Shown: one piece after another, positions 1 through 64,000 of the stretch | Numbering within the stretch: position 1 is the stretch's first letter | How the letters are laid out: each line of letters starts with the position of its first letter | NCBI GenBank assembly: GCA_045611765.1 | Contig: JAZKXT010000012.1 | Location: 7,759-71,758 of the forward strand | Source: Clostridia bacterium | Lineage (GTDB): Bacteria; Bacillota; Clostridia; TANB77; CAG-465 | Reading direction: 5' to 3' | DNA length: 64,000 nt | Notes under the pieces: model-generated | Databases searched by the model: none | Seen by the model: the letters and a program-made list of their open reading frames with translations, nothing else | What the model was told of the DNA's origin: nothing | Made by a program: the position numbers and the translations under genes

Positions 1-946
1 TGATCCGTATACAAGATACTTAAATCCAGAAGAGTTTGATGAGGCGGTTAACTCAGGAAACCAAGAATATTGTGGGGTTGGAATACACATATCTCTTACA
101 AGAGAAAGCGAGCGAGCTATAATAGTTGGAGTAATGCCAGAAACACCTGCTAAAAAAGCTGGAATAAAAGCGGGAGATATAATTAAAAAAGTAGATGATA
201 TGGTAGTTACTGTTGATAATTACTATGAAGCATCAAATGCCATAAAAGGTGAACAAGGCACAGTTGTTAGGTTAACACTTGAAAGGGAAGGTAAAGAAAT
301 TGTTTTTGATGTAACAAGAGAAAAGATAATAAGCAGTGACATTTCATCTTCTTTAATAAATAAAGATATAGGATATATAAAAATATTTAGCTTTGAATCT
401 GGTGTTTATGATAACTTTAAAGCGGAGTACAACAGGCTTATAGTTGAAGACAAAGTTAAAGGTATTATAATAGATTTAAGAGATAATCCGGGTGGCTTCG
501 TTGATGAAACTGTAAGAATAGCAGATTTCTTATGCGGCTCGGGAACTATAATAAAACAAGAATATGGAGATGGAACAACTAGACTTTATACATCTGATGA
601 GAAAAAGAGTAAGGTACCTCTTGTAGTATTAATAAACGAAAATAGTGCTAGTGCATCTGAAATTCTCGCTGGGTCTATAAAAGATTTGAAAGCAGGGAAA
701 CTAATTGGAACAACAACATTTGGAAAAGGCATAATGCAAAGTTATATTGAACTTGAAAATGGCGGCGGTGTTGCAATTACAGTTGCTAAATATTATACGG
801 CATCTGGAACAGAAATACATGGTCAAGGGATAAAGCCGGATATAGAAAAAACATTAGATAAGGGACAATCAATAGATTATTCTGCAAATCCGAAGACGGA
901 TGCTCAATTAGAACTGGCAATAAAAACTTTGAATGAAATGAAATAA
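1..946 (+). CDS. ctpA: C-terminal processing (tail-specific) protease, S41 family, with a PDZ domain; the 5' end lies outside the window
   Basis: Reads in frame from position 2 (DPYTRYLNPEEFDEAV...). It has a PDZ-like GIKAGDIIKKVDD motif and S41 motifs LRDNPGGFVDE and NENSASASEI. The ORF-track start at 134 is an internal Met. Confidence 0.8.
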   Translation, partial: DPYTRYLNPEEFDEAVNSGNQEYCGVGIHISLTRESERAIIVGVMPETPAKKAGIKAGDIIKKVDDMVVTVDNYYEASNAIKGEQGTVVRLTLEREGKEIVFDVTREKIISSDISSSLINKDIGYIKIFSFESGVYDNFKAEYNRLIVEDKVKGIIIDLRDNPGGFVDETVRIADFLCGSGTIIKQEYGDGTTRLYTSDEKKSKVPLVVLINENSASASEILAGSIKDLKAGKLIGTTTFGKGIMQSYIELENGGGVAITVAKYYTASGTEIHGQGIKPDIEKTLDKGQSIDYSANPKTDAQLELAIKTLNEMK

Positions 947-963
947 TTAATTAAATTGTAATA

Positions 964-998
964 AAATAGCAACCTGAAACGATGGGTTGCTATTTTAA
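964..998 (+). terminator. rho-independent terminator after ctpA
   Basis: AATAGCAACC-loop-GGTTGCTATT stem followed by TTTT. Confidence 0.6.
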
Positions 999-1065
999 AT
1001 GCGTATTGTTGACGTTGTATGTACATAATAATGAAATATTGTTTGTTTGCAAGCTTCGACCTACT

Positions 1066-1094
1066 TTGACAAAATGCGCGTTGTATGCTATAAT
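1066..1094 (+). promoter_or_regulatory. sigma-A promoter of veg
   Basis: TTGACA at 1066–1071, a 17-nt spacer, and TATAAT at 1089–1094. Confidence 0.65.
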
Positions 1095-1117
1095 TCAGCC
1101 ATTAAGAGGTGATGACA

Positions 1118-1408
1118 ATGGTTTCTAAAGAATCAATGCAAAAGATAAGACAGGATGTCGAAAATTACATTGGATTGGAAATAGACATCAAGTCTAACGT
1201 CGGTAGAAATAAAAAGGTAAACAAAAGAGGAACAATAGATAGTGCGTATTCAAATTTGTTTGTGGTAAGGGAAGCTGACAGTGCTAGAAAATTGTCATAC
1301 AGTTATGCAGATGTATTGATGAATTCGCTAGAAATTACAAAAGTTGATAATGGAGAACCTTTATTAAACTATGAGTTTGACACTAGCAAAAAATTTGTTC
1401 AACTGTAA
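1118..1408 (+). CDS. veg: Veg (biofilm/sporulation-associated small protein)
   Basis: The region ...RKLSYSYADVLMNSLEIT matches the conserved Veg core (VSYSYADIL). An AAGAGG ribosome-binding site sits 8 nt upstream of the ATG at 1118. The ORF-track start at 1109 is an alternative GTG. Confidence 0.75.
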   Translation: MVSKESMQKIRQDVENYIGLEIDIKSNVGRNKKVNKRGTIDSAYSNLFVVREADSARKLSYSYADVLMNSLEITKVDNGEPLLNYEFDTSKKFVQL

Positions 1409-1591
1409 ATAGAAATAACGTGTTCTTATGAATGCGCTATTTTTTTGTCGTTATTTGTAAATGGATAGTTTACTACATACAGTAGTAACTGAAAGGATCA
1501 AAAAAAAAACTTTAGTATATTCTTTGTATAATGAATTGTACAGTGATATAATCACATTGTGAAAAAATATTAAAAATTTTAAAAAATATTG

Positions 1592-1620
1592 TTGACAAAC
1601 AAATGTACGTGATGTATAAT
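1592..1620 (+). promoter_or_regulatory. sigma-A promoter of recA
   Basis: TTGACA at 1592–1597, a 17-nt spacer, and TATAAT at 1615–1620. An A/T-rich UP-like tract lies upstream at 1561–1590. Confidence 0.65.
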
Positions 1621-1660
1621 GAACTCAAACAAACGTTCTGGATATTAGGAGGTAATATAT

Positions 1661-2719
1661 ATGATGTCAGAAGAAAGAAAAAAAGCTTTGGATATAGCTT
1701 TATCTCAAATTGAGAAAAATTTTGGAAAAGGTTCAGTAATGAAATTAGGCGAAGTAGGAAATGTTAATGTTGATGCAATACCTACAGGCGCTTTAAGTTT
1801 AGATATAGCATTAGGAATTGGTGGAGTACCACGTGGAAGAGTAATAGAAGTGTATGGCCCCGAATCTTCAGGTAAAACTACAGTAGCGCTTCATATGATA
1901 GCAGAAGCACAAAAAATGGGCGGAATAGCTGCGTTTATAGACGCAGAACATGCACTTGACCCAGTATATGCAAAACATTTAGGGGTAGATGTAGATAACT
2001 TAATTGTATCTCAACCGGATACAGGAGAGCAAGCTTTAGAAATTACAGAGCAGTTAGTAAGAAGTGGAGCAATAGATATTATAGTAATAGACTCTGTTGC
2101 TGCTCTAGTTCCTAAGGCAGAAATAGACGGTGAAATGGGTGATTCACACGTTGGTCTTCAAGCTAGACTTATGTCGCAAGCGTTAAGAAAACTTACAGGC
2201 GTTTTATCTAAATCTAAAACAGTTGCAGTATTCATTAACCAATTACGTGAAAAAGTTGGAATAATGTTTGGCAACCCTGAAACAACACCAGGTGGTAGAG
2301 CTCTTAAATTCTATGCCTCTGTAAGATTAGAAGTTAGAAAACAAGAGGCTATAAAAATAAATGGTGAAGTTATGGGTTCTAGAACAAAAGTTAAAGTTGT
2401 TAAGAACAAAGTTGCACCACCATTTAGAGAGGCTGAATTTGATATAGTATATGGTAAAGGTATATCTACATCTGGATGTATTCTAGACTTAGCTGCAAAC
2501 TTAGATATAGTTGGTAAGAGTGGCGCTTGGTATTCATACAAAGGTGAAAAGATAGGCCAAGGTCGTGAAGCAGCAAAAGCATATTTGGAAGCAAATGTTG
2601 ATGTTATGAGAGAAGTTGAAGAAAAAGTAAGAGACAACTTTAATTTAGCTTTTGAAAAAAGCCTTGGAGATATGGAAGAAATAGATGATGACGATACTAT
2701 AGATTTAGTTGAAGAATAG
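1661..2719 (+). CDS. recA: recombinase RecA
   Basis: Walker A motif GPESSGKTT; conserved [10 protein letters not shown] and [31 protein letters not shown] ribosome-binding site at 1646–1651. Confidence 0.97.
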
Positions 2720-3143
2720 GAGAATTGTTTTGAATAACAGTGAACAAAATATACAGGCACGTGATAAGGCTATAAGGTACATAGGTATTTCTAAGAAAAC
2801 TGAATATGAGGTAAGACAAAAACTGAAGGGGTTAAAAATAGCTTCTTCAGTTATTGACGAGGAAATAGAATATTTAAAGCAGCTTGGATATATTGATGAC
2901 AGAGACTATGTTAAATCATATATTAAACAATGCTATAAAATGCAAAATTACTCAATATACGAAATAACAAACAAGCTATTGCAAAAAGGTATAAAAGCTA
3001 GTATAATTGACGAAGAAATAGATAGTTTAAAAGAATCGGATTATGAGCAAAGAGTCATAGATAAATTAATAAACGGTAAATTAAAATCTTATGATGAAAT
3101 GAAGCAAAAGAGCTATCTGTATAGAAGAGGATTTAGAGTTTAA
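2709..3143 (+). CDS. recX: RecX regulatory protein
   Basis: Sits immediately downstream of recA. Contains repeated helical RecX modules ([37 protein letters not shown] and [19 protein letters not shown]). TTG start codon. Confidence 0.7.
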
Positions 3144-3940
3144 TGGAAGATGTAGAGTACTTGGGAGAAAATAATCAAAAGTATAATGTGGCCATTTCAA
3201 ATTTTGAAGGACCGCTAGATTTGTTGTGCTTTTTAATAAGTAAAAACAAAATGGATATTTTTGAAATTTCTTTAAGCGAGCTTACAGATAAATACATTGA
3301 ATACATAAATGAAATGCAAGAACTAGATATGGAAATAGCGACTGAATTTATGGTTATGGCTACAACTTTACTTTATATAAAATCTAAGAAGCTACTTCCA
3401 ATAGCTGAACCAGAAGATGAAGCTGAATGTGAAATTACGGAAGAAGAGCTTATAGAAAAAATTGCTAAATACAAAATGTACAAAGAAAAGCAACAAGAAT
3501 TAAGAGATATGTATAATGCAAATTTCGGTGCCTTTGAAAAGTTGCCAGAGAATATAAAAATAAAACGAGAACTAGATATTAGTAGTCTGACTACTAAAGA
3601 AAATTTACTTGCAATGTATAATACAGTTCTAAAACGTAAATTCGATAAAATAAATGTTAAATCTGAAGAAATTAAAAAAATAGCACTTTATGAAAAGGTC
3701 ACAATTAAAAGTAAAGTTAAACAAATTATAGAAGTGTTTAAGAAAAAATCTAGTTTTGTATTTGGTAACATTTTTAATAAAAAGAATGCAACAAATATAG
3801 ATATAGTTACAGCTTTCTTAAGCGTGCTTGAACTATCAAGATTAAAACATGTGAATATCAAGCAAGATAAACTGTATGGAGATATACTTGTTAATAAAAT
3901 TTCAAAAACGGATATAGATATTTCTTTAATAAAGGAATAA
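3143..3940 (+). CDS. scpA: segregation and condensation protein A (kleisin)
   Basis: N-terminal NFEGPLDLLCFLISKNKMDIFEISLSELTDKYIEYI matches the ScpA signature (FEGPLDLLLHLI...I...QYL). The length fits ScpA. Confidence 0.8.
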   Translation: MEDVEYLGENNQKYNVAISNFEGPLDLLCFLISKNKMDIFEISLSELTDKYIEYINEMQELDMEIATEFMVMATTLLYIKSKKLLPIAEPEDEAECEITEEELIEKIAKYKMYKEKQQELRDMYNANFGAFEKLPENIKIKRELDISSLTTKENLLAMYNTVLKRKFDKINVKSEEIKKIALYEKVTIKSKVKQIIEVFKKKSSFVFGNIFNKKNATNIDIVTAFLSVLELSRLKHVNIKQDKLYGDILVNKISKTDIDISLIKE

Positions 3941-3977
3941 GTGGAAAATTTAAGAAAATAATATAGTTGGTGATAGT

Positions 3978-4589
3978 ATGTTGTTAAAACTTTCATTAGC
4001 TATATTTTTTGTACTTTTTTTAATACTTTTTGTACCATCAAGTTTGAATATATCTTTATATATAACTTGCGATAGATACTTTTTAGATATAAAAAAAACA
4101 AAAGGTATGGAGAATAAAATAATATTTAAGGTGTGTGGATTAATTCCAGTATATTTTAAGAAGCTTTTTGAAAAGAAAAAAGTAACTAAAAAGCAAAAGG
4201 AAAACAAGGTTAAAAAAGTTTTTAATAATAAAGATACAATATTTCAGTTTTTAAAGAAATGTTATATAGATAAATTTGTGTTGTCGTTAGGATTTAACCT
4301 AGATGATTACATTGCAAACTCTTATGTTAATGCTACTCTTAATACAATAATTTGCATGTATATTAATTTAAATCAGAAAAAATTTAATTTGAAAAAATTG
4401 TACTACCAAACGTATATTGGAGAAAATTTAGTTAATTTAAATTTTCAAGGTATAATTAAAATAAGTGTTGCAGATACTATAAAAGTAATAGGAAAAGAAT
4501 ATTTTAAACTTTTAAAGGAAGATAAAGAAAGGAATAAAATATTACAATTTAATAAAAGGAGTGAACAATATGGCAGAGCATCCGATTGA
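3978..4589 (+). CDS. hypothetical membrane protein, YtfI/DUF2953-like (assigned by synteny with ytfJ)
   Basis: N-terminal transmembrane segment and Lys-rich low-complexity sequence. It lies directly upstream of and overlaps ytfJ, as in the ytfI-ytfJ operon. Confidence 0.4.
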   Translation: MLLKLSLAIFFVLFLILFVPSSLNISLYITCDRYFLDIKKTKGMENKIIFKVCGLIPVYFKKLFEKKKVTKKQKENKVKKVFNNKDTIFQFLKKCYIDKFVLSLGFNLDDYIANSYVNATLNTIICMYINLNQKKFNLKKLYYQTYIGENLVNLNFQGIIKISVADTIKVIGKEYFKLLKEDKERNKILQFNKRSEQYGRASD

Positions 4590-4995
4590 AAATTTAATGG
4601 TAACAGCAATGACGTCTTTAAGGGATATGATAGACGTAAACACAATAGTGGGAGATACAGTGGAAACTCCCGATGGAACGACAATAATTCCAGTATCTAA
4701 AGTAAGTTTTGGTTATGCGGCAGGTGGAAGTGAATTTAATACAAACAACAAATATTCACAAGCACCTAAACTACCTTTTGGTGGTGGAAGTGGAGCAGGA
4801 GTAAAAATATCTCCAGTTGCATTTTTAGTTGTAAAGGATGGAACAATTAAACTTCTGACGGTAGAAGCGAACAAACCTATAGACAAACTTGTAGATGCGC
4901 TTCCCGACCTTGTAAACAAAGTTGTGGACACTGTGGATAAGAGCCTGCTTAAATCTAGTCAAAGGCTAAAAATACAAAATAGTGAACAAAATTAA
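4570..4995 (+). CDS. ytfJ: sporulation protein YtfJ/GerW family
   Basis: Contains DGTTIIPVSKVSFGYAAGGSEF and the Gly-rich GGGSGAGVKISPVAFLVV typical of YtfJ. ATG at 4570. Confidence 0.75.
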   Translation: MAEHPIENLMVTAMTSLRDMIDVNTIVGDTVETPDGTTIIPVSKVSFGYAAGGSEFNTNNKYSQAPKLPFGGGSGAGVKISPVAFLVVKDGTIKLLTVEANKPIDKLVDALPDLVNKVVDTVDKSLLKSSQRLKIQNSEQN

Positions 4996-5115
4996 ATAAA
5001 AAGCCACAAAGCATCAATAACTAATTAGTAGTTATTGGTGCTTTCAAAATTATAATAACATATTAAAGAGTCCATACTTTATATTAATAAAAATCTAAAA
5101 AATATTTATGTAATG

Positions 5116-5144
5116 TTGACGTTTTTCTTTTTTTAATGTATACT
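5116..5144 (+). promoter_or_regulatory. sigma-A promoter of the surface protein gene
   Basis: TTGACG at 5116–5121, a 17-nt spacer, and TATACT at 5139–5144. Confidence 0.5.
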
Positions 5145-5170
5145 AGACCCATACAAGGGGGATAAAAAAT

Positions 5171-6934
5171 ATGAGTGATAAAAAAGGGTTAATAGTATTT
5201 ATAATTGCGCTTGTTGTCATCGTTGCGGGTACAATTATATTTTTAACTATGGATAAAACTGAACAAGAGGTGACATATACAGTTTCTTTTGCTAATAGCG
5301 ATGGAACAGTTATAGCAACACAAAAAATTGCTGATAACACAAAATTGTCAATGCCAAATTCACCAACTAAAGAAGGCTATGTTTTTATCGGTTGGACATA
5401 TAATGGTAAAGATTTTGATTTTAATTCGAACATTACATCTAATCTAATATTAGAAGCAAAATGGGAAAAGGTTGCTGAAAATAATAGTGAAGATAATAGC
5501 GAGAATAATGCTGAAGATAAAACAAATGTAGAAACAAAAAAGTATACAGTAACTTTTGATAGTAACGGTGGAACAACAGTAGAAAAACAATCAATAGAAA
5601 AAGGAGCTAAGGCGGTAAAGCCAACAAATCCAACTAGAAAAGGCTATACTTTCAAAGGTTGGTTGTTAAACAACGTTGAATTTAATTTTAATACAGCAAT
5701 AACTGAAGATATAGAATTAAAGGCTAAATGGAAAGAAGAAAAAATAACAGTAAAAACCCCAACAATAACAGAAGGTGGACGTGGCGGTGATGCTGATGGA
5801 AGCATAGGACTTTTATTGAAATTAAATTCAATAGAAGGAATAACAGGTATAGAAGTATATAGTGCCACAGCAAAAGATGGAAAATATACATTACAAAAAA
5901 CAGTAAAAAAAGAAAATTGGAATAATGAAACGGCTACAGTGCATGCAATGAAAGGACAACATTTATATTTCAAAGTAAGAACATATGTAAAAAACACAGC
6001 GGGAACATTCTATAGTAGCTATTCAAATGTTATTGGATTAGACAATACGTTAAAGACACCAACGTTATCTGCGGGTGGTGGAACAAAAGGTGTAGCGCTA
6101 TTAAGCATAAAACTAAAAGGTGTATATGCAGACGAAGGTATGTTAAATTTCATAGATGGTTATGAATTATATGAGAAGGTTGGCAACAAATATACAAAAT
6201 TAGACAGCTGGGAAGTAAGGGCGGATGTTGGCGAGACAAGAATCTTTGTAGCAAGAGTATATGCGTTAAATAAAGCTAATGAAAAGGTATATAGTGAATA
6301 TTCAAATGAAGTTAAATTAGAAAATAAGGTGCAAACACCAAAATTAGTAAATGCAATGGGTGGACCATATGGTGGTGATCTTAATATAATAGCAGATGGC
6401 TATTATGCAGATGTAGAGAATTTAGAGCTTATAGACGGAATAGAAATATACGAAAAAGTAGGTGACAAATATACAACTATTCATACAAGTGAATCAAAAT
6501 ATGTATTTGTAATGACATTAGATGCTGGCGAAAGCAAAACATATGTAGCAAGAGTATATGCATATAATAAAGCCGGAAAAAAAGTATATAGTGAATATTC
6601 AAATGAAGTTAAATTGAGAAATATGGTAGTAGCGCCCCAATTAGTAAATGCAATGGGTGGACCGACAGGAGGAACACTTAGTATAGTTTCAGAAGGCTTT
6701 TATGCAGATACAGATTATTTAGAATTTATAGACGGTGTAGAAATATATGAGAAAACTGGAAGCGAGTATACATTAGTTCATTCAGCACAAGATTACAAGG
6801 GATATAAAGTAACTTTGGACGTAGGCGAAAGCAAAACATATGTAGCAAGAGTGTATGCGCTAAATAAAGCTGGGAAAAAAGTATATAGTGAATATTCGAA
6901 TGCTGTAGTTTTATCTAACACTCAAGAACAATAG
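5171..6934 (+). CDS. cell-surface protein with an N-terminal membrane anchor, two Listeria–Bacteroides (Flg_new-type) repeats and three ~97-aa tandem repeats
   Basis: N-terminal transmembrane helix (LIVFIIALVVIVAGTIIFL). Two YTV[ST]F..[SN].G[GT].....[IV]......P..P...GY.F.GW repeat units. Three tandem repeat units each ending in ...ARVYA[LY]NKAGKKVYSEYSNEVKL. Confidence 0.7.
   Translation: MSDKKGLIVFIIALVVIVAGTIIFLTMDKTEQEVTYTVSFANSDGTVIATQKIADNTKLSMPNSPTKEGYVFIGWTYNGKDFDFNSNITSNLILEAKWEKVAENNSEDNSENNAEDKTNVETKKYTVTFDSNGGTTVEKQSIEKGAKAVKPTNPTRKGYTFKGWLLNNVEFNFNTAITEDIELKAKWKEEKITVKTPTITEGGRGGDADGSIGLLLKLNSIEGITGIEVYSATAKDGKYTLQKTVKKENWNNETATVHAMKGQHLYFKVRTYVKNTAGTFYSSYSNVIGLDNTLKTPTLSAGGGTKGVALLSIKLKGVYADEGMLNFIDGYELYEKVGNKYTKLDSWEVRADVGETRIFVARVYALNKANEKVYSEYSNEVKLENKVQTPKLVNAMGGPYGGDLNIIADGYYADVENLELIDGIEIYEKVGDKYTTIHTSESKYVFVMTLDAGESKTYVARVYAYNKAGKKVYSEYSNEVKLRNMVVAPQLVNAMGGPTGGTLSIVSEGFYADTDYLEFIDGVEIYEKTGSEYTLVHSAQDYKGYKVTLDVGESKTYVARVYALNKAGKKVYSEYSNAVVLSNTQEQ
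6040..6925 (+). repeat. three tandem ~290-nt in-frame coding repeats (about 75–85% identical at the nucleotide level)
   Basis: Three copies of gcaagagt(a/g)tatgc...aaagtatatagtgaatattc(a/g)aatg, each about 294 nt. Confidence 0.7.
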
Positions 6935-6959
6935 ATTAGCAAAAATTAAAATTAAAAAA

Positions 6960-6993
6960 AGAGTAATAACATTTTGTTATTGCTCTTTTTGCA
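6960..6993 (+). terminator. rho-independent terminator
   Basis: AGAGTAATAACA-TTTT-TGTTATTGCTCT stem followed by TTTTT. Confidence 0.65.
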
Positions 6994-7035
6994 TATATTT
7001 TACTCTTTTACAAATAATAATGCTAGGAGTGTATT

Positions 7036-8496
7036 ATGAAATTTATAAAAAAGAAAATAGTGAACAAGTTAGTTGTAAAAGATAAAGTGTCATTAATATC
7101 TAAAATTACAGACAGATTTAAAGACTGTGCGGATTTTGAATGTAATAAAATTGTGTCTCCTGTTACAGCTGTTGAAATATATAAGTTGAGCATGGGGCAA
7201 TTTGTAGACAAGCTAATAGTAGATGAAACAATTTTACAGCCCATAGCTAAACGCTTAGATACAATTAAGAATACTACAGATTTATTAAGCATTATTAGGA
7301 GTGGTGAAATATATCACATAGATGCAAAGGTAGAAACGGATGTAGATAAAATTGTATCCGCTATACTTCAAGCAAACTTTGTACTTGTGTGTGAGAATCA
7401 AGCATATTTGTTTAATGTAATAGGATATAACAAAAGGAGTATAGACAAACCAGAAAACGAGTCCTCAGAGAAAGGAGCTAAAGAGAGCTTTATAGAAACA
7501 GCTGTTATAAATATTTCTCTTGTCAGAAGACGTTTGCAAACTGAGAAATTAAAAGTTGTAGATTTTGAAGTTGGTACAGAAACAAAAACAAAAGTAAGTA
7601 TAATGTATGTTGAAGGGATTGCAGCGGATGAAGTAGTTAATTTAGTAAAGGAAAGAATAAAAAATATAAATGTACCAAGTCTTGTTTCTGTAGGGGATTT
7701 TGAAGAACATATTATAGACAGAAAGTACAGTATATTTCCCCAAACTATTGCTACAGAAAGACCAGATAAAGTAGCGGCAAATGTTATTGAAGGAAAAGTT
7801 GCAATATTTGTTGATGGCTTTCCAAGTGCATATATTGCACCAGCAGTATTTCCTATGTTCATGCAAGCATCAGAAGCGTATAACATTAATTACTTTGTAA
7901 GCTCGTTTATTAGAATGTTAAGATACGTTTGTGTATTTATAGCTACGTTATTCCCAGCGCTATATATAGCGATTACAACCTTTCATCACGAGATGTTACC
8001 CACAACACTTGCAGAAAGTATCATACAGAGCAAACAAAATGTTCCTCTTCCGGCTTTTTTAGAAATTATAATAATGTTACTTGCTTTTGAAGTGCTACTT
8101 GAGGCTGGTGTTAGAATGCCTAAAACTGCAGGACAGACGGTATCTATTATTGGAGCGTTAATTGTAGGTGAAGCAGCTGTAAACGCAAAGTTTGTTTCGC
8201 CTATAGTTGTAGTTATAGTAGCTATATCGGCTATATGTGGTTTCGTAATCCCAAATAGGGATTTGGCAAATGGCTTTAGAATGGTAAGATTTGGACTTGT
8301 CCTTGTAGCTTCAGCGGCAGGTTTCTTCGGCATGTCTGTTGCAATAATTGCGCTATTCTATTATTTAGTTTCGTTAGAAAGTTTTGGTGTCCCATATCTT
8401 AAACCCTTTACTTCAAATGATGGCAAAAATGTATTGGCAGATACTTTGTTTAGAGAACCAATAAATAAATCTAAAGGGAAAATGGCAAGGTGGTAG
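7036..8496 (+). CDS. spore germination protein, GerA/GerKA family (A subunit)
   Basis: Conserved GerXA core (GKVAIFVDGFPSAYIAPAVFPMFMQASEAYNINY) and C-terminal transmembrane helices. Confidence 0.85.
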   Translation: MKFIKKKIVNKLVVKDKVSLISKITDRFKDCADFECNKIVSPVTAVEIYKLSMGQFVDKLIVDETILQPIAKRLDTIKNTTDLLSIIRSGEIYHIDAKVETDVDKIVSAILQANFVLVCENQAYLFNVIGYNKRSIDKPENESSEKGAKESFIETAVINISLVRRRLQTEKLKVVDFEVGTETKTKVSIMYVEGIAADEVVNLVKERIKNINVPSLVSVGDFEEHIIDRKYSIFPQTIATERPDKVAANVIEGKVAIFVDGFPSAYIAPAVFPMFMQASEAYNINYFVSSFIRMLRYVCVFIATLFPALYIAITTFHHEMLPTTLAESIIQSKQNVPLPAFLEIIIMLLAFEVLLEAGVRMPKTAGQTVSIIGALIVGEAAVNAKFVSPIVVVIVAISAICGFVIPNRDLANGFRMVRFGLVLVASAAGFFGMSVAIIALFYYLVSLESFGVPYLKPFTSNDGKNVLADTLFREPINKSKGKMARW

Positions 8497-8498
8497 TT

Positions 8499-9734
8499 AT
8501 GAGAAGAAAGATTATATTAGGAATAGCAATTATTGGACTTTTAATTGTAACTCTATTTAACAGTGATCTTATGCCTTTAAGACGTGAAATTTCAGATATG
8601 GAAATAATAATTATAGCAGGACTAGACAAAGTTGGCGATGAATATATGGTAACATTCATAAAAAGAAAACAAAGCGGTAATAATTCGGAAGGTGATGGTC
8701 AAGATGCTGGAGGAAGTCAAGTAATTAGTATGACGGCAGACAGTTATAGTGTAGCTTTAAGGCAACTTCAAACCACTACAGATAAATTTACAACTGCCAG
8801 TCATATAAAATACTACATAGTAGGGGAGCAAACTTTACGTGAAGATTTTGACCACGTTACAGATGCAATAGCAAGGGGTTACCAAACAAGACTTAATTCT
8901 AAGATATATTTAGCTAAAGGAATGACGGCGAAAGAGTTTTTAGAAAAAGCCTCTAAACTAGAATTTCAGGTTGAAGAAAAATTAAGAAATATGGAAAATA
9001 GTTTTTGGGAAAAGGGAAGCAGTGTAGATACAGATATATTAGATTTTGGACACATTAGTTTTTCAGAAACGGGAGAAGGGTTGGTGGATGCACTTGCCTT
9101 TTATAGCACTGCACATGAAGAACAAAAGGATAATATGGAATCGTCGGTGGGAGGAAAAGAAGAAAAAACAAATGAAGCTATTTCATTCGGCTATGGTGGA
9201 ACCGCTATTATATCTGATTGTAAAATAGTAGGTTTTTTAGATAAAGACCAAACAATAATAGCAAATTATTTTTTAGGGGAAAATAATGTAAATGTAATTA
9301 CTGCTAGAGATAAGGAAAATTTTGTGGTGTTTAGAATAGAAAACTTAAATACAAAGATATCTTTTGATTTTAACGAAAAGGACGTTATGTCGGCAATAAA
9401 TATTGATGTGGAATTTAAAGCAAACTATGAAGAAACAAATGCTACAATTCCGATATTTACAATGGATATGATTTCATATTTTGAAAGAGAATTAAATAAT
9501 ACAGTAGAACAACAAATTGAAGGTGTTATAGCTAAAGAAATGGCAATGGGAGTAGATTTTTTATACTTAAGAGAAGAGTTGGAGCAAAAACATCCGTATA
9601 AGTATGAGAAAAACAAATATGAGTTTATTAATAACCTAAGAAATGCAAAAATTAATGTAAATAGCAAAGGAACTATACAAACTACATATGATGTTGTTGA
9701 AAGTAACAAAGACCAGAAAGGAGCAATAGAATGA
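8499..9734 (+). CDS. spore germination protein, Ger(x)C family (C subunit)
   Basis: Overlaps the 3' end of the A subunit. Has a signal/anchor sequence (MRRKIILGIAIIGLLIVTLF) and GerXC-like length and composition. There is no lipobox Cys in the N-terminal 30 aa. Confidence 0.7.
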   Translation: MRRKIILGIAIIGLLIVTLFNSDLMPLRREISDMEIIIIAGLDKVGDEYMVTFIKRKQSGNNSEGDGQDAGGSQVISMTADSYSVALRQLQTTTDKFTTASHIKYYIVGEQTLREDFDHVTDAIARGYQTRLNSKIYLAKGMTAKEFLEKASKLEFQVEEKLRNMENSFWEKGSSVDTDILDFGHISFSETGEGLVDALAFYSTAHEEQKDNMESSVGGKEEKTNEAISFGYGGTAIISDCKIVGFLDKDQTIIANYFLGENNVNVITARDKENFVVFRIENLNTKISFDFNEKDVMSAINIDVEFKANYEETNATIPIFTMDMISYFERELNNTVEQQIEGVIAKEMAMGVDFLYLREELEQKHPYKYEKNKYEFINNLRNAKINVNSKGTIQTTYDVVESNKDQKGAIE

Positions 9735-9934
9735 TATATTATTTAATGTTTTTTGTAGCAGGAATACTAATAGATATTAAGGATTTAAAAAACAGTAATA
9801 AAAAATCAGATATTGTTTTCTATATAATTGCGATGCTTATAGCACTTGGCCTTGCAATTTTACATTATATAAATCCAAATAGGACAGGGTTGGCAGAATA
9901 TATAATAAATATGTTTGGACTAGGGGGTGTCTAA
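9731..9934 (+). CDS. small membrane protein with two transmembrane helices, a candidate germinant-receptor D-type subunit
   Basis: Sixty-seven aa with two hydrophobic helices. Sits between the C and B subunit genes and overlaps both. Confidence 0.45.
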   Translation: MIYYLMFFVAGILIDIKDLKNSNKKSDIVFYIIAMLIALGLAILHYINPNRTGLAEYIINMFGLGGV

Positions 9935-9935
9935 T

Positions 9936-11045
9936 ATGAAGGATGAAAAGATATCTATATTTCAAACTATAGCTATATATATTTTGGTTTCGATAGTTCC
10001 AGTAGTAAGATACTTCCCTATAATTATGACAGGGAGTGCCAGAAAAGGTGCATGGGTTGCCGCACTCCTTTCTATAATACCAAATATAATTTTGGTATTT
10101 ACGCTAAATATTATTATGAATAAATTAAAAACAAAAGACGGAAGAAAAATAGAAACATTAGCCGATGTATTTAGTACGGTTTATGGGAAAATTATAGGAA
10201 CAATTATTACAATGGCGTATCTCTTATGGACAATATTATTTGCTGCAGTTGAGTTGAGACTGTTTGGAGAAAGATTAATCTCTACAACTTTTACTTATGC
10301 GCCTATTGGTTTTTTTATAATAACAATGTTAATATTAGTTTTCTTTGTGGTAAGAGGAAGAGTCTCTAATCTAGGTCGCTTTGCTGAACTATTTTTAGAA
10401 CTCTTTATGATAATAATTGTATTTGTTTTAATAACAGCGTCACCTAATTTTAAGTTTAGTAATTTTTGGCCTGTGACAACGTACAACGTGAAAGGAATAG
10501 CAATAGGAATTTTGAGAGGGACAAATGTATTTAACATGTTTACTTTTTCAATGTTTTTTGGTGATAAAATAAGTGACAAAAAAAATATTAAAAAAACAGG
10601 AATGTTTGCAGCTATAACAACAGCAATTCTTGGACTATTTGGAATAATTATTACACTAGGAACCTTTGGTGAAGATTTATTACCAACACTATCACAACCA
10701 TTCTTTATGGCACTAAAAGTTATTAATTTATTTGGTGTATTGGAAAGAATTGAAGCGCTATTTATTACGTTTTGGGTTGTTGCAGACTTTGTCCTTATTG
10801 CATATAACGTCCTTATTGCAAGTAATATTTGTAAACAAAAATTTGGATTATCTGAAAGAAGAATAGCTGTAACACCTATAGTATTTATAATATTGATACT
10901 TGCCTCGATTATAGCTAACAATTACTTCTCTTTGCAGGTAATATTTATAAAATACTTGTCTCAAATAAGCTTGGCATTAGGACTATTTGTTCCAATTATA
11001 ACTCTAGGTATAGCTAAGGTAAGGAAGCTAGTTGTAGACAATTGA
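9936..11045 (+). CDS. spore germination protein, GerAB/GerKB family (B subunit, amino-acid-permease-like)
   Basis: About ten transmembrane segments. N-terminal (KISIFQTIAIYILVSIVPVVRYFPI) is typical of GerXB. Confidence 0.8.
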   Translation: MKDEKISIFQTIAIYILVSIVPVVRYFPIIMTGSARKGAWVAALLSIIPNIILVFTLNIIMNKLKTKDGRKIETLADVFSTVYGKIIGTIITMAYLLWTILFAAVELRLFGERLISTTFTYAPIGFFIITMLILVFFVVRGRVSNLGRFAELFLELFMIIIVFVLITASPNFKFSNFWPVTTYNVKGIAIGILRGTNVFNMFTFSMFFGDKISDKKNIKKTGMFAAITTAILGLFGIIITLGTFGEDLLPTLSQPFFMALKVINLFGVLERIEALFITFWVVADFVLIAYNVLIASNICKQKFGLSERRIAVTPIVFIILILASIIANNYFSLQVIFIKYLSQISLALGLFVPIITLGIAKVRKLVVDN

Positions 11046-11144
11046 TTTTTGCCACTTTTAGTTTATAATATAAAGGAATTTAGTGGGAGAGAATTAAACA
11101 AATTTGTCAAATTAAAAAATATTAAACTTAAGGGAGAAAATATT

Positions 11145-11507
11145 ATGAAAAAATGGTTAAAGCGGATAGGAGTTGGGCTATGTTGTGCGTGTGCAAGCTT
11201 TGTTATTGTGAGCATAATGCACAAGTTAGTGTTTGCCTATGATGATTGGCTATATAGAAGCGTAATGATGAGTGCGCCATGGTTTGTAATTACACTATTA
11301 AAGTATTATTTTATTGTAGACAAAGGATGGAAACAATGGAAAATGATGCTTACAGTCGCTACTACAACCTTAATTGCTACACTGTTTATTGCGGGAGTAT
11401 GCTTATCTCGTGTGGACTGTTGGTCGGAAGCAATCTATTTCACATTTTGCTTCGCTTATCCAACAGTTACAATACCACCAAATGATATATATAACACAAT
11501 TAAATAA
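11145..11507 (+). CDS. hypothetical membrane protein
   Basis: Ribosome-binding site GGGAGAA followed by ATG. Three to four predicted transmembrane helices. No recognisable family. Confidence 0.4.
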   Translation: MKKWLKRIGVGLCCACASFVIVSIMHKLVFAYDDWLYRSVMMSAPWFVITLLKYYFIVDKGWKQWKMMLTVATTTLIATLFIAGVCLSRVDCWSEAIYFTFCFAYPTVTIPPNDIYNTIK

Positions 11508-11543
11508 AATGACTACAAGATAATTTCTTGTGGTCATTTTTTA
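11508..11543 (+). terminator. rho-independent terminator
   Basis: AATGACTACAAG-loop-CTTGTGGTCATT stem followed by TTTTTT. Confidence 0.65.
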
Positions 11544-11619
11544 GCGCTTTTTGTCAACCGATGTCACAAAATATGTACAAAAATGTAGAAATGGTGTATA
11601 ATATGATTTGGAGATAGAA

Positions 11620-12540
11620 ATGAAAAGTGAAATTATAATGATAAGTATATTTATAGCACTGTTAATTATAACAACAGTATTTGCTATAAATGTAAATGAA
11701 GAACAGGAAACAAAATTTAATATTGTAACATCTTTTTATCCGATGTATATAGCGGTTCTTAATATAACAGATGGAGTAGATAACATATCTGTAAAAAATT
11801 TAACAAGTGATATGGGCGGGTGCATACATGATTATGTGCTTAGCACAACAGAGCTTGTTAAACTTGCAAAGGCGGATATCTTAATTATAAATGGGGCAGG
11901 AATGGAAGGATTTATGGATAAGGTTATATCTAATTTTAATGCTTTAGACATAATTGATTCATCAACAGGAATAGATGTTATACATAATGAATGTGATGAG
12001 GAACATCATAGCCACGAAGGCCATAGTCATGAAATAAATACGCATATATTTGTAAGTGTAAGAAACTATATAAGACAAGTACAAAATATTTGTGATAGGC
12101 TCATGAAAATAGACAGTGTAAATATGGACAAGTATAAAGAAAATACAGAGGCATATATAGGGAAATTACAAGAATTAGAAAGAGAAATTGGAAGTGTTAT
12201 GAGTAGTGTTAAAAATAAAAATATAGTAACGTTTCACAATACTTTCGATTATTTTGCCAAGGATTATGGATTGAATGTAATTGGAACTATAGAAAACGAA
12301 CACGGTAAAAATCCAAGTGCTGGAGAAATAGCAGAACTTGTAGAGAGAATAAAGAAAAATAATGTTCATGCAATATTTGTTGAACCAGAATATAATGTGA
12401 AAATTGTAGATGCTATTGCTAAAGAAACGGGAGCAAAAGTATACACATTAAATCCTGTAACTTCTGGTGAAAATAAAAAGGATGAATATATAAATATAAT
12501 GAAGGAAAACTTGAGGGTGCTTAAAGAAACTTTAAAGTAG
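11620..12540 (+). CDS. znuA: metal (Zn/Mn) ABC transporter substrate-binding protein, ZnuA/TroA family
   Basis: Cluster-9 substrate-binding-protein fold motifs and a His-rich loop (ECDEEHHSHEGHSHE) typical of zinc-specific ZnuA/AdcA. Confidence 0.8.
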   Translation: MKSEIIMISIFIALLIITTVFAINVNEEQETKFNIVTSFYPMYIAVLNITDGVDNISVKNLTSDMGGCIHDYVLSTTELVKLAKADILIINGAGMEGFMDKVISNFNALDIIDSSTGIDVIHNECDEEHHSHEGHSHEINTHIFVSVRNYIRQVQNICDRLMKIDSVNMDKYKENTEAYIGKLQELEREIGSVMSSVKNKNIVTFHNTFDYFAKDYGLNVIGTIENEHGKNPSAGEIAELVERIKKNNVHAIFVEPEYNVKIVDAIAKETGAKVYTLNPVTSGENKKDEYINIMKENLRVLKETLK

Positions 12541-12551
12541 AAAGGAATATT

Positions 12552-13277
12552 ATGAAAGAAAAATGTAATCATTGTTGTACTAAAATAGACAAGCTTACAG
12601 TAAAAATAGATAATAACAAAATATTAGATAATGTATCACTTCATTTGCATTGTAATGAAATAACAATGCTTGTAGGTAAAAATGGAGCGGGTAAATCTAC
12701 ATTAATTAAAGCAATGCTTGATGAAAGAGAATATACAGGAAATGTAAGTTTTACAAGTAAACATGAAGGACATATAAAACTTACGATTGGTTATGTGCCG
12801 CAGAAGCTTGAAGTAGAATCTTCTCCAATGAGTGTATATGACTTGATTTGTAGTTCTACAAAAGGTCCAGCAGTATTTTTTAGAAAGTCTAAGAAAAAAT
12901 ATGAAGAAATACAAACTCATTTAAAAGAATTTGGTGCAGATAAGCTTATAGATAAGAGAGTATGTGATTTGTCTGGTGGTGAACTTCAAAGAGTTTTAAT
13001 TGCAATGGCAACAATGCCATATCCAGAATTGTTAATTATGGACGAGCCTGTAAGTGGAATAGATGCAAAAGGTAAAAAAGAATTCTATAAATTAATAAAG
13101 AAAATAAAAGAAAAACATGATATAGCAATACTTCTTGTTTCACACGATTTTGAATATATACGTGAATATGCAGATAAAGTTGTACTTTTAAATAAAAAGG
13201 TATTAACAACTGGAACTCCAGAAGAGGTACTTTCATCAGCAGAGTTTATGGAAGAATTTAAAGTGGGGATGGTGTAG
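12552..13277 (+). CDS. znuC: metal ABC transporter ATP-binding protein
   Basis: Walker A GKNGAGKST, ABC signature LSGGELQRV, Walker B LLIMDEP. Confidence 0.85.
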   Translation: MKEKCNHCCTKIDKLTVKIDNNKILDNVSLHLHCNEITMLVGKNGAGKSTLIKAMLDEREYTGNVSFTSKHEGHIKLTIGYVPQKLEVESSPMSVYDLICSSTKGPAVFFRKSKKKYEEIQTHLKEFGADKLIDKRVCDLSGGELQRVLIAMATMPYPELLIMDEPVSGIDAKGKKEFYKLIKKIKEKHDIAILLVSHDFEYIREYADKVVLLNKKVLTTGTPEEVLSSAEFMEEFKVGMV

Positions 13278-13279
13278 TT

Positions 13280-14116
13280 ATGGAAGTAATATATAATATA
13301 ATTGAGACAATAATACCATTTTCATTTATGGAATATGAATTTATGAAAAATGCATTTTTAGCATTAATAATTATAGCACCACTATTTGGTATAGTTGGTA
13401 CCATGATAGTAAATAACAAAATGTCATTTTTCTCAGATGCGTTAGGACATTCAGCCTTAACAGGTATTGCGTTAGGAACTATAATAGGAGTAAGCAACTA
13501 CTCTATATCAATGATAATATTCGCGGTATTGTTCGCATTATTATTAAACTATATTAAGAACAAAAAAACAGCATCTACCGATACCATAATAAGCGTATTT
13601 TCATCATCAGCAGTTGCTATTGGTTTAATGTTAATGTCTAAATATGGTGGTATAAATAAATATTCACAGTATTTAGTAGGAGATATTTTAAGTGTAACAT
13701 TACAAGAAATATTACTTCTTGCTATAATTCTTTTGACTACGATAGTAATATGGTTTAAATTATGTAACAAACTTGTAGTAACAAGTACAAATCCAACTTT
13801 AGCAAAGAGTAAAGGAATAAATGTAACACTCATAGAAAATATATTTGGTGTGCTTATAGCAGTAATTGTGATGCTTACTATAAAATGGGTGGGAATATTA
13901 TTAATTAATGCATTATTAATACTTCCAGCGGCAGCAAGTAGAAATATATCTAGTAATATGAGACAATATACAATTTATTCAGTACTTATTTCATTATTTA
14001 GTGGAATATCTGGACTAATATTATCATTTGTATTTGAGATAGCAACAGGACCAACAATAGTTGTTATAAGTGCTATAATATTCTTTATAACATTTGTATT
14101 TAGAACAAAACACTAA
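13280..14116 (+). CDS. znuB: metal ABC transporter permease (ABC-3 family)
   Basis: Polytopic membrane protein immediately downstream of znuC, with a typical ABC-3 permease composition. Confidence 0.8.
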   Translation: MEVIYNIIETIIPFSFMEYEFMKNAFLALIIIAPLFGIVGTMIVNNKMSFFSDALGHSALTGIALGTIIGVSNYSISMIIFAVLFALLLNYIKNKKTASTDTIISVFSSSAVAIGLMLMSKYGGINKYSQYLVGDILSVTLQEILLLAIILLTTIVIWFKLCNKLVVTSTNPTLAKSKGINVTLIENIFGVLIAVIVMLTIKWVGILLINALLILPAAASRNISSNMRQYTIYSVLISLFSGISGLILSFVFEIATGPTIVVISAIIFFITFVFRTKH

Positions 14117-14135
14117 AAGCATTAATTTAAAAGCA

Positions 14136-14164
14136 TTGAACTTTACATAAAAATATGATATAAT
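14136..14164 (+). promoter_or_regulatory. sigma-A promoter
   Basis: TTGAAC at 14136–14141, a 17-nt spacer, and TGATATAAT (extended −10) ending at 14164. Confidence 0.5.
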
Positions 14165-14213
14165 ATACGTGTGTAAAATAATAAATCTGAAAAAAATTTG
14201 GAGGAAAGATAAT

Positions 14214-14465
14214 ATGATTATGAATAATAATATCAACATTACAAGTATTTCGGTTATTTTCAAACAGCGGATTAAGCCGGGAGTTTACACATTTGATGTT
14301 ATACTAATTGATCCTCCGTGCTGCGGTGCGGTTGTGGGAACTGTGATTAGAAATGGCCAGAAATACATAATGAATGTTCCCGGTTGGCTTGACAAGCAAA
14401 AGGATAAGATTGCCGAAACAACCAAGGATGCATACGATATGATTAAAGAAATGCTAGGAGACTAA
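14214..14465 (+). CDS. hypothetical 83-aa protein with a PPCCGAVVG motif
   Basis: GGAGGAAAG ribosome-binding site, then ATG at 14214. It has its own promoter and a terminator hairpin. Moderately GC-elevated. Confidence 0.5.
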   Translation: MIMNNNINITSISVIFKQRIKPGVYTFDVILIDPPCCGAVVGTVIRNGQKYIMNVPGWLDKQKDKIAETTKDAYDMIKEMLGD

Positions 14466-14471
14466 ACAAAA

Positions 14472-14498
14472 CCCCTAAATTCATTATGAATTTAGGGG
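14472..14498. terminator. bidirectional terminator hairpin (serves tyrS on the − strand)
   Basis: CCCCTAAATTCAT-T-ATGAATTTAGGGG is a perfect 13-bp stem; the U-run lies on the minus-strand side. Confidence 0.7.
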
Positions 14499-14505
14499 TC
14501 AAATC

Positions 14506-15747
14506 TTATTCAACAATAAGTTTTATAAATATTTTCTTTCCTTTTTTTAGAACTACGTAACCTTTTTCAAATGAATCCATGTGGATTTTGTGGAAAATGT
14601 CTGTTACTTTTTCATCATCAAGTGAAATACCACCTTGAGAAATTAAAGTTTTAGCTTCACCTTTAGATTTAGCTGTGTTTGATGCAACCATTACATCAAG
14701 TAAAGATATTGTATCATCTATAAAACTATTTTTGTCGAGTGCTACTTGAGGCATATTTTCAGCGTTGTTTCTATTTTCAAACAATTCTTCAGAAGTTTTC
14801 TTAGCTTCATTTGCAGCATCTTCACCGTGAACTAATTTTGTTATTTCATATGCCGCTATTTTCTTAGCTTCATTTATTTGTTCACCTTCAAGATTTGAAA
14901 GTCTATTTACTTCTTCCATTGGAAGGTATGTAAGCATTCTAAGTATTTGATTTACTTCTTTATCTCCAACATTTCTCCAGTATTGGTAAAATTCGTATGG
15001 CGTAGTTTTTTCTGGGTCTAACCATAATGCTCCTTTAACTGTTTTACCCATTTTAGTTCCGTCAGAATTTAAAAGTAATGGGCAAGTTAAACAGAAACTT
15101 CCGCTTTTGTGTATTTTTCTAATTAAAGATACACCTGCTAACATATTTGACCACTGATCATCTCCGCCAATTTGTACTCTACAATTTTCTGTTTCAAACA
15201 ATTTTAAAAAGTCATAACTTTGCATTAACATATAGTTAAGTTCAAAGAAAGTAAGACCTTTTTCCATTCTCATTTTGAAACATTCTGCATCAAGCATTTG
15301 GTTTACATTAAAGTGTACACCGTATGTACGGATGAAATCCATATAGTTTAGATTTAAAATCCAGTCAGCATTGTTAACTATAATTGCTGCATTTTCGCCT
15401 TCGAATGAAACGAATTTGCTAACTTGTTTTTTTATCTTCTCAACATTATTCATAATGTCTTCACGAGTTAACATTTTTCTCATATCTGACTTACCAGATG
15501 GATCACCAATTAAAGCAGTTCCGCCACCCATAAGAAGTATTGGCCTATGCCCATGTTTTTGAAAGTAAGACATAAGCATTAAAGGTATAAAGTGACCAAT
15601 ATGAATACTATCGGCCGTAGGATCTATGCCTAGATATACTGAAAACTTTTCCTCCTTTGCTAATTTTTGAAACTCATCTTCGAAAGCTATTTGCTTTATA
15701 AGGTCACGAGACTTAAGTTCTTCGTAAACTGTATCCAAATTTATCAC
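14506..15747 (-). CDS. tyrS: tyrosine--tRNA ligase
   Basis: HIGH motif (HIGHFIPL) and KMSKS-type KMGKT motif. C-terminal S4 domain. Confidence 0.95.
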   Translation of the reverse strand: MINLDTVYEELKSRDLIKQIAFEDEFQKLAKEEKFSVYLGIDPTADSIHIGHFIPLMLMSYFQKHGHRPILLMGGGTALIGDPSGKSDMRKMLTREDIMNNVEKIKKQVSKFVSFEGENAAIIVNNADWILNLNYMDFIRTYGVHFNVNQMLDAECFKMRMEKGLTFFELNYMLMQSYDFLKLFETENCRVQIGGDDQWSNMLAGVSLIRKIHKSGSFCLTCPLLLNSDGTKMGKTVKGALWLDPEKTTPYEFYQYWRNVGDKEVNQILRMLTYLPMEEVNRLSNLEGEQINEAKKIAAYEITKLVHGEDAANEAKKTSEELFENRNNAENMPQVALDKNSFIDDTISLLDVMVASNTAKSKGEAKTLISQGGISLDDEKVTDIFHKIHMDSFEKGYVVLKKGKKIFIKLIVE

Positions 15748-15882
15748 TCCTTTCTTAATTGCCTAATTTAGGTACAATTACATAAAAAGTATATCATAAA
15801 ATATATTTTTTTCAATGATATAATTGAAAAATGTTTCATTAAATGATAATATACTTTGTAAAGGAAAAAAGGAGATTAAACG

Positions 15883-16382
15883 TGGAAAAATTTAAACCAA
15901 CATATAGAGTAGCAAGTGTGGAAAAAATACCTTTTGTACTTCTTGAAAGAGATAATATAAAAGGATTAATATTTGACGTAGATAATACAATAGCAACTAT
16001 GGGTAAAGGCATAACCGAAGGATGCTATAAATGGATAAAAGAAGCTAAAGAACTAGGATACAAAATATGTATATTAAGTAATAGTGTAAACCTTAAAAAA
16101 GTTAGAAAAATAATGTCAGACTTGGGGGTTTTAGGGCTATGCTTTGCAAAGAAACCTAGCACAAAAGGTTTTAAAATGGCGCTTAATTTACTTGATTTAA
16201 AGAAGGAAGAAGTAATAATGATCGGTGATCAAGTATTTACTGATGTTTTGGGAGCAAATAGATTTGGTATTAAATCTATACTTGTTAATCCAATAAACAA
16301 AAAAGAGGGGCCTTTTACTATGCTGAAAAGACCATTTGAAAAAATGATACTTAAGAAATTGAAAGAGGATAAGAATGATTAA
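15883..16382 (+). CDS. HAD-superfamily (subfamily IIIA) phosphatase, YqeG-like
   Basis: Motif I LIFDVDNT, motif II ILSNS, and motif IV IMIGDQVFTDVLGANRFGIKSILVNPI. GTG start after a GGAG ribosome-binding site. Confidence 0.75.
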
Positions 16383-17151
16383 TTATATAATCGCGAGTGT
16401 ACTAGCACTTATTCTAGGACAAGTTACAGCGCATTTAATTAGAAGATTACCTGAAATAATTGAAGATGATGACGCTATAAAAAAATTAATACAAACATTA
16501 AAAACGGGTTTTAAATTCGACTATATATATAGCGCAGTATTGTGTATATTATTCAATTTAACAATATATTTTGTAGCACCTACATATATGGCCTACATAT
16601 ATATGATGCTAATATCTATGCTTGTAGTAGCATTAGTTATAGATTTTAAGATGCAACTTATACCAGACACGGTACAAGTAGTAGTGCTATTACTAGGAAT
16701 AATAGTAACAGCTATAGATTATACAAACTGGTTAGGACATTTAATAGGGATGTTGCTTGGCGGATTAATATTTGTTCTAATTGCTCTCTTTTCTAAAATT
16801 GTTTTTGGAAAAGAAGGAATGGGAATGGGAGATATTAAGCTTATGACAGGTCTTGGCTTAATGTTTGGAATAAAAGCATTACCTATAAGTATTATGGATT
16901 TCTTTTCTCAAGCTGAAGTAATATTAACCATAACAGTGATGGCATTTTTCTTAGCAGCGATAGTTGCTATTGTATTGATTGTGACTGGTAAAACAGAAAA
17001 GTCTCAATATATGGCTTTTGGACCATATATTGTAATTGCAACCATACTCATAATATTCTTTGGTACAGAACCGTTTTTAGATGCATATTTTAATGCATGT
17101 ACATGGCTTGCAAATGGATTTACAGATATAATGTTTAAAATAATAAATTAA
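16375..17151 (+). CDS. prepilin (type IV) leader peptidase, A24 family
   Basis: Polytopic membrane protein with a catalytic-region motif (GMGMGDIKLMTGLGLMFG). No N-terminal Cys4 zinc-binding domain is apparent. Confidence 0.7.
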   Translation: MINYIIASVLALILGQVTAHLIRRLPEIIEDDDAIKKLIQTLKTGFKFDYIYSAVLCILFNLTIYFVAPTYMAYIYMMLISMLVVALVIDFKMQLIPDTVQVVVLLLGIIVTAIDYTNWLGHLIGMLLGGLIFVLIALFSKIVFGKEGMGMGDIKLMTGLGLMFGIKALPISIMDFFSQAEVILTITVMAFFLAAIVAIVLIVTGKTEKSQYMAFGPYIVIATILIIFFGTEPFLDAYFNACTWLANGFTDIMFKIIN

Positions 17152-17166
17152 AAAAGAGGTGAACGT

Positions 17167-18015
17167 ATGAAATTTGGACCGGCTGGAAATGCAGAAAGCT
17201 TTTATGAAGCAGGATATAAAAACTCAGAGCAAATGCCTAAATACTTAAGTGAAATAGGACTTGATGCATATGAATATCAATGCTCTAGAGGAGTAAAGGT
17301 TTCTGATGAAAAGGCTGCGAAAATAAAACAGGAGGCAGAAAAATATAATATTTCTCTCAGTGTGCATAGTCCATATTATATTTCTTTATCTACACAGGAG
17401 GAAGCAAAACAAATTAGTACGATAAAATACATAACGGATTCTATGGCAGCAGCAAAGAAAATGGGGGCAACAAGAGTGGTTGTTCATGCTGGAGCGTTAT
17501 TAGGACTAGATAGAGAATATGCAGTTGAAAGTGCCTGCAAACTATTAAAGCGAGCTTTAGATGAAGCGGATAGGCTGGGATTAGGAGATATAACAATATG
17601 TCCTGAAACTATGGGTAAGATAAATCAATTGGGAGATAGTAAAGAAATAATCAAGATGTGTAAAGTAGATGAAAGATTAATTCCTACGATAGATTTTGGA
17701 CATCTTTACTGTAGACATATTGGAGCGTTAAGGACCTGTGAAGATTTTGAAAAAGAGCTTCAAATGTATATAGACGAATTGGGATATGAAAGAATGAAAC
17801 ACTTTCACAGCCATATGAGTCAGATGGAGTACACCGTAAATGGTGGTGAAAAAAATCATGTTACTTTTGCAGATGAAGGATTTGGACCGGATTATAAAGA
17901 GGTAATAAAAGCTATAAAAAAATTAAATCTGGAACCTGTTATAATATGTGAGTCTGCAGGTACACAAGCAATAGATGCAAAGACTATGAAAGATTATGCT
18001 AATTCCTTAGATTAA
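17167..18015 (+). CDS. xylose-isomerase-like TIM-barrel protein (AP endonuclease family 2; endonuclease IV-like or sugar-phosphate isomerase-like)
   Basis: Pattern ...SLSVHSPYYISL...ATRVVVHAGA...ICPETMG... resembles the metal-binding β-strand ends of Endo IV / TIM barrels. Confidence 0.45.
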   Translation: MKFGPAGNAESFYEAGYKNSEQMPKYLSEIGLDAYEYQCSRGVKVSDEKAAKIKQEAEKYNISLSVHSPYYISLSTQEEAKQISTIKYITDSMAAAKKMGATRVVVHAGALLGLDREYAVESACKLLKRALDEADRLGLGDITICPETMGKINQLGDSKEIIKMCKVDERLIPTIDFGHLYCRHIGALRTCEDFEKELQMYIDELGYERMKHFHSHMSQMEYTVNGGEKNHVTFADEGFGPDYKEVIKAIKKLNLEPVIICESAGTQAIDAKTMKDYANSLD

Positions 18016-18043
18016 TTAAATTAATTTAAGATATATTTTATAC

Positions 18044-18078
18044 AAAAAGCTCCGCTATTATAGCGGAGTTATATTTTT
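18044..18078. terminator. bidirectional terminator
   Basis: AAGCTCCGCTAT-TA-TAGCGGAGTT hairpin flanked by A-runs and T-runs between convergent genes. Confidence 0.65.
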
Positions 18079-18102
18079 ATCTATTCTCAATGGTTATCTA
18101 AA

Positions 18103-18681
18103 CTATTTCTTTTTCTTTTTTTCTACACTGAATCCAAATCTCCCAAGACGCTCACCAAGAGAATAATATTGACCGTGTGAGTAGGCTAAAAGATTACATG
18201 ATTCCATATCAAAACGACCAGATTCGTCCAGATATTTTTCATCAACATTAACAGCTAATATTTCAGCCATAAACATATCGTGTGTGCCTAGTTCCTTAAT
18301 TTCTTTTACACGGCACTCTATGTTTATAGGACATTCCTTTATCATAGGAACGTTTACTTCAGAACCAGGTTCTTTAGATAAGTTACATTCTTTAAATTTA
18401 TCTATGTCTCTTCCGGATTTAACACCACAAAAGTCTACTGTACGTGCTAAGTTGCTACTAGCTAAATTTATTACAAACTCACCGCTGTTTTTTATAATAT
18501 CGTAAGAATGTCTTTCTTTTCTAACAGATATATATGTCATTGCTGGGTCGGTACATATTATTCCGGTCCAGGCAATAGTTAGTATATTGCTATTTTCCAT
18601 ATCGCCGCAAGAGACCATAACTGGCGGTAATGGATATACCATAGTGCCTGGTTTCCACTTTAATTTGCTCATTATTAACAC
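18103..18681 (-). CDS. flavin reductase-like (FMN-binding split-barrel) protein
   Basis: N-terminal MVYPLPPVMVSCGD...NILTIAWTGIICTDPAMTYISV is typical of the flavin reductase-like domain. Confidence 0.65.
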   Translation of the reverse strand: MLIMSKLKWKPGTMVYPLPPVMVSCGDMENSNILTIAWTGIICTDPAMTYISVRKERHSYDIIKNSGEFVINLASSNLARTVDFCGVKSGRDIDKFKECNLSKEPGSEVNVPMIKECPINIECRVKEIKELGTHDMFMAEILAVNVDEKYLDESGRFDMESCNLLAYSHGQYYSLGERLGRFGFSVEKKKKK

Positions 18682-18729
18682 CTCATAAAAATTATATCAT
18701 AAAAAGAAAATAAAAATAACAGTTATAAC

Positions 18730-19203
18730 TTAATTAGTTAAAAAATCTGGTGTTTTTACAAATGTATTAGCTGGAGCTGTAATTTTATCTATGCTTTTTA
18801 TTTCTATAACAGGCATATCTGTGGTGTAATAACCTTTAACTATAGTTCCAGTAATTTCTACCCATTCAGCGTCGGCAAGCTCGATATTTTGGTTGTGAGT
18901 ACATAGAAAACCCACCACTTTTTCTTCGCCGTCTAGCAACATGTTCCTTCCACAAACGAAGTAGTTGCTTTTAAAATCTGGAAGCCTAAATACAAATCCA
19001 GAAAGTTTTATGCTTTTTCCAACATTGCCGTCTATATTGTCATGGACACTTTTTAAAGTTTCTGTAAAATTCTCTTCGTTTAATACGTAATCGAATGCGG
19101 TAGAAGAGTCGTTTTTTAGCATACTATTTATTTCAAAAAAAAGTGCAACTATAACAATAATAACAGCGGATATAATTAATATTTTTTTTACATTTAATTT
19201 CAT
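18730..19203 (-). CDS. hypothetical exported or membrane-anchored protein
   Basis: N-terminal transmembrane/signal anchor (ILIISAVIIVIVALFF); no recognisable family. Confidence 0.4.
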   Translation of the reverse strand: MKLNVKKILIISAVIIVIVALFFEINSMLKNDSSTAFDYVLNEENFTETLKSVHDNIDGNVGKSIKLSGFVFRLPDFKSNYFVCGRNMLLDGEEKVVGFLCTHNQNIELADAEWVEITGTIVKGYYTTDMPVIEIKSIDKITAPANTFVKTPDFLTN

Positions 19204-19289
19204 ATTAAAAACAAACATAATTCACCTCAAAAGTTAATTATTAAATACTATTCATAAGATGAAAATATTATGATAAAAAACATGAAAAT

Positions 19290-19316
19290 AGCCAAGACGA
19301 AATTTCGCCTTGGCTG
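19290..19316. terminator. terminator hairpin downstream of the 19324–19920 gene
   Basis: AGCCAAGACG-AAATTT-CGCCTTGGCT, flanked by an A-run on one side and a T-run on the other. Confidence 0.55.
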
Positions 19317-19323
19317 TTTTGTG

Positions 19324-19920
19324 TTAGCTTTGTTGAGTCTTCCAGTAGTCGTAGATGATGTTGGATTTTTTGGATATACAATCGTACTTGAAGTACTGTG
19401 CAAATAGTTTGAGCTTTTCTTCGTGGTGAAGTGCTGTCAAATTGTATTTCATGAGTTCGCTGTGGAACTGCTCGTATTGCCTAAACATGCATATTTCAGG
19501 ATATTGAGGCTGAAGTATCAAAAGTTCAGGTAAAAATTCTGCAGCCATTTTTGGCCCATAGGATTCTTTGGGGGAATATCCGTACGTTGCCGCAAACTCC
19601 ATGGCTACTTCATCATCGACGCTTGAAGACGCAAGAGACCTATACATGTCTTCTAAGAAATCGGGACCGACCTCAGAAGCCCAACCGTCACATGCGGATA
19701 AATCTTTGACGTAGCATGGGTTTATAAACCATGAAGATTCTTCGGCAAATTCCATTGATGGACTGTAGGATTGAATAAATTTGATGCACAGGATATTTTC
19801 ATCTTCGAAACTGGGGCGATGCCTATCTACGATAAAACATTGCATCTCTTCTGCTGAAGAGTCGACTAACTCGCGCTCGCCCAACCGCGCGATAAGCTTT
19901 TTGACATAAATGTCAATCAT
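19324..19920 (-). CDS. hypothetical protein (GC-elevated orphan cassette A)
   Basis: A 198-aa ORF with a codon composition (~45% GC) unlike its neighbours. It has its own near-consensus promoter and terminator. No recognisable motif. Confidence 0.5.
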   Translation of the reverse strand: MIDIYVKKLIARLGERELVDSSAEEMQCFIVDRHRPSFEDENILCIKFIQSYSPSMEFAEESSWFINPCYVKDLSACDGWASEVGPDFLEDMYRSLASSSVDDEVAMEFAATYGYSPKESYGPKMAAEFLPELLILQPQYPEICMFRQYEQFHSELMKYNLTALHHEEKLKLFAQYFKYDCISKKSNIIYDYWKTQQS

Positions 19921-19974
19921 TTACAAAACCTCCATAAAAATTATTTTAAAGATAGCAAGCTATCCACATAAATA

Positions 19975-20001
19975 TTATACTACATAAGGAGAAAATAGTC
20001 A
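19975..20001 (-). promoter_or_regulatory. sigma-A promoter (minus strand) of cassette A
   Basis: On the minus strand: TTGACT, a 17-nt spacer, then TATAAT. A GATAGCAAGCTATC palindrome (19951–19964) sits in the 5'-UTR. Confidence 0.55.
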
Positions 20002-20054
20002 ACATAAAACTTGACCTGACTGCTGCTAGCTATTAAAGAATGTATAAATCTCTT

Positions 20055-20082
20055 TGAAATTTTACACTTTTGTGATATAATG
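20055..20082 (+). promoter_or_regulatory. sigma-A promoter of secA
   Basis: TTGAAA at 20055–20060, a 16-nt spacer, and TGATATAAT ending at 20082. Confidence 0.5.
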
Positions 20083-20112
20083 TATGACATATTATATAAA
20101 GAGGAGAACATT

Positions 20113-22899
20113 ATGGGATTAATAGAAAAAATATTTGGTTCGTATAGCGAAAAAGAAATAAAAAGAATAATGCCTTTGGTAGAAAAAATAGAAGCATTGG
20201 ACGAAAAAATGCAAAAACTTTCGGACAAAGAGTTAAGAGATAAAACACCGGAGTTTAAACAAAGACTAGAAAAAGGGGAAACATTAGATGATATACTTCC
20301 TGAAGCGTTTGCTGTAGTTAGGGAAGCTTCAAGCAGAGTGCTTAATATGAAACACTTTAAGGTACAATTAATTGGTGGTATCATACTTCATCAAGGAAGA
20401 ATAGCAGAAATGAAAACCGGTGAAGGAAAAACACTTGTTGTAACATTGCCGGCATATCTTAATGCCCTTACTGGAAAAGGTGTACATATTATAACAGTTA
20501 ATGATTATTTAGCTACTTATCATAGTGCGTGGATGGGAAAACTATATAAATTTTTAGGACTTACAGTGGGGCTTGTTGTACCAGGCATGACGCCGGCTCA
20601 AAAACAAATTGCATACGCATCAGACATAACGTATGGTACAAATAACGAATATGGTTTTGATTATTTAAGAGATAATATGTGCTTAAATAAAGTGGATATG
20701 GTTCAAAGAGATTTGAATTATGCTGTAGTGGATGAAGTAGACAGTATACTTATAGATGAAGCTAGAACGCCGTTAATAATTTCTGGAATTGGTAAAGAAT
20801 CTACAGAACTTTATACAAAAACAGACAAGTTGGTTAAAAAATTAAAACCTAGAATTATAGTTGAGTCAGACAATAAGAATTTTGATGAGTCGGATGAAGA
20901 ATATGATTATGTTGTGGATTTAAAAGCTAAAACGACAGCTTTAACAGAACGCGGAACAAAGAAATGTGAAGAATATTTTGGAATAGATTGTTTAACAGAT
21001 GTAGAAAATATGGAAATTTCACATCATGTAAACCAAGCTCTTAGAGCCTATGGCATAATGAAGAAAGATATAGACTATATTGAACAAAATGGAGAAATAC
21101 TAATAGTAGATGAATTCACTGGACGTATTATGGAAGGGAGAAGATATAGCGACGGTCTTCACCAAGCAATAGAAGCTAAAGAGGGTCTAAGAATAGCAAG
21201 GGAATCTAAAGCACTTGCTACAATAACATTCCAAAACTATTTTAGATTATATAAAAAGCTTGCTGGTATGACGGGTACCGCTAAATCTGAAGAAACGGAA
21301 TTCAAAGGAATATTTGGACTAGATGTAGTTGAAATACCAACAAATAAGCCGGTAGTTCGTGAAGATAAAAATGATGTAGTATACAAGACAGAAAAAGGTA
21401 AGTTTAATGCGATAGTTGAAGATGTAAAACAAAGTTATGAAAAAGGACAACCAGTTCTTGTTGGTACAGTTTCTATTGAAAAATCTGAAGAATTAAGTAA
21501 GTTACTAAAAGCCCAAAGAATACCACATGAAGTGTTAAATGCGAAGTATCACGCAAGAGAAGCTGAAATTGTCGCTCAAGCTGGTAAATATAAAGCTGTA
21601 ACAATAGCAACAAATATGGCCGGTAGAGGCACAGATATACTTCTTGGGGGTAACCCTGAATTTATGGCAAGAAAAGTATTGGAGAAAAAAGGTGTTGAGC
21701 TTGAAAAAATAGAGCTTGCAACAAGTCCGTTACCTACAATAGATAATGAAGTACTTGAACTTAGAGAAGAATATCACAAATTAGAAAAAGAATTTAAAGA
21801 TAAATTGAAGGATGAAAAGGAGAGAGTAATTACTGCTGGCGGTCTTAAAATAATTGGTAGTGAACGTCACGAATCTAGACGTATAGATAACCAATTAAGA
21901 GGTCGTGCCGGACGTCAAGGCGATGTTGGTGAATCTCGTTTCTATATTTCACTAGAGGACGATTTAATGAAATTATTTGGCTCAGATAAGGTACAATATT
22001 TAGCAGACATGTTGGGGTTACCAGAAGATATGCCGATAGAACAGAAAATGCTTACAGGGGCTATTGAAACAGCTCAAAAAAGAGTTGAAGGAAGAAACTA
22101 TAGCATAAGAAAAAGCGTACTGGAATATGACGATGTTATGAATAAACAACGTAATGTTATATATTCTCAAAGAAGACAAATACTAGATAGTGATTCTATA
22201 GAGGATGTAATAAAAAATATTACGAAAAACAAAATAGAAAGTATAATTGAATTATATATGGCGCATCTAGACAAGCATGAAAATGTAGATCTAGAAGGAA
22301 TGAATACAACTCTACAAAGTTTATTTGCAATAGAAAATATGGTTCCTGAACAGGACGCAGAACTCAATATAGAAGAAGTTAAGCAAAAGGTTGTAGATAA
22401 GGTATTTAAACTTTATGACGAAAGAAAAGAAATATTCGTAAAACAAGGCTTGAAAGATCAATATAACTTTATTGAAAAAATGATGATGTTAAGAACTGTT
22501 GATGAAAAATGGCAGGCTCATATAGATGATATGTCTCATTTAAAAGAAGGAATACATTTAAGAGCATATGGACAAACGAACCCTGTAGATGCATATAAAA
22601 TGGAAAGTTTTGATTTGTTCGATGAGATGACAAATAGTATTAAAGAGGATACAATAAGAGCTATATTTACTGTAAAATATAATGCTGATAATACAAATGC
22701 TACAATGAACAAACTCGGACAAAGCATAAACAAAGTAGAAGGTTTTAATAAGGCAGAGGTGAATGCTATGAGACAAGGCTCTACAAATTCACAACCACAA
22801 GTAAAAAGAGAACCAGTTAGAATAGAAAAAACTGTTGGTAGAAATGAACCTTGTCCATGTGGTTCGGGAAAAAAATATAAGCAGTGTTGCGGAAAGTAA
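20113..22899 (+). CDS. secA: preprotein translocase ATPase SecA
   Basis: N-terminal MGLIEKIFGSYSEKEIKRI, DEAD-like motor motifs, and a C-terminal zinc finger (CPCGSGKKYKQCCG). Confidence 0.97.
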   Translation: MGLIEKIFGSYSEKEIKRIMPLVEKIEALDEKMQKLSDKELRDKTPEFKQRLEKGETLDDILPEAFAVVREASSRVLNMKHFKVQLIGGIILHQGRIAEMKTGEGKTLVVTLPAYLNALTGKGVHIITVNDYLATYHSAWMGKLYKFLGLTVGLVVPGMTPAQKQIAYASDITYGTNNEYGFDYLRDNMCLNKVDMVQRDLNYAVVDEVDSILIDEARTPLIISGIGKESTELYTKTDKLVKKLKPRIIVESDNKNFDESDEEYDYVVDLKAKTTALTERGTKKCEEYFGIDCLTDVENMEISHHVNQALRAYGIMKKDIDYIEQNGEILIVDEFTGRIMEGRRYSDGLHQAIEAKEGLRIARESKALATITFQNYFRLYKKLAGMTGTAKSEETEFKGIFGLDVVEIPTNKPVVREDKNDVVYKTEKGKFNAIVEDVKQSYEKGQPVLVGTVSIEKSEELSKLLKAQRIPHEVLNAKYHAREAEIVAQAGKYKAVTIATNMAGRGTDILLGGNPEFMARKVLEKKGVELEKIELATSPLPTIDNEVLELREEYHKLEKEFKDKLKDEKERVITAGGLKIIGSERHESRRIDNQLRGRAGRQGDVGESRFYISLEDDLMKLFGSDKVQYLADMLGLPEDMPIEQKMLTGAIETAQKRVEGRNYSIRKSVLEYDDVMNKQRNVIYSQRRQILDSDSIEDVIKNITKNKIESIIELYMAHLDKHENVDLEGMNTTLQSLFAIENMVPEQDAELNIEEVKQKVVDKVFKLYDERKEIFVKQGLKDQYNFIEKMMMLRTVDEKWQAHIDDMSHLKEGIHLRAYGQTNPVDAYKMESFDLFDEMTNSIKEDTIRAIFTVKYNADNTNATMNKLGQSINKVEGFNKAEVNAMRQGSTNSQPQVKREPVRIEKTVGRNEPCPCGSGKKYKQCCGK

Positions 22900-23052
22900 A
22901 CTAAGTCGCTTAAGAATGACGACTTTAGGATGTATACATACGTGGGAATTAATTGTGTATATGTTTTAAATGCTAATTTATCTAACAAAAATAGAATGTA
23001 TGGTTGAATTTGTAGTGCATAAATGATAATATCAAAAGAGGGGGGAAGGAAA

Positions 23053-23631
23053 ATGGAAAAAATAAAAGAGATTTTAAAAGATACAAAAAAATCTACATTA
23101 TTGGGACTTATATCTTCTTGTTTAATACTTGCTATACCATTGGTTGCCGGGTATTCATTGGATATTGCTAGTATTCTTTTTTACAGTCAGGATACGATAG
23201 GATTTATAGTCTATTTTGCAATAATGTATAGGAGATTGTGTAAAAAAAGTGGAAGTATAAAAGTAGCTAACATAGTATTAATAATTACTTGTATTACGCC
23301 ATTGCTGTTTAGCTTTAGAAATTTAATTGTTAATACAATTGGGTGTATATCTAGCTATTATTATGAATTTTATGATGTGTTAGGTGCTTTAATCGACTTT
23401 GCTAAATGTTTAATAATAGTTCTATTCTTGTTTAATATTTTATATAGAAAGAATAACTTTGTGACCAATAAAATGTTTGCTGGCATAATTATAGCAACTT
23501 GTGCTTTTGATTTTTTGATGAGCGGTCTTAATATAATGATATTATTTATAGGAATGTGTTATTTGGGAAAAATACCATATTTTTATAATTATTATATATT
23601 GTTAAAGGGGGAAAAGGAAAATGGCAAGTAA
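23053..23631 (+). CDS. hypothetical polytopic membrane protein
   Basis: Five to six hydrophobic helices; ATG preceded by a GGGGGGAAGGA ribosome-binding site. Confidence 0.45.
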   Translation: MEKIKEILKDTKKSTLLGLISSCLILAIPLVAGYSLDIASILFYSQDTIGFIVYFAIMYRRLCKKSGSIKVANIVLIITCITPLLFSFRNLIVNTIGCISSYYYEFYDVLGALIDFAKCLIIVLFLFNILYRKNNFVTNKMFAGIIIATCAFDFLMSGLNIMILFIGMCYLGKIPYFYNYYILLKGEKENGK

Positions 23632-24106
23632 TGAGGAACTAGAAGCTCTAGGGATTATACAAAAAGATGTTGATGAATCGTCTAACGTGGCAAAGGCAAA
23701 AAAAGTGGGAACGCCTATAGTAAAAACGGGTAAACAACCTAGCGCTAGACAACAAATGAATGCTATGGTGGTTGGAAATAATTATGAGAGCATGAAAAAC
23801 AATGAAGGTGTTATATTAACTACTACGAATACAATAGAAGGATATAATATATCTGATTATATTGGAATAGTTAGCGGAACAGATATTTACTTAGTCGGTG
23901 GCATTTTTGGCGGTGGACTCGTAAATCAAGAAGTTTTATACTCCACGGCTCTAGCTACTGCAACAAGACATATAAAAGCAAATGCAGAAGCTATTGGTGC
24001 AGATGCGGTTATAGGAATTCAAAACAACATTGCTTCTCCTGGTGGTGCTAATAATATGATAGTTATTGTTACCGGTACAGCAGTGAAAATAACGAAGAAA
24101 AGCTAG
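23621..24106 (+). CDS. YbjQ/UPF0145 family protein (putative heavy-metal-binding domain)
   Basis: GIVSGTDIYLVGGIFGGGLVNQ...AIGADAVIGIQNNIASPGGANNMIVIVTGTAVK is typical of the YbjQ fold. Confidence 0.65.
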   Translation: MASNEELEALGIIQKDVDESSNVAKAKKVGTPIVKTGKQPSARQQMNAMVVGNNYESMKNNEGVILTTTNTIEGYNISDYIGIVSGTDIYLVGGIFGGGLVNQEVLYSTALATATRHIKANAEAIGADAVIGIQNNIASPGGANNMIVIVTGTAVKITKKS

Positions 24107-24130
24107 TTTGCAATAAACATTATAAATTAA

Positions 24131-24162
24131 AAGTGTGGGAAAACAATTCTCGCACTTTTTAT
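24131..24162 (+). terminator. putative terminator
   Basis: AAAAGTGTGGGAA-loop-TTCTCGCACTTTTT. Confidence 0.5.
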
Positions 24163-24301
24163 GTATTTGATTTGTACAACATATTAATTGGAAAGTAAAA
24201 ACATACATGTATGCATTTTTACCATAAAGTTGCTTTTTAACTTAAAATGTTGTAAAATATAAAATACGGTGGTATAAAAGTCATCAGAAAGGAAGTGTAA
24301 A

Positions 24302-24736
24302 ATGAAATATACAAAAAAAGTAATGGACCATTTTGCTAACCCAAGAAATGTAGGCGAACTTGAAAATTATAATGCGATGGGAGAAGTTGGAAATGCAAAA
24401 TGTGGAGATATAATGAGAATGTATCTATACATTGAAGATGATATTATAAAAGATATATCATTTAAAACATTTGGATGCGGAGCCGCTATAGCTACAAGTT
24501 CAATGGCAACTGAAATGATAAAAGGAAAAAGCATAAAAGAAGCATTACAACTTACGAACAAAGCGGTTGTTGAAGCGTTAGAGGGATTACCGCCTGTAAA
24601 ACTTCATTGCTCGGTGCTTGCTGAAGAAGCGGTAAAAACAGCAATATTAGATTACTTAAAGAAAACAGGAAGAGAAGATGAATATGAGGTAGTCAAATGC
24701 AAAGGTTGTTGTAAAGCTTGTGATCATGTACACTAG
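24302..24736 (+). CDS. nifU: Fe-S cluster assembly scaffold protein, NifU/IscU N-terminal-domain type
   Basis: Three conserved Cys motifs (NAKCGD, FGCGAAIATSS, LHCSVLA) and a C-terminal Cys-rich tail. Confidence 0.85.
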   Translation: MKYTKKVMDHFANPRNVGELENYNAMGEVGNAKCGDIMRMYLYIEDDIIKDISFKTFGCGAAIATSSMATEMIKGKSIKEALQLTNKAVVEALEGLPPVKLHCSVLAEEAVKTAILDYLKKTGREDEYEVVKCKGCCKACDHVH

Positions 24737-24746
24737 AGGTAATGTT

Positions 24747-25169
24747 ATGCAAAAAGCAACAAGATTAATTATAGAAGATGGAGAAAATTTGGTTTTTATA
24801 AAAAGAACTAAAAAGGTAAGTGGCAGCCCAAATACGTTTTACGTATTACCGGGTGGAATACTAGATGAAAATGAAACTTGGGAACAGGCCGGAATTCGCG
24901 AAGCTAAAGAAGAACTTGGGGTGGATATACAAATAGACGAATTGTTTGTAGAAGAGTATAACGAGGAGCTAAATAAACAAGAACGTTTTTACTTTGCAAC
25001 TATTTTAAACGGTAAAGTTTCTAATGGAAATGGTGAAGAATTTCAAAATATGAGCATAGATAGGCCATATGGATTATACGAAGTAGTGAAACTAAGTAAA
25101 AAAGAAATAGGTGCATATAATATTTTGCCTATTACAATAAAGGACAAACTAGTTGCAATTTATATATAA
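24747..25169 (+). CDS. NUDIX hydrolase
   Basis: Nudix box GGILDENETWEQAGIREAKEELGV. Confidence 0.8.
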   Translation: MQKATRLIIEDGENLVFIKRTKKVSGSPNTFYVLPGGILDENETWEQAGIREAKEELGVDIQIDELFVEEYNEELNKQERFYFATILNGKVSNGNGEEFQNMSIDRPYGLYEVVKLSKKEIGAYNILPITIKDKLVAIYI

Positions 25170-25179
25170 AATTACAAGA

Positions 25180-25209
25180 CGAGAAATGCTGTTGCGTTTC
25201 TCGTTTTTT
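25180..25209 (+). terminator. rho-independent terminator
   Basis: CGAGAAA-loop-TTTCTCG stem followed by TTTTTT. Confidence 0.6.
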
Positions 25210-25222
25210 GTCGCCTCTGCGT

Positions 25223-25251
25223 TGACATAATTCTAGAAATGTGCTATAATG
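25223..25251 (+). promoter_or_regulatory. consensus sigma-A promoter of cassette B
   Basis: TTGACA at 25223–25228, a 17-nt spacer, and TATAAT at 25246–25251. The 5'-UTR contains a GAGCTC-GCTT-GAGCTC hairpin at 25274–25289. Confidence 0.65.
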
Positions 25252-25336
25252 AGTATGTAAGCGATTTTAAACCGAGCTCGCTTGAGCTCAATAATACATG
25301 TCCAAATTGGGCTGAATAATAAAGGAGACTTAAATT

Positions 25337-26290
25337 ATGAAGAAAACTGTTGCTACCATCATCGCTGATCAGAAGGCTGCTGAGTATTTCTGCCTCTTGA
25401 CCCCTGTTCAAGCAAAAAAAGTTCTTTTTGCAATGAGCCGGCTTGAGGGAAATCAACGTCTAGGAGATTCCAATGTCGCAGAAGTGCGTAAAATCGCTGA
25501 ATTTTACGATGGTGTAATCACTTCCCATTATGCCAAAGAACTGGCTACTTATCTGGCAAGTGAATATGCGAAGAAGACCCCGAGGGTACTTCTCACAAAG
25601 AAACAGGTGGAAGAATACACTCATGCAAAATACAGAAAGTTGTATGATGCATTAGGCATCTATGGATTCGATTATGTGATTACGGCTTTGGCACAAGGAA
25701 AAGCGTATGTGGCCAATCCTGAAAACGGAATCGATGAAAAGAATATGCTGAGTGCGTTACGCTGGGATGAGAGACGCGAAGGCGAAAACCCTGTGATTTC
25801 CAATAACCGGCATCGTCGTAAGGGACTTCAGTTGGTCGGCTTGGGTGATATGGTGGATGTGCTGATGCCTTATACCTACATCATTGCCAGCGTATATGAG
25901 CTGATTACCCCTGGTACACATATCGTTTCCGACATGGCAAACATGACCGAACAAGAAGAGGTTGCTGCAGAGTGCACTCCTGTAACGGTGCGAGACATGA
26001 AGATTCACTTCATCGAGAACGCACATATTATTCTGGATTTCTATGGCACAATCAAGCCGAAAGTGCCTGAGGGATTTTTTGAAGAAGAACTTGTGGAAGG
26101 CTCTACAACATATCTTCTGGCTCAGCGGGGACTGGTCAAGGACTCTAAAGCGGTGTTACAGTATGTTGAACAGAACAAGCTGTATACAGCTTGCCTTGAG
26201 AAGCTGCATGAAATTTTCTCTGATGAGGAAATGACGACTATTCAGGAGCATAAGGAAGTTATCCGGGAGCTCATTAAAAACTCTTGGTAA
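25337..26290 (+). CDS. hypothetical protein (GC-elevated orphan cassette B, 317 aa)
   Basis: About 45% GC against roughly 29% background. AAGGAG ribosome-binding site. No recognisable catalytic motif. Confidence 0.55.
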   Translation: MKKTVATIIADQKAAEYFCLLTPVQAKKVLFAMSRLEGNQRLGDSNVAEVRKIAEFYDGVITSHYAKELATYLASEYAKKTPRVLLTKKQVEEYTHAKYRKLYDALGIYGFDYVITALAQGKAYVANPENGIDEKNMLSALRWDERREGENPVISNNRHRRKGLQLVGLGDMVDVLMPYTYIIASVYELITPGTHIVSDMANMTEQEEVAAECTPVTVRDMKIHFIENAHIILDFYGTIKPKVPEGFFEEELVEGSTTYLLAQRGLVKDSKAVLQYVEQNKLYTACLEKLHEIFSDEEMTTIQEHKEVIRELIKNSW

Positions 26291-26296
26291 GTAGCC

Positions 26297-26330
26297 AAAA
26301 GCACTAGAGACTATTGTTTCTAGTGCTTTT
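26297..26330 (+). terminator. rho-independent terminator
   Basis: AAAAGCACTAGA-loop-TCTAGTGCTTTT. Confidence 0.7.
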
Positions 26331-26412
26331 ACTTGCATTTAACATAGATGTATGGTATAATAGTAGTCTCGGAAACAAATAAATCCAAATATAATTAAAT
26401 GGAGGAAGCAAA

Positions 26413-26955
26413 ATGGTTATTAAGCTCGATGTATCTAAACTGGATTCTCGTACTGTAGAGTGTATTGCACGTCAAACAGATGATATTTCAGTGCTTACAC
26501 AATTAGCGATGAGCGATGATGCAGATGTAGTTATAAGCGTAATTGAAAATCCGGAGACTACTAAAGAAATTAGAGATGCTATTTGTGATAAGTGGATAAA
26601 TAGAGAGAAAAACAAACAAGTTATGGAAGTGCTGGTTGAATGCCCTCTTAGTGCTGATGCTATTCATAAGATAGTTAAACAGATGAGCATTAAAGCTCCT
26701 TGGGTTTGCAAAGCGTTAGTATTACAAGAAGATATATCCGCTGAAGATTTGCAGTGTATTTTCGACAATGTAACAGCAGGGGATTTAGCAAAAGGCCTTG
26801 TGATGGATATTCTGAGTAATATGATTAGTAACGAGTACATGTCTGAAAGTCTTGTGCAAAAGTTGGTAGATTATTCGCCTGAAACTGCATCAAAGATTGC
26901 AAAAAGATACAGTCGATTCCTTAGAGTGGATTTCTCTAAAGGCCAAACAGAATAA
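26413..26955 (+). CDS. hypothetical α-helical repeat protein (cassette C, 180 aa)
   Basis: Its own promoter (TTGCAT...TGGTATAAT) and terminator. Repeated amphipathic helical units. GGAGGAAG ribosome-binding site. Confidence 0.5.
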   Translation: MVIKLDVSKLDSRTVECIARQTDDISVLTQLAMSDDADVVISVIENPETTKEIRDAICDKWINREKNKQVMEVLVECPLSADAIHKIVKQMSIKAPWVCKALVLQEDISAEDLQCIFDNVTAGDLAKGLVMDILSNMISNEYMSESLVQKLVDYSPETASKIAKRYSRFLRVDFSKGQTE

Positions 26956-26963
26956 AATTAAAT

Positions 26964-27003
26964 AAAAAGTCAACAAAAACATTTAGTTTTGTTGACTTTT
27001 TTG
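26964..27003 (+). terminator. rho-independent terminator (15-bp perfect stem)
   Basis: AAAAAGTCAACAAAA-loop-TTTTGTTGACTTTTTT. Confidence 0.75.
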
Positions 27004-27064
27004 TCTGTTTATGGTAAACTAGTATAGCATATGTAAATGGCAAAAAATTCGGAGGTGCGTAAAG

Positions 27065-27214
27065 ATGAGAGAAAATATAACATTAGCATGTACAGAATGT
27101 AAACAAAGAAATTATGAAACAAGCAAAAATAAAAGAAATACTACAGAAAGAGTTGAGTTAAATAAGTTCTGTAAATTCTGTCAAAAACATACAACACACA
27201 AAGAAACTAAATAA
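27065..27214 (+). CDS. rpmG: 50S ribosomal protein L33
   Basis: A 49-aa ORF ([49 protein letters not shown]) with the Cys-x2-Cys...Cys-x2-Cys zinc ribbon. It occupies the canonical position upstream of secE-nusG and is absent from the ORF track because it is under 60 aa. Confidence 0.9.
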
Positions 27215-27233
27215 TGAATAGGATGTGAACATT

Positions 27234-27425
27234 ATGGGGATTTTTAAAGACACAAAGGCTGAACTTAAGAAAGTAGTATGGCCAACAAAAAAACAAATAG
27301 TAAACAATACAGTATGGGTATTGGTATTAGTTATTATGGTAGCCGTTGTTGTACTTGGAATTGATCTTGTACTTGAAGTGGCAGACACAAAAATATGGGA
27401 TTTAATTAAAACTTGGATAAGTTAG
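27234..27425 (+). CDS. secE: preprotein translocase subunit SecE
   Basis: A 64-aa single-transmembrane protein (KKVVWPTKKQIVNNTVWVLVLVIMVAVVVLGIDLV) in the canonical position. Confidence 0.85.
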   Translation: MGIFKDTKAELKKVVWPTKKQIVNNTVWVLVLVIMVAVVVLGIDLVLEVADTKIWDLIKTWIS

Positions 27426-27437
27426 GAGTTGAGGTTT

Positions 27438-27977
27438 ATGTCAGATATAACTGATATAAAAGATAATGCATCTAATTGGTATGTTGTCTATACGTACTCT
27501 GGTTATGAAAATAAAGTAAAAACTACACTCGAAAAAGTTATAGCCAATCGTGGTCTTGAAGACAAAATCGAAGAGATTATAATACCAATGGAGGAAGAAA
27601 TCGAAATAAAGGATGGAAAACAAAAAACATCTATAAAGAAAGTATTCCCAGGTTATGTACTTGTTAAAATGATACTTACTGATGAAACTTGGTACGTAAT
27701 AAAAAGTATTAAAGGAGTATTTAGTTTTGTAGGAACAGGAGATAAGCCATTACCACTTACAGAAAAAGAAATGATAAGCTTAGGTATTGGTGAAGAAATA
27801 ATAAATCTAGATTTCGAAGTAGGAGATTCTGTAACAATAATAACAGAGCCGTTCTACAATTATCCTGGAATTATTGAATCAATAGACAAGGAAAAACAAA
27901 GAGTCGTTGTTAAAGTTAATATGTTTAACAGAGAAACTACTGTTGAACTAGGCTTTGAACAAATACAAAAAATATAG
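27438..27977 (+). CDS. nusG: transcription termination/antitermination factor NusG
   Basis: NGN domain (WYVVYTYSGYENKVK) and KOW domain (GDSVTIITEPFYNYPGIIESID). Confidence 0.95.
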   Translation: MSDITDIKDNASNWYVVYTYSGYENKVKTTLEKVIANRGLEDKIEEIIIPMEEEIEIKDGKQKTSIKKVFPGYVLVKMILTDETWYVIKSIKGVFSFVGTGDKPLPLTEKEMISLGIGEEIINLDFEVGDSVTIITEPFYNYPGIIESIDKEKQRVVVKVNMFNRETTVELGFEQIQKI

Positions 27978-28023
27978 TAAATAACATTTATAATGTTAAA
28001 CATACATAAGGGGGTGAAAAAAG

Positions 28024-28452
28024 ATGGCAGAGAAGAAAGTTACTCATGTTGTTAAACTACAAATTGAAGCAGGTAAAGCTAACCCAGCGCCACCAGTTGG
28101 ACCAGCTCTTGGACCTACAGGAATAAACATTATGCAATTCTGTAAAGAATATAATGAGAAAACTGCAAAAGACGCAGGAATGATATTCCCAGTTGTGCTA
28201 ACAGTTTACCAAGACAAATCATTTGAGTTTATAATCAAAACACCACCAGCAGCAGTACTATTAAAGAAAGCAGCTGGTATAGCTAGTGGTTCAGCAAAAC
28301 CACACAAAGATAAAGTTGCTAAAGTAACACTTGCACAAGTTGAAGAAATTGCAAAAACTAAAATGCAAGATTTAAACGCAGCCTCTTTAGAGTCAGCAGT
28401 ATCTATGATAAAAGGAACTGCAAGATCAATGGGGATCGTTGTTACTGAATAA
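28024..28452 (+). CDS. rplK: 50S ribosomal protein L11
   Basis: [38 protein letters not shown]. Confidence 0.97.
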
Positions 28453-28502
28453 AAATGGGAGAGTATAACTCGCTAAAACCAAAGGAGGGAAAAATCGTGA
28501 AT

Positions 28503-29180
28503 AAAAGCAAGAGAATGACAGAAGCCAGAGCTCAAGTTGAAGCAAGATTATATGAAATCGATGAAGCTTTAGAACTAATTGAAAAATTACCAAAAGCTAA
28601 ATTTGATGAAAGTATAGAAATGCACGTTAAACTTGGCGTTGATTCTAAGCAAGCAGACCAACAAGTAAGAGGTACAGTAGTACTTCCAAATGGTACTGGT
28701 AAATCTAAAAAAGTTTTAGTACTTGCTAAATCTGAAAAAGCAGCAGCCGCTGAAGCTGCAGGAGCAGATTACGTTGGAGACGACGATATGATAGCTAAAA
28801 TCGCTAACGAAGGTTGGTTAGATTTTGATGCTGTTGTAGCAACTCCAGATATGATGCCAGCGCTTGGAAGAATAGCTAAAATACTAGGACCTAAAGGTTT
28901 AATGCCAAACCCTAAAGCTGGTACAGTTACAGTTGATACTGCTAAAGCAGTTGCTGAAATTAAAGCAGGTAAAGTTGAATACAGATTAGATAAAAACAAC
29001 ATAATCCATGCTTCAATTGGTAAAGTTTCATTCGGAACAGAAAAAATAAAACAAAACTATGAAACATTACTAGAGGCTATAGTTAAAGCAAAACCAGCTG
29101 CTGCAAAAGGAACTTACTTAAAATCAGTTGCATTGTCAACAACTATGGGACCTGGAATAAAAATATCAACAAAAATATAA
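28503..29180 (+). CDS. rplA: 50S ribosomal protein L1
   Basis: GTG start 6 nt after a GGAGGG ribosome-binding site. Contains [26 protein letters not shown] and [14 protein letters not shown]. Confidence 0.93.
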
Positions 29181-29186
29181 TGAAAG

Positions 29187-29211
29187 TACCGCAAAGCATG
29201 CGGTATTTTTC
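29187..29211 (+). terminator. rho-independent terminator after rplA
   Basis: TACCGCA-AAGCA-TGCGGTA stem followed by TTTTT. Confidence 0.7.
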
Positions 29212-29226
29212 TTTTCGGTGAAGTTT

Positions 29227-30645
29227 ATGAAAGAAGATTTAATTAAGAAATTGGTAGATACATTTAAGGTTGAAGCAGAGAAATACAGTAATCAATTAGA
29301 AGGTGTTGTAAATTATAAATGCGAGGAGTTTTTTAGAAAAAATAATCCAGCAAAGGGCTATCACTCTGTAGATGCAAGTATAATGTTTAAGAATTTTGTT
29401 TTGAAACTGGAGTACAAAATAAATATAAGTGCTTTGCTTCCAAAATCTACAATAGAAATGCGTTTTATGTTTGAAAATGGAAAACTGCCAGTAGAGTTTT
29501 CGATTTATGATTTACTAAATGTAATACAGCCGAATGATTTTAAATGCTATACATTTAGCTATATTACAACTGAGTATAAAATGAAGGAAGTTTTAGAATA
29601 CTTGGTGGATACATTTAGAGGATATAAGGAAGAGATAGAAAAAACAAGTCAAAATGCGGAAAATATTAAGGTATTAGAAAATCTTGTTGAAGAGAAGATA
29701 AAATTGTTTTTAAGAGAGGATATTTTAAAATCACGCAATGCATTTTACTTAATGCACATGCTTGAGTGGTATTATGTACTCGATATTTCAAGATTTACTG
29801 CGGCTTCATATATCAATTATACAACTGGAGAATATAACAAATCTATAAAAGGATATAAAAAATTAAAGGGTAAATTGACAGATTATGAACAGAGATTAGT
29901 AGAACATATGAAATTAAATAGCCATGAAATTCAAACGCCTGTTAGGGATGACATGAATACGTTAGCCAAAGCAATGAAGCTTAAAAATGCGAAAACGGGT
30001 TTAGTGGCTATGTGCCTAGCGTGGATTGTTCTTATGCCTATATGGTGCACAATTTATGATTTAGTCTATAATATTGCAAGATATTTCTTTTCTAAAGATG
30101 CGGTATATGTTGTATATGAACTTCCGATTATAATATTTTTTACTGCTTTTATAACAGCAATGGTTCATACATATTTTACTCGTAGAATAGTATATAAGCT
30201 GTTATTTAAGAAGAAATATAATGAAATAAAAGCGCTAGAAGAAATACAACATAACGAAAAACGTGAACAATTCATAAACAAATTACTTCAGTTCGTAATA
30301 GCAGCAAGTTTAGTATTTGCAGTACTTATCGCAAATACAAATATGACGTTTTTTAAGGGACACTTTAAAGATAATTCGAATTTGTTGGATATAAAAGGAA
30401 CTGAATACAATTACAAAGATGTTTATTGTGTGTATAAAGCAAATGGTGCGCTAAACAATTTAGGAGAAGTTGTTAATAATCCCACATACGTTATAGTACT
30501 AAAAGGTGGAACTCAGATAAATTTATATAATATTGCCACTTTTGAGGATATTAAACAAAATATTATACCAATATTGGAAAATCAAAACATAGAAATACGA
30601 GAAATAGATTTGATAGATAATATAGAACAAGATTTAAATAAATAA
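29227..30645 (+). CDS. hypothetical membrane protein (473 aa, about three central transmembrane helices)
   Basis: AT-rich, host-like composition. No family recognised. It begins about 15 nt after the rplA terminator, with no obvious promoter of its own. Confidence 0.45.
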   Translation: MKEDLIKKLVDTFKVEAEKYSNQLEGVVNYKCEEFFRKNNPAKGYHSVDASIMFKNFVLKLEYKINISALLPKSTIEMRFMFENGKLPVEFSIYDLLNVIQPNDFKCYTFSYITTEYKMKEVLEYLVDTFRGYKEEIEKTSQNAENIKVLENLVEEKIKLFLREDILKSRNAFYLMHMLEWYYVLDISRFTAASYINYTTGEYNKSIKGYKKLKGKLTDYEQRLVEHMKLNSHEIQTPVRDDMNTLAKAMKLKNAKTGLVAMCLAWIVLMPIWCTIYDLVYNIARYFFSKDAVYVVYELPIIIFFTAFITAMVHTYFTRRIVYKLLFKKKYNEIKALEEIQHNEKREQFINKLLQFVIAASLVFAVLIANTNMTFFKGHFKDNSNLLDIKGTEYNYKDVYCVYKANGALNNLGEVVNNPTYVIVLKGGTQINLYNIATFEDIKQNIIPILENQNIEIREIDLIDNIEQDLNK

Positions 30646-30689
30646 AAGTAAAGTCGAGACGCTAGTTTCGGCTTTTATCATGTTTAGAA

Positions 30690-30718
30690 TTGAAAAATTA
30701 TGTAAATTGTGGTATAAT
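30690..30718 (+). promoter_or_regulatory. sigma-A promoter of the TPM–TPM–LemA operon
   Basis: TTGAAA at 30690–30695, a 17-nt spacer, and TGGTATAAT with TATAAT at 30713–30718. Confidence 0.6.
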
Positions 30719-30823
30719 ATTAATCGGTTATTAAAGTGTATCCATTACCAATTGGTGAAAGAAGATTATGTATTTTAACTAATGTATAAACAAATCAAAT
30801 AAAAATGTAAAAGGAGAATGTTT

Positions 30824-32362
30824 ATGAGAAAAACACTACGGATACTAAGTTTAATTTTTATAGCACTGCTGATGTGTGCAAGTACGTTAATCTTTGTGTA
30901 CGCCGCTGCCACTATTCCAGCTGCTACATCGGAGTTTTACGTAAATGATTTTGCCGGAGTATTTACTGAAACCGAAAAAAACAAGCTTGTTTCTAATGCT
31001 GTTACACTGGCAAATGAGCATGACGGTATACAAGTAGTTATAACAACTATTAAGTCGTTGGATGGAGATAGTATTGAAAACTATGCGTATAACATGTATA
31101 ACCAATATGGCATTGGCAAAGGCGATATGGGACTTCTTATTCTTCTTGCAACAGAGGATAGAGAAATTCGTGTCGAAGTAGGAAGAGGTATGGAAGGCTA
31201 TATCAACGACGTCAAAGCAGGACGGTTTATGGATAACTACGCAATTCCGAGTTTTAGCGAAAACAAGTTTAATGAAGGTTTGATAGCGCTTCAAGAAGCT
31301 TTTATTACGGAGATTGAGAAGTGTATTAGTTCTGAAGCCAATCCTAAACCAAACTTTGGAATTCAAATTGATGTAGACTGGGGAACTGTGCTTTTTGTTC
31401 TTTTAATAATTGTAACTGCAACTGCCAGTATTTGGGGCATAGTACTCATCGTGGTTAAAGTGAAAAAGAAGAAAAAAGAAAAAAGGGAATATGTGCAAGA
31501 GTTAAAAAAACGTATTGATACTCTTAATTATACGATTGACTCTCGGAACACTACTATCGCCAGTTTGAAAGCGGAAAACCAAAAATTATCTAACCAGCTA
31601 AGTTCGGAGAGGCAAAAGTCATCTAATCAACTAAACGAAGCCAGGCAATCTTTGGATGCTATGGAAAACTGGCATACACGTATACTTGCGATCTATCCGG
31701 ATGCGGATAAAAAAGTAGAAGAAATGATACAAGCTGAAAAAGTTGCCAAGGATAAAGAGACCGCTAAAAGAGTAGATAAACTCATCGAATCTGTTATAAA
31801 TTTGAGTCCTGACAAAGATTTAATTGAAACATTAGAAAGTATAAAATACGAAATAGACTTTTTGAGTCAGGATGAAGCTCAATATTTGGAATCAGATATA
31901 AACAGATTTAACACTTTGTTTAAGGCCTCTAGAACTCTAAAAAGGGAATACGATGAGAAGGTTGAACAGGAACGCAGGCAACGTCAGACCGAGCGTCGCA
32001 AACAGAAAGGCGCGGAGATTACCAAACAGCTTTTGAGTATAATATCAATAGTTGGCATTGCACGCGCAAGCCACTTGCCAAAACTTAGAAGTGCAAGGTG
32101 CCTTTACAAAGACCTGGACAGCGAAACAAAAAGTTATGTAGATTCCTCTGCTATTTCGAAAATTGAAGAGTTGTTTAAGCAAGCTAAACGAGATGAAGAG
32201 GAAGAAGAGGCGCGTAAACGTAGAAAAAGGCAAGAGGAAGAAGAGGCTGAACGTCGCAGAAGACAGGCTATGCATAATTCCACAATATCTCGGACTCATT
32301 CAAGCGGTCATGGTGGGTTTGGCGGTCGTTCTGGTGGCGGCGGTTCCTCAAGACGTTTTTAA
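30824..32362 (+). CDS. TPM-domain (TLP18.3/Psb32/MOLO-1, DUF477) protein with a transmembrane helix, a ~300-aa coiled-coil or charged insert, and a Gly-rich C-terminal tail
   Basis: Signal/anchor sequence, then the TPM core (YVNDFAGVFTETEKNKL...GDMGLLILLATEDREIRVEVGRGMEGYINDVKAGRF), then a transmembrane helix. This is followed by heptad-like and R/K/E-rich segments (RRQRQTERRKQ; EEEEEARKRRKRQEEEEAERRRRQ) and a GHGGFGGRSGGGGSSRRF tail. Confidence 0.75.
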   Translation: MRKTLRILSLIFIALLMCASTLIFVYAAATIPAATSEFYVNDFAGVFTETEKNKLVSNAVTLANEHDGIQVVITTIKSLDGDSIENYAYNMYNQYGIGKGDMGLLILLATEDREIRVEVGRGMEGYINDVKAGRFMDNYAIPSFSENKFNEGLIALQEAFITEIEKCISSEANPKPNFGIQIDVDWGTVLFVLLIIVTATASIWGIVLIVVKVKKKKKEKREYVQELKKRIDTLNYTIDSRNTTIASLKAENQKLSNQLSSERQKSSNQLNEARQSLDAMENWHTRILAIYPDADKKVEEMIQAEKVAKDKETAKRVDKLIESVINLSPDKDLIETLESIKYEIDFLSQDEAQYLESDINRFNTLFKASRTLKREYDEKVEQERRQRQTERRKQKGAEITKQLLSIISIVGIARASHLPKLRSARCLYKDLDSETKSYVDSSAISKIEELFKQAKRDEEEEEARKRRKRQEEEEAERRRRQAMHNSTISRTHSSGHGGFGGRSGGGGSSRRF

Positions 32363-32388
32363 AAATACTGAAAAGGAGATGTGACAAA

Positions 32389-33135
32389 ATGATTAAAAAG
32401 CGGCTAGTGGTTTTGGCGGCGTTAATTGTATCGATGTTGCTCGTAATTACTTTTTCTGGATGCGAGCAGAAGCAAAACATTATTGTGCCTGAACTTAAGC
32501 AAAACGTCTATGTCTATGACCAAGACAGTTGCATAGACGATGAGGTGGAAGCTGAGATTAACCTCATGATAAAAGAGCTAGAGGAAAAAACAGAAGCTGA
32601 ATTTGCTATAATTTCTATTCAAGGGTTAAACGGATATACTATCGAAGAATATGCCAATGAATTGTTTAATACTTTGGGAATAGGAAAAGAAGGCAAAGAC
32701 AATGGTGTTTTGTTGCTCTTTTCAAAGGCGGATAAACGAGTAAGACTTGAAATTGGCAGAGGCTTAGAGGGTTGTCTGAATGATGCTAAATGCGGCAGAA
32801 TTTTAGATGATTATTTTGTACCTTATCGCGAAGAAGACGACTATACTACTGCGAGTAAGAATACTGTCATAGCTGTACTGAATGTTATCGCGGATGAGTA
32901 TCAAGTGGAACTTGAAAATGTGGAAGAAATGCAAGTTGATGAAGATAAGAAAAATGATGCACCAATATGGGTATATATTGTAGTTTTTGCACTTATCTTT
33001 ATAGTGGCAATTCTGAAAAGTTCTGGAGATAACGAGTGGTACGGTGGCGGTTACCATGGTGGCTTCTCTGGTGGAAGTCGTTCTGGCGGTGGCTTCGGTG
33101 GTGGCCGTTCAGGTGGTGGCGGAGCCTCGCGTTAA
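32389..33135 (+). CDS. TPM-domain (DUF477) lipoprotein with a transmembrane helix and a Gly-rich tail
   Basis: Lipobox-like ITFSGC. TPM core GVLLLFSKADKRVRLEIGRGLEGCLNDAKCGRI, then a transmembrane helix and GGYHGGFSGGSRSGGGFGGGRSGGGGASR. Confidence 0.75.
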   Translation: MIKKRLVVLAALIVSMLLVITFSGCEQKQNIIVPELKQNVYVYDQDSCIDDEVEAEINLMIKELEEKTEAEFAIISIQGLNGYTIEEYANELFNTLGIGKEGKDNGVLLLFSKADKRVRLEIGRGLEGCLNDAKCGRILDDYFVPYREEDDYTTASKNTVIAVLNVIADEYQVELENVEEMQVDEDKKNDAPIWVYIVVFALIFIVAILKSSGDNEWYGGGYHGGFSGGSRSGGGFGGGRSGGGGASR

Positions 33136-33183
33136 TTAAAGTGTATTAAAACATAATATAACATCATTTAGGAGGAATATTTT

Positions 33184-33759
33184 ATGAAAAATTCTACAAA
33201 GTGGCTCGTGATTATCTTGGTTATTGTAGCCGTAGTCGTCATCTGTTTTGTTTCTACACAGAACAACCTAGTAAACCTGGAGGAAGAAGTCAAACTTCAA
33301 TTCTCCCAAGTCGAAACAACATTACAACGGCGAAGCGACCTTATTCCCAATCTGGTAGCAACGGTTAAAGGCTATGCTACTCATGAGGAAGAAGTTTTTG
33401 TGCAGATTGCCGATGCAAGAGCAAAGCTTGCTGGAAGTATTAAAACTGGCGATGTAGATGATATTAATAAAGCCAGCAATGAGTTGGATTCTGCTTTGAG
33501 CCGTCTGCTTGTGATTACAGAAAATTATCCTGAACTCAAGGCAAACGAACAATTTGTCGGTCTCATGGATGAATTAGCTGGAACTGAAAATCGGATTGCT
33601 ATCGCAAGACAGAATTACAATGAAACGGTAGCAAAATACAATAAAGCCATTAGGATGTTCCCGACAAGCATTGTAGCAGGTATGTTGGGGTGCGAGTCCG
33701 CAGATTATTTTGAAGCGGATGATGATGCTAAAGATACCCCTGTTGTAGATTTTGGTTAA
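33184..33759 (+). CDS. lemA: LemA family protein
   Basis: N-terminal transmembrane helix followed by NLVNLEEEVKLQFSQVETTLQRRSDLIPNLV...ENYPELKANEQF, which is typical of LemA. Confidence 0.8.
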   Translation: MKNSTKWLVIILVIVAVVVICFVSTQNNLVNLEEEVKLQFSQVETTLQRRSDLIPNLVATVKGYATHEEEVFVQIADARAKLAGSIKTGDVDDINKASNELDSALSRLLVITENYPELKANEQFVGLMDELAGTENRIAIARQNYNETVAKYNKAIRMFPTSIVAGMLGCESADYFEADDDAKDTPVVDFG

Positions 33760-33765
33760 AGCGTA

Positions 33766-33793
33766 ATAGCGCCCTAATTTAGGGCGCTATTAT
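33766..33793. terminator. bidirectional terminator (13-bp perfect stem)
   Basis: AATAGCGCCCTAA-T-TTAGGGCGCTATT, between the convergent lemA and the M14 peptidase gene. Confidence 0.75.
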
Positions 33794-33812
33794 ATTATAC
33801 AAAATTAAATTG

Positions 33813-34943
33813 TTATATTAAAAATGATGCTGTGACAAGAATACCAATATTGTCTTGGTAAATAGTATCGAACTGGGAAAGTGGCAAAGGATTAGTACCT
33901 AGTCCTACTTCCATTGTATATGCTGGCAGGTTATATGTTTGTATAAACCAATCTTTAAAACCGGCAAAGCTAGAGGCGTAAGGCGTATCCTCGAGAGAAT
34001 ATCCACTAAGACTTGAAAATGTTTCTCCTATTTCTAAAGCGTTAGGTGGGTTATAATCTAAAAATTTCCAATATATTACCTCGCCTTGTGAATGATAAGT
34101 AAGCATAAGTTCGAAGTTGTGATTCATAGTAAAGTCGTAAAGAGCAATTGCTTCAACAGCTTCTAAAGGCGAATCGCCTACAAAATCTCTTGGCGCATAA
34201 CTAGTATAACCTTGTGAAAACTTAATTTGTCTTGCTTGTTCCCAAAGGGCAGGGAATTGAAGATTTAAGTCAATTCCTTGTACATTTGCTTTCCAACCAT
34301 TTGGAAAAGGAATGCTAGGATATCTTCTGGCAATTTGTCTTGCGTTCAAATACTCGTTTGAATTTTTATCTAATGTGCCTGTTACCAAGTCAATACCATC
34401 AGGGTTAAGCATAGGAACTATATATATTGTAGAAGTGTCATAAATATCCTTTGCAAATCTATCGAAAATTTTATCACCGCTAGCATAAGCAGTAGCATAT
34501 TCTTCTACAAATTTCATAAGTAGCGGTGAGCATATCCATTCGTTAGCGTGAGTGCCAGCGACATACAACAATTGTTTTGGGCCATTCCCAAGTTTAATAT
34601 ATGGAATGTCTTTATCCATTACGCTATCTCCGATTGAGCCTGATGAAATAAAAGTATATTTGTTTAGTAGAGCTTTAATATTAAGAATAAGAATATCATA
34701 AGCATATGGAATGGTAGTTGGAACTTGTGTATATGGTAACAGTAAATTCCAAGTGGTTTCGCCTACTATACCATCAGCTGTTATATTATTGTTTGCTTGA
34801 AATTCCTTGACTGCATTTAATGTGTTTGTTCCAAATATTCCATCGACTTCATTATCGTACAGCTTTAAATCCTTTAATGTCAATTGTAAGAAGTTAACTA
34901 GAGGTCCAAGTGAACCGTTTTGTAGTACTAACATAAATTTCAC
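33813..34943 (-). CDS. M14-family zinc carboxypeptidase (γ-D-glutamyl-diamino-acid endopeptidase-like) with an N-terminal peptidoglycan-binding domain
   Basis: PG_binding_1-like DGIFGTNTLNAVKEFQANNNITADGIVGETTW. M14 zinc ligand motif GTHANEW...E. Confidence 0.7.
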   Translation of the reverse strand: MKFMLVLQNGSLGPLVNFLQLTLKDLKLYDNEVDGIFGTNTLNAVKEFQANNNITADGIVGETTWNLLLPYTQVPTTIPYAYDILILNIKALLNKYTFISSGSIGDSVMDKDIPYIKLGNGPKQLLYVAGTHANEWICSPLLMKFVEEYATAYASGDKIFDRFAKDIYDTSTIYIVPMLNPDGIDLVTGTLDKNSNEYLNARQIARRYPSIPFPNGWKANVQGIDLNLQFPALWEQARQIKFSQGYTSYAPRDFVGDSPLEAVEAIALYDFTMNHNFELMLTYHSQGEVIYWKFLDYNPPNALEIGETFSSLSGYSLEDTPYASSFAGFKDWFIQTYNLPAYTMEVGLGTNPLPLSQFDTIYQDNIGILVTASFLI

Positions 34944-35031
34944 CTGATATATTGTATTACTAAAGGTCTATACATGTTCATTGGTGGTAAAATAAATTAT
35001 GCTGAGACTTAAAGAAATTTAACATAAACTG

Positions 35032-35060
35032 TTGACAAAATACAAATAATATATTATAAT
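35032..35060 (+). promoter_or_regulatory. consensus sigma-A promoter of rplJL
   Basis: TTGACA at 35032–35037, a 17-nt spacer, and TATAAT at 35055–35060. Confidence 0.7.
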
Positions 35061-35225
35061 AATAAGCGTAAATTGAATTTACCCAAGACAGTAGGTACAA
35101 ACATAAATCCTACCGAGGTGATTAGTAATCGTGTGAATATTCTTATTTTAAGATTGAGATATATGATACTGTTGCCTTATGGGTAACAGTATTTTTAATT
35201 AGACTAAAGGAAGGAGAGATTGTAA
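35061..35225 (+). promoter_or_regulatory. ribosomal protein L10 leader (autoregulatory 5'-UTR with an attenuator hairpin)
   Basis: A ~165-nt structured leader between the promoter and rplJ. An 11-bp hairpin (ATACTGTTGCC-TTATG-GGTAACAGTAT) followed by TTTTT lies about 35 nt before the ribosome-binding site, as in the Firmicute L10(L12)4-responsive attenuator. Confidence 0.6.
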
Positions 35226-35735
35226 ATGCCAAGCGCAAAAGTTTTAGAAGCAAAAAAAGCTCAAGTTAAAGAATTAGCTGAAAAACTTGCTAATGCTAAA
35301 ATGACTTTCTTCGTAGACTATAAAGGAATAACAGTTGATGAAGATAAGGATTTAAGAAAAGCATATAGAGAAGCTGGTAACGAATGTATGGTTATCAAAA
35401 ATTCTTTAATTAAGCTTGCTTGTAAAGAAGCAAAAATTGAAGGTTTAGACGAAGTTCTTGAAGGCCCTACAGCAGTAGTTATAGGAACTGAAGAATATAC
35501 AACTGGACCAAAAATTGCATATGATTTTGCAAAAACTCATGATTTCTATAAATTTAAAGCTGGAATCATGGATGGTAAAGCAGTAAACGTTGAAGAAGTT
35601 AACAAACTTGCTAAATTACCATCAAAAGAAGTTCTACTTACTCAACTTGCTTCTGCCCTTATCGGTAACATACGTAACCTAGCAGTAGTACTTGATCAAG
35701 TAGCAAAGAAAAACGAGGAACAAGTTAGTGCCTAA
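35226..35735 (+). CDS. rplJ: 50S ribosomal protein L10
   Basis: MPSAKVLEAKKAQVKELAEKLANAKMTFFVDYKGITV. Confidence 0.95.
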   Translation: MPSAKVLEAKKAQVKELAEKLANAKMTFFVDYKGITVDEDKDLRKAYREAGNECMVIKNSLIKLACKEAKIEGLDEVLEGPTAVVIGTEEYTTGPKIAYDFAKTHDFYKFKAGIMDGKAVNVEEVNKLAKLPSKEVLLTQLASALIGNIRNLAVVLDQVAKKNEEQVSA

Positions 35736-35769
35736 TAGACTAACATAGAAATTTAAGGAGGATTTTAAA

Positions 35770-36144
35770 ATGGAAAAAATAGAAAAAATAATCGCTGAAG
35801 TTGAAACTTTAACAGTTTTAGAACTAGCAGATTTAGTAAAAGCAATCGAAGAAAAATTTGGAGTATCTGCAGCTGCAGCAGTTGTAGCAGTAGCAGGTGG
35901 AGCAGCAGCAGGAGCAGCAGCTGGTGAAGAAAAAACAGAATTTAACGTAGTTCTTAAAGATGCAGGAGCTAGCAAAATTCAAGTAATCAAAGCAGTAAGA
36001 GAAGCTACAGGTCTTGGGCTTAAAGAAGCTAAAGATTTAGTTGATGGAGCACCAGCAACAGTTAAAGAAAACGTAGCTAAAGAAGAAGCTGAAAAAATGA
36101 AAGCAGCTTTAACAGAAGCAGGCGCAACAGTTGAACTTGTTTAA
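35770..36144 (+). CDS. rplL: 50S ribosomal protein L7/L12
   Basis: Ala-rich hinge, then the C-terminal domain [27 protein letters not shown]. Confidence 0.97.
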
Positions 36145-36166
36145 TCTAAATTAAAAATACAATAAA

Positions 36167-36200
36167 TAAAACACTTCGGAATTTATCCGAAGTGTTTTGT
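36167..36200. terminator. bidirectional terminator after rplL
   Basis: AAAACACTTCGGA-ATTTA-TCCGAAGTGTTTT is a perfect 13-bp stem with a T-run. Confidence 0.8.
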
Positions 36201-36204
36201 GCTT

Positions 36205-36660
36205 TTAAAGGCTGTTGTTTTTCTGGAATCTGTAATTGCGCATTTCTTTTTCAAATTGGTACACCGCTACTATGTGATTAACTTGTCTTTTGCCTGCTTT
36301 AGTACGATGTTTCTTTACAAGATACTCTAAATAGTAATAGCCATAAAATACAGACATACAAGTGGTAGCAACTACAAGTAGCCAAGCTAAGTTATAGAAG
36401 AAGCCAAAGTTAACGATGTAATCTCCATCTATAAAATCATAATTGTAAAACCAGGTAGAAGCTACAGTGTAACCGTTTTGCCGCATGAAAATGATTTCGC
36501 TTTTGTGAGGTTCGGGAATACTGTCAATGCTATAATAGGTGATTGCGGATTCGTTGTAGATGAGTGTTGTGATTACGAGTACGATGCAACAAGCGGCAAG
36601 TACGAATAACCAGAACGTTAATTTCTCTCTGAGGAAATCTCCTCTTTTGTTAGTGGACAT
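36205..36660 (-). CDS. hypothetical membrane protein (cassette H, about 151 aa)
   Basis: Three hydrophobic helices. Minus-strand promoter TTGCTT-17-TATAAT at about 36712–36684. Moderately GC-elevated. Confidence 0.45.
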   Translation of the reverse strand: MSTNKRGDFLREKLTFWLFVLAACCIVLVITTLIYNESAITYYSIDSIPEPHKSEIIFMRQNGYTVASTWFYNYDFIDGDYIVNFGFFYNLAWLLVVATTCMSVFYGYYYLEYLVKKHRTKAGKRQVNHIVAVYQFEKEMRNYRFQKNNSL

Positions 36661-36746
36661 AGTGTTGACCTCCATCTTTATATTTAATATAACATAATTA
36701 TATCATAAATTAGGCCAAAAAGCAAATTTATGTAAACGAACTACAT

Positions 36747-36775
36747 TTGACAAATCCACGCAATAGTTATATAAT
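36747..36775 (+). promoter_or_regulatory. sigma-A promoter of tex
   Basis: TTGACA at 36747–36752, a 17-nt spacer, and TATAAT at 36770–36775. Confidence 0.6.
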
Positions 36776-36799
36776 ACGCATGGAAAGAAGAGGTATAAT

Positions 36800-38947
36800 A
36801 TGAATGAACAAATAATAAACAGCATAGCAGCAAATTTAAATGTAAGAACAAATCAAGTAAAAAGTGTTTTGGATTTACTAGAACAAGGAAATACAATCCC
36901 TTTTATAGCTAGATATAGAAAAGAAGCAACGGGTGCTCTTGACGAAGAACAAATTAGAAGTATTAACGAAGTGTATGAATACCAAGTAAATCTTTTAAAA
37001 AGAAAAGAAGACGTTATTAGACTTATAGATGAAAAGGGAATGCTTACAGAAGAACTTGAAAAAGAAATTATGGCAGCTTCCAAGCTTGTTGAGGTTGAAG
37101 ATTTATATAGACCATTTAAGGAAAAGAAAAAGACAAAAGCAACTGAAGCGATTAAGCTTGGATTACAGCCATTAGCAGATAAGATATTAGAATTTCCTAT
37201 AAACGGTTCGTTAGAAAATTTAGCAAAGGATTTTATTACAGATAAAGTTGAAACAGTTGAAGCAGCACTAACAGGAGCTAAATATATAATTGCCGAAAAT
37301 ATAAGCGATAATAGTAGATTTAGAGGATGGATTAGAAAATATACATATAACTTTGGAACATTAGTGTCTAAGAAAAAGAAAAATGCCGAAGATGAAAATC
37401 ATGTTTATGATATGTATTATGAATATTCAGAATCTATAAAACATGTAAAGCCGCATAGAGTACTTGCATTAAATAGGGGGGAAAAAGAAGGCGTTTTAAG
37501 TGTAGCAATAGCTGTAGATAATACAGATATATTAGCACATATAGAAAAGTTCAGTATAAAAAATAAAAACTCATTTGTAGTAAATACAGTTAAAGAAGCT
37601 ATAGTTGATTCTTATGATAGACTTATTGCTCCAAGTATTGAAAGAGAAATACGTTCAGAGCTAACAGAAAAAAGCAGTGAAGTTGCAATAAATGTATTTG
37701 CTAAAAACTTAGAGAAACTATTACTTCAACCACCTATGAAAGATAAAACTGTGCTTGGTCTAGATCCGGCATTTAGAACTGGTTGTAAGCTTGCAGTAAT
37801 AGATAGAACAGGTAAGTATTTAGATATATCTGTTATATATCCTCATGAACCAAAGAACGAAACGTTAAAAGCAAAATTGCATGTATTAAACTTAATAGAT
37901 AAATTTAATATAGATATAATAGCTATAGGAAATGGTACCGCTTCAAGAGAAAGTGAAGCTTTCATTGTGGATGTAATAAAAGATGCAAAAAGAAAAGTGG
38001 AGTACATTATAGTAAATGAGGCTGGGGCAAGTGTGTATTCGGCGTCGAAACTTGCAATAAGTGAATTCCCAGATTTACACGTTGAAGAAAGAAGTGCAAT
38101 TTCTATTGCAAGAAGACTTCAAGATCCGTTATCTGAACTTGTTAAAATAGATTCTAAATCTATTGGAGTAGGACAATACCAACATGATGTACCAGAAAAA
38201 AGGTTAGATGAATCATTAGATTTTGTTGTATCTAAAGCAGTTAATATGGTTGGCGTAAATATAAATACAGCAAGTGGAGAACTTTTAAAATATGTTTCTG
38301 GAATGAACAAAAAAGCAATAGATAAACTAATTTCATATAGAGATGAAAACGGTAAAATAGTGTCTAGAGAAAAGCTTAAAAAATCTAAAGTTTTAAGCGA
38401 TAAAGTTTATGAACAAGCGATAGGTTTTATGCGTATTGAAGGTGGAGAAAATCCATTGGATAGAACAGGAATACATCCAGAAAGTTATGGTGTAGCAGAA
38501 GCAATATTGAAAATGTTAGAAATGAAAGTGACAGATATAGGCTCTGAGAAGTTAATTGAGGCGTTAGAAAAAACAGATGCAAAAGAACTCGAAGAAACGT
38601 TAAAAACGGATAAATATACGTTAGAGGATGTTATAAAGGCGTTAAAATCACCTGCAAGAGATCCTCGTGATGATTTTGAAAAACCACTTCTTAAAAGTGA
38701 TATATTAAAGCTAGAAGATTTAAAAGTAGGTATGAAACTTCAAGGAACAGTTAGAAATGTTGTAGACTTTGGTGTGTTTATAGATATAGGATTAAAGAAT
38801 GATGGTATGGCACATATTTCAAAACTTACAAATAAATATATTAAGCATCCGCTGGAAGTTGTTAGTGTTGGAGATATTGTTGACTGTTATGTTATTGAAA
38901 TAAAATTAGATAAGAAGAAAGTAGCTTTATCTTTGTTAGAACCTTAA
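36800..38947 (+). CDS. tex: transcription accessory protein Tex (YqgF/RNase-H-like, HhH and S1 domains)
   Basis: Conserved N-terminal IINSIAANLNVRTNQVKSVLDLLEQGNTIPFIARYRKEATG and a C-terminal S1 domain (GMKLQGTVRNVVDFGVFIDIG). Confidence 0.9.
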   Translation: MNEQIINSIAANLNVRTNQVKSVLDLLEQGNTIPFIARYRKEATGALDEEQIRSINEVYEYQVNLLKRKEDVIRLIDEKGMLTEELEKEIMAASKLVEVEDLYRPFKEKKKTKATEAIKLGLQPLADKILEFPINGSLENLAKDFITDKVETVEAALTGAKYIIAENISDNSRFRGWIRKYTYNFGTLVSKKKKNAEDENHVYDMYYEYSESIKHVKPHRVLALNRGEKEGVLSVAIAVDNTDILAHIEKFSIKNKNSFVVNTVKEAIVDSYDRLIAPSIEREIRSELTEKSSEVAINVFAKNLEKLLLQPPMKDKTVLGLDPAFRTGCKLAVIDRTGKYLDISVIYPHEPKNETLKAKLHVLNLIDKFNIDIIAIGNGTASRESEAFIVDVIKDAKRKVEYIIVNEAGASVYSASKLAISEFPDLHVEERSAISIARRLQDPLSELVKIDSKSIGVGQYQHDVPEKRLDESLDFVVSKAVNMVGVNINTASGELLKYVSGMNKKAIDKLISYRDENGKIVSREKLKKSKVLSDKVYEQAIGFMRIEGGENPLDRTGIHPESYGVAEAILKMLEMKVTDIGSEKLIEALEKTDAKELEETLKTDKYTLEDVIKALKSPARDPRDDFEKPLLKSDILKLEDLKVGMKLQGTVRNVVDFGVFIDIGLKNDGMAHISKLTNKYIKHPLEVVSVGDIVDCYVIEIKLDKKKVALSLLEP

Positions 38948-39000
38948 ACAGTAATTTATAATAGTAATATTAATAAGTAAACAAAAAAGAGAGCAGTTTA

Positions 39001-39103
39001 AAGTGCACCCCAAATGTTAAACATTTTTGTCTAACATTTTGGGTGCACTTCAAACTGAACTGAACCCAAAAAGTGTCTAACATTTTGGGTTCAGTTCAGT
39101 TTA
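39001..39103. terminator. twin long hairpins (19 to 20-bp stems) sharing a 16-nt core; bidirectional terminators between tex and the MraZ-like genes
   Basis: Hairpin 1 spans 39001–39050 and hairpin 2 spans 39052–39102. TGTCTAACATTTTGGG occurs at 39028–39043 and again at 39074–39089. Confidence 0.65.
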
Positions 39104-39116
39104 TTTACCTCTATAA

Positions 39117-39425
39117 TTACCTGTTTTCGGGGATATAGAATACTTTTTTAAAAGTTACTCTATTGTTTTGAACATAAAAGCTAATGTTATCGCCCGACTT
39201 AAGATTTAACAGCTCTCTTGCAAGTTTTGGAACAAAGAAGCGATTGTGATCGTCTAAATGAACTTCGCCAAGACAGTAACGCTTGGAGTTTTGTGAAGAA
39301 GGATTGTCTATGAAAAGCTCTTTGCCACAAACGAAAAGTCTTAACTCGTTTGAAAAATCCGTATGAGAAATTTTGATGAGGTCTTTAGGTACAACTAACC
39401 GATTTTGATTGTCAATTTTTGCCAT
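39117..39425 (-). CDS. MraZ/AbrB-like small protein with two D-x-x-x-R swapped-hairpin half-domains (paralog 1)
   Basis: First half-domain IDNQNRLVVPKDLIK and second LDDHNRFFVPKLARELLNLKSGDNISF correspond to the two D-x-x-x-R-[LV]-x-[IV]-P repeats of MraZ. Confidence 0.55.
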   Translation of the reverse strand: MAKIDNQNRLVVPKDLIKISHTDFSNELRLFVCGKELFIDNPSSQNSKRYCLGEVHLDDHNRFFVPKLARELLNLKSGDNISFYVQNNRVTFKKVFYIPENR

Positions 39426-39704
39426 AGTGAATACTCCTTTAAATACTTATAGTTGATAATTGTTGACATCAAGAAAGACAATTGTATTTCTTCATATCTA
39501 TATAATCTGTATTATTATACCATAAGGTAAACATAATATCAATAGCGTTATTATTCTATAGAGAGTAAAGGCTACTAGTTATAAAGAATAGTTTATATTC
39601 TTAAATTTAAATGGGAATTATTTATTAATTTTTGTGTTTAGTTTAAATAATATAACAATACCAGCCTTATATAAAGCTGGTATTATTACATTATTTTGTG
39701 ATAA

Positions 39705-39995
39705 CTACAAAATACGCTTAAATGTAGGCTTGCCCTTGTAGATGGAAAATTCTATTTCATCTCCAGGATTAAAATTGAAAATGCAGCGAATATGTTGGTG
39801 TATAGTAAAAGTATGAGCCGCATTTAAAGTGATGCGCCCTAAACAGGGAATAGAGTAATTTATGGATGATGGATTGTCTATAACGAGATTACCGTTATAA
39901 ACATAAAGACATAACATACGATTTATGTCTATATTACTTTCATTAATAATAGTTTGTGGTAGCGTTATTTGGTAACGCGAATTCATCTTTGACAT
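39705..39995 (-). CDS. MraZ/AbrB-like small protein (paralog 2, divergent)
   Basis: Contains SRYQITLPQTIINE..., shares the IDNPSS motif with paralog 1, and has a second half FNFNPGDEIEF. Confidence 0.5.
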   Translation of the reverse strand: MSKMNSRYQITLPQTIINESNIDINRMLCLYVYNGNLVIDNPSSINYSIPCLGRITLNAAHTFTIHQHIRCIFNFNPGDEIEFSIYKGKPTFKRIL

Positions 39996-40021
39996 AATAT
40001 CTCCTTATAGCCCAACCCAAA

Positions 40022-40354
40022 TTAGTAACTTTTTGTATGTAATGTGTTAAGAATAGATGATGCTTTGAAAAATGATATATTGCCCCGGCAAAAACAACAA
40101 ATGATATTGTCGTTAGGCGATATATTTAAGTATTTGCGTGCAAGACGAGGGACAACAAATCTTCTGTCTTCATCCAAATGGATTATACCAAGGTAGCGGT
40201 ACTCTTCGTTTTGCGGGGTGAGATTTCCTAAAAAGAATTGATTGTACCGAAGAAAGGCGGCGACATCTTTTGAGAAATCTATATCGGCGTTATCTACGAA
40301 AAAGCGTGGAATCGTTAATCGATTCCGGGAATCGAGTTTTGGCATTTGTTTCAC
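40022..40354 (-). CDS. MraZ/AbrB-like small protein (paralog 3)
   Basis: LDSRNRLTIPRFFVD and LDEDRRFVVPRLARKYLNISPNDNI. It is the first gene downstream of the minus-strand promoter TTGTTT-17-TGATATAAT at about 40400–40370. Confidence 0.55.
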   Translation of the reverse strand: MKQMPKLDSRNRLTIPRFFVDNADIDFSKDVAAFLRYNQFFLGNLTPQNEEYRYLGIIHLDEDRRFVVPRLARKYLNISPNDNIICCFCRGNISFFKASSILNTLHTKSY

Positions 40355-40423
40355 TCCTTTAAATTATTATTGCACTATTATATCACAAAGTATACATAAA
40401 AACAAATTAATAACTGCTTAATA

Positions 40424-40452
40424 ATAAAAAAAGAACGATTTAATCGTCCTTT
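40424..40452 (-). terminator. terminator of the por operon
   Basis: Minus strand GGACGATT-TAA-ATCGTTC followed by TTTTTTT. Confidence 0.6.
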
Positions 40453-40478
40453 TAATGAAATATTTATATTTTAACTTT

Positions 40479-41432
40479 TTATTGGCTTGTTAATTTTTCC
40501 ATTTCAAGTAGGTAGTTCCACTTTTTATCTACTTCTTCTTGTATTTCTTGTATCATCCATTCGTTACCTGGTTCGAATAAGTGTTTAAATCTTCTTTGTG
40601 GTTTTAAAAATTCTTCAACAGGTAATTTCTTCGCAGGTTTATATGTAATTTTGTACACACCGTTTACAACTTCATAAAGTGGCCAGAAACAAGTGTCAAC
40701 TGCATATTTTTCAAGCTGTATTAAATCTGATGGTTCATACCCCCAACCTCTAGGACAAGGTGCAAGGGTGTTTATAAATGCAGGCCCAGCAGTATAAATT
40801 GCTTTTTCAGCTTTTTCATATATGTCTTTGAAATTTCCAATCATAGCAGTTTGAGCTACATATGGGATATTATGTTTAACCATTATTTCAGTTAAATCCT
40901 TTCTTGGTTGTGATTTCCCTTTTAAAATCTTACCAACAGGAGAAGTAGTAGCATCTGAAAACTTTGGAGTTGCAGATGAACGTTGAGTACCAGTATTCAT
41001 ATATGCTTCGTTATCGTAACAAACATATACCATATCGTGGCCTCGTTCCATAGCGCCTGACAAACTTTGCAATCCTATATCATAAGTACCGCCGTCACCG
41101 CCAAATGCGATAAATTTAGTATTTTTCTTAATTTTACTTTTTCTACTTAAAGCTTTGTATGCGGCTTCAACACCTGAACAAGTAGCAGCAGCATTTTCAA
41201 ATGCGGAATGTATAAATGAAGAATCTTTCCAAGATGTATATGGGTATATGCAACTAGATACTTCTAAACAACCAGTAGCAGAAGTTATTACAACTTCGTC
41301 TTCAGGTTTTACTGCACGAAGTATTGTACGTATTGCAGGTGGTGCACCACAACCTGCACACATTCTATGTCCGCTGGTAAATCTAACTTTGTTATTTACA
41401 ACTTCTTTTAAACTATATGCCATATGAAACAC
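40479..41432 (-). CDS. porB: 2-oxoacid:ferredoxin oxidoreductase β subunit (TPP-binding), pyruvate/ketoisovalerate type
   Basis: Cys cluster GHRMCAGCGAP and TPP motif GGDGGTYDIGLQSLSGAMERGHDMVYVCYDNEAYMNTG. Confidence 0.85.
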   Translation of the reverse strand: MFHMAYSLKEVVNNKVRFTSGHRMCAGCGAPPAIRTILRAVKPEDEVVITSATGCLEVSSCIYPYTSWKDSSFIHSAFENAAATCSGVEAAYKALSRKSKIKKNTKFIAFGGDGGTYDIGLQSLSGAMERGHDMVYVCYDNEAYMNTGTQRSSATPKFSDATTSPVGKILKGKSQPRKDLTEIMVKHNIPYVAQTAMIGNFKDIYEKAEKAIYTAGPAFINTLAPCPRGWGYEPSDLIQLEKYAVDTCFWPLYEVVNGVYKITYKPAKKLPVEEFLKPQRRFKHLFEPGNEWMIQEIQEEVDKKWNYLLEMEKLTSQ

Positions 41433-41435
41433 CTC

Positions 41436-42611
41436 CTAGTCTCTTACGCCAAGGTAATATGTATTGTTTGCACTATTACCATTTTTAGCAACTTGATTTA
41501 AATCTTCAAATACTTTTTCAATATCTTTAGTTGTTACATCTCTACCACCAAGCCCATAAATATAATTTGAAGTAGGTAGTAGTATGTTACCTTTTGCAAG
41601 TCCAGCTACAATTTCGCTGTACATAGGACCAGACATACCATTTATACTGTCAGCTTTATCCATAATAGCTAAAGCCTTTAAATGTTTAAGTGAATTTGTG
41701 AGTTCAGTATATGGAAGAGGTCTAAACACTCTAGGCTTTAAAAGACCAGCTTTAATACCTTTTTCTCTTAATTCGTCTACAACAACTTTTGCAGTGCCCG
41801 CTGTAGAGTTAAGAACAACAATTCCAATTTCAGCATCATCTAATTTATATGATTCAAACAAGTTATATTTTCTGCCAGAGATTTGCTCAAAGTCTTTAGT
41901 TATTTTTTGTATAACAGCTTTTGAGTCTATCATAGCATCAGCTAATTGTTTTCTATGCTCAAAGAAATAGTTTTGCAAATCTAGTGGCCCCATAGAAACA
42001 TATTCATTGGGATTTAATAAATAATGTTTTGGATTATATTCTCCAACAAAATCTTTTACCACTTTATCTTCAAGTAGTTCTATTGTTTCAACAGAGTGTG
42101 ATGTTATAAAACCATCATAGCATACCATAACAGGTAGCATACACTCTTCAGCAATTTTTACAGCCATTATAATATTATCATAAGCTTCTTGGTTTGTTTC
42201 ACAGTATAGTTGTATGAAACCACAGTCTCTTGCACCCATTGAATCTGAATGGTCGTTGTGTATGTTTATTGGAGCAGATACAGCTCTGTTTACACAAGTT
42301 AAAACTATAGGAAGTCTCATTCCACTTGCAATATATAACATTTCATACATTAGAGATAAACCTTGTGAAGATGTTGCAGACATTACTCTAGCTCCAGCTG
42401 CTGATGCACCTATTGCAGCAGACATAGCAGAGTGTTCGCTTTCAACAGCAACAAATTCTGTATCAACTGTACCATTGGCCACAAAGCTTGAAAAGTATTG
42501 CGGTATTTCTGTTGAAGGCGTTATTGGGTAAACTGGAACAACATCTGGATTAATTTGTTTCATTGCAAAAGCAACAGCTTCATTTCCGCTTAAACGTTCT
42601 CTTTTACTCAT
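41436..42611 (-). CDS. porA: 2-oxoacid:ferredoxin oxidoreductase α subunit
   Basis: Typical PorA N-terminal sequence (LSGNEAVAFAMKQINPDVVPVYPITPSTEI). Start adjusted to MSKRERLSG (ORF track 42629). Confidence 0.8.
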   Translation of the reverse strand: MSKRERLSGNEAVAFAMKQINPDVVPVYPITPSTEIPQYFSSFVANGTVDTEFVAVESEHSAMSAAIGASAAGARVMSATSSQGLSLMYEMLYIASGMRLPIVLTCVNRAVSAPINIHNDHSDSMGARDCGFIQLYCETNQEAYDNIIMAVKIAEECMLPVMVCYDGFITSHSVETIELLEDKVVKDFVGEYNPKHYLLNPNEYVSMGPLDLQNYFFEHRKQLADAMIDSKAVIQKITKDFEQISGRKYNLFESYKLDDAEIGIVVLNSTAGTAKVVVDELREKGIKAGLLKPRVFRPLPYTELTNSLKHLKALAIMDKADSINGMSGPMYSEIVAGLAKGNILLPTSNYIYGLGGRDVTTKDIEKVFEDLNQVAKNGNSANNTYYLGVRD

Positions 42612-42906
42612 TGTCGCAACCTCCTTCATCTACCATTTCTATTGCACCAAAAGGACAAACTTTAGCACAAATGCCACAACCTTTACATTTTGAAAGGTCA
42701 AATCCAATCATTTTTTTACCATCTTCATGTAGAGTTGCATTATCTGGGCAAGGTAAAATACACATCATACAATGTTTGCATTTTTCCTCAATATGTATAG
42801 GTCTTTTATTTCTCCATTCACCTGTAGTAAATCTCTCAGAGTTGCCATGTTCTAATATCATACCAGCCATAGGTAAATCACGAGCTTTCATTTTATCGTT
42901 TATCAT
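42604..42906 (-). CDS. porD: 2-oxoacid:ferredoxin oxidoreductase δ subunit (2×[4Fe-4S] ferredoxin)
   Basis: CKHCMMCILPCP and CKGCGICAKVCP. Confidence 0.85.
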   Translation of the reverse strand: MINDKMKARDLPMAGMILEHGNSERFTTGEWRNKRPIHIEEKCKHCMMCILPCPDNATLHEDGKKMIGFDLSKCKGCGICAKVCPFGAIEMVDEGGCDNE

Positions 42907-42909
42907 ATA

Positions 42910-43479
42910 TTATACCTCCCTTGCTTCATCGTAAGCGCGAAGTACAGCTTTCATATTAGGCTCAATTACATCCGGCTTTTTCTCAAATTTATGTTTGAAT
43001 GAATCTAGCATGTGAGATTCTAAATCTTGTTTTGTCATAAGTCCTGTTATTTTAATAACAGCTGCAAGTAAAGCGGTATTTGGAAAGTTTTTACCAATTG
43101 TCTCAAGTGCTATTTTTGAAGCATCAATTGTATAAATTTTTCCTTTATATTCTTTTAACATTTCTTTTACTTTACTACCTTCAAGACTAGTATTTACGAG
43201 AATCGCACCCGTATCCTTTAAGCCGTTTGTAACATCAACAGAACCAATTAATGTATCATCTACAACTACCACATAATCCGGTTCATATATATTGGAATGA
43301 ATACGTATAGGCTCATTATCTATCCTGTTATAAGCAGTTATAGGAGCGCCCATTCTTTCTGGTCCGTATTCTGGAAATCCTTGAATAAATTTTCCTGTAT
43401 TAAAAGCAACATCGGCAAGTAATAATGATGCAGTTTTAGCACCTTGACCGCCTCTGCCGTGCCATCTAATTTCTATCAT
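42910..43479 (-). CDS. porG: 2-oxoacid:ferredoxin oxidoreductase γ subunit
   Basis: MIEIRWHGRGGQGAKTASLLLADVAF. Confidence 0.85.
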   Translation of the reverse strand: MIEIRWHGRGGQGAKTASLLLADVAFNTGKFIQGFPEYGPERMGAPITAYNRIDNEPIRIHSNIYEPDYVVVVDDTLIGSVDVTNGLKDTGAILVNTSLEGSKVKEMLKEYKGKIYTIDASKIALETIGKNFPNTALLAAVIKITGLMTKQDLESHMLDSFKHKFEKKPDVIEPNMKAVLRAYDEAREV

Positions 43480-43715
43480 AAAACCCTCCTAAATAATAAC
43501 ATAAGTATATATTAATTTAGCTCAAATAGCAAGAAAAAATATATATTTGTATATATTAATAGTTATTAGATATACCCAAAAATATTATAGAGATGGCTCG
43601 AAAAAGTTTTCATAAATATTTACAAATAAAATTCAAGACAGTATAATACACAGCAAGAAGATAAATAAACACTGACGAATTGCAAAAATATGCATAATTC
43701 GACAGAAAATATTTT

Positions 43716-43744
43716 GTTGACAATGGATAAAAGTAAGATATAAT
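43716..43744 (+). promoter_or_regulatory. sigma-A promoter of the toxin-antitoxin-like locus
   Basis: TTGACA at 43716–43721, a 17-nt spacer, and TATAAT at 43739–43744. Confidence 0.55.
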
Positions 43745-43766
43745 AACGTTAAGGGAGGAAAATAGT

Positions 43767-44285
43767 ATGAAAAATTTAAAAGGAAAAGAAACAACAACAG
43801 AGCAAGAAGCAAAAGACTATTTTGAAACGCAAGAGCCATTAGATGACATTATGCAATATCTAGATATGGATGAAGTTATAAAAGGAATTGAAAAAGCTGA
43901 GAGAGAAATAGCAAATGGTGAAGGAATAGAATTCAGGGAGGCCTTTAGAATGCTTCGTAAGGAGGTGCTAGGTGAATTTAGCATTATTGTAGCACCGTCT
44001 TTTGACATAATGTTAACAGAGGTGTTGTATCGAAATAAATATTATAGTAATTCGTATACAAACAATATACTTAACAAAATTTATGTAGCAATAAGTGTGT
44101 TAGAAACATTTCCTTATGCCACTCCTAGTGTAAAATTTAAACATAAGACATGGTAATACAGAAAGTATATTGTAAATAATAGGTTTTTAATTATATATAA
44201 AATAGAGCAAGATAATATCTATTTGTTGTATTTTATAGATGCACGAATGAGATACGAAAATTATTTTAAAGTTCATGTAGATTAG
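43767..44285 (+). pseudogene. decayed type II toxin-antitoxin locus: antitoxin-like N-terminus fused in frame to a ParE/RelE-like toxin interrupted by an in-frame TAA at 44154–44156
   Basis: Residues 1–68 are antitoxin-like (...IEKAEREIANGEGIEFREAFRMLRKEV). The sequence then runs without a stop into a ParE-like N-terminus (FSIIVAPSFDIMLTEVLYRNKYY...LETFPYATPS). After the TAA, the same frame continues as YRKYIVNNRFLIIYKIEQDNIYLLYFIDARMRYENYF, a typical RelE/ParE C-terminus, up to the TAG at 44283–44285. Confidence 0.5.
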
Positions 44286-44337
44286 TTTTATTCAGTTTTT
44301 TATTTATTATTTTATTCGAGTTTTCTAAAGAGGTTTT

Positions 44338-46620
44338 ATGAAATCCAAAAATTATTTCATTGTAATTATTACATTTATTCTAATTATTTTATTTAAGGGT
44401 TATTTATTCAGGTCTAAATACACAGCTGATAATTATGCAAAAGAGTATACTGTTTTTATTCGAAGTTTAAAATCCAAAAGTGATACTAAAGTTTCATATA
44501 ATGTAAAGTTATTAGAAACACAAGATAAATTTATTCTAAACATTTATGACAATTCTTATGACGATATTCAAACAGATTTAACACAATATAGTCAGTACAA
44601 ATATGGTGATGTAGTAAAAATAAAAGGTAAAATATCTGTACCACAAAAACTTAATAATCCAGGTGAATTTAATTACAAGTTGTATCTTTATTCTAATAAT
44701 ATTTATGGCCTAATTAATACTTATGATTTCCCAGTAGAGGTTGAGTATAAACTTACATTTTTAGAGAAAACAAATAAAAAAATATACGACTTCAAACAAT
44801 ATGTTCAAAGTATTATACAAACTAGCATGAATGAAACAGACGCAAATCTTGCCATCTCTATGATATATGGAGATAAAACAGATTTAGATGAAGGTATTAA
44901 AGGAGATTTTGAAACTATTGGAGTAAGTCACCTTATGAGCGTTTCGGGAACACATATAACATCTTTTATAATGATAGTAAATACTTTGCTTCGAGTAAAG
45001 AGGAAAGATAAGAAAACAAAAAGAAAAATAAGGGGGAGTATAAACCAAAATAGAGTTGGTGTAATATTAAAAGGAGTTATTCAAATTGTTTGTGTAGTAG
45101 TATATATGTTGTTTACAGGATTTGGCGTCTCTGTACTTAGAGCTGGAATAATGTTAATAATTAGTATACTTTGTAATATGTTAAAAATAAAAAAGAAGAA
45201 GTATGTTGCGTTAATTTTAGCATTAGCAATAATATTGTTTGTATTACCGTATGCAATATTAAGTATCGGCATGCAACTTTCTTTTTTAGCGAGTTTAGGC
45301 ATTATTGTGTTTTGGAAGGATATTTCTAAAATGTTTTGTAAAATGACACATAATATGCGCAACGAAATTTTGAAAAAAATAGCACAATACATATTAGAAA
45401 ATATAGCAATAACAATAGCGGTACAGCTTATGATACTTCCAATTCAGATACAATCGTTTAATAGACTATCAGTTCCAATAATACTACCGAACTTAATACT
45501 TGGTATAATTTCAATACCGATTAGAATATTTGGAACTATAGGAATAATGTTATCTTTTATCCCTAGAGTAGCCACAAAAATTTTTGGAATAACAGAAATG
45601 CTTGTAAAGATCGTAATAGAAACAACAAAAGTGTTTAAGAATATTTCTTTTGGGATAAATCTAGTATCTATGCCAGTTGTATTTTTTATTTTGTATTATT
45701 TGTTTATTTTTATTCTATTTATATGTTTTAAGTTAAAAAATACAGATGGCAAAAATGGAAATAACAGTATAAAAGTTGGTCTAAATAAACTGCTTAACTA
45801 TTCAAAAATAGTGGCAATAATATTAAGTGTATGTGTAATTGTATTTGTAATAGGTTATAATATTTATACTGTATATATTTCCAGGTACGTATACTTTTTT
45901 AATGTGGAGCAAGGGGATATGTCATATATAAAATATGGAAGAGACAGCGTGATTGTGGATATCGGTTCAATGAGGGAAGGCGTGGCATTTAATGTTATTT
46001 CGAACTACTTTAAAGCTAATAATATAACCAAAGTTGATGCGATTGTAATTTCACATATGCATAAGGACCATATAAATGGGCTAGAAAAATTTTTGCAAAG
46101 ATATAAAGCAGGGCAAATAATATATGCTAAACCTAAAAATAATAGCAATAATTACACGGAGTTTTTAAGGTTGCTAGATAAATATAACATAACAGGTAAA
46201 CAAGTAAAAGCGGGAGAAAAAATAAATATAGGAAATATTGAAATAGAAATATTACTTCCAACAAATGAGTATATTAAGTCAAAAGATGAGGAAAATGCAA
46301 ATTCGCTTGTATGCAAAATTAAAGTAAACGAAAAGAAATTGTTATATATGGGCGACGCTTCCATGGAAGCTGAAGAAAGATTGTTAGAGCAAAATGAAAA
46401 TATAGAAAATATATACATTTTAAAAGTGGGTCATCATGGTTCTAAAACAGCTACAAGTGAAGAATTTATACAAAAGATAAATCCTAAAAATGTTATCATA
46501 TCTGCATTAAAAAAATATTATGGTCATCCACATGAGGAGACGATAAAAACATTGAAACAAAGTAATGTTTGGATATACCAAACAGAAAAGCAAGGTGCAA
46601 TAAAATTTAGTTTGTATTGA
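44338..46620 (+). CDS. comEC: DNA internalization-related competence protein ComEC/Rec2
   Basis: Polytopic membrane core plus a C-terminal metallo-β-lactamase domain (VISHMHKDHINGL; KVGHHGSKTA). Confidence 0.85.
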   Translation: MKSKNYFIVIITFILIILFKGYLFRSKYTADNYAKEYTVFIRSLKSKSDTKVSYNVKLLETQDKFILNIYDNSYDDIQTDLTQYSQYKYGDVVKIKGKISVPQKLNNPGEFNYKLYLYSNNIYGLINTYDFPVEVEYKLTFLEKTNKKIYDFKQYVQSIIQTSMNETDANLAISMIYGDKTDLDEGIKGDFETIGVSHLMSVSGTHITSFIMIVNTLLRVKRKDKKTKRKIRGSINQNRVGVILKGVIQIVCVVVYMLFTGFGVSVLRAGIMLIISILCNMLKIKKKKYVALILALAIILFVLPYAILSIGMQLSFLASLGIIVFWKDISKMFCKMTHNMRNEILKKIAQYILENIAITIAVQLMILPIQIQSFNRLSVPIILPNLILGIISIPIRIFGTIGIMLSFIPRVATKIFGITEMLVKIVIETTKVFKNISFGINLVSMPVVFFILYYLFIFILFICFKLKNTDGKNGNNSIKVGLNKLLNYSKIVAIILSVCVIVFVIGYNIYTVYISRYVYFFNVEQGDMSYIKYGRDSVIVDIGSMREGVAFNVISNYFKANNITKVDAIVISHMHKDHINGLEKFLQRYKAGQIIYAKPKNNSNNYTEFLRLLDKYNITGKQVKAGEKINIGNIEIEILLPTNEYIKSKDEENANSLVCKIKVNEKKLLYMGDASMEAEERLLEQNENIENIYILKVGHHGSKTATSEEFIQKINPKNVIISALKKYYGHPHEETIKTLKQSNVWIYQTEKQGAIKFSLY

Positions 46621-46690
46621 TATGTATATGTATAATATGGTAACACTTGAGCCACACTATGCTTAGAATATATGAGTGTAGGTGGTTTGT

Positions 46691-47281
46691 ATGAAAACAG
46701 AAAATATGTATAGAATTCTTGTTGCAACAATATTTGTTCTATTTATGACGGTGGGCATATATATAGGTGTAGAAATAGGAGATAACAAAGAGGGTCAGGA
46801 AGAAATTAAAAGCCCAGATGTTGTAGTTTCTAATACGGATAGTATATATATATATGATGAGCAAGCAGAAATTATAGATGAGGAAGAAATTATAGATGTA
46901 GATGTAAAATTTACAGATGTGTATCCAGATTGTGGCCATAGCATAGATAGTGTAGAACATCAAAATGCTACAACTAAAACTAAAGTTAAAGAGGAAATAA
47001 AAGAAAAAGATTTAGGTTATAGGCTTATTGGAGAACAAGAGGGGGTATTGTTATATCAAAAGGTACATAGCGGCAAATGCATGAATCATTATAAAGTAAT
47101 TTTAGAAAATGATTTAGTAAATATATATAGAATGGGTAAAACAGCAGAGTTTGAACTTTACCAAACAACAGACATTACAAGCGATATGTTAAGGCTGGGA
47201 ATAAAAGAACAATTAGAAGCTGGAATTGAAGTGGATGACATAGAAGAGTTGATTCTTCTTATGGAAGATATAGAAAGTTAG
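46691..47281 (+). CDS. membrane-anchored protein, BofC-like (tentative)
   Basis: N-terminal transmembrane helix. The C-terminal pattern (DITSDMLRLGIKEQLEAGIEVDDIEELILLMEDIES) resembles the BofC C-terminal domain. Weak. Confidence 0.35.
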   Translation: MKTENMYRILVATIFVLFMTVGIYIGVEIGDNKEGQEEIKSPDVVVSNTDSIYIYDEQAEIIDEEEIIDVDVKFTDVYPDCGHSIDSVEHQNATTKTKVKEEIKEKDLGYRLIGEQEGVLLYQKVHSGKCMNHYKVILENDLVNIYRMGKTAEFELYQTTDITSDMLRLGIKEQLEAGIEVDDIEELILLMEDIES

Positions 47282-47285
47282 AATA

Positions 47286-47328
47286 AAAAATCACAGTTGT
47301 GAATTTTCACATATTGTGATTTTTTTAT
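47286..47328 (+). terminator. rho-independent terminator
   Basis: AAAATCACA-(loop with an inner GTGAA..TTCAC hairpin)-TGTGATTTT followed by TTTT. Confidence 0.65.
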
Positions 47329-47374
47329 TTACTTGTAAAAAAATAAGATATATAATTTGATTAAGGTGAATGAA

Positions 47375-47926
47375 ATGGGAGAGTTTTTAAAAAGAGGAAC
47401 AATAATTAATTTATTATCTACGTTAATGTTGTTGATAGTGGGGATAATACTAGTAAAAAATCCAATAATAACATTAAATATAGTTACGTATATAATTGAG
47501 ACGCTACTAGTAGTTTGGGGTGTAATTACTATAGTTAATTTTGTTAGAGTTGAGAGCAAGCACGATGTTTTTAGTCTGGGATTTGTGCAAGGTGTTGTAT
47601 GTATTTTGACGGCACTATTCTTAATTATTAATCCTGGAATAATACCAAGTATATTACCTGTATGTATAGGCATTTGGATGGTATTTGGAAGTTTATCTAA
47701 GATACAAGTTGCTATAAAGTTAAATGCATGGGGACAAAGGACGAGTGGATTGTATATAATTTTAGCTATTATCATGTTTGCTATAGGCGTTGCAATTATA
47801 TGTAATCCATTTAAGACTGCTACAATTCTTATACAAGCATTAGGATTTGGAATTATAATATACTCAGTACTAGATATTATATCTGGGATCGGGGTGTTAA
47901 GATTTTTAAATAGTATAGACTTATAG
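47375..47926 (+). CDS. HdeD/DUF308 family membrane protein
   Basis: Tandem DUF308-type transmembrane hairpins (GIILVKNPIITLNIV...LLVVWGVITIV). Confidence 0.6.
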   Translation: MGEFLKRGTIINLLSTLMLLIVGIILVKNPIITLNIVTYIIETLLVVWGVITIVNFVRVESKHDVFSLGFVQGVVCILTALFLIINPGIIPSILPVCIGIWMVFGSLSKIQVAIKLNAWGQRTSGLYIILAIIMFAIGVAIICNPFKTATILIQALGFGIIIYSVLDIISGIGVLRFLNSIDL

Positions 47927-47948
47927 CAAAATAAATAAAAAATGAAAT

Positions 47949-47990
47949 AAAAGTTGTAATTTGAGTTTTTTCAGATTACAACTTTTTGCT
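47949..47990. terminator. bidirectional terminator (10-bp perfect stem)
   Basis: AAGTTGTAAT-loop-ATTACAACTT followed by TTTT; clpE converges on it from the minus strand. Confidence 0.65.
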
Positions 47991-48009
47991 ATAAAATATT
48001 TTTAAAAAG

Positions 48010-50319
48010 CTATTCATTAAGTACTACAACATTATTTCCCACATCTAATGTGTAACAAGTTTTTTCTTTAATTTCACCTTTAATATACTTGTATGCTATA
48101 GTGTCTTCAATGTGTTTTGTAATAGCTCGTCTTAATGGTCTTGCTCCAAATTTATCATTAAATCCTTTTTCTGTTATAAAGCTAATTAAAGCATCTGTAT
48201 AGACTAAATCTAAATGTTTTTTATTAACATCATTAATGTATTCATCTACAAGAAGTCTAGTTATTTTTTCAGCATCTTGCTTAGTTAGTTTGTTAAATAC
48301 TATAGTATCATCAATTCTGTTTAAAAATTCAGGTGAGAAGTAGTCTTTTAATGCACTTTCAACTTTGTTTACAAGCATATCACTTTCAATTTTATCATTA
48401 GCAAATCCAAAGCCATCATTTTTAAAGTTTGTTCCAAGATTTGAAGTAAGAATTATTATAGTATTCTTGAAAGATACAGTTTTTCCTTGAGAATCTGTTA
48501 ATCTTCCGTCTTCAAGTATTTGAAGTAGTATGTTATATATGCTTGGATGAGCTTTTTCTATTTCATCAAATAATATAATGCTATATGGATTACGTCTAAC
48601 TTTTTCGGTTAAGTAACCCGCCTCATCAAAACCAACATATCCTGGAGGTGACCCAATAAGTTTAGATACACTATGTGATTCCATATATTCAGACATATCC
48701 AAGCGAACTATTGCATCTTCTCTATCAAAAAGTTCGTATGCTAACGCTTTAACTAGAGCTGTTTTACCAACACCAGTAGGACCTACAAATATAAAAGAAG
48801 GAGGTCTTACAGTGGCTTGCAGATTGCTTCTTTTTCTAAGTATCGCATTAGACAAACAGTGAACAGCGTTTTCTTGACCTATTATTTTTTTGTTTAAATT
48901 AGTTTCAAGATTTAGAAGCTTTTCACTTTCAGCAGTAGTAAGACGTGATACTGGAATCTTTGTCCATAGTTCAACAACTTTAGCTAGGTTATCGAAAGTC
49001 AAATGACATTTCTTAATTTTTTTATTTAACTCTTCTAATTTAGATTTCAAAGAACATTCGGTAGCTTTAAGATTAGCAGTTTTTTCAAAATCTGCTATGT
49101 CATTGCCGTTTTCAGCAATTTCAGCTTCGGCGCTTTCAATTTCTTCAGCAACTTCCTTTAATTTTTGTTCAATATTTTCTATTTGCCCTAAAACTTTATT
49201 GTCTAGATATACTCTCGAACAAGCCTCATCAAGTAGATCAATTGCTTTATCTGGGAAAAATCTATCGTGAATATATTTTTCGGCAAGATATACAGTATCT
49301 TTAACCATTTCGTCAGAAATTACAACTTTATGATGTTTTTCGTAGTAGTGTTTAACCCCTTTAATAATTTCTATTGTATCTTCTATAGAAGGTTCTTCAA
49401 CCATAATAGGTTGGAAACGTCTTTCTAAAGCAGTATCTTTTTCTATATATTTTCTATATTCTTTTAAAGTAGTAGCTCCAATTACTTGTATTGTGCCGTT
49501 AGATAGAGCGGGTTTTAACATATCTCCGGCGTTCATTGAGTTATCATGTTCCATACCGCCAACGATGTTGTGTAGTTCATCTATTGCAAGAATAATATTT
49601 GAATAAGATGCACATTCGTCAATTACCCCTTTCATTCTTGCTTCGAATTGACCTCTAAATTGAGTACCAGCAACCATTGCAGTCATGTCTAAAAGATATA
49701 TTTCTTTATTCGCTAATTTTTGTGGTACATCACCACTTGCGATTTTAAGAGCTAATGCATTAATTACAGCGGTCTTACCAACACCAGGTTCACCAATTAA
49801 TGCTGGATTATTTTTATTACGTCTATTTAGTATTTGAATTAATCTCTCTAATTCTCTTTCTCTGCCAATAACCTTGTCTAGTTTACCTTCTTTAGCAAGT
49901 TTAGTTAAATTAGTACCATAAGTATCTAAATATTTAAGTTTTTTATTCGCTTTCTTTTCTTTAACCTTAGTTTTCGAAGAAGATTTTTCACCTTCTACAT
50001 CTTCAGACTCATCTTGTGAGAATGGAACGGCCATGCCCATACCATCTTCGCCAGGAAAGCCCATACCACCAAACATATTAGAGAGTTTATCCATATCTAA
50101 ATTTGCAAACATATTTTCAAATTGCTTAGATAATTTGTCCATATCTTCCTGAGACATGTTGTTCATTGAAGCGGCCATAGTACCCATTGGGGCAATTCCT
50201 CTTTTCTTAGCACAAGGAACACAAAGACCAATAACTTCGTTTGGCTTATCCATATTCTTTTCATCGAATTTATTTATATAAATTACTGCCATATTCTTTT
50301 TGCAATCTGAACATAACAT
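48010..50319 (-). CDS. clpE: ATP-dependent Clp protease ATP-binding subunit ClpE-like (N-terminal Cys4 zinc finger plus two AAA+ modules)
   Basis: The true start is MLCSDCKKNMAV...CVPCAKK (CxxC...CxxC) after an AAGGGGGAT ribosome-binding site. Two Walker A motifs (GEPGVGKT; GPTGVGKT). The ORF-track 5' extension to 50478 is spurious. Confidence 0.85.
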   Translation of the reverse strand: MLCSDCKKNMAVIYINKFDEKNMDKPNEVIGLCVPCAKKRGIAPMGTMAASMNNMSQEDMDKLSKQFENMFANLDMDKLSNMFGGMGFPGEDGMGMAVPFSQDESEDVEGEKSSSKTKVKEKKANKKLKYLDTYGTNLTKLAKEGKLDKVIGRERELERLIQILNRRNKNNPALIGEPGVGKTAVINALALKIASGDVPQKLANKEIYLLDMTAMVAGTQFRGQFEARMKGVIDECASYSNIILAIDELHNIVGGMEHDNSMNAGDMLKPALSNGTIQVIGATTLKEYRKYIEKDTALERRFQPIMVEEPSIEDTIEIIKGVKHYYEKHHKVVISDEMVKDTVYLAEKYIHDRFFPDKAIDLLDEACSRVYLDNKVLGQIENIEQKLKEVAEEIESAEAEIAENGNDIADFEKTANLKATECSLKSKLEELNKKIKKCHLTFDNLAKVVELWTKIPVSRLTTAESEKLLNLETNLNKKIIGQENAVHCLSNAILRKRSNLQATVRPPSFIFVGPTGVGKTALVKALAYELFDREDAIVRLDMSEYMESHSVSKLIGSPPGYVGFDEAGYLTEKVRRNPYSIILFDEIEKAHPSIYNILLQILEDGRLTDSQGKTVSFKNTIIILTSNLGTNFKNDGFGFANDKIESDMLVNKVESALKDYFSPEFLNRIDDTIVFNKLTKQDAEKITRLLVDEYINDVNKKHLDLVYTDALISFITEKGFNDKFGARPLRRAITKHIEDTIAYKYIKGEIKEKTCYTLDVGNNVVVLNE

Positions 50320-50439
50320 ATTAAAAATCCCCCTTACGTAAAAACGTAGAGACATTATACCATAATACTCAATTAAAAACAATAAATATGTGAAAAGTAA
50401 CATATAATATGCAAGTTTACATAAACTGAGGTTTTCCCC

Positions 50440-50468
50440 TTGACAATTGAAAGGAATTGTAGTAAAAT
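50440..50468 (+). promoter_or_regulatory. sigma-A promoter of cassette D
   Basis: TTGACA at 50440–50445, a 17-nt spacer, and TAAAAT at 50463–50468. Confidence 0.55.
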
Positions 50469-50506
50469 GAAAAGACATCTTAAAATTTTAAGGAGGACAT
50501 AAATTT

Positions 50507-50776
50507 ATGACTTGTACAAAAACAAAGGCGCCTGAGAGCGCAACTGGCATCGCAAAGTTGATGGAAATGGATGTGGCAGAAGTCCGGGCATGGCCTTTTT
50601 TAGAAGAGGTAAGATCAGCAATTAAGGACTATAACCTTGGATACATTACCAAGCAGCGCCTGCTGTCACAGCTTGAAAATATCGCAATCAAAAATCAGAA
50701 TTCTGAACTCAATCTCCAGCATTATGCTGCGGCAATTACAGAAAATCTCGTCACGTCACTGCGGCTTAGCTATTAA
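50507..50776 (+). CDS. hypothetical 89-aa protein (GC-elevated cassette D)
   Basis: AAGGAGGA ribosome-binding site. About 44% GC. Its own promoter and terminator. Confidence 0.5.
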   Translation: MTCTKTKAPESATGIAKLMEMDVAEVRAWPFLEEVRSAIKDYNLGYITKQRLLSQLENIAIKNQNSELNLQHYAAAITENLVTSLRLSY

Positions 50777-50784
50777 TTAAATAT

Positions 50785-50818
50785 TGAGACCACTTCAAAA
50801 TGAAGTGGTCTCGTTTTG
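50785..50818 (+). terminator. rho-independent terminator (12-bp perfect stem)
   Basis: GAGACCACTTCA-AAA-TGAAGTGGTCTC followed by GTTTTG. Confidence 0.75.
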
Positions 50819-50943
50819 TATATATTAGCAATATAATGACAATTTTAATTATTTTCTTCTACATGTTATTTGTTATTTCTTTTTACTACTAGTAAATTGT
50901 AAAATTATTTGGTATAATGTTGAAAAAGAAAGAGGAATATATA

Positions 50944-51546
50944 ATGGAAAATCTAAAAGATATATTAGAAGCTATACTTTTTGTAGTAGGAAGAAGTGTT
51001 AGCGTAAATGAATTTAAGGAAACATTAGGAATAAATGCGGTTGATGTAGAAAATGCGCTTAAAGAACTAGAGATAAAGTATAAAAACAATTCGGGACTAT
51101 CTTTAGTAAAGGTTAAAGATGAGTACCAACTAGTTTCAAATAAAGCATATTTTACATATATAGAGAAATTTGTAGAACATTCTAAAAAAGAGAATTTATC
51201 TAATACTTGCTTAGAGGTATTAAGCATTATTGCATATAATCCTAAGATAACTAAAAGTGAAATAGAAAGCATTAGAGGGGTTAATAGTGACTCTCAAGTA
51301 AGTAAGCTTTTGGAGTATGGTCTTGTTGAAGAAGTGGGAAGAATGAATGCGCCTGGTCGTCCGGCTATGTTTAGTGTAACTAATGAATTTTTAAAATGTA
51401 TGGGTATAAATAAAGTAGAGGACCTACCAGATTATAACGCGATTAAAACAGAGGACGAAGAACTTACTTTATTTAAAAATATTGAAACGGAAGAAAAGAA
51501 AGAAGTGCTAGAACAAGCTGAACAAAAAGATGAAGCTTTAGTTTAA
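50944..51546 (+). CDS. scpB: segregation and condensation protein B
   Basis: Winged-helix ScpB signature (LEAILFVVGRSVSVNEF... and LEVLSIIAYNPKITKSEIESIRGV). Confidence 0.8.
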   Translation: MENLKDILEAILFVVGRSVSVNEFKETLGINAVDVENALKELEIKYKNNSGLSLVKVKDEYQLVSNKAYFTYIEKFVEHSKKENLSNTCLEVLSIIAYNPKITKSEIESIRGVNSDSQVSKLLEYGLVEEVGRMNAPGRPAMFSVTNEFLKCMGINKVEDLPDYNAIKTEDEELTLFKNIETEEKKEVLEQAEQKDEALV

Positions 51547-51557
51547 GGAGATAGCCT

Positions 51558-54500
51558 ATGTCACTTAATGTAATACTTGGTAAAAGTAACAGTGGAAAAA
51601 GTGAATATATGTATAGCAAAATTATGGCGTGTGAGGATAATAAAAAACAGGCCATACTTTTTGTGCCGCCGTCTGGAAGATTAATAGCAGAGGAAGAGTA
51701 TCTAAAATACACTAATAAAAAAGTGGTAATAGATACATTAATTACAAGCATTGAAAGGTTTGTAAACAGAAGAGTAGATAAAACTAAGTTGTATGGTAAC
51801 AAAACATATCTAAAGGATTTAGCTAAAAAAATGATGGTAAAAAAGACCATAGCTGAAAATCCAGAGATATTTAAAGTTTTCGCAAAGTCTAAAGATACAA
51901 TAGGGTTTACAGATAAGATTGCAGATTATGTACAAAAATTTGATACTTTACAAAACTTAGAAGTATTGGATAAATACGAAGAACAAGATTTTCTAAAAAC
52001 AAAGTTAGATGAGTTTAGAGGAATATATCTAAAATTACAGGAAGAATTACAAGATAAATTTGTACAATCTACAGATGAAATGAAACAATATATTAAAACT
52101 TTGAATGAAAGTGAAACTAATATATTAAATGCAGATATATTTATAGATAATTATAACAACTTTAGCAATGTAGAATATGAGTTTATACAAGCGTTACTTT
52201 TAAGTGGAAATGATGTATATATAACTCTAGATATAGACAAAGAAAAATATTTAGATGGTGTTACTCAAATATATAACACATCATACGATACATTAACTAA
52301 ACTCAAAGAGATATCTGTAAATTCTGGTATTAAATTTGAGTTAGTAAATTTAGTAGATAAAAAACACAATGTAAAAGAGGATATCTCGTTTCTTGGGGAA
52401 AACATATTTAGTATGTCTAGAAACACATACGCCAAGAAAGTAGATAATGTTAAACTTGTATTGTTACCCAATACATACGAAGAGATAAAATATGTTGCAT
52501 CTGACATATTAAGGCACGTGAAAGCGGGTTATGAATATAAAGATATTGCAATATATACAAACAATATAGATGGTTATAACATATTTTTAAATAAAATATT
52601 TGATCTATACAATATACCAATATACATTAATGAAGAAGGAAAGATAACAAGCAATAGACTTGTTATATATCTACTAACGTTATTAAATATAGCATCTAAC
52701 GGTTACACAAAGACTATAGATAATGTGTTAAATCTATTAAAAACAGGAATGCTGGATTTGCAAGAAGAGAAAATATATGAATTTGAAAATTATCTTTTAG
52801 AATTTGGTGTGAGAGGATACAATTTATCTCGCAAATTTGAATTAAACAATGGATATAACATAACTGAAATAAACGAAACACGAGAAGTTGTAGTAGATGC
52901 TGTATCTAAATTAAGACAACAATTAAAAGACAAGAAAACATCCAAAGAATTCACGGAAGTTATATATAACCACTTAGTGGATGAAAATATTGTATCTAGA
53001 TACGAGAACGAATTAGAACAAATTAAAGAGATAGATGTAAATGAATATAACAAAGGAAGACAAGTTTTAGCAAAGTTATATGAAATAATGGACAATATTT
53101 GTCTTGCTTATGAGAATATAACTTTAAAGGAATATATAGAGCTTTTTGAATATGGAATAAAAGAAATAAGTGTAGACACAGTACCAGCTAAATTAAATCA
53201 AGTAGAAGTAGTAGATATAAATAGATCTAGGGGGATAGAAAAAAAGATAGCATATTTAATTGGATGTTATGATGGTGGACTTCCAACTGTTCAAAGTGAA
53301 GATAATATATTTACTGACATTGAACTTGAAAAATTAAAATTAGTTGGAATAGACTTAAAACAGACATCTGATGAAAGAAATAATATGCAGCTATTTAATA
53401 TATATCAAGCTATAAACAAGGTTAGAGAAAAGTTAACAATTACAGTACCATCAAGTTTAAGTTCTGGTTCTTCGCTAAGACCAAGTAGTCTTGTTCAAGA
53501 AATAAAGACGCTGCTTAATATCAAACTAGAAAGTGTAGAAAAAAAGGAAACGTTAAATATAGATGAAGCTTTTATGGAGTTTGTATCTAAACTAAATGAA
53601 ATTGATGAAAAAACTCCTAAAGAAGAAATTGAAGATATGTATGCCAAACTTAGACTATTCCAAGATATAGAAAAGTATAATTATATACTAAACTATACAA
53701 GGCAAGACAGGAACTTGAATGAAGAGACGTTATCGCGTATTTACGACAAAAAAATAAACTCAAGTGTGTCTAGATTAGAACAATTTAAACGATGTCCGTT
53801 TGCATATTACACAAAGTATATATTAAACTTAAAAGAACGCAAAGAGTATGTGATGTCTAGTTTAGATACAGGCTCATTTATGCACGAAGTAATTGAAAAG
53901 TTTTCAAAGTTTATTGTTGCTAAAAATATTGCTTGGCAAGATTTAGTTTTAGATGAAAAGAAAAGCAAACTTGCTATAAATAAAATAGATGAAATTGTAG
54001 ATAAACTATTTGAAGAGGAGTATAGCAAATACTTAACGAGTGCAAGGTATGTAGTTCTAAAATTAAAAATGAAGAAAGCAATGAAGAGGACAGTATTTGC
54101 TCTTGCGGACAGTTTCAATCATAGTGAGTTTAGACCTTTGGGGTATGAGATAGAGTTTGAAAAAGGAGAACTTTTTGCGCCTATTGAAGTTGACTTGGAA
54201 GGTGGGAAAACTTTACTGTTACGTGGAAAGATAGATAGAATAGATAGTTTAACATTAGAGGATAAAACATATTTAAGAATAGTGGACTATAAATCATCAG
54301 AAAAGAATTTGAAGTTAAGCGATGTAAAAACAGGTATATCTTTACAGCTTATGACATATATGTGTGCAATGATGGAGAATAAAGAAAAATTAAATACGCA
54401 AAATGTAATACCGGCTGCTCTATCATATTTTACAATTTCAAACAAAATACTTTCTATACCAAACTATGAAAAAGATGATAACAAAATTGCTGAAATGGTA

Positions 54501-54806
54501 AAGAAAGAATTGAAATTGAGGGGGATATATATTAAAGATATAGAGATATTAAAAAGATTAGATAATAACATAGAAAATAGTAAAGACTCATATCTTGAAG
54601 TATCTCCTAGAACTATAAACAATGCGAATAAAAATTTACCACAAGAAGTGTTTATAGAAGAATGTAAAAATGTAAGGAATATACTAAAAGACATTGGAAA
54701 AGAGATTGTAAAAGGAACTGTTAAAATAAAGCCGAATAAAGATATTCAAAATGTTTGTGAATATTGCAGTTATGCATCTGTTTGTAGAAAGAACATTTTA
54801 AATTAA
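51558..54806 (+). CDS. addB: helicase-nuclease AddAB subunit AddB (RexB)
   Basis: N-terminal degenerate Walker A (GKSNSGKS). C-terminal Fe-S PD-(D/E)XK nuclease with a Cys cluster (CPFAYY...CEYCSYASVCRK). About 1080 aa. Confidence 0.8.
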   Translation: MSLNVILGKSNSGKSEYMYSKIMACEDNKKQAILFVPPSGRLIAEEEYLKYTNKKVVIDTLITSIERFVNRRVDKTKLYGNKTYLKDLAKKMMVKKTIAENPEIFKVFAKSKDTIGFTDKIADYVQKFDTLQNLEVLDKYEEQDFLKTKLDEFRGIYLKLQEELQDKFVQSTDEMKQYIKTLNESETNILNADIFIDNYNNFSNVEYEFIQALLLSGNDVYITLDIDKEKYLDGVTQIYNTSYDTLTKLKEISVNSGIKFELVNLVDKKHNVKEDISFLGENIFSMSRNTYAKKVDNVKLVLLPNTYEEIKYVASDILRHVKAGYEYKDIAIYTNNIDGYNIFLNKIFDLYNIPIYINEEGKITSNRLVIYLLTLLNIASNGYTKTIDNVLNLLKTGMLDLQEEKIYEFENYLLEFGVRGYNLSRKFELNNGYNITEINETREVVVDAVSKLRQQLKDKKTSKEFTEVIYNHLVDENIVSRYENELEQIKEIDVNEYNKGRQVLAKLYEIMDNICLAYENITLKEYIELFEYGIKEISVDTVPAKLNQVEVVDINRSRGIEKKIAYLIGCYDGGLPTVQSEDNIFTDIELEKLKLVGIDLKQTSDERNNMQLFNIYQAINKVREKLTITVPSSLSSGSSLRPSSLVQEIKTLLNIKLESVEKKETLNIDEAFMEFVSKLNEIDEKTPKEEIEDMYAKLRLFQDIEKYNYILNYTRQDRNLNEETLSRIYDKKINSSVSRLEQFKRCPFAYYTKYILNLKERKEYVMSSLDTGSFMHEVIEKFSKFIVAKNIAWQDLVLDEKKSKLAINKIDEIVDKLFEEEYSKYLTSARYVVLKLKMKKAMKRTVFALADSFNHSEFRPLGYEIEFEKGELFAPIEVDLEGGKTLLLRGKIDRIDSLTLEDKTYLRIVDYKSSEKNLKLSDVKTGISLQLMTYMCAMMENKEKLNTQNVIPAALSYFTISNKILSIPNYEKDDNKIAEMVKKELKLRGIYIKDIEILKRLDNNIENSKDSYLEVSPRTINNANKNLPQEVFIEECKNVRNILKDIGKEIVKGTVKIKPNKDIQNVCEYCSYASVCRKNILN

Positions 54807-54900
54807 AAAGCCTACTGCATAAGTTCAAAAAGTCATGGTGTAATTATACTTATGAACTTATGTGTTGATCTTGTTACTAATAAATATATTATTATGTCAC

Positions 54901-54929
54901 TTGCAATTTATGAAAATCTGTGATATAAT
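54901..54929 (+). promoter_or_regulatory. sigma-A promoter of cassette F
   Basis: TTGCAA at 54901–54906, a 17-nt spacer, and TGATATAAT with TATAAT at 54924–54929. Confidence 0.6.
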
Positions 54930-54983
54930 TAATTTGTGCAAAGATAAAATTAAAAATATTAATATATTTAAGGAGGAATAACA

Positions 54984-55244
54984 ATGAGTTTGGTCGTGGG
55001 TGAGGCTACTAGAAATCAAGAGGAACGGACACAAGAACAATCTAGAGTTACCGTTAAAGAAATTGCGGTATATAGCGGAGAAAAGTGTGTATTGGCCTGT
55101 ACAGGTACAATTGAAGCACTTGGAAACGGCGCTGTAAAGATTATGGAGTCTAACGGCAATGTGAGCACTGTGTATAACGGTGTTGTTGTGGTAAGAGAAA
55201 AGTCTAAAAACTTTAACGCGTTCAAGCGTGGGACGGACCTTTAA
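54984..55244 (+). CDS. hypothetical 86-aa protein (GC-elevated cassette F)
   Basis: AAGGAGGA ribosome-binding site, then ATG. About 42% GC. Gly-rich and Val-rich small β-type protein (TVYNGVVVV). No confident family. Confidence 0.5.
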   Translation: MSLVVGEATRNQEERTQEQSRVTVKEIAVYSGEKCVLACTGTIEALGNGAVKIMESNGNVSTVYNGVVVVREKSKNFNAFKRGTDL

Positions 55245-55294
55245 CACTACAGAAAACGTACACAATCATTTAAGCATTAAAGCTCCAATACCAA

Positions 55295-55324
55295 AAACCA
55301 GTCAGTTTTGGCTGGTTTTTTCGT
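55295..55324 (+). terminator. rho-independent terminator
   Basis: AAAAACCAG-loop-CTGGTTTTTT. Confidence 0.65.
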
Positions 55325-55464
55325 GTTTATTACAAAAATATTAATGCTAAAAAATATTTTACAGATTTGTTACGTTTTTGTTATAAAGGACTTGAAAAAA
55401 ATTAAAAATACTGTATAATATGGGTAGAAATTAGGATGCCAAATGTAGCAAGGAGGGATTTGTT

Positions 55465-56676
55465 TTGTCAGATATAGTCTTAAGCGAAGCTAAAAAGGTA
55501 AATATACTGGATAAAATAATTCAAAACGTAGTAATAATGGTAAATATAAGTAAGATGAACAGAGCAATCGATGAACATCTTACAGTAATAAAAAACACAG
55601 AAAGAGACGACCAAAAAGCGTATCAAGAAAACATATTAAGAGAAATTGTCTATGTGAAATATCAATATGATATTATGCAAAGAACGATGTACGAATTAAG
55701 AATTTCTTATTCAGATGAAATAGTAGATAATATAAATTCAATAGATAAAATTCAAAGATTAAATTTACAAAAGGAATTTTTAGAAATGGAATATGACAGA
55801 GTTTCTAGAAGTAAATTTAAGAATAAAGAAGATATAAAATATATGCTTTTAATAATATCTTCTGTTATACAAAAAGTAAAACAAGATATTAAAGATGAAG
55901 GCAAGAGCCAAAAGTATAACCAAGTAATTAAATGTGCTGAAGAAATTGATGCAAAAATTGTTGACGGAAGTTACACAGAAACTTGTTATACACAATTATT
56001 TGAATATTTAAAGACATATGTAAATTACATTAATGATAATTACGATATATCTAAACTTCCAAATGATGAAAGAGATATTATAGAGCTTGTAATTGAAGCA
56101 ACTCTAAAAGGCTTAGATTCAGATATTGAAAAACTAAACTATGAATATTCTTTAATTACAAACATTTGTAAGAACTCATACAGATACTTTAAAATAATAG
56201 ACAAAGTATTTGGAAAGATACAAGCCGTTTATGATGAATCTTTAGAAAGAGGAAGCATAGATATAGTAGACTATATTAATTTCTATAAAGAAATATATGA
56301 TACAAAGATAAAAACATTAGTTAATGATGTTCATAGAAGCATAAAAACTGAGGATGAATATTTAGAATATTCAAGACAAATTCACGAAGATGAAGGGTTA
56401 ATGGAATTTATGCTAAATCAAGCGCTTTTAACTACAGAGTCTGAAGTGGTTAGGGAACAAGTAACAGCTGAACTTGAAAAATATGTAGAAGAAGAGCCGG
56501 AACAAACAGAGCAAGAAAATGTTGAAACTGAAGTAGAAGACGATGTAGAACAAACTGAAAGTGAAACAGATGACGTTCAAGATGGAGTTGAAATCGTTGA
56601 AGAACACTTTGAGCTTGATGGACAAACAGAACTTAACGAAGTAGTTGAATTAAAAAGCGAAGTAGAAGCAGTATAA
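55465..56676 (+). CDS. hypothetical all-α protein with a strongly acidic C-terminal tail
   Basis: TTG start 9 nt after a GGAGGG ribosome-binding site. C-terminal EEEPEQTEQENVETEVEDDVEQTESETDDVQDG. Confidence 0.45.
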   Translation: MSDIVLSEAKKVNILDKIIQNVVIMVNISKMNRAIDEHLTVIKNTERDDQKAYQENILREIVYVKYQYDIMQRTMYELRISYSDEIVDNINSIDKIQRLNLQKEFLEMEYDRVSRSKFKNKEDIKYMLLIISSVIQKVKQDIKDEGKSQKYNQVIKCAEEIDAKIVDGSYTETCYTQLFEYLKTYVNYINDNYDISKLPNDERDIIELVIEATLKGLDSDIEKLNYEYSLITNICKNSYRYFKIIDKVFGKIQAVYDESLERGSIDIVDYINFYKEIYDTKIKTLVNDVHRSIKTEDEYLEYSRQIHEDEGLMEFMLNQALLTTESEVVREQVTAELEKYVEEEPEQTEQENVETEVEDDVEQTESETDDVQDGVEIVEEHFELDGQTELNEVVELKSEVEAV

Positions 56677-56776
56677 ATAAAAGAATTTAGACAAAAGAGA
56701 TTGTGTGCAATTTCTTTTGTTTCTTTTTTTTCTTGTAAAAAATAAACAAACAATATATAATGGGGTGGGTGGTAAA

Positions 56777-59700
56777 ATGAATTTCGTACATCTACATATG
56801 CATACAGAGTATAGTTTGCTTGATGGTGCAAATAAAATAAAAGAATTAGTAGCTAAGGTAAGAGAACTTGGGATGAAAGCTGTGGCCATAACAGACCACG
56901 GTAATATGTTTGGCGCTATTGAACTATATAAAGAGTGTAAATCTCAAGGGATAAAGCCAATAATTGGTTGTGGAATGTATGTTGCACCTAGAAGTAGGTT
57001 TGAAAAAGAGGGTAAGGTAGATACTGAACCAAATCATTTAATACTACTTGCGATGAATAACAATGGATACAAAAATTTAGTAAAATTAATATCTATAGCA
57101 TATACTGAAGGGTTTTATTATAAACCAAGAGTAGATTTAGAAGTTCTAGAAAAATATAATGAGGACTTAATTGCACTAAGTGGTTGTATGGCAGGAGCTG
57201 TTGCTAGAAAAATTACAGATGGAGATATAGAAGGGGCAGAAGAAACAGCGGTTCAATATAAAGAAATATTTAAGGATAGATATTATCTTGAGATACAAGA
57301 CAACAAATATCCTGAACAAATGGTAGTTAATCAAAACTTGGTAGCAATGTCTAATAAATTAGACATTCCACTGGTTGCAACTAATGACTGTCATTATTTG
57401 ACTAAAGAAGATTACTATGCGCATGAAGTTTTACTATGTATACAAACTAAAAAGAAGATGTCAGATACGGATAGAATGAGATTTGAGACAAATGAATTCT
57501 ATGTAAAATCTCCTGAAGAAATGGAAAAAGCATTTAGAAATGTTATATCGGCAGTAGAAAATACAGGAAAAATTGCGGATAAATGTAATGTGGAATTTGA
57601 ATTTGGCCATACAATTCTACCTAATTTTGATATACCAGATAACATCACACATTATGACTTCTTTAGAAATTTCTGCTATGACGGATTGAAAAAAAGGTAC
57701 TCTGGTGAAGATTATGAAAAGGCTGCTGAAAGACTAGAATACGAACTTGGCGTAATAGATAAAATGGGATTTATAGACTACTTTTTAATAGTGTCGGACT
57801 TTATACGTTATGCTAAAGAACAAAAAATACCGGTGGGACCTGGAAGAGGCTCTGGTGCAGGTTCTGTTGCGGCATATGCTAGTGGAATTACAGACATTGA
57901 CCCTTTAAAATTCAACTTAATCTTTGAAAGATTTTTAAATCCTGAAAGAATAAGCATGCCGGATTTTGACGTAGACTTTTGTTTTGAAAGAAGACCAGAG
58001 GTAATAGAGTACGTGGCGGAAAAATACGGTAAAGACCACGTAGCACAGATTATAACATTTGGTACAATGAAAGCTAAAGGTGCAATACGTGATGTTGCTC
58101 GTGCAATAGATATTCCATACCAAAGGGCTGATGAAATTGCAAAAATGATACCCAATGACCTTAAAATGACTATAGAAAAAGCACTTGAAATAAACCAAGA
58201 ACTAAAACTTCTTTACGATAACGATGATGAAGCTAAAAAGCTTATTGAACTTGCAATGAAGGTAGAAGGACTTCCAAGGCATGCCTCTACTCATGCTGCA
58301 GGTGTTGTTATTACAAAAGACCCGGTAGACACATACGTACCTTTATACGTAAACCAAGATCAGATATCTACGCAATATACAATGACAACGCTAGAGGAAT
58401 TAGGACTACTTAAAATGGACTTTTTAGGACTTAGAACACTTACGGTAATAAACGATGCAAAGTATTTGGTAAAGAAAATACACGGTATAGATGTGGATTT
58501 CGGGGATAACTACGATGATAGAGATGTATACAAGTTGCTATCTGAAGGAAAAACAACAGGTGTATTCCAGTTAGAAAGTGGTGGCTTTAAGCAGATGATG
58601 AAGGAACTTAAGCCAACTACAATAGAGGATATAGCTGTTATGTTATCGTTATATAGGCCTGGACCTATGGACCAGATCCCAAGATATATTAGATGTAAAA
58701 ATGATCCAGAACATATTGAATATACACATCCGGCATTAGAATCTATTTTAAAAACAACATATGGTTGCATGGTTTACCAAGAGCAAGTAATGCAAATATT
58801 TAGAGACCTTGCAGGATATAGCTTTGGTAGAGCTGACCTTGTACGTCGTGCGATGGGTAAGAAGAAAATAGATGTAATGAATAAAGAAAGAGAAATATTC
58901 ATTAATGGATTAGTAGAAAACGAAATTCGTGTAATAGATGGCGCAGTAAATAGGGGAATTGATGAAACTAGTGCAAATAAAATATTTGATGAAATGGCAG
59001 AGTTTGCAAAGTATGCATTCAATAAATCTCATGCTGCTGCATATGCTGTTGTGTCTTACCAAACAGCGTGGCTTAAAGTGCATTATCCTGCCGAGTTTAT
59101 GGCAGCCACTATGAATAGCTTTTTGGGAAATTTAGATAAAGTTCCGGAATATATTGCGGAATGTAAATTGCTTGGAATAAATGTGTTAAGACCAGATATA
59201 AACGAAAGTTATGCGCGTTTTGCCGTTATAAATGGAAATGTTAGATTTGCTTTAGCATCAATTAAAAATATAGGTGAATCTGCTATAGAGCAAATTACTG
59301 AAGAAAGAAAGAAAAATGGTAAATACAAAAGCTTTGTGGATTTTCTAGAACGTGTACAAAGTGAAAGAGTAAATAAAAAATGTATTGAATCTTTAATTAA
59401 AGCTGGAGCCTTTGATGAACTTGAAAAAGAATATAACAGATATGATCTCCTAGCAAATTATGAAAGCATTATAGATTCAATTGCAAATGAGAGAAGAGGA
59501 AACATCGCAAATCAAGTTAATCTTTTTGATGCTATAAGTGATACTGTAGAAGTAGCAAAACATAATATTTTAAGAACAGGCACGGTGCCAACTAAACGTG
59601 AAATGCTAGACATGGAAAAGGAAATGACAGGACTTTATGTATCAGGTCATCCATTAGATGATTATATGGAAAAAATACAAAAAGTATCTACAATTATTAC

Positions 59701-60256
59701 ATCTGAACTACTAGAAGCAGCTAACGAAACGGATACAGAAGAGACGGAAACCACTTCTTTAGATAAATATGATGGTAAAGAGGCTGTAATGTGTGGATTA
59801 ATTACAAATCTCAAAAAGATATTTACAAAAAACAATAGACAAATGGCGTTTTCAGAATTTGAAGATGTCTATGGTTCTATTGAAGCGGTATTTTTTCCTA
59901 ATGTATATGAAAAAAATGCGAGTTTAATTGCTTCAGATAAAGTAGTAGAGCTTAAAGGAAAGATAAATTTCAAGGAAAATGAGAAACCTAAAATATTGGT
60001 AGACAGTATAAAAGAATTAGGCGTGTATAGCAAATTATTCGTAAAAATTAAATGCGATGAAACAGAAGAACAAGCTAAAACAAAAGAACTTTTTGAACTT
60101 TTGAAAGGTAATGATGGTGAAATTCCGGTATATGTATATTTTGAAAATAGAGAAGATTTGAAAATGCTTTCAAGAAATTGGTGGGTAAATCCAACGGATA
60201 GATTTATGCAAAATATAATGAGACATTTTGGTAACGAAAATGTAAAACTTGTATAG
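56777..60256 (+). CDS. dnaE: DNA polymerase III α subunit (DnaE type)
   Basis: PHP domain (MNFVHLHMHTEYSLLDGANKIKELV...AVAITDHGNMFG), polymerase core, and C-terminal OB fold. The true ATG is at 56777; the ORF-track extension is spurious. Confidence 0.93.
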   Translation: MNFVHLHMHTEYSLLDGANKIKELVAKVRELGMKAVAITDHGNMFGAIELYKECKSQGIKPIIGCGMYVAPRSRFEKEGKVDTEPNHLILLAMNNNGYKNLVKLISIAYTEGFYYKPRVDLEVLEKYNEDLIALSGCMAGAVARKITDGDIEGAEETAVQYKEIFKDRYYLEIQDNKYPEQMVVNQNLVAMSNKLDIPLVATNDCHYLTKEDYYAHEVLLCIQTKKKMSDTDRMRFETNEFYVKSPEEMEKAFRNVISAVENTGKIADKCNVEFEFGHTILPNFDIPDNITHYDFFRNFCYDGLKKRYSGEDYEKAAERLEYELGVIDKMGFIDYFLIVSDFIRYAKEQKIPVGPGRGSGAGSVAAYASGITDIDPLKFNLIFERFLNPERISMPDFDVDFCFERRPEVIEYVAEKYGKDHVAQIITFGTMKAKGAIRDVARAIDIPYQRADEIAKMIPNDLKMTIEKALEINQELKLLYDNDDEAKKLIELAMKVEGLPRHASTHAAGVVITKDPVDTYVPLYVNQDQISTQYTMTTLEELGLLKMDFLGLRTLTVINDAKYLVKKIHGIDVDFGDNYDDRDVYKLLSEGKTTGVFQLESGGFKQMMKELKPTTIEDIAVMLSLYRPGPMDQIPRYIRCKNDPEHIEYTHPALESILKTTYGCMVYQEQVMQIFRDLAGYSFGRADLVRRAMGKKKIDVMNKEREIFINGLVENEIRVIDGAVNRGIDETSANKIFDEMAEFAKYAFNKSHAAAYAVVSYQTAWLKVHYPAEFMAATMNSFLGNLDKVPEYIAECKLLGINVLRPDINESYARFAVINGNVRFALASIKNIGESAIEQITEERKKNGKYKSFVDFLERVQSERVNKKCIESLIKAGAFDELEKEYNRYDLLANYESIIDSIANERRGNIANQVNLFDAISDTVEVAKHNILRTGTVPTKREMLDMEKEMTGLYVSGHPLDDYMEKIQKVSTIITSELLEAANETDTEETETTSLDKYDGKEAVMCGLITNLKKIFTKNNRQMAFSEFEDVYGSIEAVFFPNVYEKNASLIASDKVVELKGKINFKENEKPKILVDSIKELGVYSKLFVKIKCDETEEQAKTKELFELLKGNDGEIPVYVYFENREDLKMLSRNWWVNPTDRFMQNIMRHFGNENVKLV

Positions 60257-60340
60257 TTGTTTTGTAACAACAACTTTGATATAATGGTGACACGATGTCG
60301 AAAAAACACGAAAAAATAATTTTAAAGTGAGGGATAATAT

Positions 60341-60787
60341 ATGGCAAACAGTAGTAATATTCGTAGTGGCAATATGAGAGTTCCTCATATGGTTGAGGAA
60401 GTCAACAAGCGGATTGCGGTTCTAGAACTGGGGTATAATCCGGAAACAATGCCTAAAAGAGTAAAGATAAAGCTGGAACAAGGAAGAAACTTCTTAGAAA
60501 TGATTAGCAAACCGCCTTATTGTACATGTAAGACTGTAAGCTCTTTAACACATATGATTAGTGATCGCCGGTCGGATTTACAGGCTAGGAGCATGGCTCT
60601 AGACTATAATATGCCGGGACATCAATTCAGTTTGTTTGAGCAACCTCAAGAAGTAACTCCTGAACAGCAAGAAGAAATTGCCAGAGAACAAATGTGGCTT
60701 AATCATGAGATTAATTGGCTGCACAAATGTTTGGGGATTTGTAAAAATAGAGATTATTTCGAGTATGCAAGACAGAGTGCTGATTAA
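60341..60787 (+). CDS. hypothetical 148-aa protein (GC-elevated cassette E)
   Basis: GTGAGGGA ribosome-binding site. Its own promoter (TTGTTT-17-TGATATAAT) and an 11-bp terminator hairpin at 60774–60800. Confidence 0.5.
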   Translation: MANSSNIRSGNMRVPHMVEEVNKRIAVLELGYNPETMPKRVKIKLEQGRNFLEMISKPPYCTCKTVSSLTHMISDRRSDLQARSMALDYNMPGHQFSLFEQPQEVTPEQQEEIAREQMWLNHEINWLHKCLGICKNRDYFEYARQSAD

Positions 60788-60896
60788 ATATCAGCACTCT
60801 GTTCATTTGAGTAAAAGTAGGTATTAAAATTCAAGAAACACTTGTAAATTTGAGGCGTGTGTAATATAATATTATCATTAAATTTGGGGTAAATTT

Positions 60897-61778
60897 ATGA
60901 AAAAAATAAGACTTATATATAATAAATCGGCTGGCCAAAACAAGTCTAGTGGAATTATAAGTGAGATAATAGGAAAATTTAATGAAAATGGTTTTGAAGT
61001 GACAGCTTTTCGCGCTTCAAGAGATAATTCATGCGAGAGTTTTGTGCGTGAAACACCTGAAGATACATATGCACTTGTTGTAGCTGGTGGAGATGGAACA
61101 ATAAACAAAGTTGTGAACTTTATGATGAAGTATAATATAAATGTACCACTTGGTATTGTGCCAGCTGGAACATCGAATGATTTTGCAAAACATATAGGTA
61201 TATTCGGGAATATAGATGCATCTGTGGAAAAGATAATAGATGGAAATATAGAAGCGGTAGATGTAGGTAAAGTTAACGATACTTATTTTATAAATGTTCT
61301 GTCTGCAGGAATGTTTTCTAGCACTTCATATAAAACAGATAAACGACTCAAAGCAATTCTTGGACATTTATCATATTTCCTAACAGCTGCTAAGCAACCA
61401 TTTGAACAAAAACCGTTTAAAATTAGAATTGAAACAGAAGATGCTGTTTTAGAAGAAAACGTTGTTGTTTTTATAATATTTAATGGAAGTAGCGTAGGAA
61501 GAATAGATTTATTTTCAGACAATTCAAGCATACAAGATGGAATGTTAGATATGGTAATATTAAGGAATGGTAAACTTAATGAAACATTAAAAATACTCGG
61601 AGAATTTGAAAACGGAGAATTTTTATCTAATGATAACGTAGTTTATCTAAAAGATAAAAAGTTTAAAATAACTATGCTAGAAGGTAAATGTGATAGACCA
61701 GATGTGGATGGGGATGAAGGCCCAGAGTTTCCACTTAATGTTGAATGTATAGAAAAAGGAATAAGCATGTTTCTATAA
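60897..61778 (+). CDS. diacylglycerol kinase-family lipid kinase (DagK/YegS-like)
   Basis: DAGK catalytic motif (ALVVAGGDGTINKVVN; GIVPAGTSNDFAK). Confidence 0.8.
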   Translation: MKKIRLIYNKSAGQNKSSGIISEIIGKFNENGFEVTAFRASRDNSCESFVRETPEDTYALVVAGGDGTINKVVNFMMKYNINVPLGIVPAGTSNDFAKHIGIFGNIDASVEKIIDGNIEAVDVGKVNDTYFINVLSAGMFSSTSYKTDKRLKAILGHLSYFLTAAKQPFEQKPFKIRIETEDAVLEENVVVFIIFNGSSVGRIDLFSDNSSIQDGMLDMVILRNGKLNETLKILGEFENGEFLSNDNVVYLKDKKFKITMLEGKCDRPDVDGDEGPEFPLNVECIEKGISMFL

Positions 61779-61817
61779 CAAATAAAAATATATAATTAAT
61801 GAGAAAGAAGGATTAAT

Positions 61818-64000
61818 ATGTACGATAAAATTATAGATAAAAAATGGCAAGATAAATGGTATTCGTCAGATTGTTTTAATGCAACAGATGATACTTCAAA
61901 AGGAAAGTTTTATGGACTAGTTGAATTCCCTTATCCATCAGGGGTAGGACTTCATATAGGTCACGTAAAAGCATATATTGGACTAGATGTAATTTCTAGA
62001 AAGAAGAGACTAGAAGGATACAATGTATTGTTTCCAATAGGTTGGGATGCTTTTGGTCTTCCTACAGAAAACTACGCAATAAAAACAGGAATACATCCTA
62101 GAGTTGTAACTGACCAAAATATTGAAAGATTTACAGAACAATTAAAAAAAGTGGGTTTTGCTTTTGATTATTCAAGACAGGTAGATACAACAGATCCTGC
62201 ATATTATAAATGGACACAATGGATATTCTTAAAATTATATGAAAAAGGACTAGCATATAAAGATATAACGGAAGTAAACTATTGTCCAAATTGTCAAGTT
62301 GTACTTTCTAACGAAGAGTCACAAGGTGGAAAATGTGACAGATGTGATGGTGAAGTTATTCAAAAGGAAAAAGAAGTTTGGATGTTAAAGATAACAGACT
62401 ATGCTGAAAAATTGCTTGAAGGATTAAACGAAGTAGATTTCCCAGAGAGAGTAAGAGTACAACAGGAAAATTGGATAGGTAAATCTACGGGTGCGGAAGT
62501 AGACTTCAAATTAAAAGACTTAGATGATACATTAAAAATTTATACAACTAGAGCGGACACAATGTTTGGTGTAACATTTATGGTTATTGCGCCAGAACAT
62601 CCAATGCTAAAAAAATATGCGGATAAAATAGAAAACCTAAAAGAAATAGAAGAATATGCATTAAATGCAAAGAAAAAGACTGAGTTTGAAAGGGTACAAC
62701 TTGCTAAAGATAAAACAGGAGTTGAAATTAAAGGCATAAAGGCAATAAATCCTGCAAATGGCAAAGAAGTACCAGTTTGGGTTTCAGATTATGTTATGAT
62801 GGGATATGGTACAGGGGCTATAATGGCAGTACCAGCTCATGATACACGTGACTATGAATTTGCTAAAAAGTTTGGTATAGATATAATTCAAGTAATTGAA
62901 GGCGGAGATATAACGAAAGAAGCTTACACAGATATAGCAAATGGAACAATGATGAACTCTGACTTCCTAAATGGTAAGAGTGTAAAAGATGCTATAGCAA
63001 CAATGATTGAATATGTTGAGGCTAAAGGATATGGACTGGCTAAAACAAATTATTTTATGAAGGATTGGGCTTTTGCTCGTCAAAGATATTGGGGAGAGCC
63101 AGTACCTATCATAAAATGTAAAAAATGTGGACTTGTTCCTGTTCCTGAAAAAGATTTGCCAGTAACATTACCAAATCTTAAAGAATTTAAACCTGGTCAA
63201 AATGGAGAATCTCCACTAGCCGAAGCTACTGAATGGGTAAATACAACTTGTCCTTGCTGTGGTGGTGAAGCTGAAAGAGAAACAGATACAATGCCACAAT
63301 GGGCTGGTTCTAGTTGGTATTTCTTAAGATATATTGACCCAAGAAATGATTTAGAATTAGCAAGTTTAGATAAATTAAAATATTGGTTACCAGTAGATTG
63401 GTACAATGGTGGTATGGAACACGTAACACGTCACTTAATTTACTCAAGATTCTGGCATAGATTTTTATATGATATAGGTGTTGTGCCAACTAAAGAACCA
63501 TATGCTAAACGTTCAACACAAGGGCTAATACTAGGTTCTGACGGAGAAAAAATGTCTAAATCTAGAGGGAATGTAATTAATCCAGATGACATTGTAAATG
63601 AATATGGAGCAGATACTTTAAGAACATATATGCTGTTTATTGGCGAATATGATGAGGCGGCTCCATGGAATGATAACGGAGTTAAGGGTGCTAAAAAGTT
63701 CTTAGACAGAGTTATGAGATTAGACAGTTTAGTTGTAGATAAGTATGAAAAAGAAGATGAGGAACTTGCAAGAGAACTAAACAAGACGATTAAGAAAGTA
63801 ACTGAAGATTATGAAGCTATGAAATTTAATACTGCAGTTGCACAAATGATGACGTTTGTAAATGTTGTGTATAAAAAAGGAGTAATCTCTAAAGAAGATT
63901 TAAGCAAATTCTTAATTATATTAAATCCAACAGCTCCACATGTAGCAGAAGAATTATGGAACAAATGCATAGATAACGCTTCTATGATAGTAGACCAAGA
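61818..64000 (+). CDS. leuS: leucine--tRNA ligase (3' end outside the window)
   Basis: HIGH motif (PYPSGVGLHIGHVKAY), CP1 and zinc-binding Cys pairs, and KMSKS motif (GEKMSKSRGN). No stop codon before the end of the window. Confidence 0.93.
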   Translation, partial: MYDKIIDKKWQDKWYSSDCFNATDDTSKGKFYGLVEFPYPSGVGLHIGHVKAYIGLDVISRKKRLEGYNVLFPIGWDAFGLPTENYAIKTGIHPRVVTDQNIERFTEQLKKVGFAFDYSRQVDTTDPAYYKWTQWIFLKLYEKGLAYKDITEVNYCPNCQVVLSNEESQGGKCDRCDGEVIQKEKEVWMLKITDYAEKLLEGLNEVDFPERVRVQQENWIGKSTGAEVDFKLKDLDDTLKIYTTRADTMFGVTFMVIAPEHPMLKKYADKIENLKEIEEYALNAKKKTEFERVQLAKDKTGVEIKGIKAINPANGKEVPVWVSDYVMMGYGTGAIMAVPAHDTRDYEFAKKFGIDIIQVIEGGDITKEAYTDIANGTMMNSDFLNGKSVKDAIATMIEYVEAKGYGLAKTNYFMKDWAFARQRYWGEPVPIIKCKKCGLVPVPEKDLPVTLPNLKEFKPGQNGESPLAEATEWVNTTCPCCGGEAERETDTMPQWAGSSWYFLRYIDPRNDLELASLDKLKYWLPVDWYNGGMEHVTRHLIYSRFWHRFLYDIGVVPTKEPYAKRSTQGLILGSDGEKMSKSRGNVINPDDIVNEYGADTLRTYMLFIGEYDEAAPWNDNGVKGAKKFLDRVMRLDSLVVDKYEKEDEELARELNKTIKKVTEDYEAMKFNTAVAQMMTFVNVVYKKGVISKEDLSKFLIILNPTAPHVAEELWNKCIDNASMIVDQ

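Follow-up and report, generated by a model that had tools for sequence, protein, structure and literature searches.

It was found that three ORFs on the + strand, with 26 and 48 nt between them, encode a long TPM protein, a short TPM protein and LemA, in this order, in the window analysed here (the whole 64,000-nucleotide stretch of contig JAZKXT010000012.1). The features of the triad are as follows, in window positions.

30690–30718, + strand: sigma-70-type promoter, with the -35 element TTGAAA (30690–30695), a 17-nt spacer and the extended -10 element TGgTATAAT (30710–30718; TG at 30710–30711, TATAAT at 30713–30718)
30725–30823, + strand: 5′ leader of about 100 nt, with a hairpin, an SD-like tract and the true SD GGAG at 30813–30816
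30824–32362, + strand: long TPM protein, 512 aa (the listed ORF, from 30818, has 514 aa)
30824–30910, + strand: putative Sec-type signal peptide of the long protein (MRKTLR, hydrophobic core, VYA/AA), read from the sequence and kept in the alignment
30941–31300, + strand: TPM domain of the long protein (Pfam envelope 42–161 in the 514-aa numbering), putatively extracytoplasmic
31388–31462, + strand: TM helix, residues 189–213, followed by KVKKKKKEKRE, within a continuous AF2 helix (189–290)
31463–31693, + strand: cytoplasmic coiled-coil stalk, residues 214–290 (77 aa), predicted by a heptad test and as a single long AF2 helix
31703–32209, + strand: two tandem helical modules of ~70 residues each, at about residues 294–377 and 392–462 (hhalign, AF2)
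32189–32272, + strand: E/R/K-rich helix (DEEEEEARKRRKRQEEEEAERRRRQ), helical in both AF2 models
32273–32359, + strand: Ser/Gly-rich tail ending in GGFGGRSGGGGSSRRF; family consensus GFGGxSGGGGASRGF-COOH
32389–33135, + strand: short TPM protein, 248 aa, with the lipobox FSGC, a TPM domain, a TM helix and a Gly-rich tail ending in GGGGASR
33184–33759, + strand: LemA, 191 aa, with an N-terminal TM anchor and then a four-helix-bundle domain
33764–33792, unstranded: 14-bp perfect terminator-like hairpin, common to the operon and the convergent M14 peptidase gene

The operon is real, with its own promoter, three close-packed genes and a terminator hairpin; ORF spacing, promoter, terminator and Pfam assignments all bear out the self-contained TPM–TPM–LemA membrane operon of the initial annotation. 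It is very likely a chromosomal LemA–TPM operon of a long-arm type belonging to uncultured gut Clostridia. By Pfam, its surroundings encode L1 (rplA), a 475-aa membrane protein, the M14 peptidase, L10 (rplJ), L7/L12 and Tex. All three genes are under purifying selection (dN/dS 0.07–0.14 against the related genomes L001 and L007). The promoter reading TTGAAA-17-TATAAT also held, with a score of 11/12 and the TG extension; the site ranks second-best in an 8.5-kb scan, in which the overall number of sites is no higher than in shuffles. The terminator had been described as bidirectional with 13 bp. A hairpin indeed forms on both strands (–21.7 kcal/mol, z = –5.1; on the other strand –20.1 kcal/mol, z = –4.3), with a stem of 14 bp rather than 13 and with weak U-tracts. 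A second hairpin (30650–30675) closes the gene 5′ of the operon. The first protein was correctly recognized as a long TPM form, while its length of 514 aa needs correction to 512. The most likely start is the ATG at 30824 rather than that at 30818, because GGAG lies 7 nt 5′ of the former but just 1 nt 5′ of the latter, the database copy (P0001) has 512 aa, and the homologues begin with MxKTLR.

The long TPM protein matches PF04536 at 1.8e-30 (105.9 bits; cutoff 22.1), and the short one at 6.8e-33 (113.8 bits; same cutoff). The two share 27% identity (E = 7e-20), and both have the signal or anchor, TPM domain, TM helix and Gly-rich tail that had been assigned to them. In the AF2 model of the long protein (mean pLDDT 85.5), the TPM domain adopts an alpha/beta fold. 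TPM structures of the PDB rank top in Foldseek, with BA41 (5anp) at E = 8e-9 and a TM-score of 0.88; over 5anp, 7tbr, 2kw7 and 3ptj, E ranges from 8e-9 to 3e-5 and the target-normalised TM-score from 0.73 to 0.88. The short protein matches BA41 in the PDB at 8.8e-15 (residues 30–244), and a lipobox is present in 18 of 22 orthologues.

Between the TM helix and the tail of the long protein, a heptad-like or coiled-coil insert of ~300 aa had been proposed, which ordinary TPM proteins were said to lack. Coiled-coil character was found for residues 214–290 only, where the hydrophobic fraction at a/d positions is 0.59 versus 0.40±0.05 in shuffles (P = 0.0005, by a simple in-house a/d hydrophobicity test, not COILS or Marcoil); helices 294–325, 359–410 and 441–483 were not significant in this test. 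Since the region is made up of a 77-aa stalk, a duplicated helical module and an E/R-rich helix, it is not a heptad insert of ~300 aa. The module copies align to each other by hhalign with a probability of 95.3% (E = 2.3e-8), and AF2 models residues 288–484 with a pLDDT of 94.8. Homologues of ~620 aa carry three copies, and the module region has no match with E < 1 among PDB folds. From its sequence pattern, I take the helix DEEEEEARKRRKRQEEEEAERRRRQ to resemble an ER/K single alpha-helix. Nor is the long form peculiar to this genome: at least 120 clusters of long-form homologues (37–62% identity, about 89% coverage) were found, the cytoplasmic region by itself gave 225 representative clusters, and judged by its sequence the long TPM protein is a member of a conserved subfamily. 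Among the fetched loci, the long TPM proteins and, in LemA-first operons, the short ones share a near-invariant terminal motif. AF2 places residues 506–511 in a confident beta-strand, whose only possible partners in the model are strands of the TPM domain; this pairing conflicts with the predicted membrane topology.

LemA matches PF04011 at 1.2e-57 (194.4 bits; cutoff 26.2) and PDB 2etd at E = 4.6e-52, and its hydrophobic anchor segment is WLVIILVIVAVVVICFV (residues 7–23). The flank charges of the anchor point both ways, the N-terminal flank being the more positive one in this protein (2 vs 1) and the C-terminal flank in 56 of 87 homologues, so that the domain may lie outside with the TPM domains or inside with the arms.

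Is this association of LemA and TPM genes common? I analysed 86 loci fetched via the TPM motif or as exact-protein contigs. LemA adjoins a TPM gene in about 85 of them, so that the linkage is near-obligate, in agreement with the co-occurrence noted initially. The gene orders include LemA–TPMshort (44 loci), TPMlong–TPMshort–LemA (20) and TPMlong–LemA (12). No study on the function of the LemA + TPM pair came up in the literature searches. The operon resembles the COG1704/COG1512-type pairs, in which LemA (PF04011) lies beside one or two Gly-tailed TPM (PF04536) membrane proteins; here, LemA is co-directional with the TPM genes and both TPM proteins carry the tail motif, and 44 fetched loci show the LemA–TPM pair with the same GGGG[AS]SRxF ending. 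In contrast to these pairs, the genes stand in the opposite order, beginning with the long TPM gene, there is a second TPM paralogue of the lipoprotein type, a ~270-residue helical arm takes the place of the flexible linker, and the operon has a dedicated conserved promoter and leader. The TPM proteins of LemA-first operons are ~290–330 aa long and have a Gly/Ser linker where the long TPM protein has its arm.

It was an unplanned finding that the promoter spacer, the leader hairpin and the SD-like motif are kept among diverged long-TPM operons. The spacer contains a conserved TTATGTAAAT, and its motif TTATGTAAA was found again 5′ of long-TPM genes in many diverged loci. In the leader, the palindrome TTACC-AATT-GGTGA (30745–30758) runs directly into the SD-like tract GAAAGAAGA (30757–30765). 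About 24 of 33 long-TPM leaders have such a hairpin with GAAAGGAGA, 60–81 nt 5′ of the start; the window tract is degenerate, with GAAG where others have GGAG. In an alignment of 13 sequences, 92% of the cells of the hairpin pair, and two-sided changes occur at 3 pairs. This type of promoter and leader is absent from the 45 LemA-first operons. Rfam searches with the window leader and the L014 leader gave chance-level matches only (E ≥ 0.2, far under gathering scores), and folding of the whole leader was no better than for shuffles. Some Gram-positive mRNAs carry a 5′ stabiliser of the STAB-SD type, for example that of B. thuringiensis cry3A (GAAAGGAGG). I infer that the leader is most like such a stabiliser, since long-TPM leaders have an SD-like purine tract far 5′ of the real start, beside a 5′ hairpin and without a properly spaced start codon. 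They differ in that, in some lineages, a terminator-like hairpin takes in the tract as its 5′ arm, which would suggest attenuation rather than mRNA stabilisation there.

The G+C contents of the triad genes are 0.388, 0.404 and 0.408, while the window mean is 0.319 and the neighbours have 0.284 (475-aa ORF) and 0.349 (M14 peptidase). The initial annotation was right that the triad exceeds its surroundings; the mean is 0.319, however, and not the 0.29 that it had stated. Given the amino-acid composition and the codon usage of the window, the expected G+C is 0.34–0.35 and the expected GC3 0.20. The observed GC3 is 0.33–0.35 (z = 7.4, 5.5 and 5.4; background median z –0.13, MAD 1.2), and hence the rise is real and about half of the excess is codon choice. 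The comparison of codon usage that had been suggested, made here against the window, thus revealed atypical rather than uniform usage. An equal or smaller excess was seen in four other ORFs of the window.

It was from this rise that the triad had been regarded as a horizontally acquired module. The same triad, however, occupies the same site between rplA and rplJ in three related genomes of different species (L001, L007 and L008; RplA 97–98% and Tex 95% identical), an observation set beforehand as one that speaks against acquisition. There, too, it is flanked by rplA and the 475-aa gene on one side and by the M14 peptidase gene and rplJ on the other, and its GC3 is raised (0.27–0.35). No tRNA, integrase, transposase or flanking direct repeat was found at the triad, and no match of the triad to plasmid or phage DNA. 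In this lineage, the operon has long been settled between rplA and rplJ and did not arrive recently.

An ancient acquisition before the species split, or repeated replacement by divergent alleles through recombination at the same site, has a sizeable chance of being true, short of an even one. The GC3 would then be raised by incomplete amelioration or GC-biased gene conversion, and extra divergence would be seen as well. In the comparisons with L007 and L001, the triad has a proportion of synonymous differences (pS) of 0.65–0.74, Tex one of 0.39–0.44 and the M14 gene one of 0.47–0.53, with amino-acid identities of 60–84%, 95% and 85%, respectively; however, pS is near saturation here and confounded by codon bias and dN, and a pS of 0.61–0.63 was likewise obtained for the 475-aa neighbour, whose G+C is not raised. 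The remaining GC3 outliers are likewise orphan or fast-evolving genes (ORF 36205–36675 is only 36% identical between relatives, with a GC3 of 0.43–0.44 in both), and the cassette with its leader turns up in unrelated contexts. On the other hand, the GC3 excess could instead stem from weak expression or codon selection. Such a history concerns the origin of the operon, not its function, and is compatible with the scaffold role considered next.

As the best explanation overall, I favour, by a modest degree, that this long-arm LemA–TPM operon encodes one membrane-spanning complex for envelope or membrane maintenance. Most likely, the three bitopic membrane proteins would assemble together. The paralogous TPM domains carry export signals, a Sec signal on one and a lipoprotein signal on the other, and each is anchored at the membrane through a TM helix on its C-terminal side; both proteins end in a Gly-rich, cytoplasmic tail (GGGGASRGF in the long and GGGGASR in the short one). 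In the long protein, a rigid arm, made of the probably dimerising 77-residue stalk, two three-helix modules and the E/R-rich helix, replaces the flexible Gly/Ser linker; if extended, it would keep the end of the tail at a distance of tens of nanometres from the membrane. Transcription would run from the dedicated strong promoter via the conserved leader, with its 5′ hairpin and SD-like purine tract, to the strong hairpin. The atypical codon usage is left unaccounted for by this functional model.

More tentatively, the complex may act without enzymatic activity, as a scaffold or chaperone for stabilising, assembling or repairing either complexes associated with the membrane or the membrane as such. 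Such a role is suggested by analogy with TLP18.3/Psb32 (photosystem II repair), AscF (a respiratory supercomplex subunit), MOLO-1 (a receptor auxiliary subunit) and YdjH (a PspA partner), as well as with LemA-like proteins. TPM proteins as chaperone-like partners of membrane complexes, and the architecture of TPM plus a low-complexity region or long coiled coil, have been described (PMC11237479, PMC12419801, PMC13456599), and LemA-like four-helix bundles (MamQ-type, ML0451c) have been proposed as membrane scaffolds or remodellers (bioRxiv 10.64898/2026.07.15.738315). LemA of Thermotoga maritima (PDB 2ETD), MamQ and ML0451c share with the window LemA a four-helix-bundle domain behind an N-terminal anchor, although the window LemA has no magnetosome, PIM or NUDIX context. 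Likewise, the long-TPM model superposes on solved TPM domains at an rmsd of 1.6–1.8 Å; BA41 of Bizionia argentinensis (PDB 5ANP), 7TBR, 2KW7, AtTLP18.3 (3PTJ), Psb32 (8C7I) and AscF have the same fold, and the alignment of the short protein with BA41 runs through the TM region. In contrast, none of them has a cytoplasmic helical arm, and other roles have been reported for them (ATPase/ADPase, photosystem II repair, supercomplex subunit).

It is unlikely that the exported TPM domains instead act as phosphatases or nucleotidases on extracytoplasmic substrates, with LemA and the arm as accessories. The Pfam family is named TPM_phosphatase, activities of AtTLP18.3, Rv2345 and BA41 are cited in PMC13456599, and BA41 is the closest solved structure. 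However, the literature is divided and the domain has no agreed catalytic motif; it has been argued not to be a likely phosphatase (PMC11237479, PMC12419801), AscF binds neither metal nor nucleotide (PMC13456599), and an enzyme role would leave the conservation of the cytoplasmic arm and of the terminal peptide unexplained. The phosphatase scaffold suggested initially finds no support at the locus.

It is less likely still that the operon is an envelope-stress module linked to PspA (YdjH-type) or serves in anti-phage defence. YdjH, from the pspA-ydjGHI operon of Bacillus subtilis, matches in architecture (TPM plus a long coiled coil) and has been proposed to have a chaperone-like membrane role (Ravi et al. 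2024, PMC11237479), and a sppA deletion in Flavobacterium columnare raised the expression of lemA and a TPM-domain gene (PMC13236525). The likeness is by description, however, and the partner here is LemA; by Pfam, no neighbouring PspA (ydjF), band-7 (ydjI) or zinc-ribbon (ydjG) gene was found here or in the related loci fetched, and the PADLOC defence-protein models gave no match for the six proteins of the triad and its neighbours.

A more speculative reading is that the long-TPM operons of gut Clostridia are an envelope device of their own kind that regulates itself and has two parts not described before, the arm and the cis-regulatory leader. The rigid arm of an unannotated helical module would then show the invariant GGGGASRGF to a cytoplasmic partner and couple events at the outer membrane face to the cytoplasm, while the leader (spacer, covarying hairpin, SD-like tract and, in some lineages, overlapping terminator) would control the operon by attenuation or mRNA stabilisation. 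LemA and TPM belong to the more widespread membrane-protein families of bacteria to which no function has been assigned. The locus adds no function to them and rather sharpens the anatomy of TPM proteins: conservation extends to the exported domain, the TM helix and the cytoplasmic peptide at the end, and the spacer between the latter two may be either floppy and Gly-rich or rigid and helical. As testable elements, the locus offers the terminal peptide, the duplicated module and the conserved leader.

A recent acquisition, with the triad as a foreign islet in the ribosomal-protein region, would fit the GC3, the triad's own promoter and terminator, the variable rplA–rplJ interval (relatives hold an extra NAD-salvage cluster of ~6 kb) and the same cassette and leader in a different context in L005, but it is largely refuted by the position shared with relatives; the GC3 is raised there as well, none of the mobility hallmarks and plasmid or phage matches sought was found, and no donor is visible, since the nearest long-TPM relative among the matches listed is only 62% identical; I regard it as the least probable of all. 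With a strong codon anomaly and yet an operon shared in place by relatives, the locus is a cautionary case for calls of horizontal transfer based on composition.

The window, with a low G+C content (31.9%), belongs to the core chromosome of an uncultured bacterium of Clostridia type, and its gene content includes SecA, Clp ATPase, ComEC, AddB, DnaE, NifU, NusG, and ribosomal proteins. The rplKA and rplJL genes are usually contiguous. In the window, they are separated by 5.9 kb (29181-35063), in which a 475-aa membrane protein gene is followed by the triad (the genes of a long TPM protein, a short TPM protein, and LemA) and a convergent M14 peptidase gene. After rplL, a small minus-strand ORF and then Tex are found; rpoB and rpoC are not there.

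Features of the rplA–rplJ interval and its flanks (positions in the window)
28024–29180: rplK-rplA, upstream flank of the interval
29218–30645: gene of a 475-aa membrane protein without a Pfam family, directly after the rplA terminator
30650–30675: hairpin ending the upstream gene (–13.5 kcal/mol, z = –3.6)
30690–30718: triad promoter (TTGAAA, 17 nt, TATAAT, with an extended –10 TG)
33764–33792: perfect 14-bp hairpin 3′ of lemA (–21.7 kcal/mol, z = –5.1)
33813–34943, minus strand: M14 peptidase with a peptidoglycan-binding domain, convergent to the triad
35064–35207: L10 leader (Rfam RF00557)
35226–36144: rplJ-rplL, downstream flank of the interval

The first two triad genes match the Pfam family TPM_phosphatase (1.8e-30 and 6.8e-33) and the third matches LemA (1.2e-57), as had been assigned in the initial annotation, whose observation was largely right and whose readings of horizontal transfer and of an unusual insert were not upheld. 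LemA matches the solved Thermotoga maritima (T. maritima) LemA 2ETD at 4.6e-52, and BA41, PG_0361, and Rhom172_1776 are the solved matches of the short TPM protein. The two TPM proteins are paralogues, sharing 27% identity across the domain and the TM helix (E = 7e-20). The locus is a new member of an operon type that is known but has no characterised function; what is modestly novel here is the duplicated helical module with the terminal peptide, and the conserved leader.

The intergenic gaps of the triad are 26 and 48 nt. In a consensus scan of 8.5 kb, in which matches overall were not commoner than in shuffles, the triad promoter ranks second, after the perfect promoter before the L10 leader. 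On the opposite strand, the hairpin 3′ of lemA also acts for the convergent peptidase gene. The first gene almost certainly starts at ATG 30824 to give a 512-aa product, since GGAG lies 7 nt upstream of this codon, versus only 1 nt for ATG 30818, and since the public copy has 512 aa and homologues start at the equivalent Met.

Is the arm, the cytoplasmic region of the long TPM protein between the TM helix and the Gly-rich tail, an unusual insert? A word-indexed search found long-TPM homologues in at least 120 clusters (488–632 aa, 37–62% identity, about 89% of the length covered). For the cytoplasmic region alone, the index of this search is at its limit of sensitivity, and one fragment was returned; in its place, an exhaustive profile HMM search of 1.84 billion proteins gave 225 representative clusters, most of them 480–720 aa in length and matched at about residues 280–520. 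Thus, the arm is a feature of many homologues rather than a peculiarity of this protein.

From the N-terminus, the AlphaFold2 model of the long TPM protein (119 homologues, mean pLDDT 85.5) runs through a signal peptide, the alpha/beta TPM domain, and a disordered linker into a single continuous helix (residues 189–290), in which the TM segment is joined to a stalk of 77 residues. Two helical modules, a long helix rich in charges, and a Gly/Ser tail of low confidence follow. The best PDB matches of the TPM domain are BA41, Rhom172_1776, PG_0361, and AtTLP18.3 (E = 8e-9 to 3e-5). The arm had been described as heptad-like; this holds for the stalk, whose periodicity is significant (P = 0.0005), and for no other part of the arm. 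The charged runs quoted in the initial annotation fall in two helices, the long one between the modules (ERRQRQTERRKQ) and an E/R/K-rich one, the latter of which I take, from its residue pattern, to resemble a single alpha-helix spacer.

The two arm modules are mutually homologous (hhalign probability 95.3%, E = 2.3e-8), and homologues of about 620 aa have a third copy. Residues 288–484, when modelled on their own, reached a pLDDT of 94.8; this model has no PDB neighbour with E < 1, and no Pfam model covers the module region. The module, about 70 residues in length, is found in tandem in the giant database proteins P0160, P0218, P0222, P0233, and P0238 (1,086-2,214 aa), with 5–22 matched stretches in each. 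All of these except P0160 also have Listeria-Bacteroides repeats (Flg_new), Big_2, BspA-type LRR, or Laminin_G. This suggests that the arm module is a generic rigid spacer.

In the fetched loci, the C-terminal sequence GFGGxSGGGG[AS]SR[GSH]F ends both the long TPM proteins and the TPM proteins of about 290–330 aa encoded behind lemA in LemA-first operons. The second, short paralogue ends with GGGGASR, without the final two residues. As a lipobox is present in 18 of 22 short-TPM paralogues, the TPM domain of this paralogue is probably exported. The comparison therefore yields four conserved elements, namely an exported TPM domain, a TM helix with a basic cluster behind it, a cytoplasmic spacer, and the terminal peptide; the spacer is a Gly/Ser-rich linker elsewhere or, here, a rigid helical arm. 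In the AlphaFold2 model, residues 506-511 of the long TPM protein (32339-32356; GGSSRR of ...GGGGSSRRF) form a beta-strand, and the last residues have a pLDDT of about 94.

A lemA gene adjoins a TPM gene in about 85 of 86 loci; six of the 86 are contigs found through exact long-TPM protein sequences, and the others come from a genome scan triggered by TPM peptide motifs only. The arrangements are LemA–TPMshort (44 loci), TPMlong–TPMshort–LemA (20), TPMlong–LemA (12), and a few composites. Every carrier of the long form is a MAG of uncultured Clostridia from gut or rumen.

In the literature, functional work on LemA paired with TPM was not found. The sole hit was a Flavobacterium transcriptome, in which a lemA gene and a TPM-domain gene are both upregulated after sppA deletion (PMC13236525). 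Characterised TPM proteins are subunits of membrane complexes with accessory, assembly, or repair roles, and the phosphatase label has been doubted in recent analyses (PMC11237479, PMC12419801, PMC13456599). For LemA-like four-helix bundles, a role as membrane scaffold or remodeller has been proposed (bioRxiv 10.64898/2026.07.15.738315). On the strength of these two analogies, the preferred model, held with low confidence, is that the triad proteins assemble across the membrane into a heteromeric scaffold or chaperone that helps to maintain the membrane or the envelope. In such an assembly, the long TPM protein would be dimerised through its stalk, and its terminal peptide would be offered to a partner in the cytoplasm. 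Two points speak against the model: the orientation of LemA by charge bias is ambiguous, and the C-terminal strand of the AlphaFold2 model could pair only with the strands of the TPM sheet, which should lie across the membrane, so that the predicted topology bars this pairing. A PspA-type system is improbable and a defence system was rejected, as the defining neighbours of the former are absent at the triad and the triad has no defence-model match.

I found that the non-coding DNA upstream of long-TPM genes is conserved despite protein identities below 50% and differing contexts. The leaders compared were those of the window (30690-30823) and of the fetched loci L001, L005, and L007-L034; the common promoter spacer of long-TPM operons is TTATGTAAAT. 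A small hairpin or palindrome lies 25–45 nt into the transcript, with the SD-like GAAAGGAGA directly 3′ of it, at a distance of 60–81 nt from the real start codon. About 24 of 33 leaders are arranged in this way, and 14 have the exact 9-mer. In the clade of the window, the tract is weakened to GAAAGAAGA. The hairpin arms vary with complementarity kept: TTACC/GGTGA (window), TTACT/AGTGA, TTCACT/AGTGAA, AACACT/AGTGTT, and TTCAA/TTGAA. Across 13 aligned sequences, 92% of the cells are paired, two-sided changes are seen at three pairs, and there are G·U pairs; 2 of 500 shuffles equalled this. The folding energy of the whole leader is no better than that of shuffles in the window group; therefore, the claim is limited to the small hairpin and does not extend to a large structured RNA. 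The element is absent from 45 LemA-first operons, and an Rfam search of two leaders at permissive thresholds gave chance matches only.

In one clade (L009–L017 and L020), a terminator-like hairpin (GTGAGAGG…CCTCAC, then a run of T) overlaps the 3′ arm of the leader hairpin, which suggests attenuation; no terminator is visible in the leaders of the window's clade. The nearest known analogue of the leader is presumably STAB-SD, a 5′ mRNA stabiliser of Gram-positive bacteria. Alternatively, the element may be a DNA operator. A leader peptide after the SD-like tract was rejected: the mini-ORFs lack conservation, L001 having none, and only 0–3 nt separate the SD from the AUG. A 17-nt near-repeat, CGGTTATTAAAGTGTAT at the start of the leader (30725-30741) and CGTTAATTAAAGTGTAT at the junction of the short-TPM gene and lemA (33130-33146), may be due to chance.

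The raised G+C content noticed in the initial annotation proved sound. The triad genes have 38.8–40.8% G+C and a GC3 of 0.33–0.35, versus 0.34–0.35 and 0.20 expected from the amino acids of each gene and from how the remaining 51 ORFs use codons. The GC3 z values are 7.4, 5.5, and 5.4 (background median –0.13, MAD 1.2). Thus, the amino acids of the proteins (Gly, Arg, Ala, Glu) account for about half of the excess, and codon choice accounts for about half; for example, AGA, TTA, and ATA are rarer, while CGN, GGC, GCC, and CTG are commoner. Four further ORFs, none with a Pfam family, have a similar GC3 excess: 19324–19920 (minus; z = 8.8), 25337–26290 (plus; 11.8), 36205–36675 (minus), and 60341–60787 (plus; 3.2). 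The third, located between rplL and Tex, is a membrane ORF of 156 aa (GC3 0.43); since its counterpart at the same position in L001 is only 36% identical while the neighbours are 94-95% identical, it is a hypervariable orphan gene. The data suggest that, in this AT-rich genome, the triad and the four ORFs make up a class of poorly conserved genes with a high GC3.

The operon had also been read as horizontally acquired. Three relatives were compared: L001, which is a contig from a metagenome, and L007 and L008, which represent species in GTDB. Their RplA, RplJ, and Tex are 97–98%, 94–97%, and 95% identical to those of the window. All three have the gene order of the window (rplA, a gene of about 479 aa, long TPM, short TPM, LemA, M14 peptidase on the minus strand, rplJ, rplL, and Tex), with a cluster of about 6 kb upstream of the triad as the sole difference. 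The triad is also raised in G+C in L001 (0.37–0.385), and its GC3 in L001 and L007 is 0.27–0.35 versus 0.08–0.25 for the flanking genes. Neither a tRNA nor an integrase was found near the triad, its flanking repeats are short, chance-like matches, and its DNA has no match in plasmid or phage collections. Thus, the triad is not a recent import; its presence at this site in close relatives is a result that the initial annotation had itself named as a refutation.

Nevertheless, the triad is far more diverged between the relatives (long TPM 60%, short TPM 68–72%, LemA 80–84% amino-acid identity) than its neighbours (Tex 95%, peptidase 85%), and the proportion of synonymous differences is 0.65–0.74 versus 0.39–0.53, although the synonymous estimates are near saturation and confounded by codon bias, and the 475-aa gene, which is not GC-raised, gives similar values. 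Allele exchange by recombination, or an ancient transfer with incomplete amelioration, is a possible explanation of the divergence but not a probable one; weak codon selection could also produce this pattern. All three genes are under purifying selection (dN/dS 0.07–0.14). A more distant genome, L005 (48% identity), has the same three-gene cassette in an unrelated context with only a marginal G+C excess.

The additional cluster of the three relatives lies between the 475-aa gene and the triad and encodes NAD-salvage functions (isochorismatase-like, NAPRTase, NUDIX, NAD synthase, NaMN adenylyltransferase-like, and NrtR), which indicates that the rplA–rplJ interval is a variable spot. The 475-aa protein is predicted to be a multi-pass membrane protein without a Pfam family above threshold; its gene is AT-rich (28% G+C) and is kept at the same position in the relatives with 66-69% identity.

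Follow-up and report, generated by a model that had tools for sequence, protein, structure and literature searches.

Three tandem small proteins of predicted MraZ/AbrB fold, putative DNA-binding regulators, in a variable slot between tex and porCDAB of uncultured Clostridia

Three adjacent genes for small paralogous proteins, located between tex and porCDAB in a member of the Clostridia, raise the questions to which protein family they belong and whether they act as regulators of their own expression. The source organism is uncultured and represented solely by metagenome-assembled genomes; the window analysed here is a stretch of 64,000 nucleotides (64 kb) of contig JAZKXT010000012.1. An earlier note on this DNA had placed the genes between tex and the por operon and away from any dcw cluster, and both placements hold, since tex and porCDAB were seen on the flanks and no dcw genes were detected in a scan of ten large ORFs of the window.

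Three intact genes from three subfamilies

The three genes, designated p1, p2 and p3, are as follows.

39117..39425, reverse strand: p1 (paralog 1), intact ORF of 102 aa, pI 9.2, with D5..R9 and D58..R62 and the C-terminal tail FYIPENR, which is the tail of the p1 clade
39705..39995, reverse strand: p2 (paralog 2), intact ORF of 96 aa, pI 8.9, of the same predicted fold, with the Asp/Arg pair lost in both halves
40022..40354, reverse strand: p3 (paralog 3), intact ORF of 110 aa from a GTG start, pI 9.3, with D..R in both halves and the p3-type relatives P0037 and P0039

For p3, an alternative ATG at 40345, 8 nt past AAAGGAG, gives a protein of 107 aa with the N-terminus MPKLD, and this ATG appears more likely to be the start than the GTG. 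The gene product was absent from the protein collection looked up and p3 is therefore probably unannotated at source. Pairwise identities are 32% between p1 and p2 (E 1.5e-18), 39.5% between p1 and p3 (E 7e-21) and 24% between p2 and p3 (E 5e-10), which bears out the earlier description of three adjacent paralogous ORFs of 96–110 aa and replaces the mutual identity of 30–38% given there by one of 24–40%; the segment IDNPSS, described as common to p1 and p2, was found in both. Regarding base composition, the three genes have GC contents of 0.35, 0.33 and 0.378, corresponding to z scores of 0.5, 0.0 and 1.1 relative to 43 ORFs of the window (mean 0.328, sd 0.046), so that the elevated GC previously claimed was not found and horizontal transfer or a GC anomaly, as judged from base composition, is ruled out.

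The proteins represent an uncharacterised family within a well-known fold superfamily. This family comprises about 190 cluster representatives, none of them named or functionally described, in agreement with what had been suspected earlier, and is restricted to a narrow clade; its members are single units of ~95–105 aa or two-unit fusions of ~190 aa, and distant members are solitary genes amid housekeeping genes. In all tex-por loci of relatives looked at, the genes are flanked by tex and por and rsmH/ftsL are not adjacent, and the slot between tex and por contains one, two or fused family copies together with variable small genes. The three copies in the window fall in three older subfamilies (neighbor-joining tree, without support values, and best-hit table), which rules out a recent local triplication. 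Derivation from one decayed gene or from division of the fused 188-aa protein into two was also rejected, since the p3 and p2 clades are separate from both units of the fused proteins, the latter derivation being further countered by a p3-type/p2-type pair that occurs as two genes in locus L017. The module of promoter, p3-type gene, p2-type gene and terminator is found again in that locus, and a p1-type gene followed by a p2-type gene is found again in locus L016.

The p1 orthologues have dN/dS values of 0.04–0.09, p1 is under purifying selection, and the C-terminal tail FIPENR is conserved throughout the p1 clade. Amino-acid change in the family genes proceeds at 4–5 times the rate of the flanking genes, and at synonymous sites p1 has diverged two to three times as much as the flanks. 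Taken jointly with the explanation proposed below, it is moderately likely that the three subfamilies have been reshuffled, copied, fused or lost within a hypervariable por-tex slot across a clade of uncultured Clostridia.

The p1-type gene of relatives is the first in an operon encoding small proteins without assigned family: in loci L004, L008, L009 and L014 it has the same two genes after it, for a membrane protein of ~170 aa and a protein of ~130 aa, and the downstream genes encode a membrane protein rich in Cys as well as small acidic proteins. As that operon is missing in the window, the primary target of p1 may be absent from the window's genome. The cargo proteins of the relatives (169–172, 130–137, 102–107, 155 and 103 aa) had no match in Pfam, PADLOC, PHROGs or PDB sequences, PADLOC giving no credible match and a single weak one (E 0.077) for a neighbour in L001. 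Phage and plasmid collections searched by tblastn and viral contigs that were scanned contained no relatives of the family, and an origin from a mobile element was rejected on this ground.

Predicted fold and motif residues

Structure prediction with AlphaFold (AF2) gave models of p1 and p2 with pLDDT of 91.7 and 95.6, each with two beta-alpha-beta-beta repeats and just two helices of 6–7 residues. Both models are ordered throughout, with 6–10 residues past the last strand, and the last ~6 residues of p1 drop to a pLDDT of about 56. The best Foldseek matches are MraZ of M. genitalium and M. pneumoniae (TMq 0.61–0.67), and the modelling that had been suggested for a double barrel thus came out in its favour. 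Each chain of ~100 aa is predicted to form a complete 'cradle' barrel from two homologous half-domains of ~50 aa, a barrel for which AbrB needs two chains and MraZ one longer chain.

Regarding profile matches, the C-terminal half of the family profile aligned with the N-domains of SpoVT, AbrB and Abh (E 7e-4 to 2e-3) and its N-terminal motif with MraZ (E 5e-3). Pfam MraZ was the commonest model in the family, matching 28 of 51 diverse members (E <= 0.01; best E 6e-8), and SpoVT-AbrB/MazE models matched 11 of the 51. Among the window proteins, Pfam MraZ (PF02381) scored 18.2 bits with p1 and 15.6 bits with p3, both below the gathering threshold of 23 bits, and did not match p2; the AbrB domain model matched p1 in two stretches (29.6 bits against a cut-off of 28.3) and matched neither p2 nor p3. 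These results uphold the likeness to MraZ/AbrB swapped-hairpin proteins first noticed in the sequence, and from models and profiles p1, p2 and p3 are each predicted to be a double swapped-hairpin protein that is built from a single chain and belongs to the MraZ/AbrB superfamily.

When the window is translated in six frames, the motif D-x3-R-[LVFI]-x-[IV]-P is present at exactly four places, two of them in p1 and the other two in p3, but p2 shows N..Q and N..T when aligned with them and has D-x3-R in neither half; the earlier attribution of a double motif to all three proteins therefore stands for p1 and p3 and fails for p2. MraZ has two DXXXR motifs, in which Arg15 and Arg86, held by Asp11 and Asp82, read TG(T/G) boxes (numbering of M. 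genitalium MraZ; PMC12957436). The residue matching Lys13 of MraZ, two before the Arg, is not conserved (Q7 in p1). The N- and C-terminal halves of the family are homologous (hhalign 92.5%, E 4.9e-7), D..R is kept in both halves in 65 of 99 single-unit members, and the Asp/Arg pair is also lost in fused two-unit proteins occupying the same por-tex slot in related genomes.

Promoters and candidate operators

The features around the three genes that bear on their transcription are listed below.

40377..40405, reverse strand: p3-p2 operon promoter, the family-specific block TTGTTTTTATGTATACTTTGTGATATAAT, with extended -10 and invariant spacer
39514..39542, reverse strand: p1 promoter, a second copy of the family block, TTGATATTATGTTTACCTTATGGTATAAT, with 11 of 12 consensus positions and the TG
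39471..39492, no strand assigned: palindrome of 22 nt, AAGAAAnACAATTGnnTTTCTT, in the p1 leader about 20–40 nt downstream of the -10, a candidate operator
39645..39696, reverse strand: hairpin/palindrome after the p2 stop codon (inverted repeat I2), core ACCAGC-N9-GCTGGT, likely the p3-p2 terminator
40429..40453, reverse strand: intrinsic terminator of the por operon from the terminator scan, which parts por from the p3 promoter

The genes p3 and p2 are separated by 26 bp and followed by the terminator-like hairpin, in which the T-run sought by the terminator scan was lacking; an analogous terminator is present after the p2-type gene in L017. The p1 promoter is a strong one and reads TTGATA-17-TATAAT with the TG of an extended -10. 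The proposal that p3 and p2 share a promoter and that p1 has a separate one is thus supported by the short gap, by the promoter of p1 itself and by conservation of this layout in relatives. A palindromic candidate operator upstream of p1 had likewise been proposed, and the 22-nt palindrome proves to occur once in the window against 0.12 occurrences expected by chance and to be kept at the same position in three relatives (L001, L008 and L009).

In every locus, the first family gene has ahead of it a promoter block of ~29 nt whose spacer is invariant; relatives carry this block once per locus and the window carries it twice, and the 'GTATAC' variant of the block seen at the p3-p2 promoter is also present ahead of the p3-type gene in L017. 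The block has 22 invariant columns in an alignment of 8 sequences; 23–24 of 30 positions of the family promoter are invariant, whereas in the same genomes the tex promoter has 15 such positions and the best stretch upstream of porC has 17, and the coding sequence next to the block is almost saturated at synonymous sites while the block is conserved. Within the block, TTTATGT-CTAC-TTTrTGr, two TG(T/G/A) elements lie 11 nt apart, the second overlapping the extended -10 TG. The promoter of MraZ itself is bound by MraZ at three or four direct repeats of GTG(G/T) with a spacing of six nucleotides, and a resemblance of the paired TG elements to MraZ-type binding boxes is suggestive only. The conservation of the block may in part be just the signature of a strong promoter.

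The 64-kb window contains no further copy of either the block or the palindrome, and a regulon is thus not apparent within it. An RNA element in the 279-bp p2–p1 spacer and p1 leader was considered and rejected, as Rfam returned only sub-threshold generic hairpins and the fold of the p1 leader is not unusually stable (z -0.83).

Proposed function, alternatives and known systems

The explanation favoured here, with moderate confidence, is that p1, p2 and p3 are minimal members of the MraZ/AbrB superfamily from older, shuffled subfamilies, of which p1 and p3 would bind DNA and repress their own transcription and p2 would be a non-contacting partner. Because p1 and p3 have Asp-x3-Arg in both halves and are basic, they would, by analogy with MraZ, most likely contact the major groove of DNA and act as repressors at their own conserved promoters, with the invariant spacer block as target and, for p1, also the leader palindrome. 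The gene p2, co-transcribed with p3, most likely encodes a partner or modulator that would make no DNA contact. The invariant promoter block and the palindrome kept in L001, L008 and L009 are hints counted toward autoregulation, and the absence from all three proteins of both the MraZ oligomerisation helices and the AbrB C-terminal tetramerisation domain is counted against the proposal, a pseudo-dimeric monomer having to gain affinity or cooperativity by other means. A more elaborate version, doubtful at present, is a modular 'mini-MraZ' system in which p1/p3-type readers and p2-type or fused units in mixed assemblies tune a shared promoter-operator, the cassette being swapped at a por-tex hot spot; swapping between lineages would explain why p1 exceeds its flanks in synonymous divergence.

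Two other functions appear improbable. The proteins could be abundant, largely non-specific nucleoid-associated proteins of AbrB fold, comparable to archaeal Sso7c4-type or 'histone-like' AbrB, as they are small and basic (pI about 9), have very strong promoters (extended -10) and consensus ribosome-binding sites, and have distant relatives standing alone amid housekeeping genes; however, their amino-acid change is rapid relative to flanking genes, the family is confined to a narrow clade, and the varying copy number and the subtypes devoid of DNA-contact residues are ill-suited to a core chromatin protein. It is similarly improbable that they are protein-binding adaptors rather than DNA binders, with barrel and FIPENR tail docking onto partners such as the Cys-rich membrane protein and the acidic proteins encoded downstream in relatives, and the window copies left over after loss of this cargo. 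The recurrent membrane protein and ~130-aa protein downstream of p1-type genes, the conserved p1-clade tail and the persistence of subtypes without the D/R pair fit this reading, but most members keep in both halves the Asp/Arg pairs that read DNA in MraZ, and the cargo-free genome retains p1, still under purifying selection, together with its own promoter.

The antitoxin-like triplet raised as an alternative in the earlier note, that is, orphan type II antitoxins of the MazE/VapB/PrlF-type AbrB fold whose toxins are lost or elsewhere, is very unlikely. Weak matches to the Pfam MazE_antitoxin and PrlF models (E 8e-4 to 0.16) and a match of p1 to PHROG 4681, 'antitoxin' (E 2.9e-7), speak for it, but no toxin partners were detected beside family members in the window or in any distinct locus type examined, the neighbour proteins of relatives have no Pfam, PHROG or credible PADLOC family, and the plasmid, phage and viral collections contained no relatives. 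Moreover, the two barrel halves use the whole chain and leave 6–10 residues in place of a long toxin-binding tail, and known AbrB-fold antitoxins are single-domain homodimers. A displaced or degenerate copy of canonical MraZ, the cell-division regulator, is extremely unlikely: although MraZ is the best structural match and the most frequent Pfam model across the family, the proteins have 96–110 aa compared with 126–166 aa in solved MraZ chains, score below the Pfam cut-off, show two short helices only in the models and lack the ring-forming alpha2-alpha3 and alpha6, are flanked by tex and por in relatives rather than by rsmH/ftsL, and no canonical MraZ was identified among the matches listed from an exhaustive family-profile search.

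If confirmed, the favoured explanation would make these proteins the smallest bacterial single-chain MraZ/AbrB DNA-binding cradle, working without the oligomerisation modules of either relative, and would help to separate the contribution of the barrel to DNA recognition from that of ring or tetramer assembly, a question for which pairs of contact-competent and contact-lacking paralogs and the fused forms offer a ready evolutionary series. Mixed assemblies, if real, would be a previously undescribed route to cooperativity that uses neither MraZ ring helices nor the AbrB C-terminal domain. The family has no name and largely escapes the Pfam models, and the biological stakes are otherwise modest, as it is a lineage-restricted putative regulator of uncultured gut-type Clostridia.

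Regarding known systems, MraZ (PF02381/UPF0040; 1N0E, 9QLG/9R4J/9SZ7) likewise has one chain whose two homologous swapped-hairpin halves form one 'cradle' barrel, shares D-x3-R in both halves with p1 and p3 only (p2 being without the contact residues), and regulates its own promoter, as the window proteins probably do. In contrast to MraZ, which heads the dcw cluster upstream of rsmH/mraW, the window genes adjoin tex/porCDAB, occur in up to three tandem copies with fused doubles in relatives, and encode proteins of about 100 aa without the interdigitating and C-terminal helices of the octamer or dodecamer rings, whose interface is formed by alpha2-alpha3 and alpha6 (PMC12957436). The N-domains of AbrB, Abh and SpoVT (TIGR01439), which are transcription regulators of Firmicutes, align with the C-terminal half of the family (E about 1e-3), including D-x2-G/N-R-[VF]-V-I/V-P-K and the Arg-bearing helix after it; however, AbrB has one half-barrel per chain, a barrel formed by the dimer and C-terminal tetramerisation, whereas in the window proteins a single chain comprises both halves and a C-terminal domain is missing. 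The MazE/VapB/PrlF antitoxins share the DNA-binding barrel fold and weak profile matches, but form homodimers, bind the toxin through a long disordered tail and are encoded beside the toxin gene; no such feature is present in the window proteins. PhS018 of Pyrococcus horikoshii (2GLW) is also a single chain, of similar size (92 aa), with two AbrB-like halves, but is archaeal, has no significant sequence similarity (E 0.16) and offers no functional transfer; it resembles the window proteins in its architecture.

The p3-p2-p1 locus

Three MraZ-like paralogs, p1 (102 aa), p2 (96 aa) and p3 (110 aa from GTG or 107 aa from ATG), are present as intact ORFs ordered head-to-tail on the minus strand, with the following features in and around their locus:

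43479-40479, four-gene pyruvate:ferredoxin oxidoreductase operon porCDAB, its end bordering the locus
40453-40429, intrinsic terminator ending the por operon
40022-40354, minus strand, p3
39705-39995, minus strand, p2
39645-39696, terminator-like hairpin after p2, which failed the T-run criterion of the terminator scan
39471-39492, palindrome AAGAAAnACAATTGnnTTTCTT, about 20-40 nt downstream of the p1 −10
39117-39425, minus strand, p1
36800-38947, tex, convergent with p1-p3, the other flank of the locus

Each gene is preceded by a consensus ribosome-binding site. The listed GTG start of p3 overlaps this site, and an alternative ATG at 40345, 8 nt after AAAGGAG, gives the 107-aa protein starting MPKLD, the N-terminus typical of the family (the uncharacterised small single-chain swapped-hairpin proteins of the MraZ/AbrB superfamily that include p1-p3). 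Under both start codons p3 is missing from a 15-billion-protein collection that includes p1 and p2 of the same 200-kb NCBI contig; the source record therefore probably lacks an annotation for it. As the earlier note claimed, the genes lie away from a dcw cluster, neither rsmH nor ftsL being adjacent, and the 10 large window ORFs scanned are ordinary housekeeping genes (e.g., SecA, ComEC, Clp ATPase, AddB, DnaE). The elevated GC content also attributed to them did not hold, since the three genes, at 0.35, 0.33 and 0.378, do not stand out from 43 window ORFs (mean 0.328, sd 0.046).

No family was assigned to two further small ORFs. One, between rplL and tex (36205-36675, minus strand), encodes a predicted membrane protein of 156 aa, and the related locus L008 has an ORF of similar size there; the other, of 129 aa, lies between por and comEC (43767-44156, plus strand). 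Two adjacent long hairpins between the tex and p1 stop codons (38994-39102), with arms of 30 nt at 90% and 23 nt at 96% complementarity, have in common the 25-nt direct repeat TGTCTAACATTTTGGGTKCASTTCA, found nowhere else in the window; they are probably bidirectional terminators from local duplication, and an Rfam scan of them gave generic hairpin matches only. The p3 ORF itself contains, in its 5' part, the terminator-like hairpin GGAATCGATTAACGATTCC (40308-40326, minus strand), which has a T-rich run after it, overlaps codons of the SRNRLTIPR motif and is probably a chance match.

Family, fold and loss of the Asp/Arg pair

Pairwise identities indicate that the three proteins are clearly paralogous (p1-p2, 32%, E 1.5e-18; p1-p3, 39.5%, E 7e-21; p2-p3, 24%, E 5e-10). 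A word-indexed search recovered only about 30 close p1 orthologues (43-79% identity), matched p2 to itself only and gave no match for p3. An exhaustive profile search gave 189 cluster representatives at E ≤ 1e-3, 38 of these at E ≤ 1e-10, mostly of 93-110 aa; a sizeable group of about 20 proteins of 184-220 aa with two full matches has two units fused in one chain, and the weaker matches are tandem AbrB-domain proteins, many bearing a C-terminal Cys-rich tail. No canonical MraZ was identified among the sequences listed from this search. Among 51 diverse members, 28 matched Pfam MraZ (best E 6e-8) and 11 the MazE/SpoVT-AbrB model, while a PADLOC scan of family proteins gave no match. The few named records read "hypothetical protein [Clostridia bacterium]", and only two GTDB species representatives, both Clostridia MAGs, have a pattern-matching p1-type gene. 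The distant members P0096 and P0102 each stand alone, convergent with glyS. Near one distant solitary member (L012, 6470-8836) there are two zeta-toxin genes, each after a 61-70-aa gene in an epsilon-like arrangement, which are not partners of the family gene because glyS stands between them.

Regarding fold, direct scans gave weak Pfam MraZ scores for p1 (18.2 bits) and p3 (15.6 bits) against the cut-off of 23 bits, 19.8 bits for p2 against the Pfam MazE/SpoVT-AbrB model and, for p1, a score barely over the cut-off of the NCBIfam AbrB domain model (29.6 vs 28.3 bits). A profile built from 32 family members was more informative, its C-terminal half aligning with SpoVT, AbrB and Abh at their N-domains (E 7e-4 to 2e-3) and its N-terminal motif matching MraZ (E 5e-3); within the family, the N- and C-terminal halves are themselves homologous (hhalign 92.5%, E 4.9e-7). 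AlphaFold2 models of p1 and p2 are confident (pLDDT 91.7 and 95.6), each with two β-α-β-β repeats, and 2026 M. genitalium MraZ structures ranked top in Foldseek (TMq 0.61-0.67). Together these results support the double swapped-hairpin barrel that had been proposed as the predicted fold.

The motif D-x3-R-[LVFI]-x-[IV]-P, whose Asp and Arg would contact DNA by analogy with MraZ, occurs four times in the six-frame translation of the whole window, twice in p1 and twice in p3; the claim that all three paralogs carry it thus stands for these two but not for p2, in which the aligned positions read N..Q and N..T. In a neighbour-joining tree, which carries no support values and was read together with best-hit scores, p1, p2 and p3 fall in three separate clades, comprising FIPENR-tailed orthologues (p1), P0038 (52% identity), L017 1356-1664 and P0041 (p2), and P0037 and P0039 (p3); both units of the fused proteins fall in a clade of their own. 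A recent triplication is contradicted by these clades, which point to three old subfamilies. The order in L017 (VanW, promoter, p3-type gene, p2-type gene, terminator) is a module matching the p3-p2 operon of the window, and L016 pairs a p1-type gene with a p2-type gene after it.

Each of the three p2-type members checked has at least one Asp/Arg pair disrupted, both pairs being absent in p2 and the L017 copy and a partial motif being left in P0038. The pair is kept in both halves by 65 of 99 single-unit proteins and absent from both in 7, and it is absent from both halves in 35 of 43 units of fused proteins. Therefore p2 is a persistent, well-folded subtype without the DNA-contact pair rather than a copy in decay.

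The por-tex slot and its promoter block

The porB-tex interval (the slot) houses the family in every relative, with varying contents, including fused two-unit proteins (183-188 aa, four half-domains) and other small genes downstream of the p1-type gene (cargo):

L001 and L003: one p1-type gene, 103-aa membrane protein, 130- and 107-aa proteins
L004: 155-aa protein, one p1-type gene, 172-, 137- and 103-aa proteins (cargo 5338-6627)
L006: two tandem family genes (102 and 95 aa), nothing more
L008 and L009: fused protein of ~188 aa (5420-5983 and 5414-5980), p1-type gene, 169-172-aa Cys-rich membrane protein, 134- and 102-107-aa proteins (cargo 6338-7619 and 6336-7586)
L014: VanW, 183-aa fused protein (4437-4988), p1-type gene, 171- and 130-aa proteins (cargo 5336-6281)

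The fused proteins of L008, L009 and L014, in which all halves lack the Asp/Arg pair, fill the position taken by p3 and p2 in the window. In the conserved cargo of L004, L008, L009 and L014, the 169-172-aa protein is Cys-rich at its N-terminus and has a single transmembrane segment, and the 130-137- and 102-107-aa proteins are acidic; no cargo protein matched Pfam, PADLOC, PHROGs or PDB sequences. No cargo of relatives was detected in the window by tblastn, its slot holding the three family genes only.

Compared with L008/L009, the window shows 91-95% identity in tex, porA, porB and rplL, but only 78-79% in the p1 orthologue. By the Nei-Gojobori method, p1 orthologues have dN of 0.08-0.18 and ω of 0.04-0.09 against dN of 0.02-0.04 for tex and porB; p1 is thus clearly under purifying selection, yet changes 4-5 times faster than neighbouring genes. 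Its dS (1.1-2.3 or saturated) is 2-3 times that of adjacent tex/porB (0.45-0.8) in the same genome pairs (window vs L001, L004, L008 and L009), an excess for which the possible explanations are exchange of the cassette, codon bias of the flanks and small-sample noise with only 102 codons.

The block TTGnnTTTATGTmTACyTTrTGrTATAAT, consisting of a −35 TTG, a 17-nt spacer and an extended −10, is present once upstream of p3 and once upstream of p1, and nowhere else in the window, which agrees with the earlier division into separate p3-p2 and p1 promoter units, the latter with the palindrome in its leader. It stands ahead of the leading family gene of each related por-tex locus, once per locus, with 22 invariant columns across eight sequences, most of the spacer included. 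Of the control promoters aligned from the same genomes, that of tex is conserved in its two hexamers but varies in the spacer (15 of 30 positions invariant) and the best porC-upstream window has 17 of 30, against 23-24 of 30 for the family block, even though the adjoining coding sequence is far more diverged. This argues for a protein-binding site within the promoter, for which an autoregulatory operator would be the obvious candidate. The palindrome AAGAAAnACAATTGnnTTTCTT occurs once in the window and is conserved in L001, L008 and L009, at the equivalent position before whichever family gene leads there; the p1 leader as RNA is not unusually stable (z −0.83) and gave nothing over threshold in Rfam, making a DNA operator more likely than an RNA element.

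Interpretation and comparison with known systems

In the best-supported reading, p1 and p3 would be minimal MraZ/AbrB-type DNA-binding regulators acting at least on their own promoters, with p2 as a co-expressed partner without the DNA-contact pair; DNA binding would follow from the fold, autoregulation from promoter conservation and a modulator role from motif loss. The proteins could possibly be non-specific nucleoid proteins, or protein-binding adaptors for the cargo genes of relatives. That they are orphan antitoxins is poorly supported, and so is the antitoxin-like triplet of the earlier note: no toxin partner was found at any of the loci searched, p1-p3 have no tail, and there is no mobile-element link, phage, plasmid and viral collections having yielded no relatives.

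A displaced canonical MraZ is likewise poorly supported. MraZ contacts GTG(G/T) boxes through Lys13, Arg15 and Arg86, the two Arg sitting in its two DXXXR motifs and positioned by Asp11 and Asp82, and its rings of at least 8 subunits assemble via interdigitating helices α2-α3 and the C-terminal helix (PMC12957436). The window proteins, at 96-110 aa and with two short helices only in their models, have no space for these oligomerisation elements; AbrB's C-terminal multimerisation domain and the rsmH and ftsL neighbours of mraZ are missing too. By analogy, the DNA-binding cradle of p1-p3 is taken to work as in MraZ/AbrB, but the proteins are placed outside MraZ proper. The promoter block can be read as TTTATGT-CTAC-TTTrTGr, with two TG-containing elements 11 nt apart, a resemblance to MraZ boxes that is only suggestive because the second of them falls on the TG of the extended −10. 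Archaeal PhS018 is a single-chain precedent for this arrangement; its own function gives no guide. The fold and superfamily are already well known; new are a bacterial single-chain form of ~100 aa that has no known oligomerisation module, its organisation at a single hot spot as tandem, fused and contact-lacking variants, and the invariant promoter of the family.
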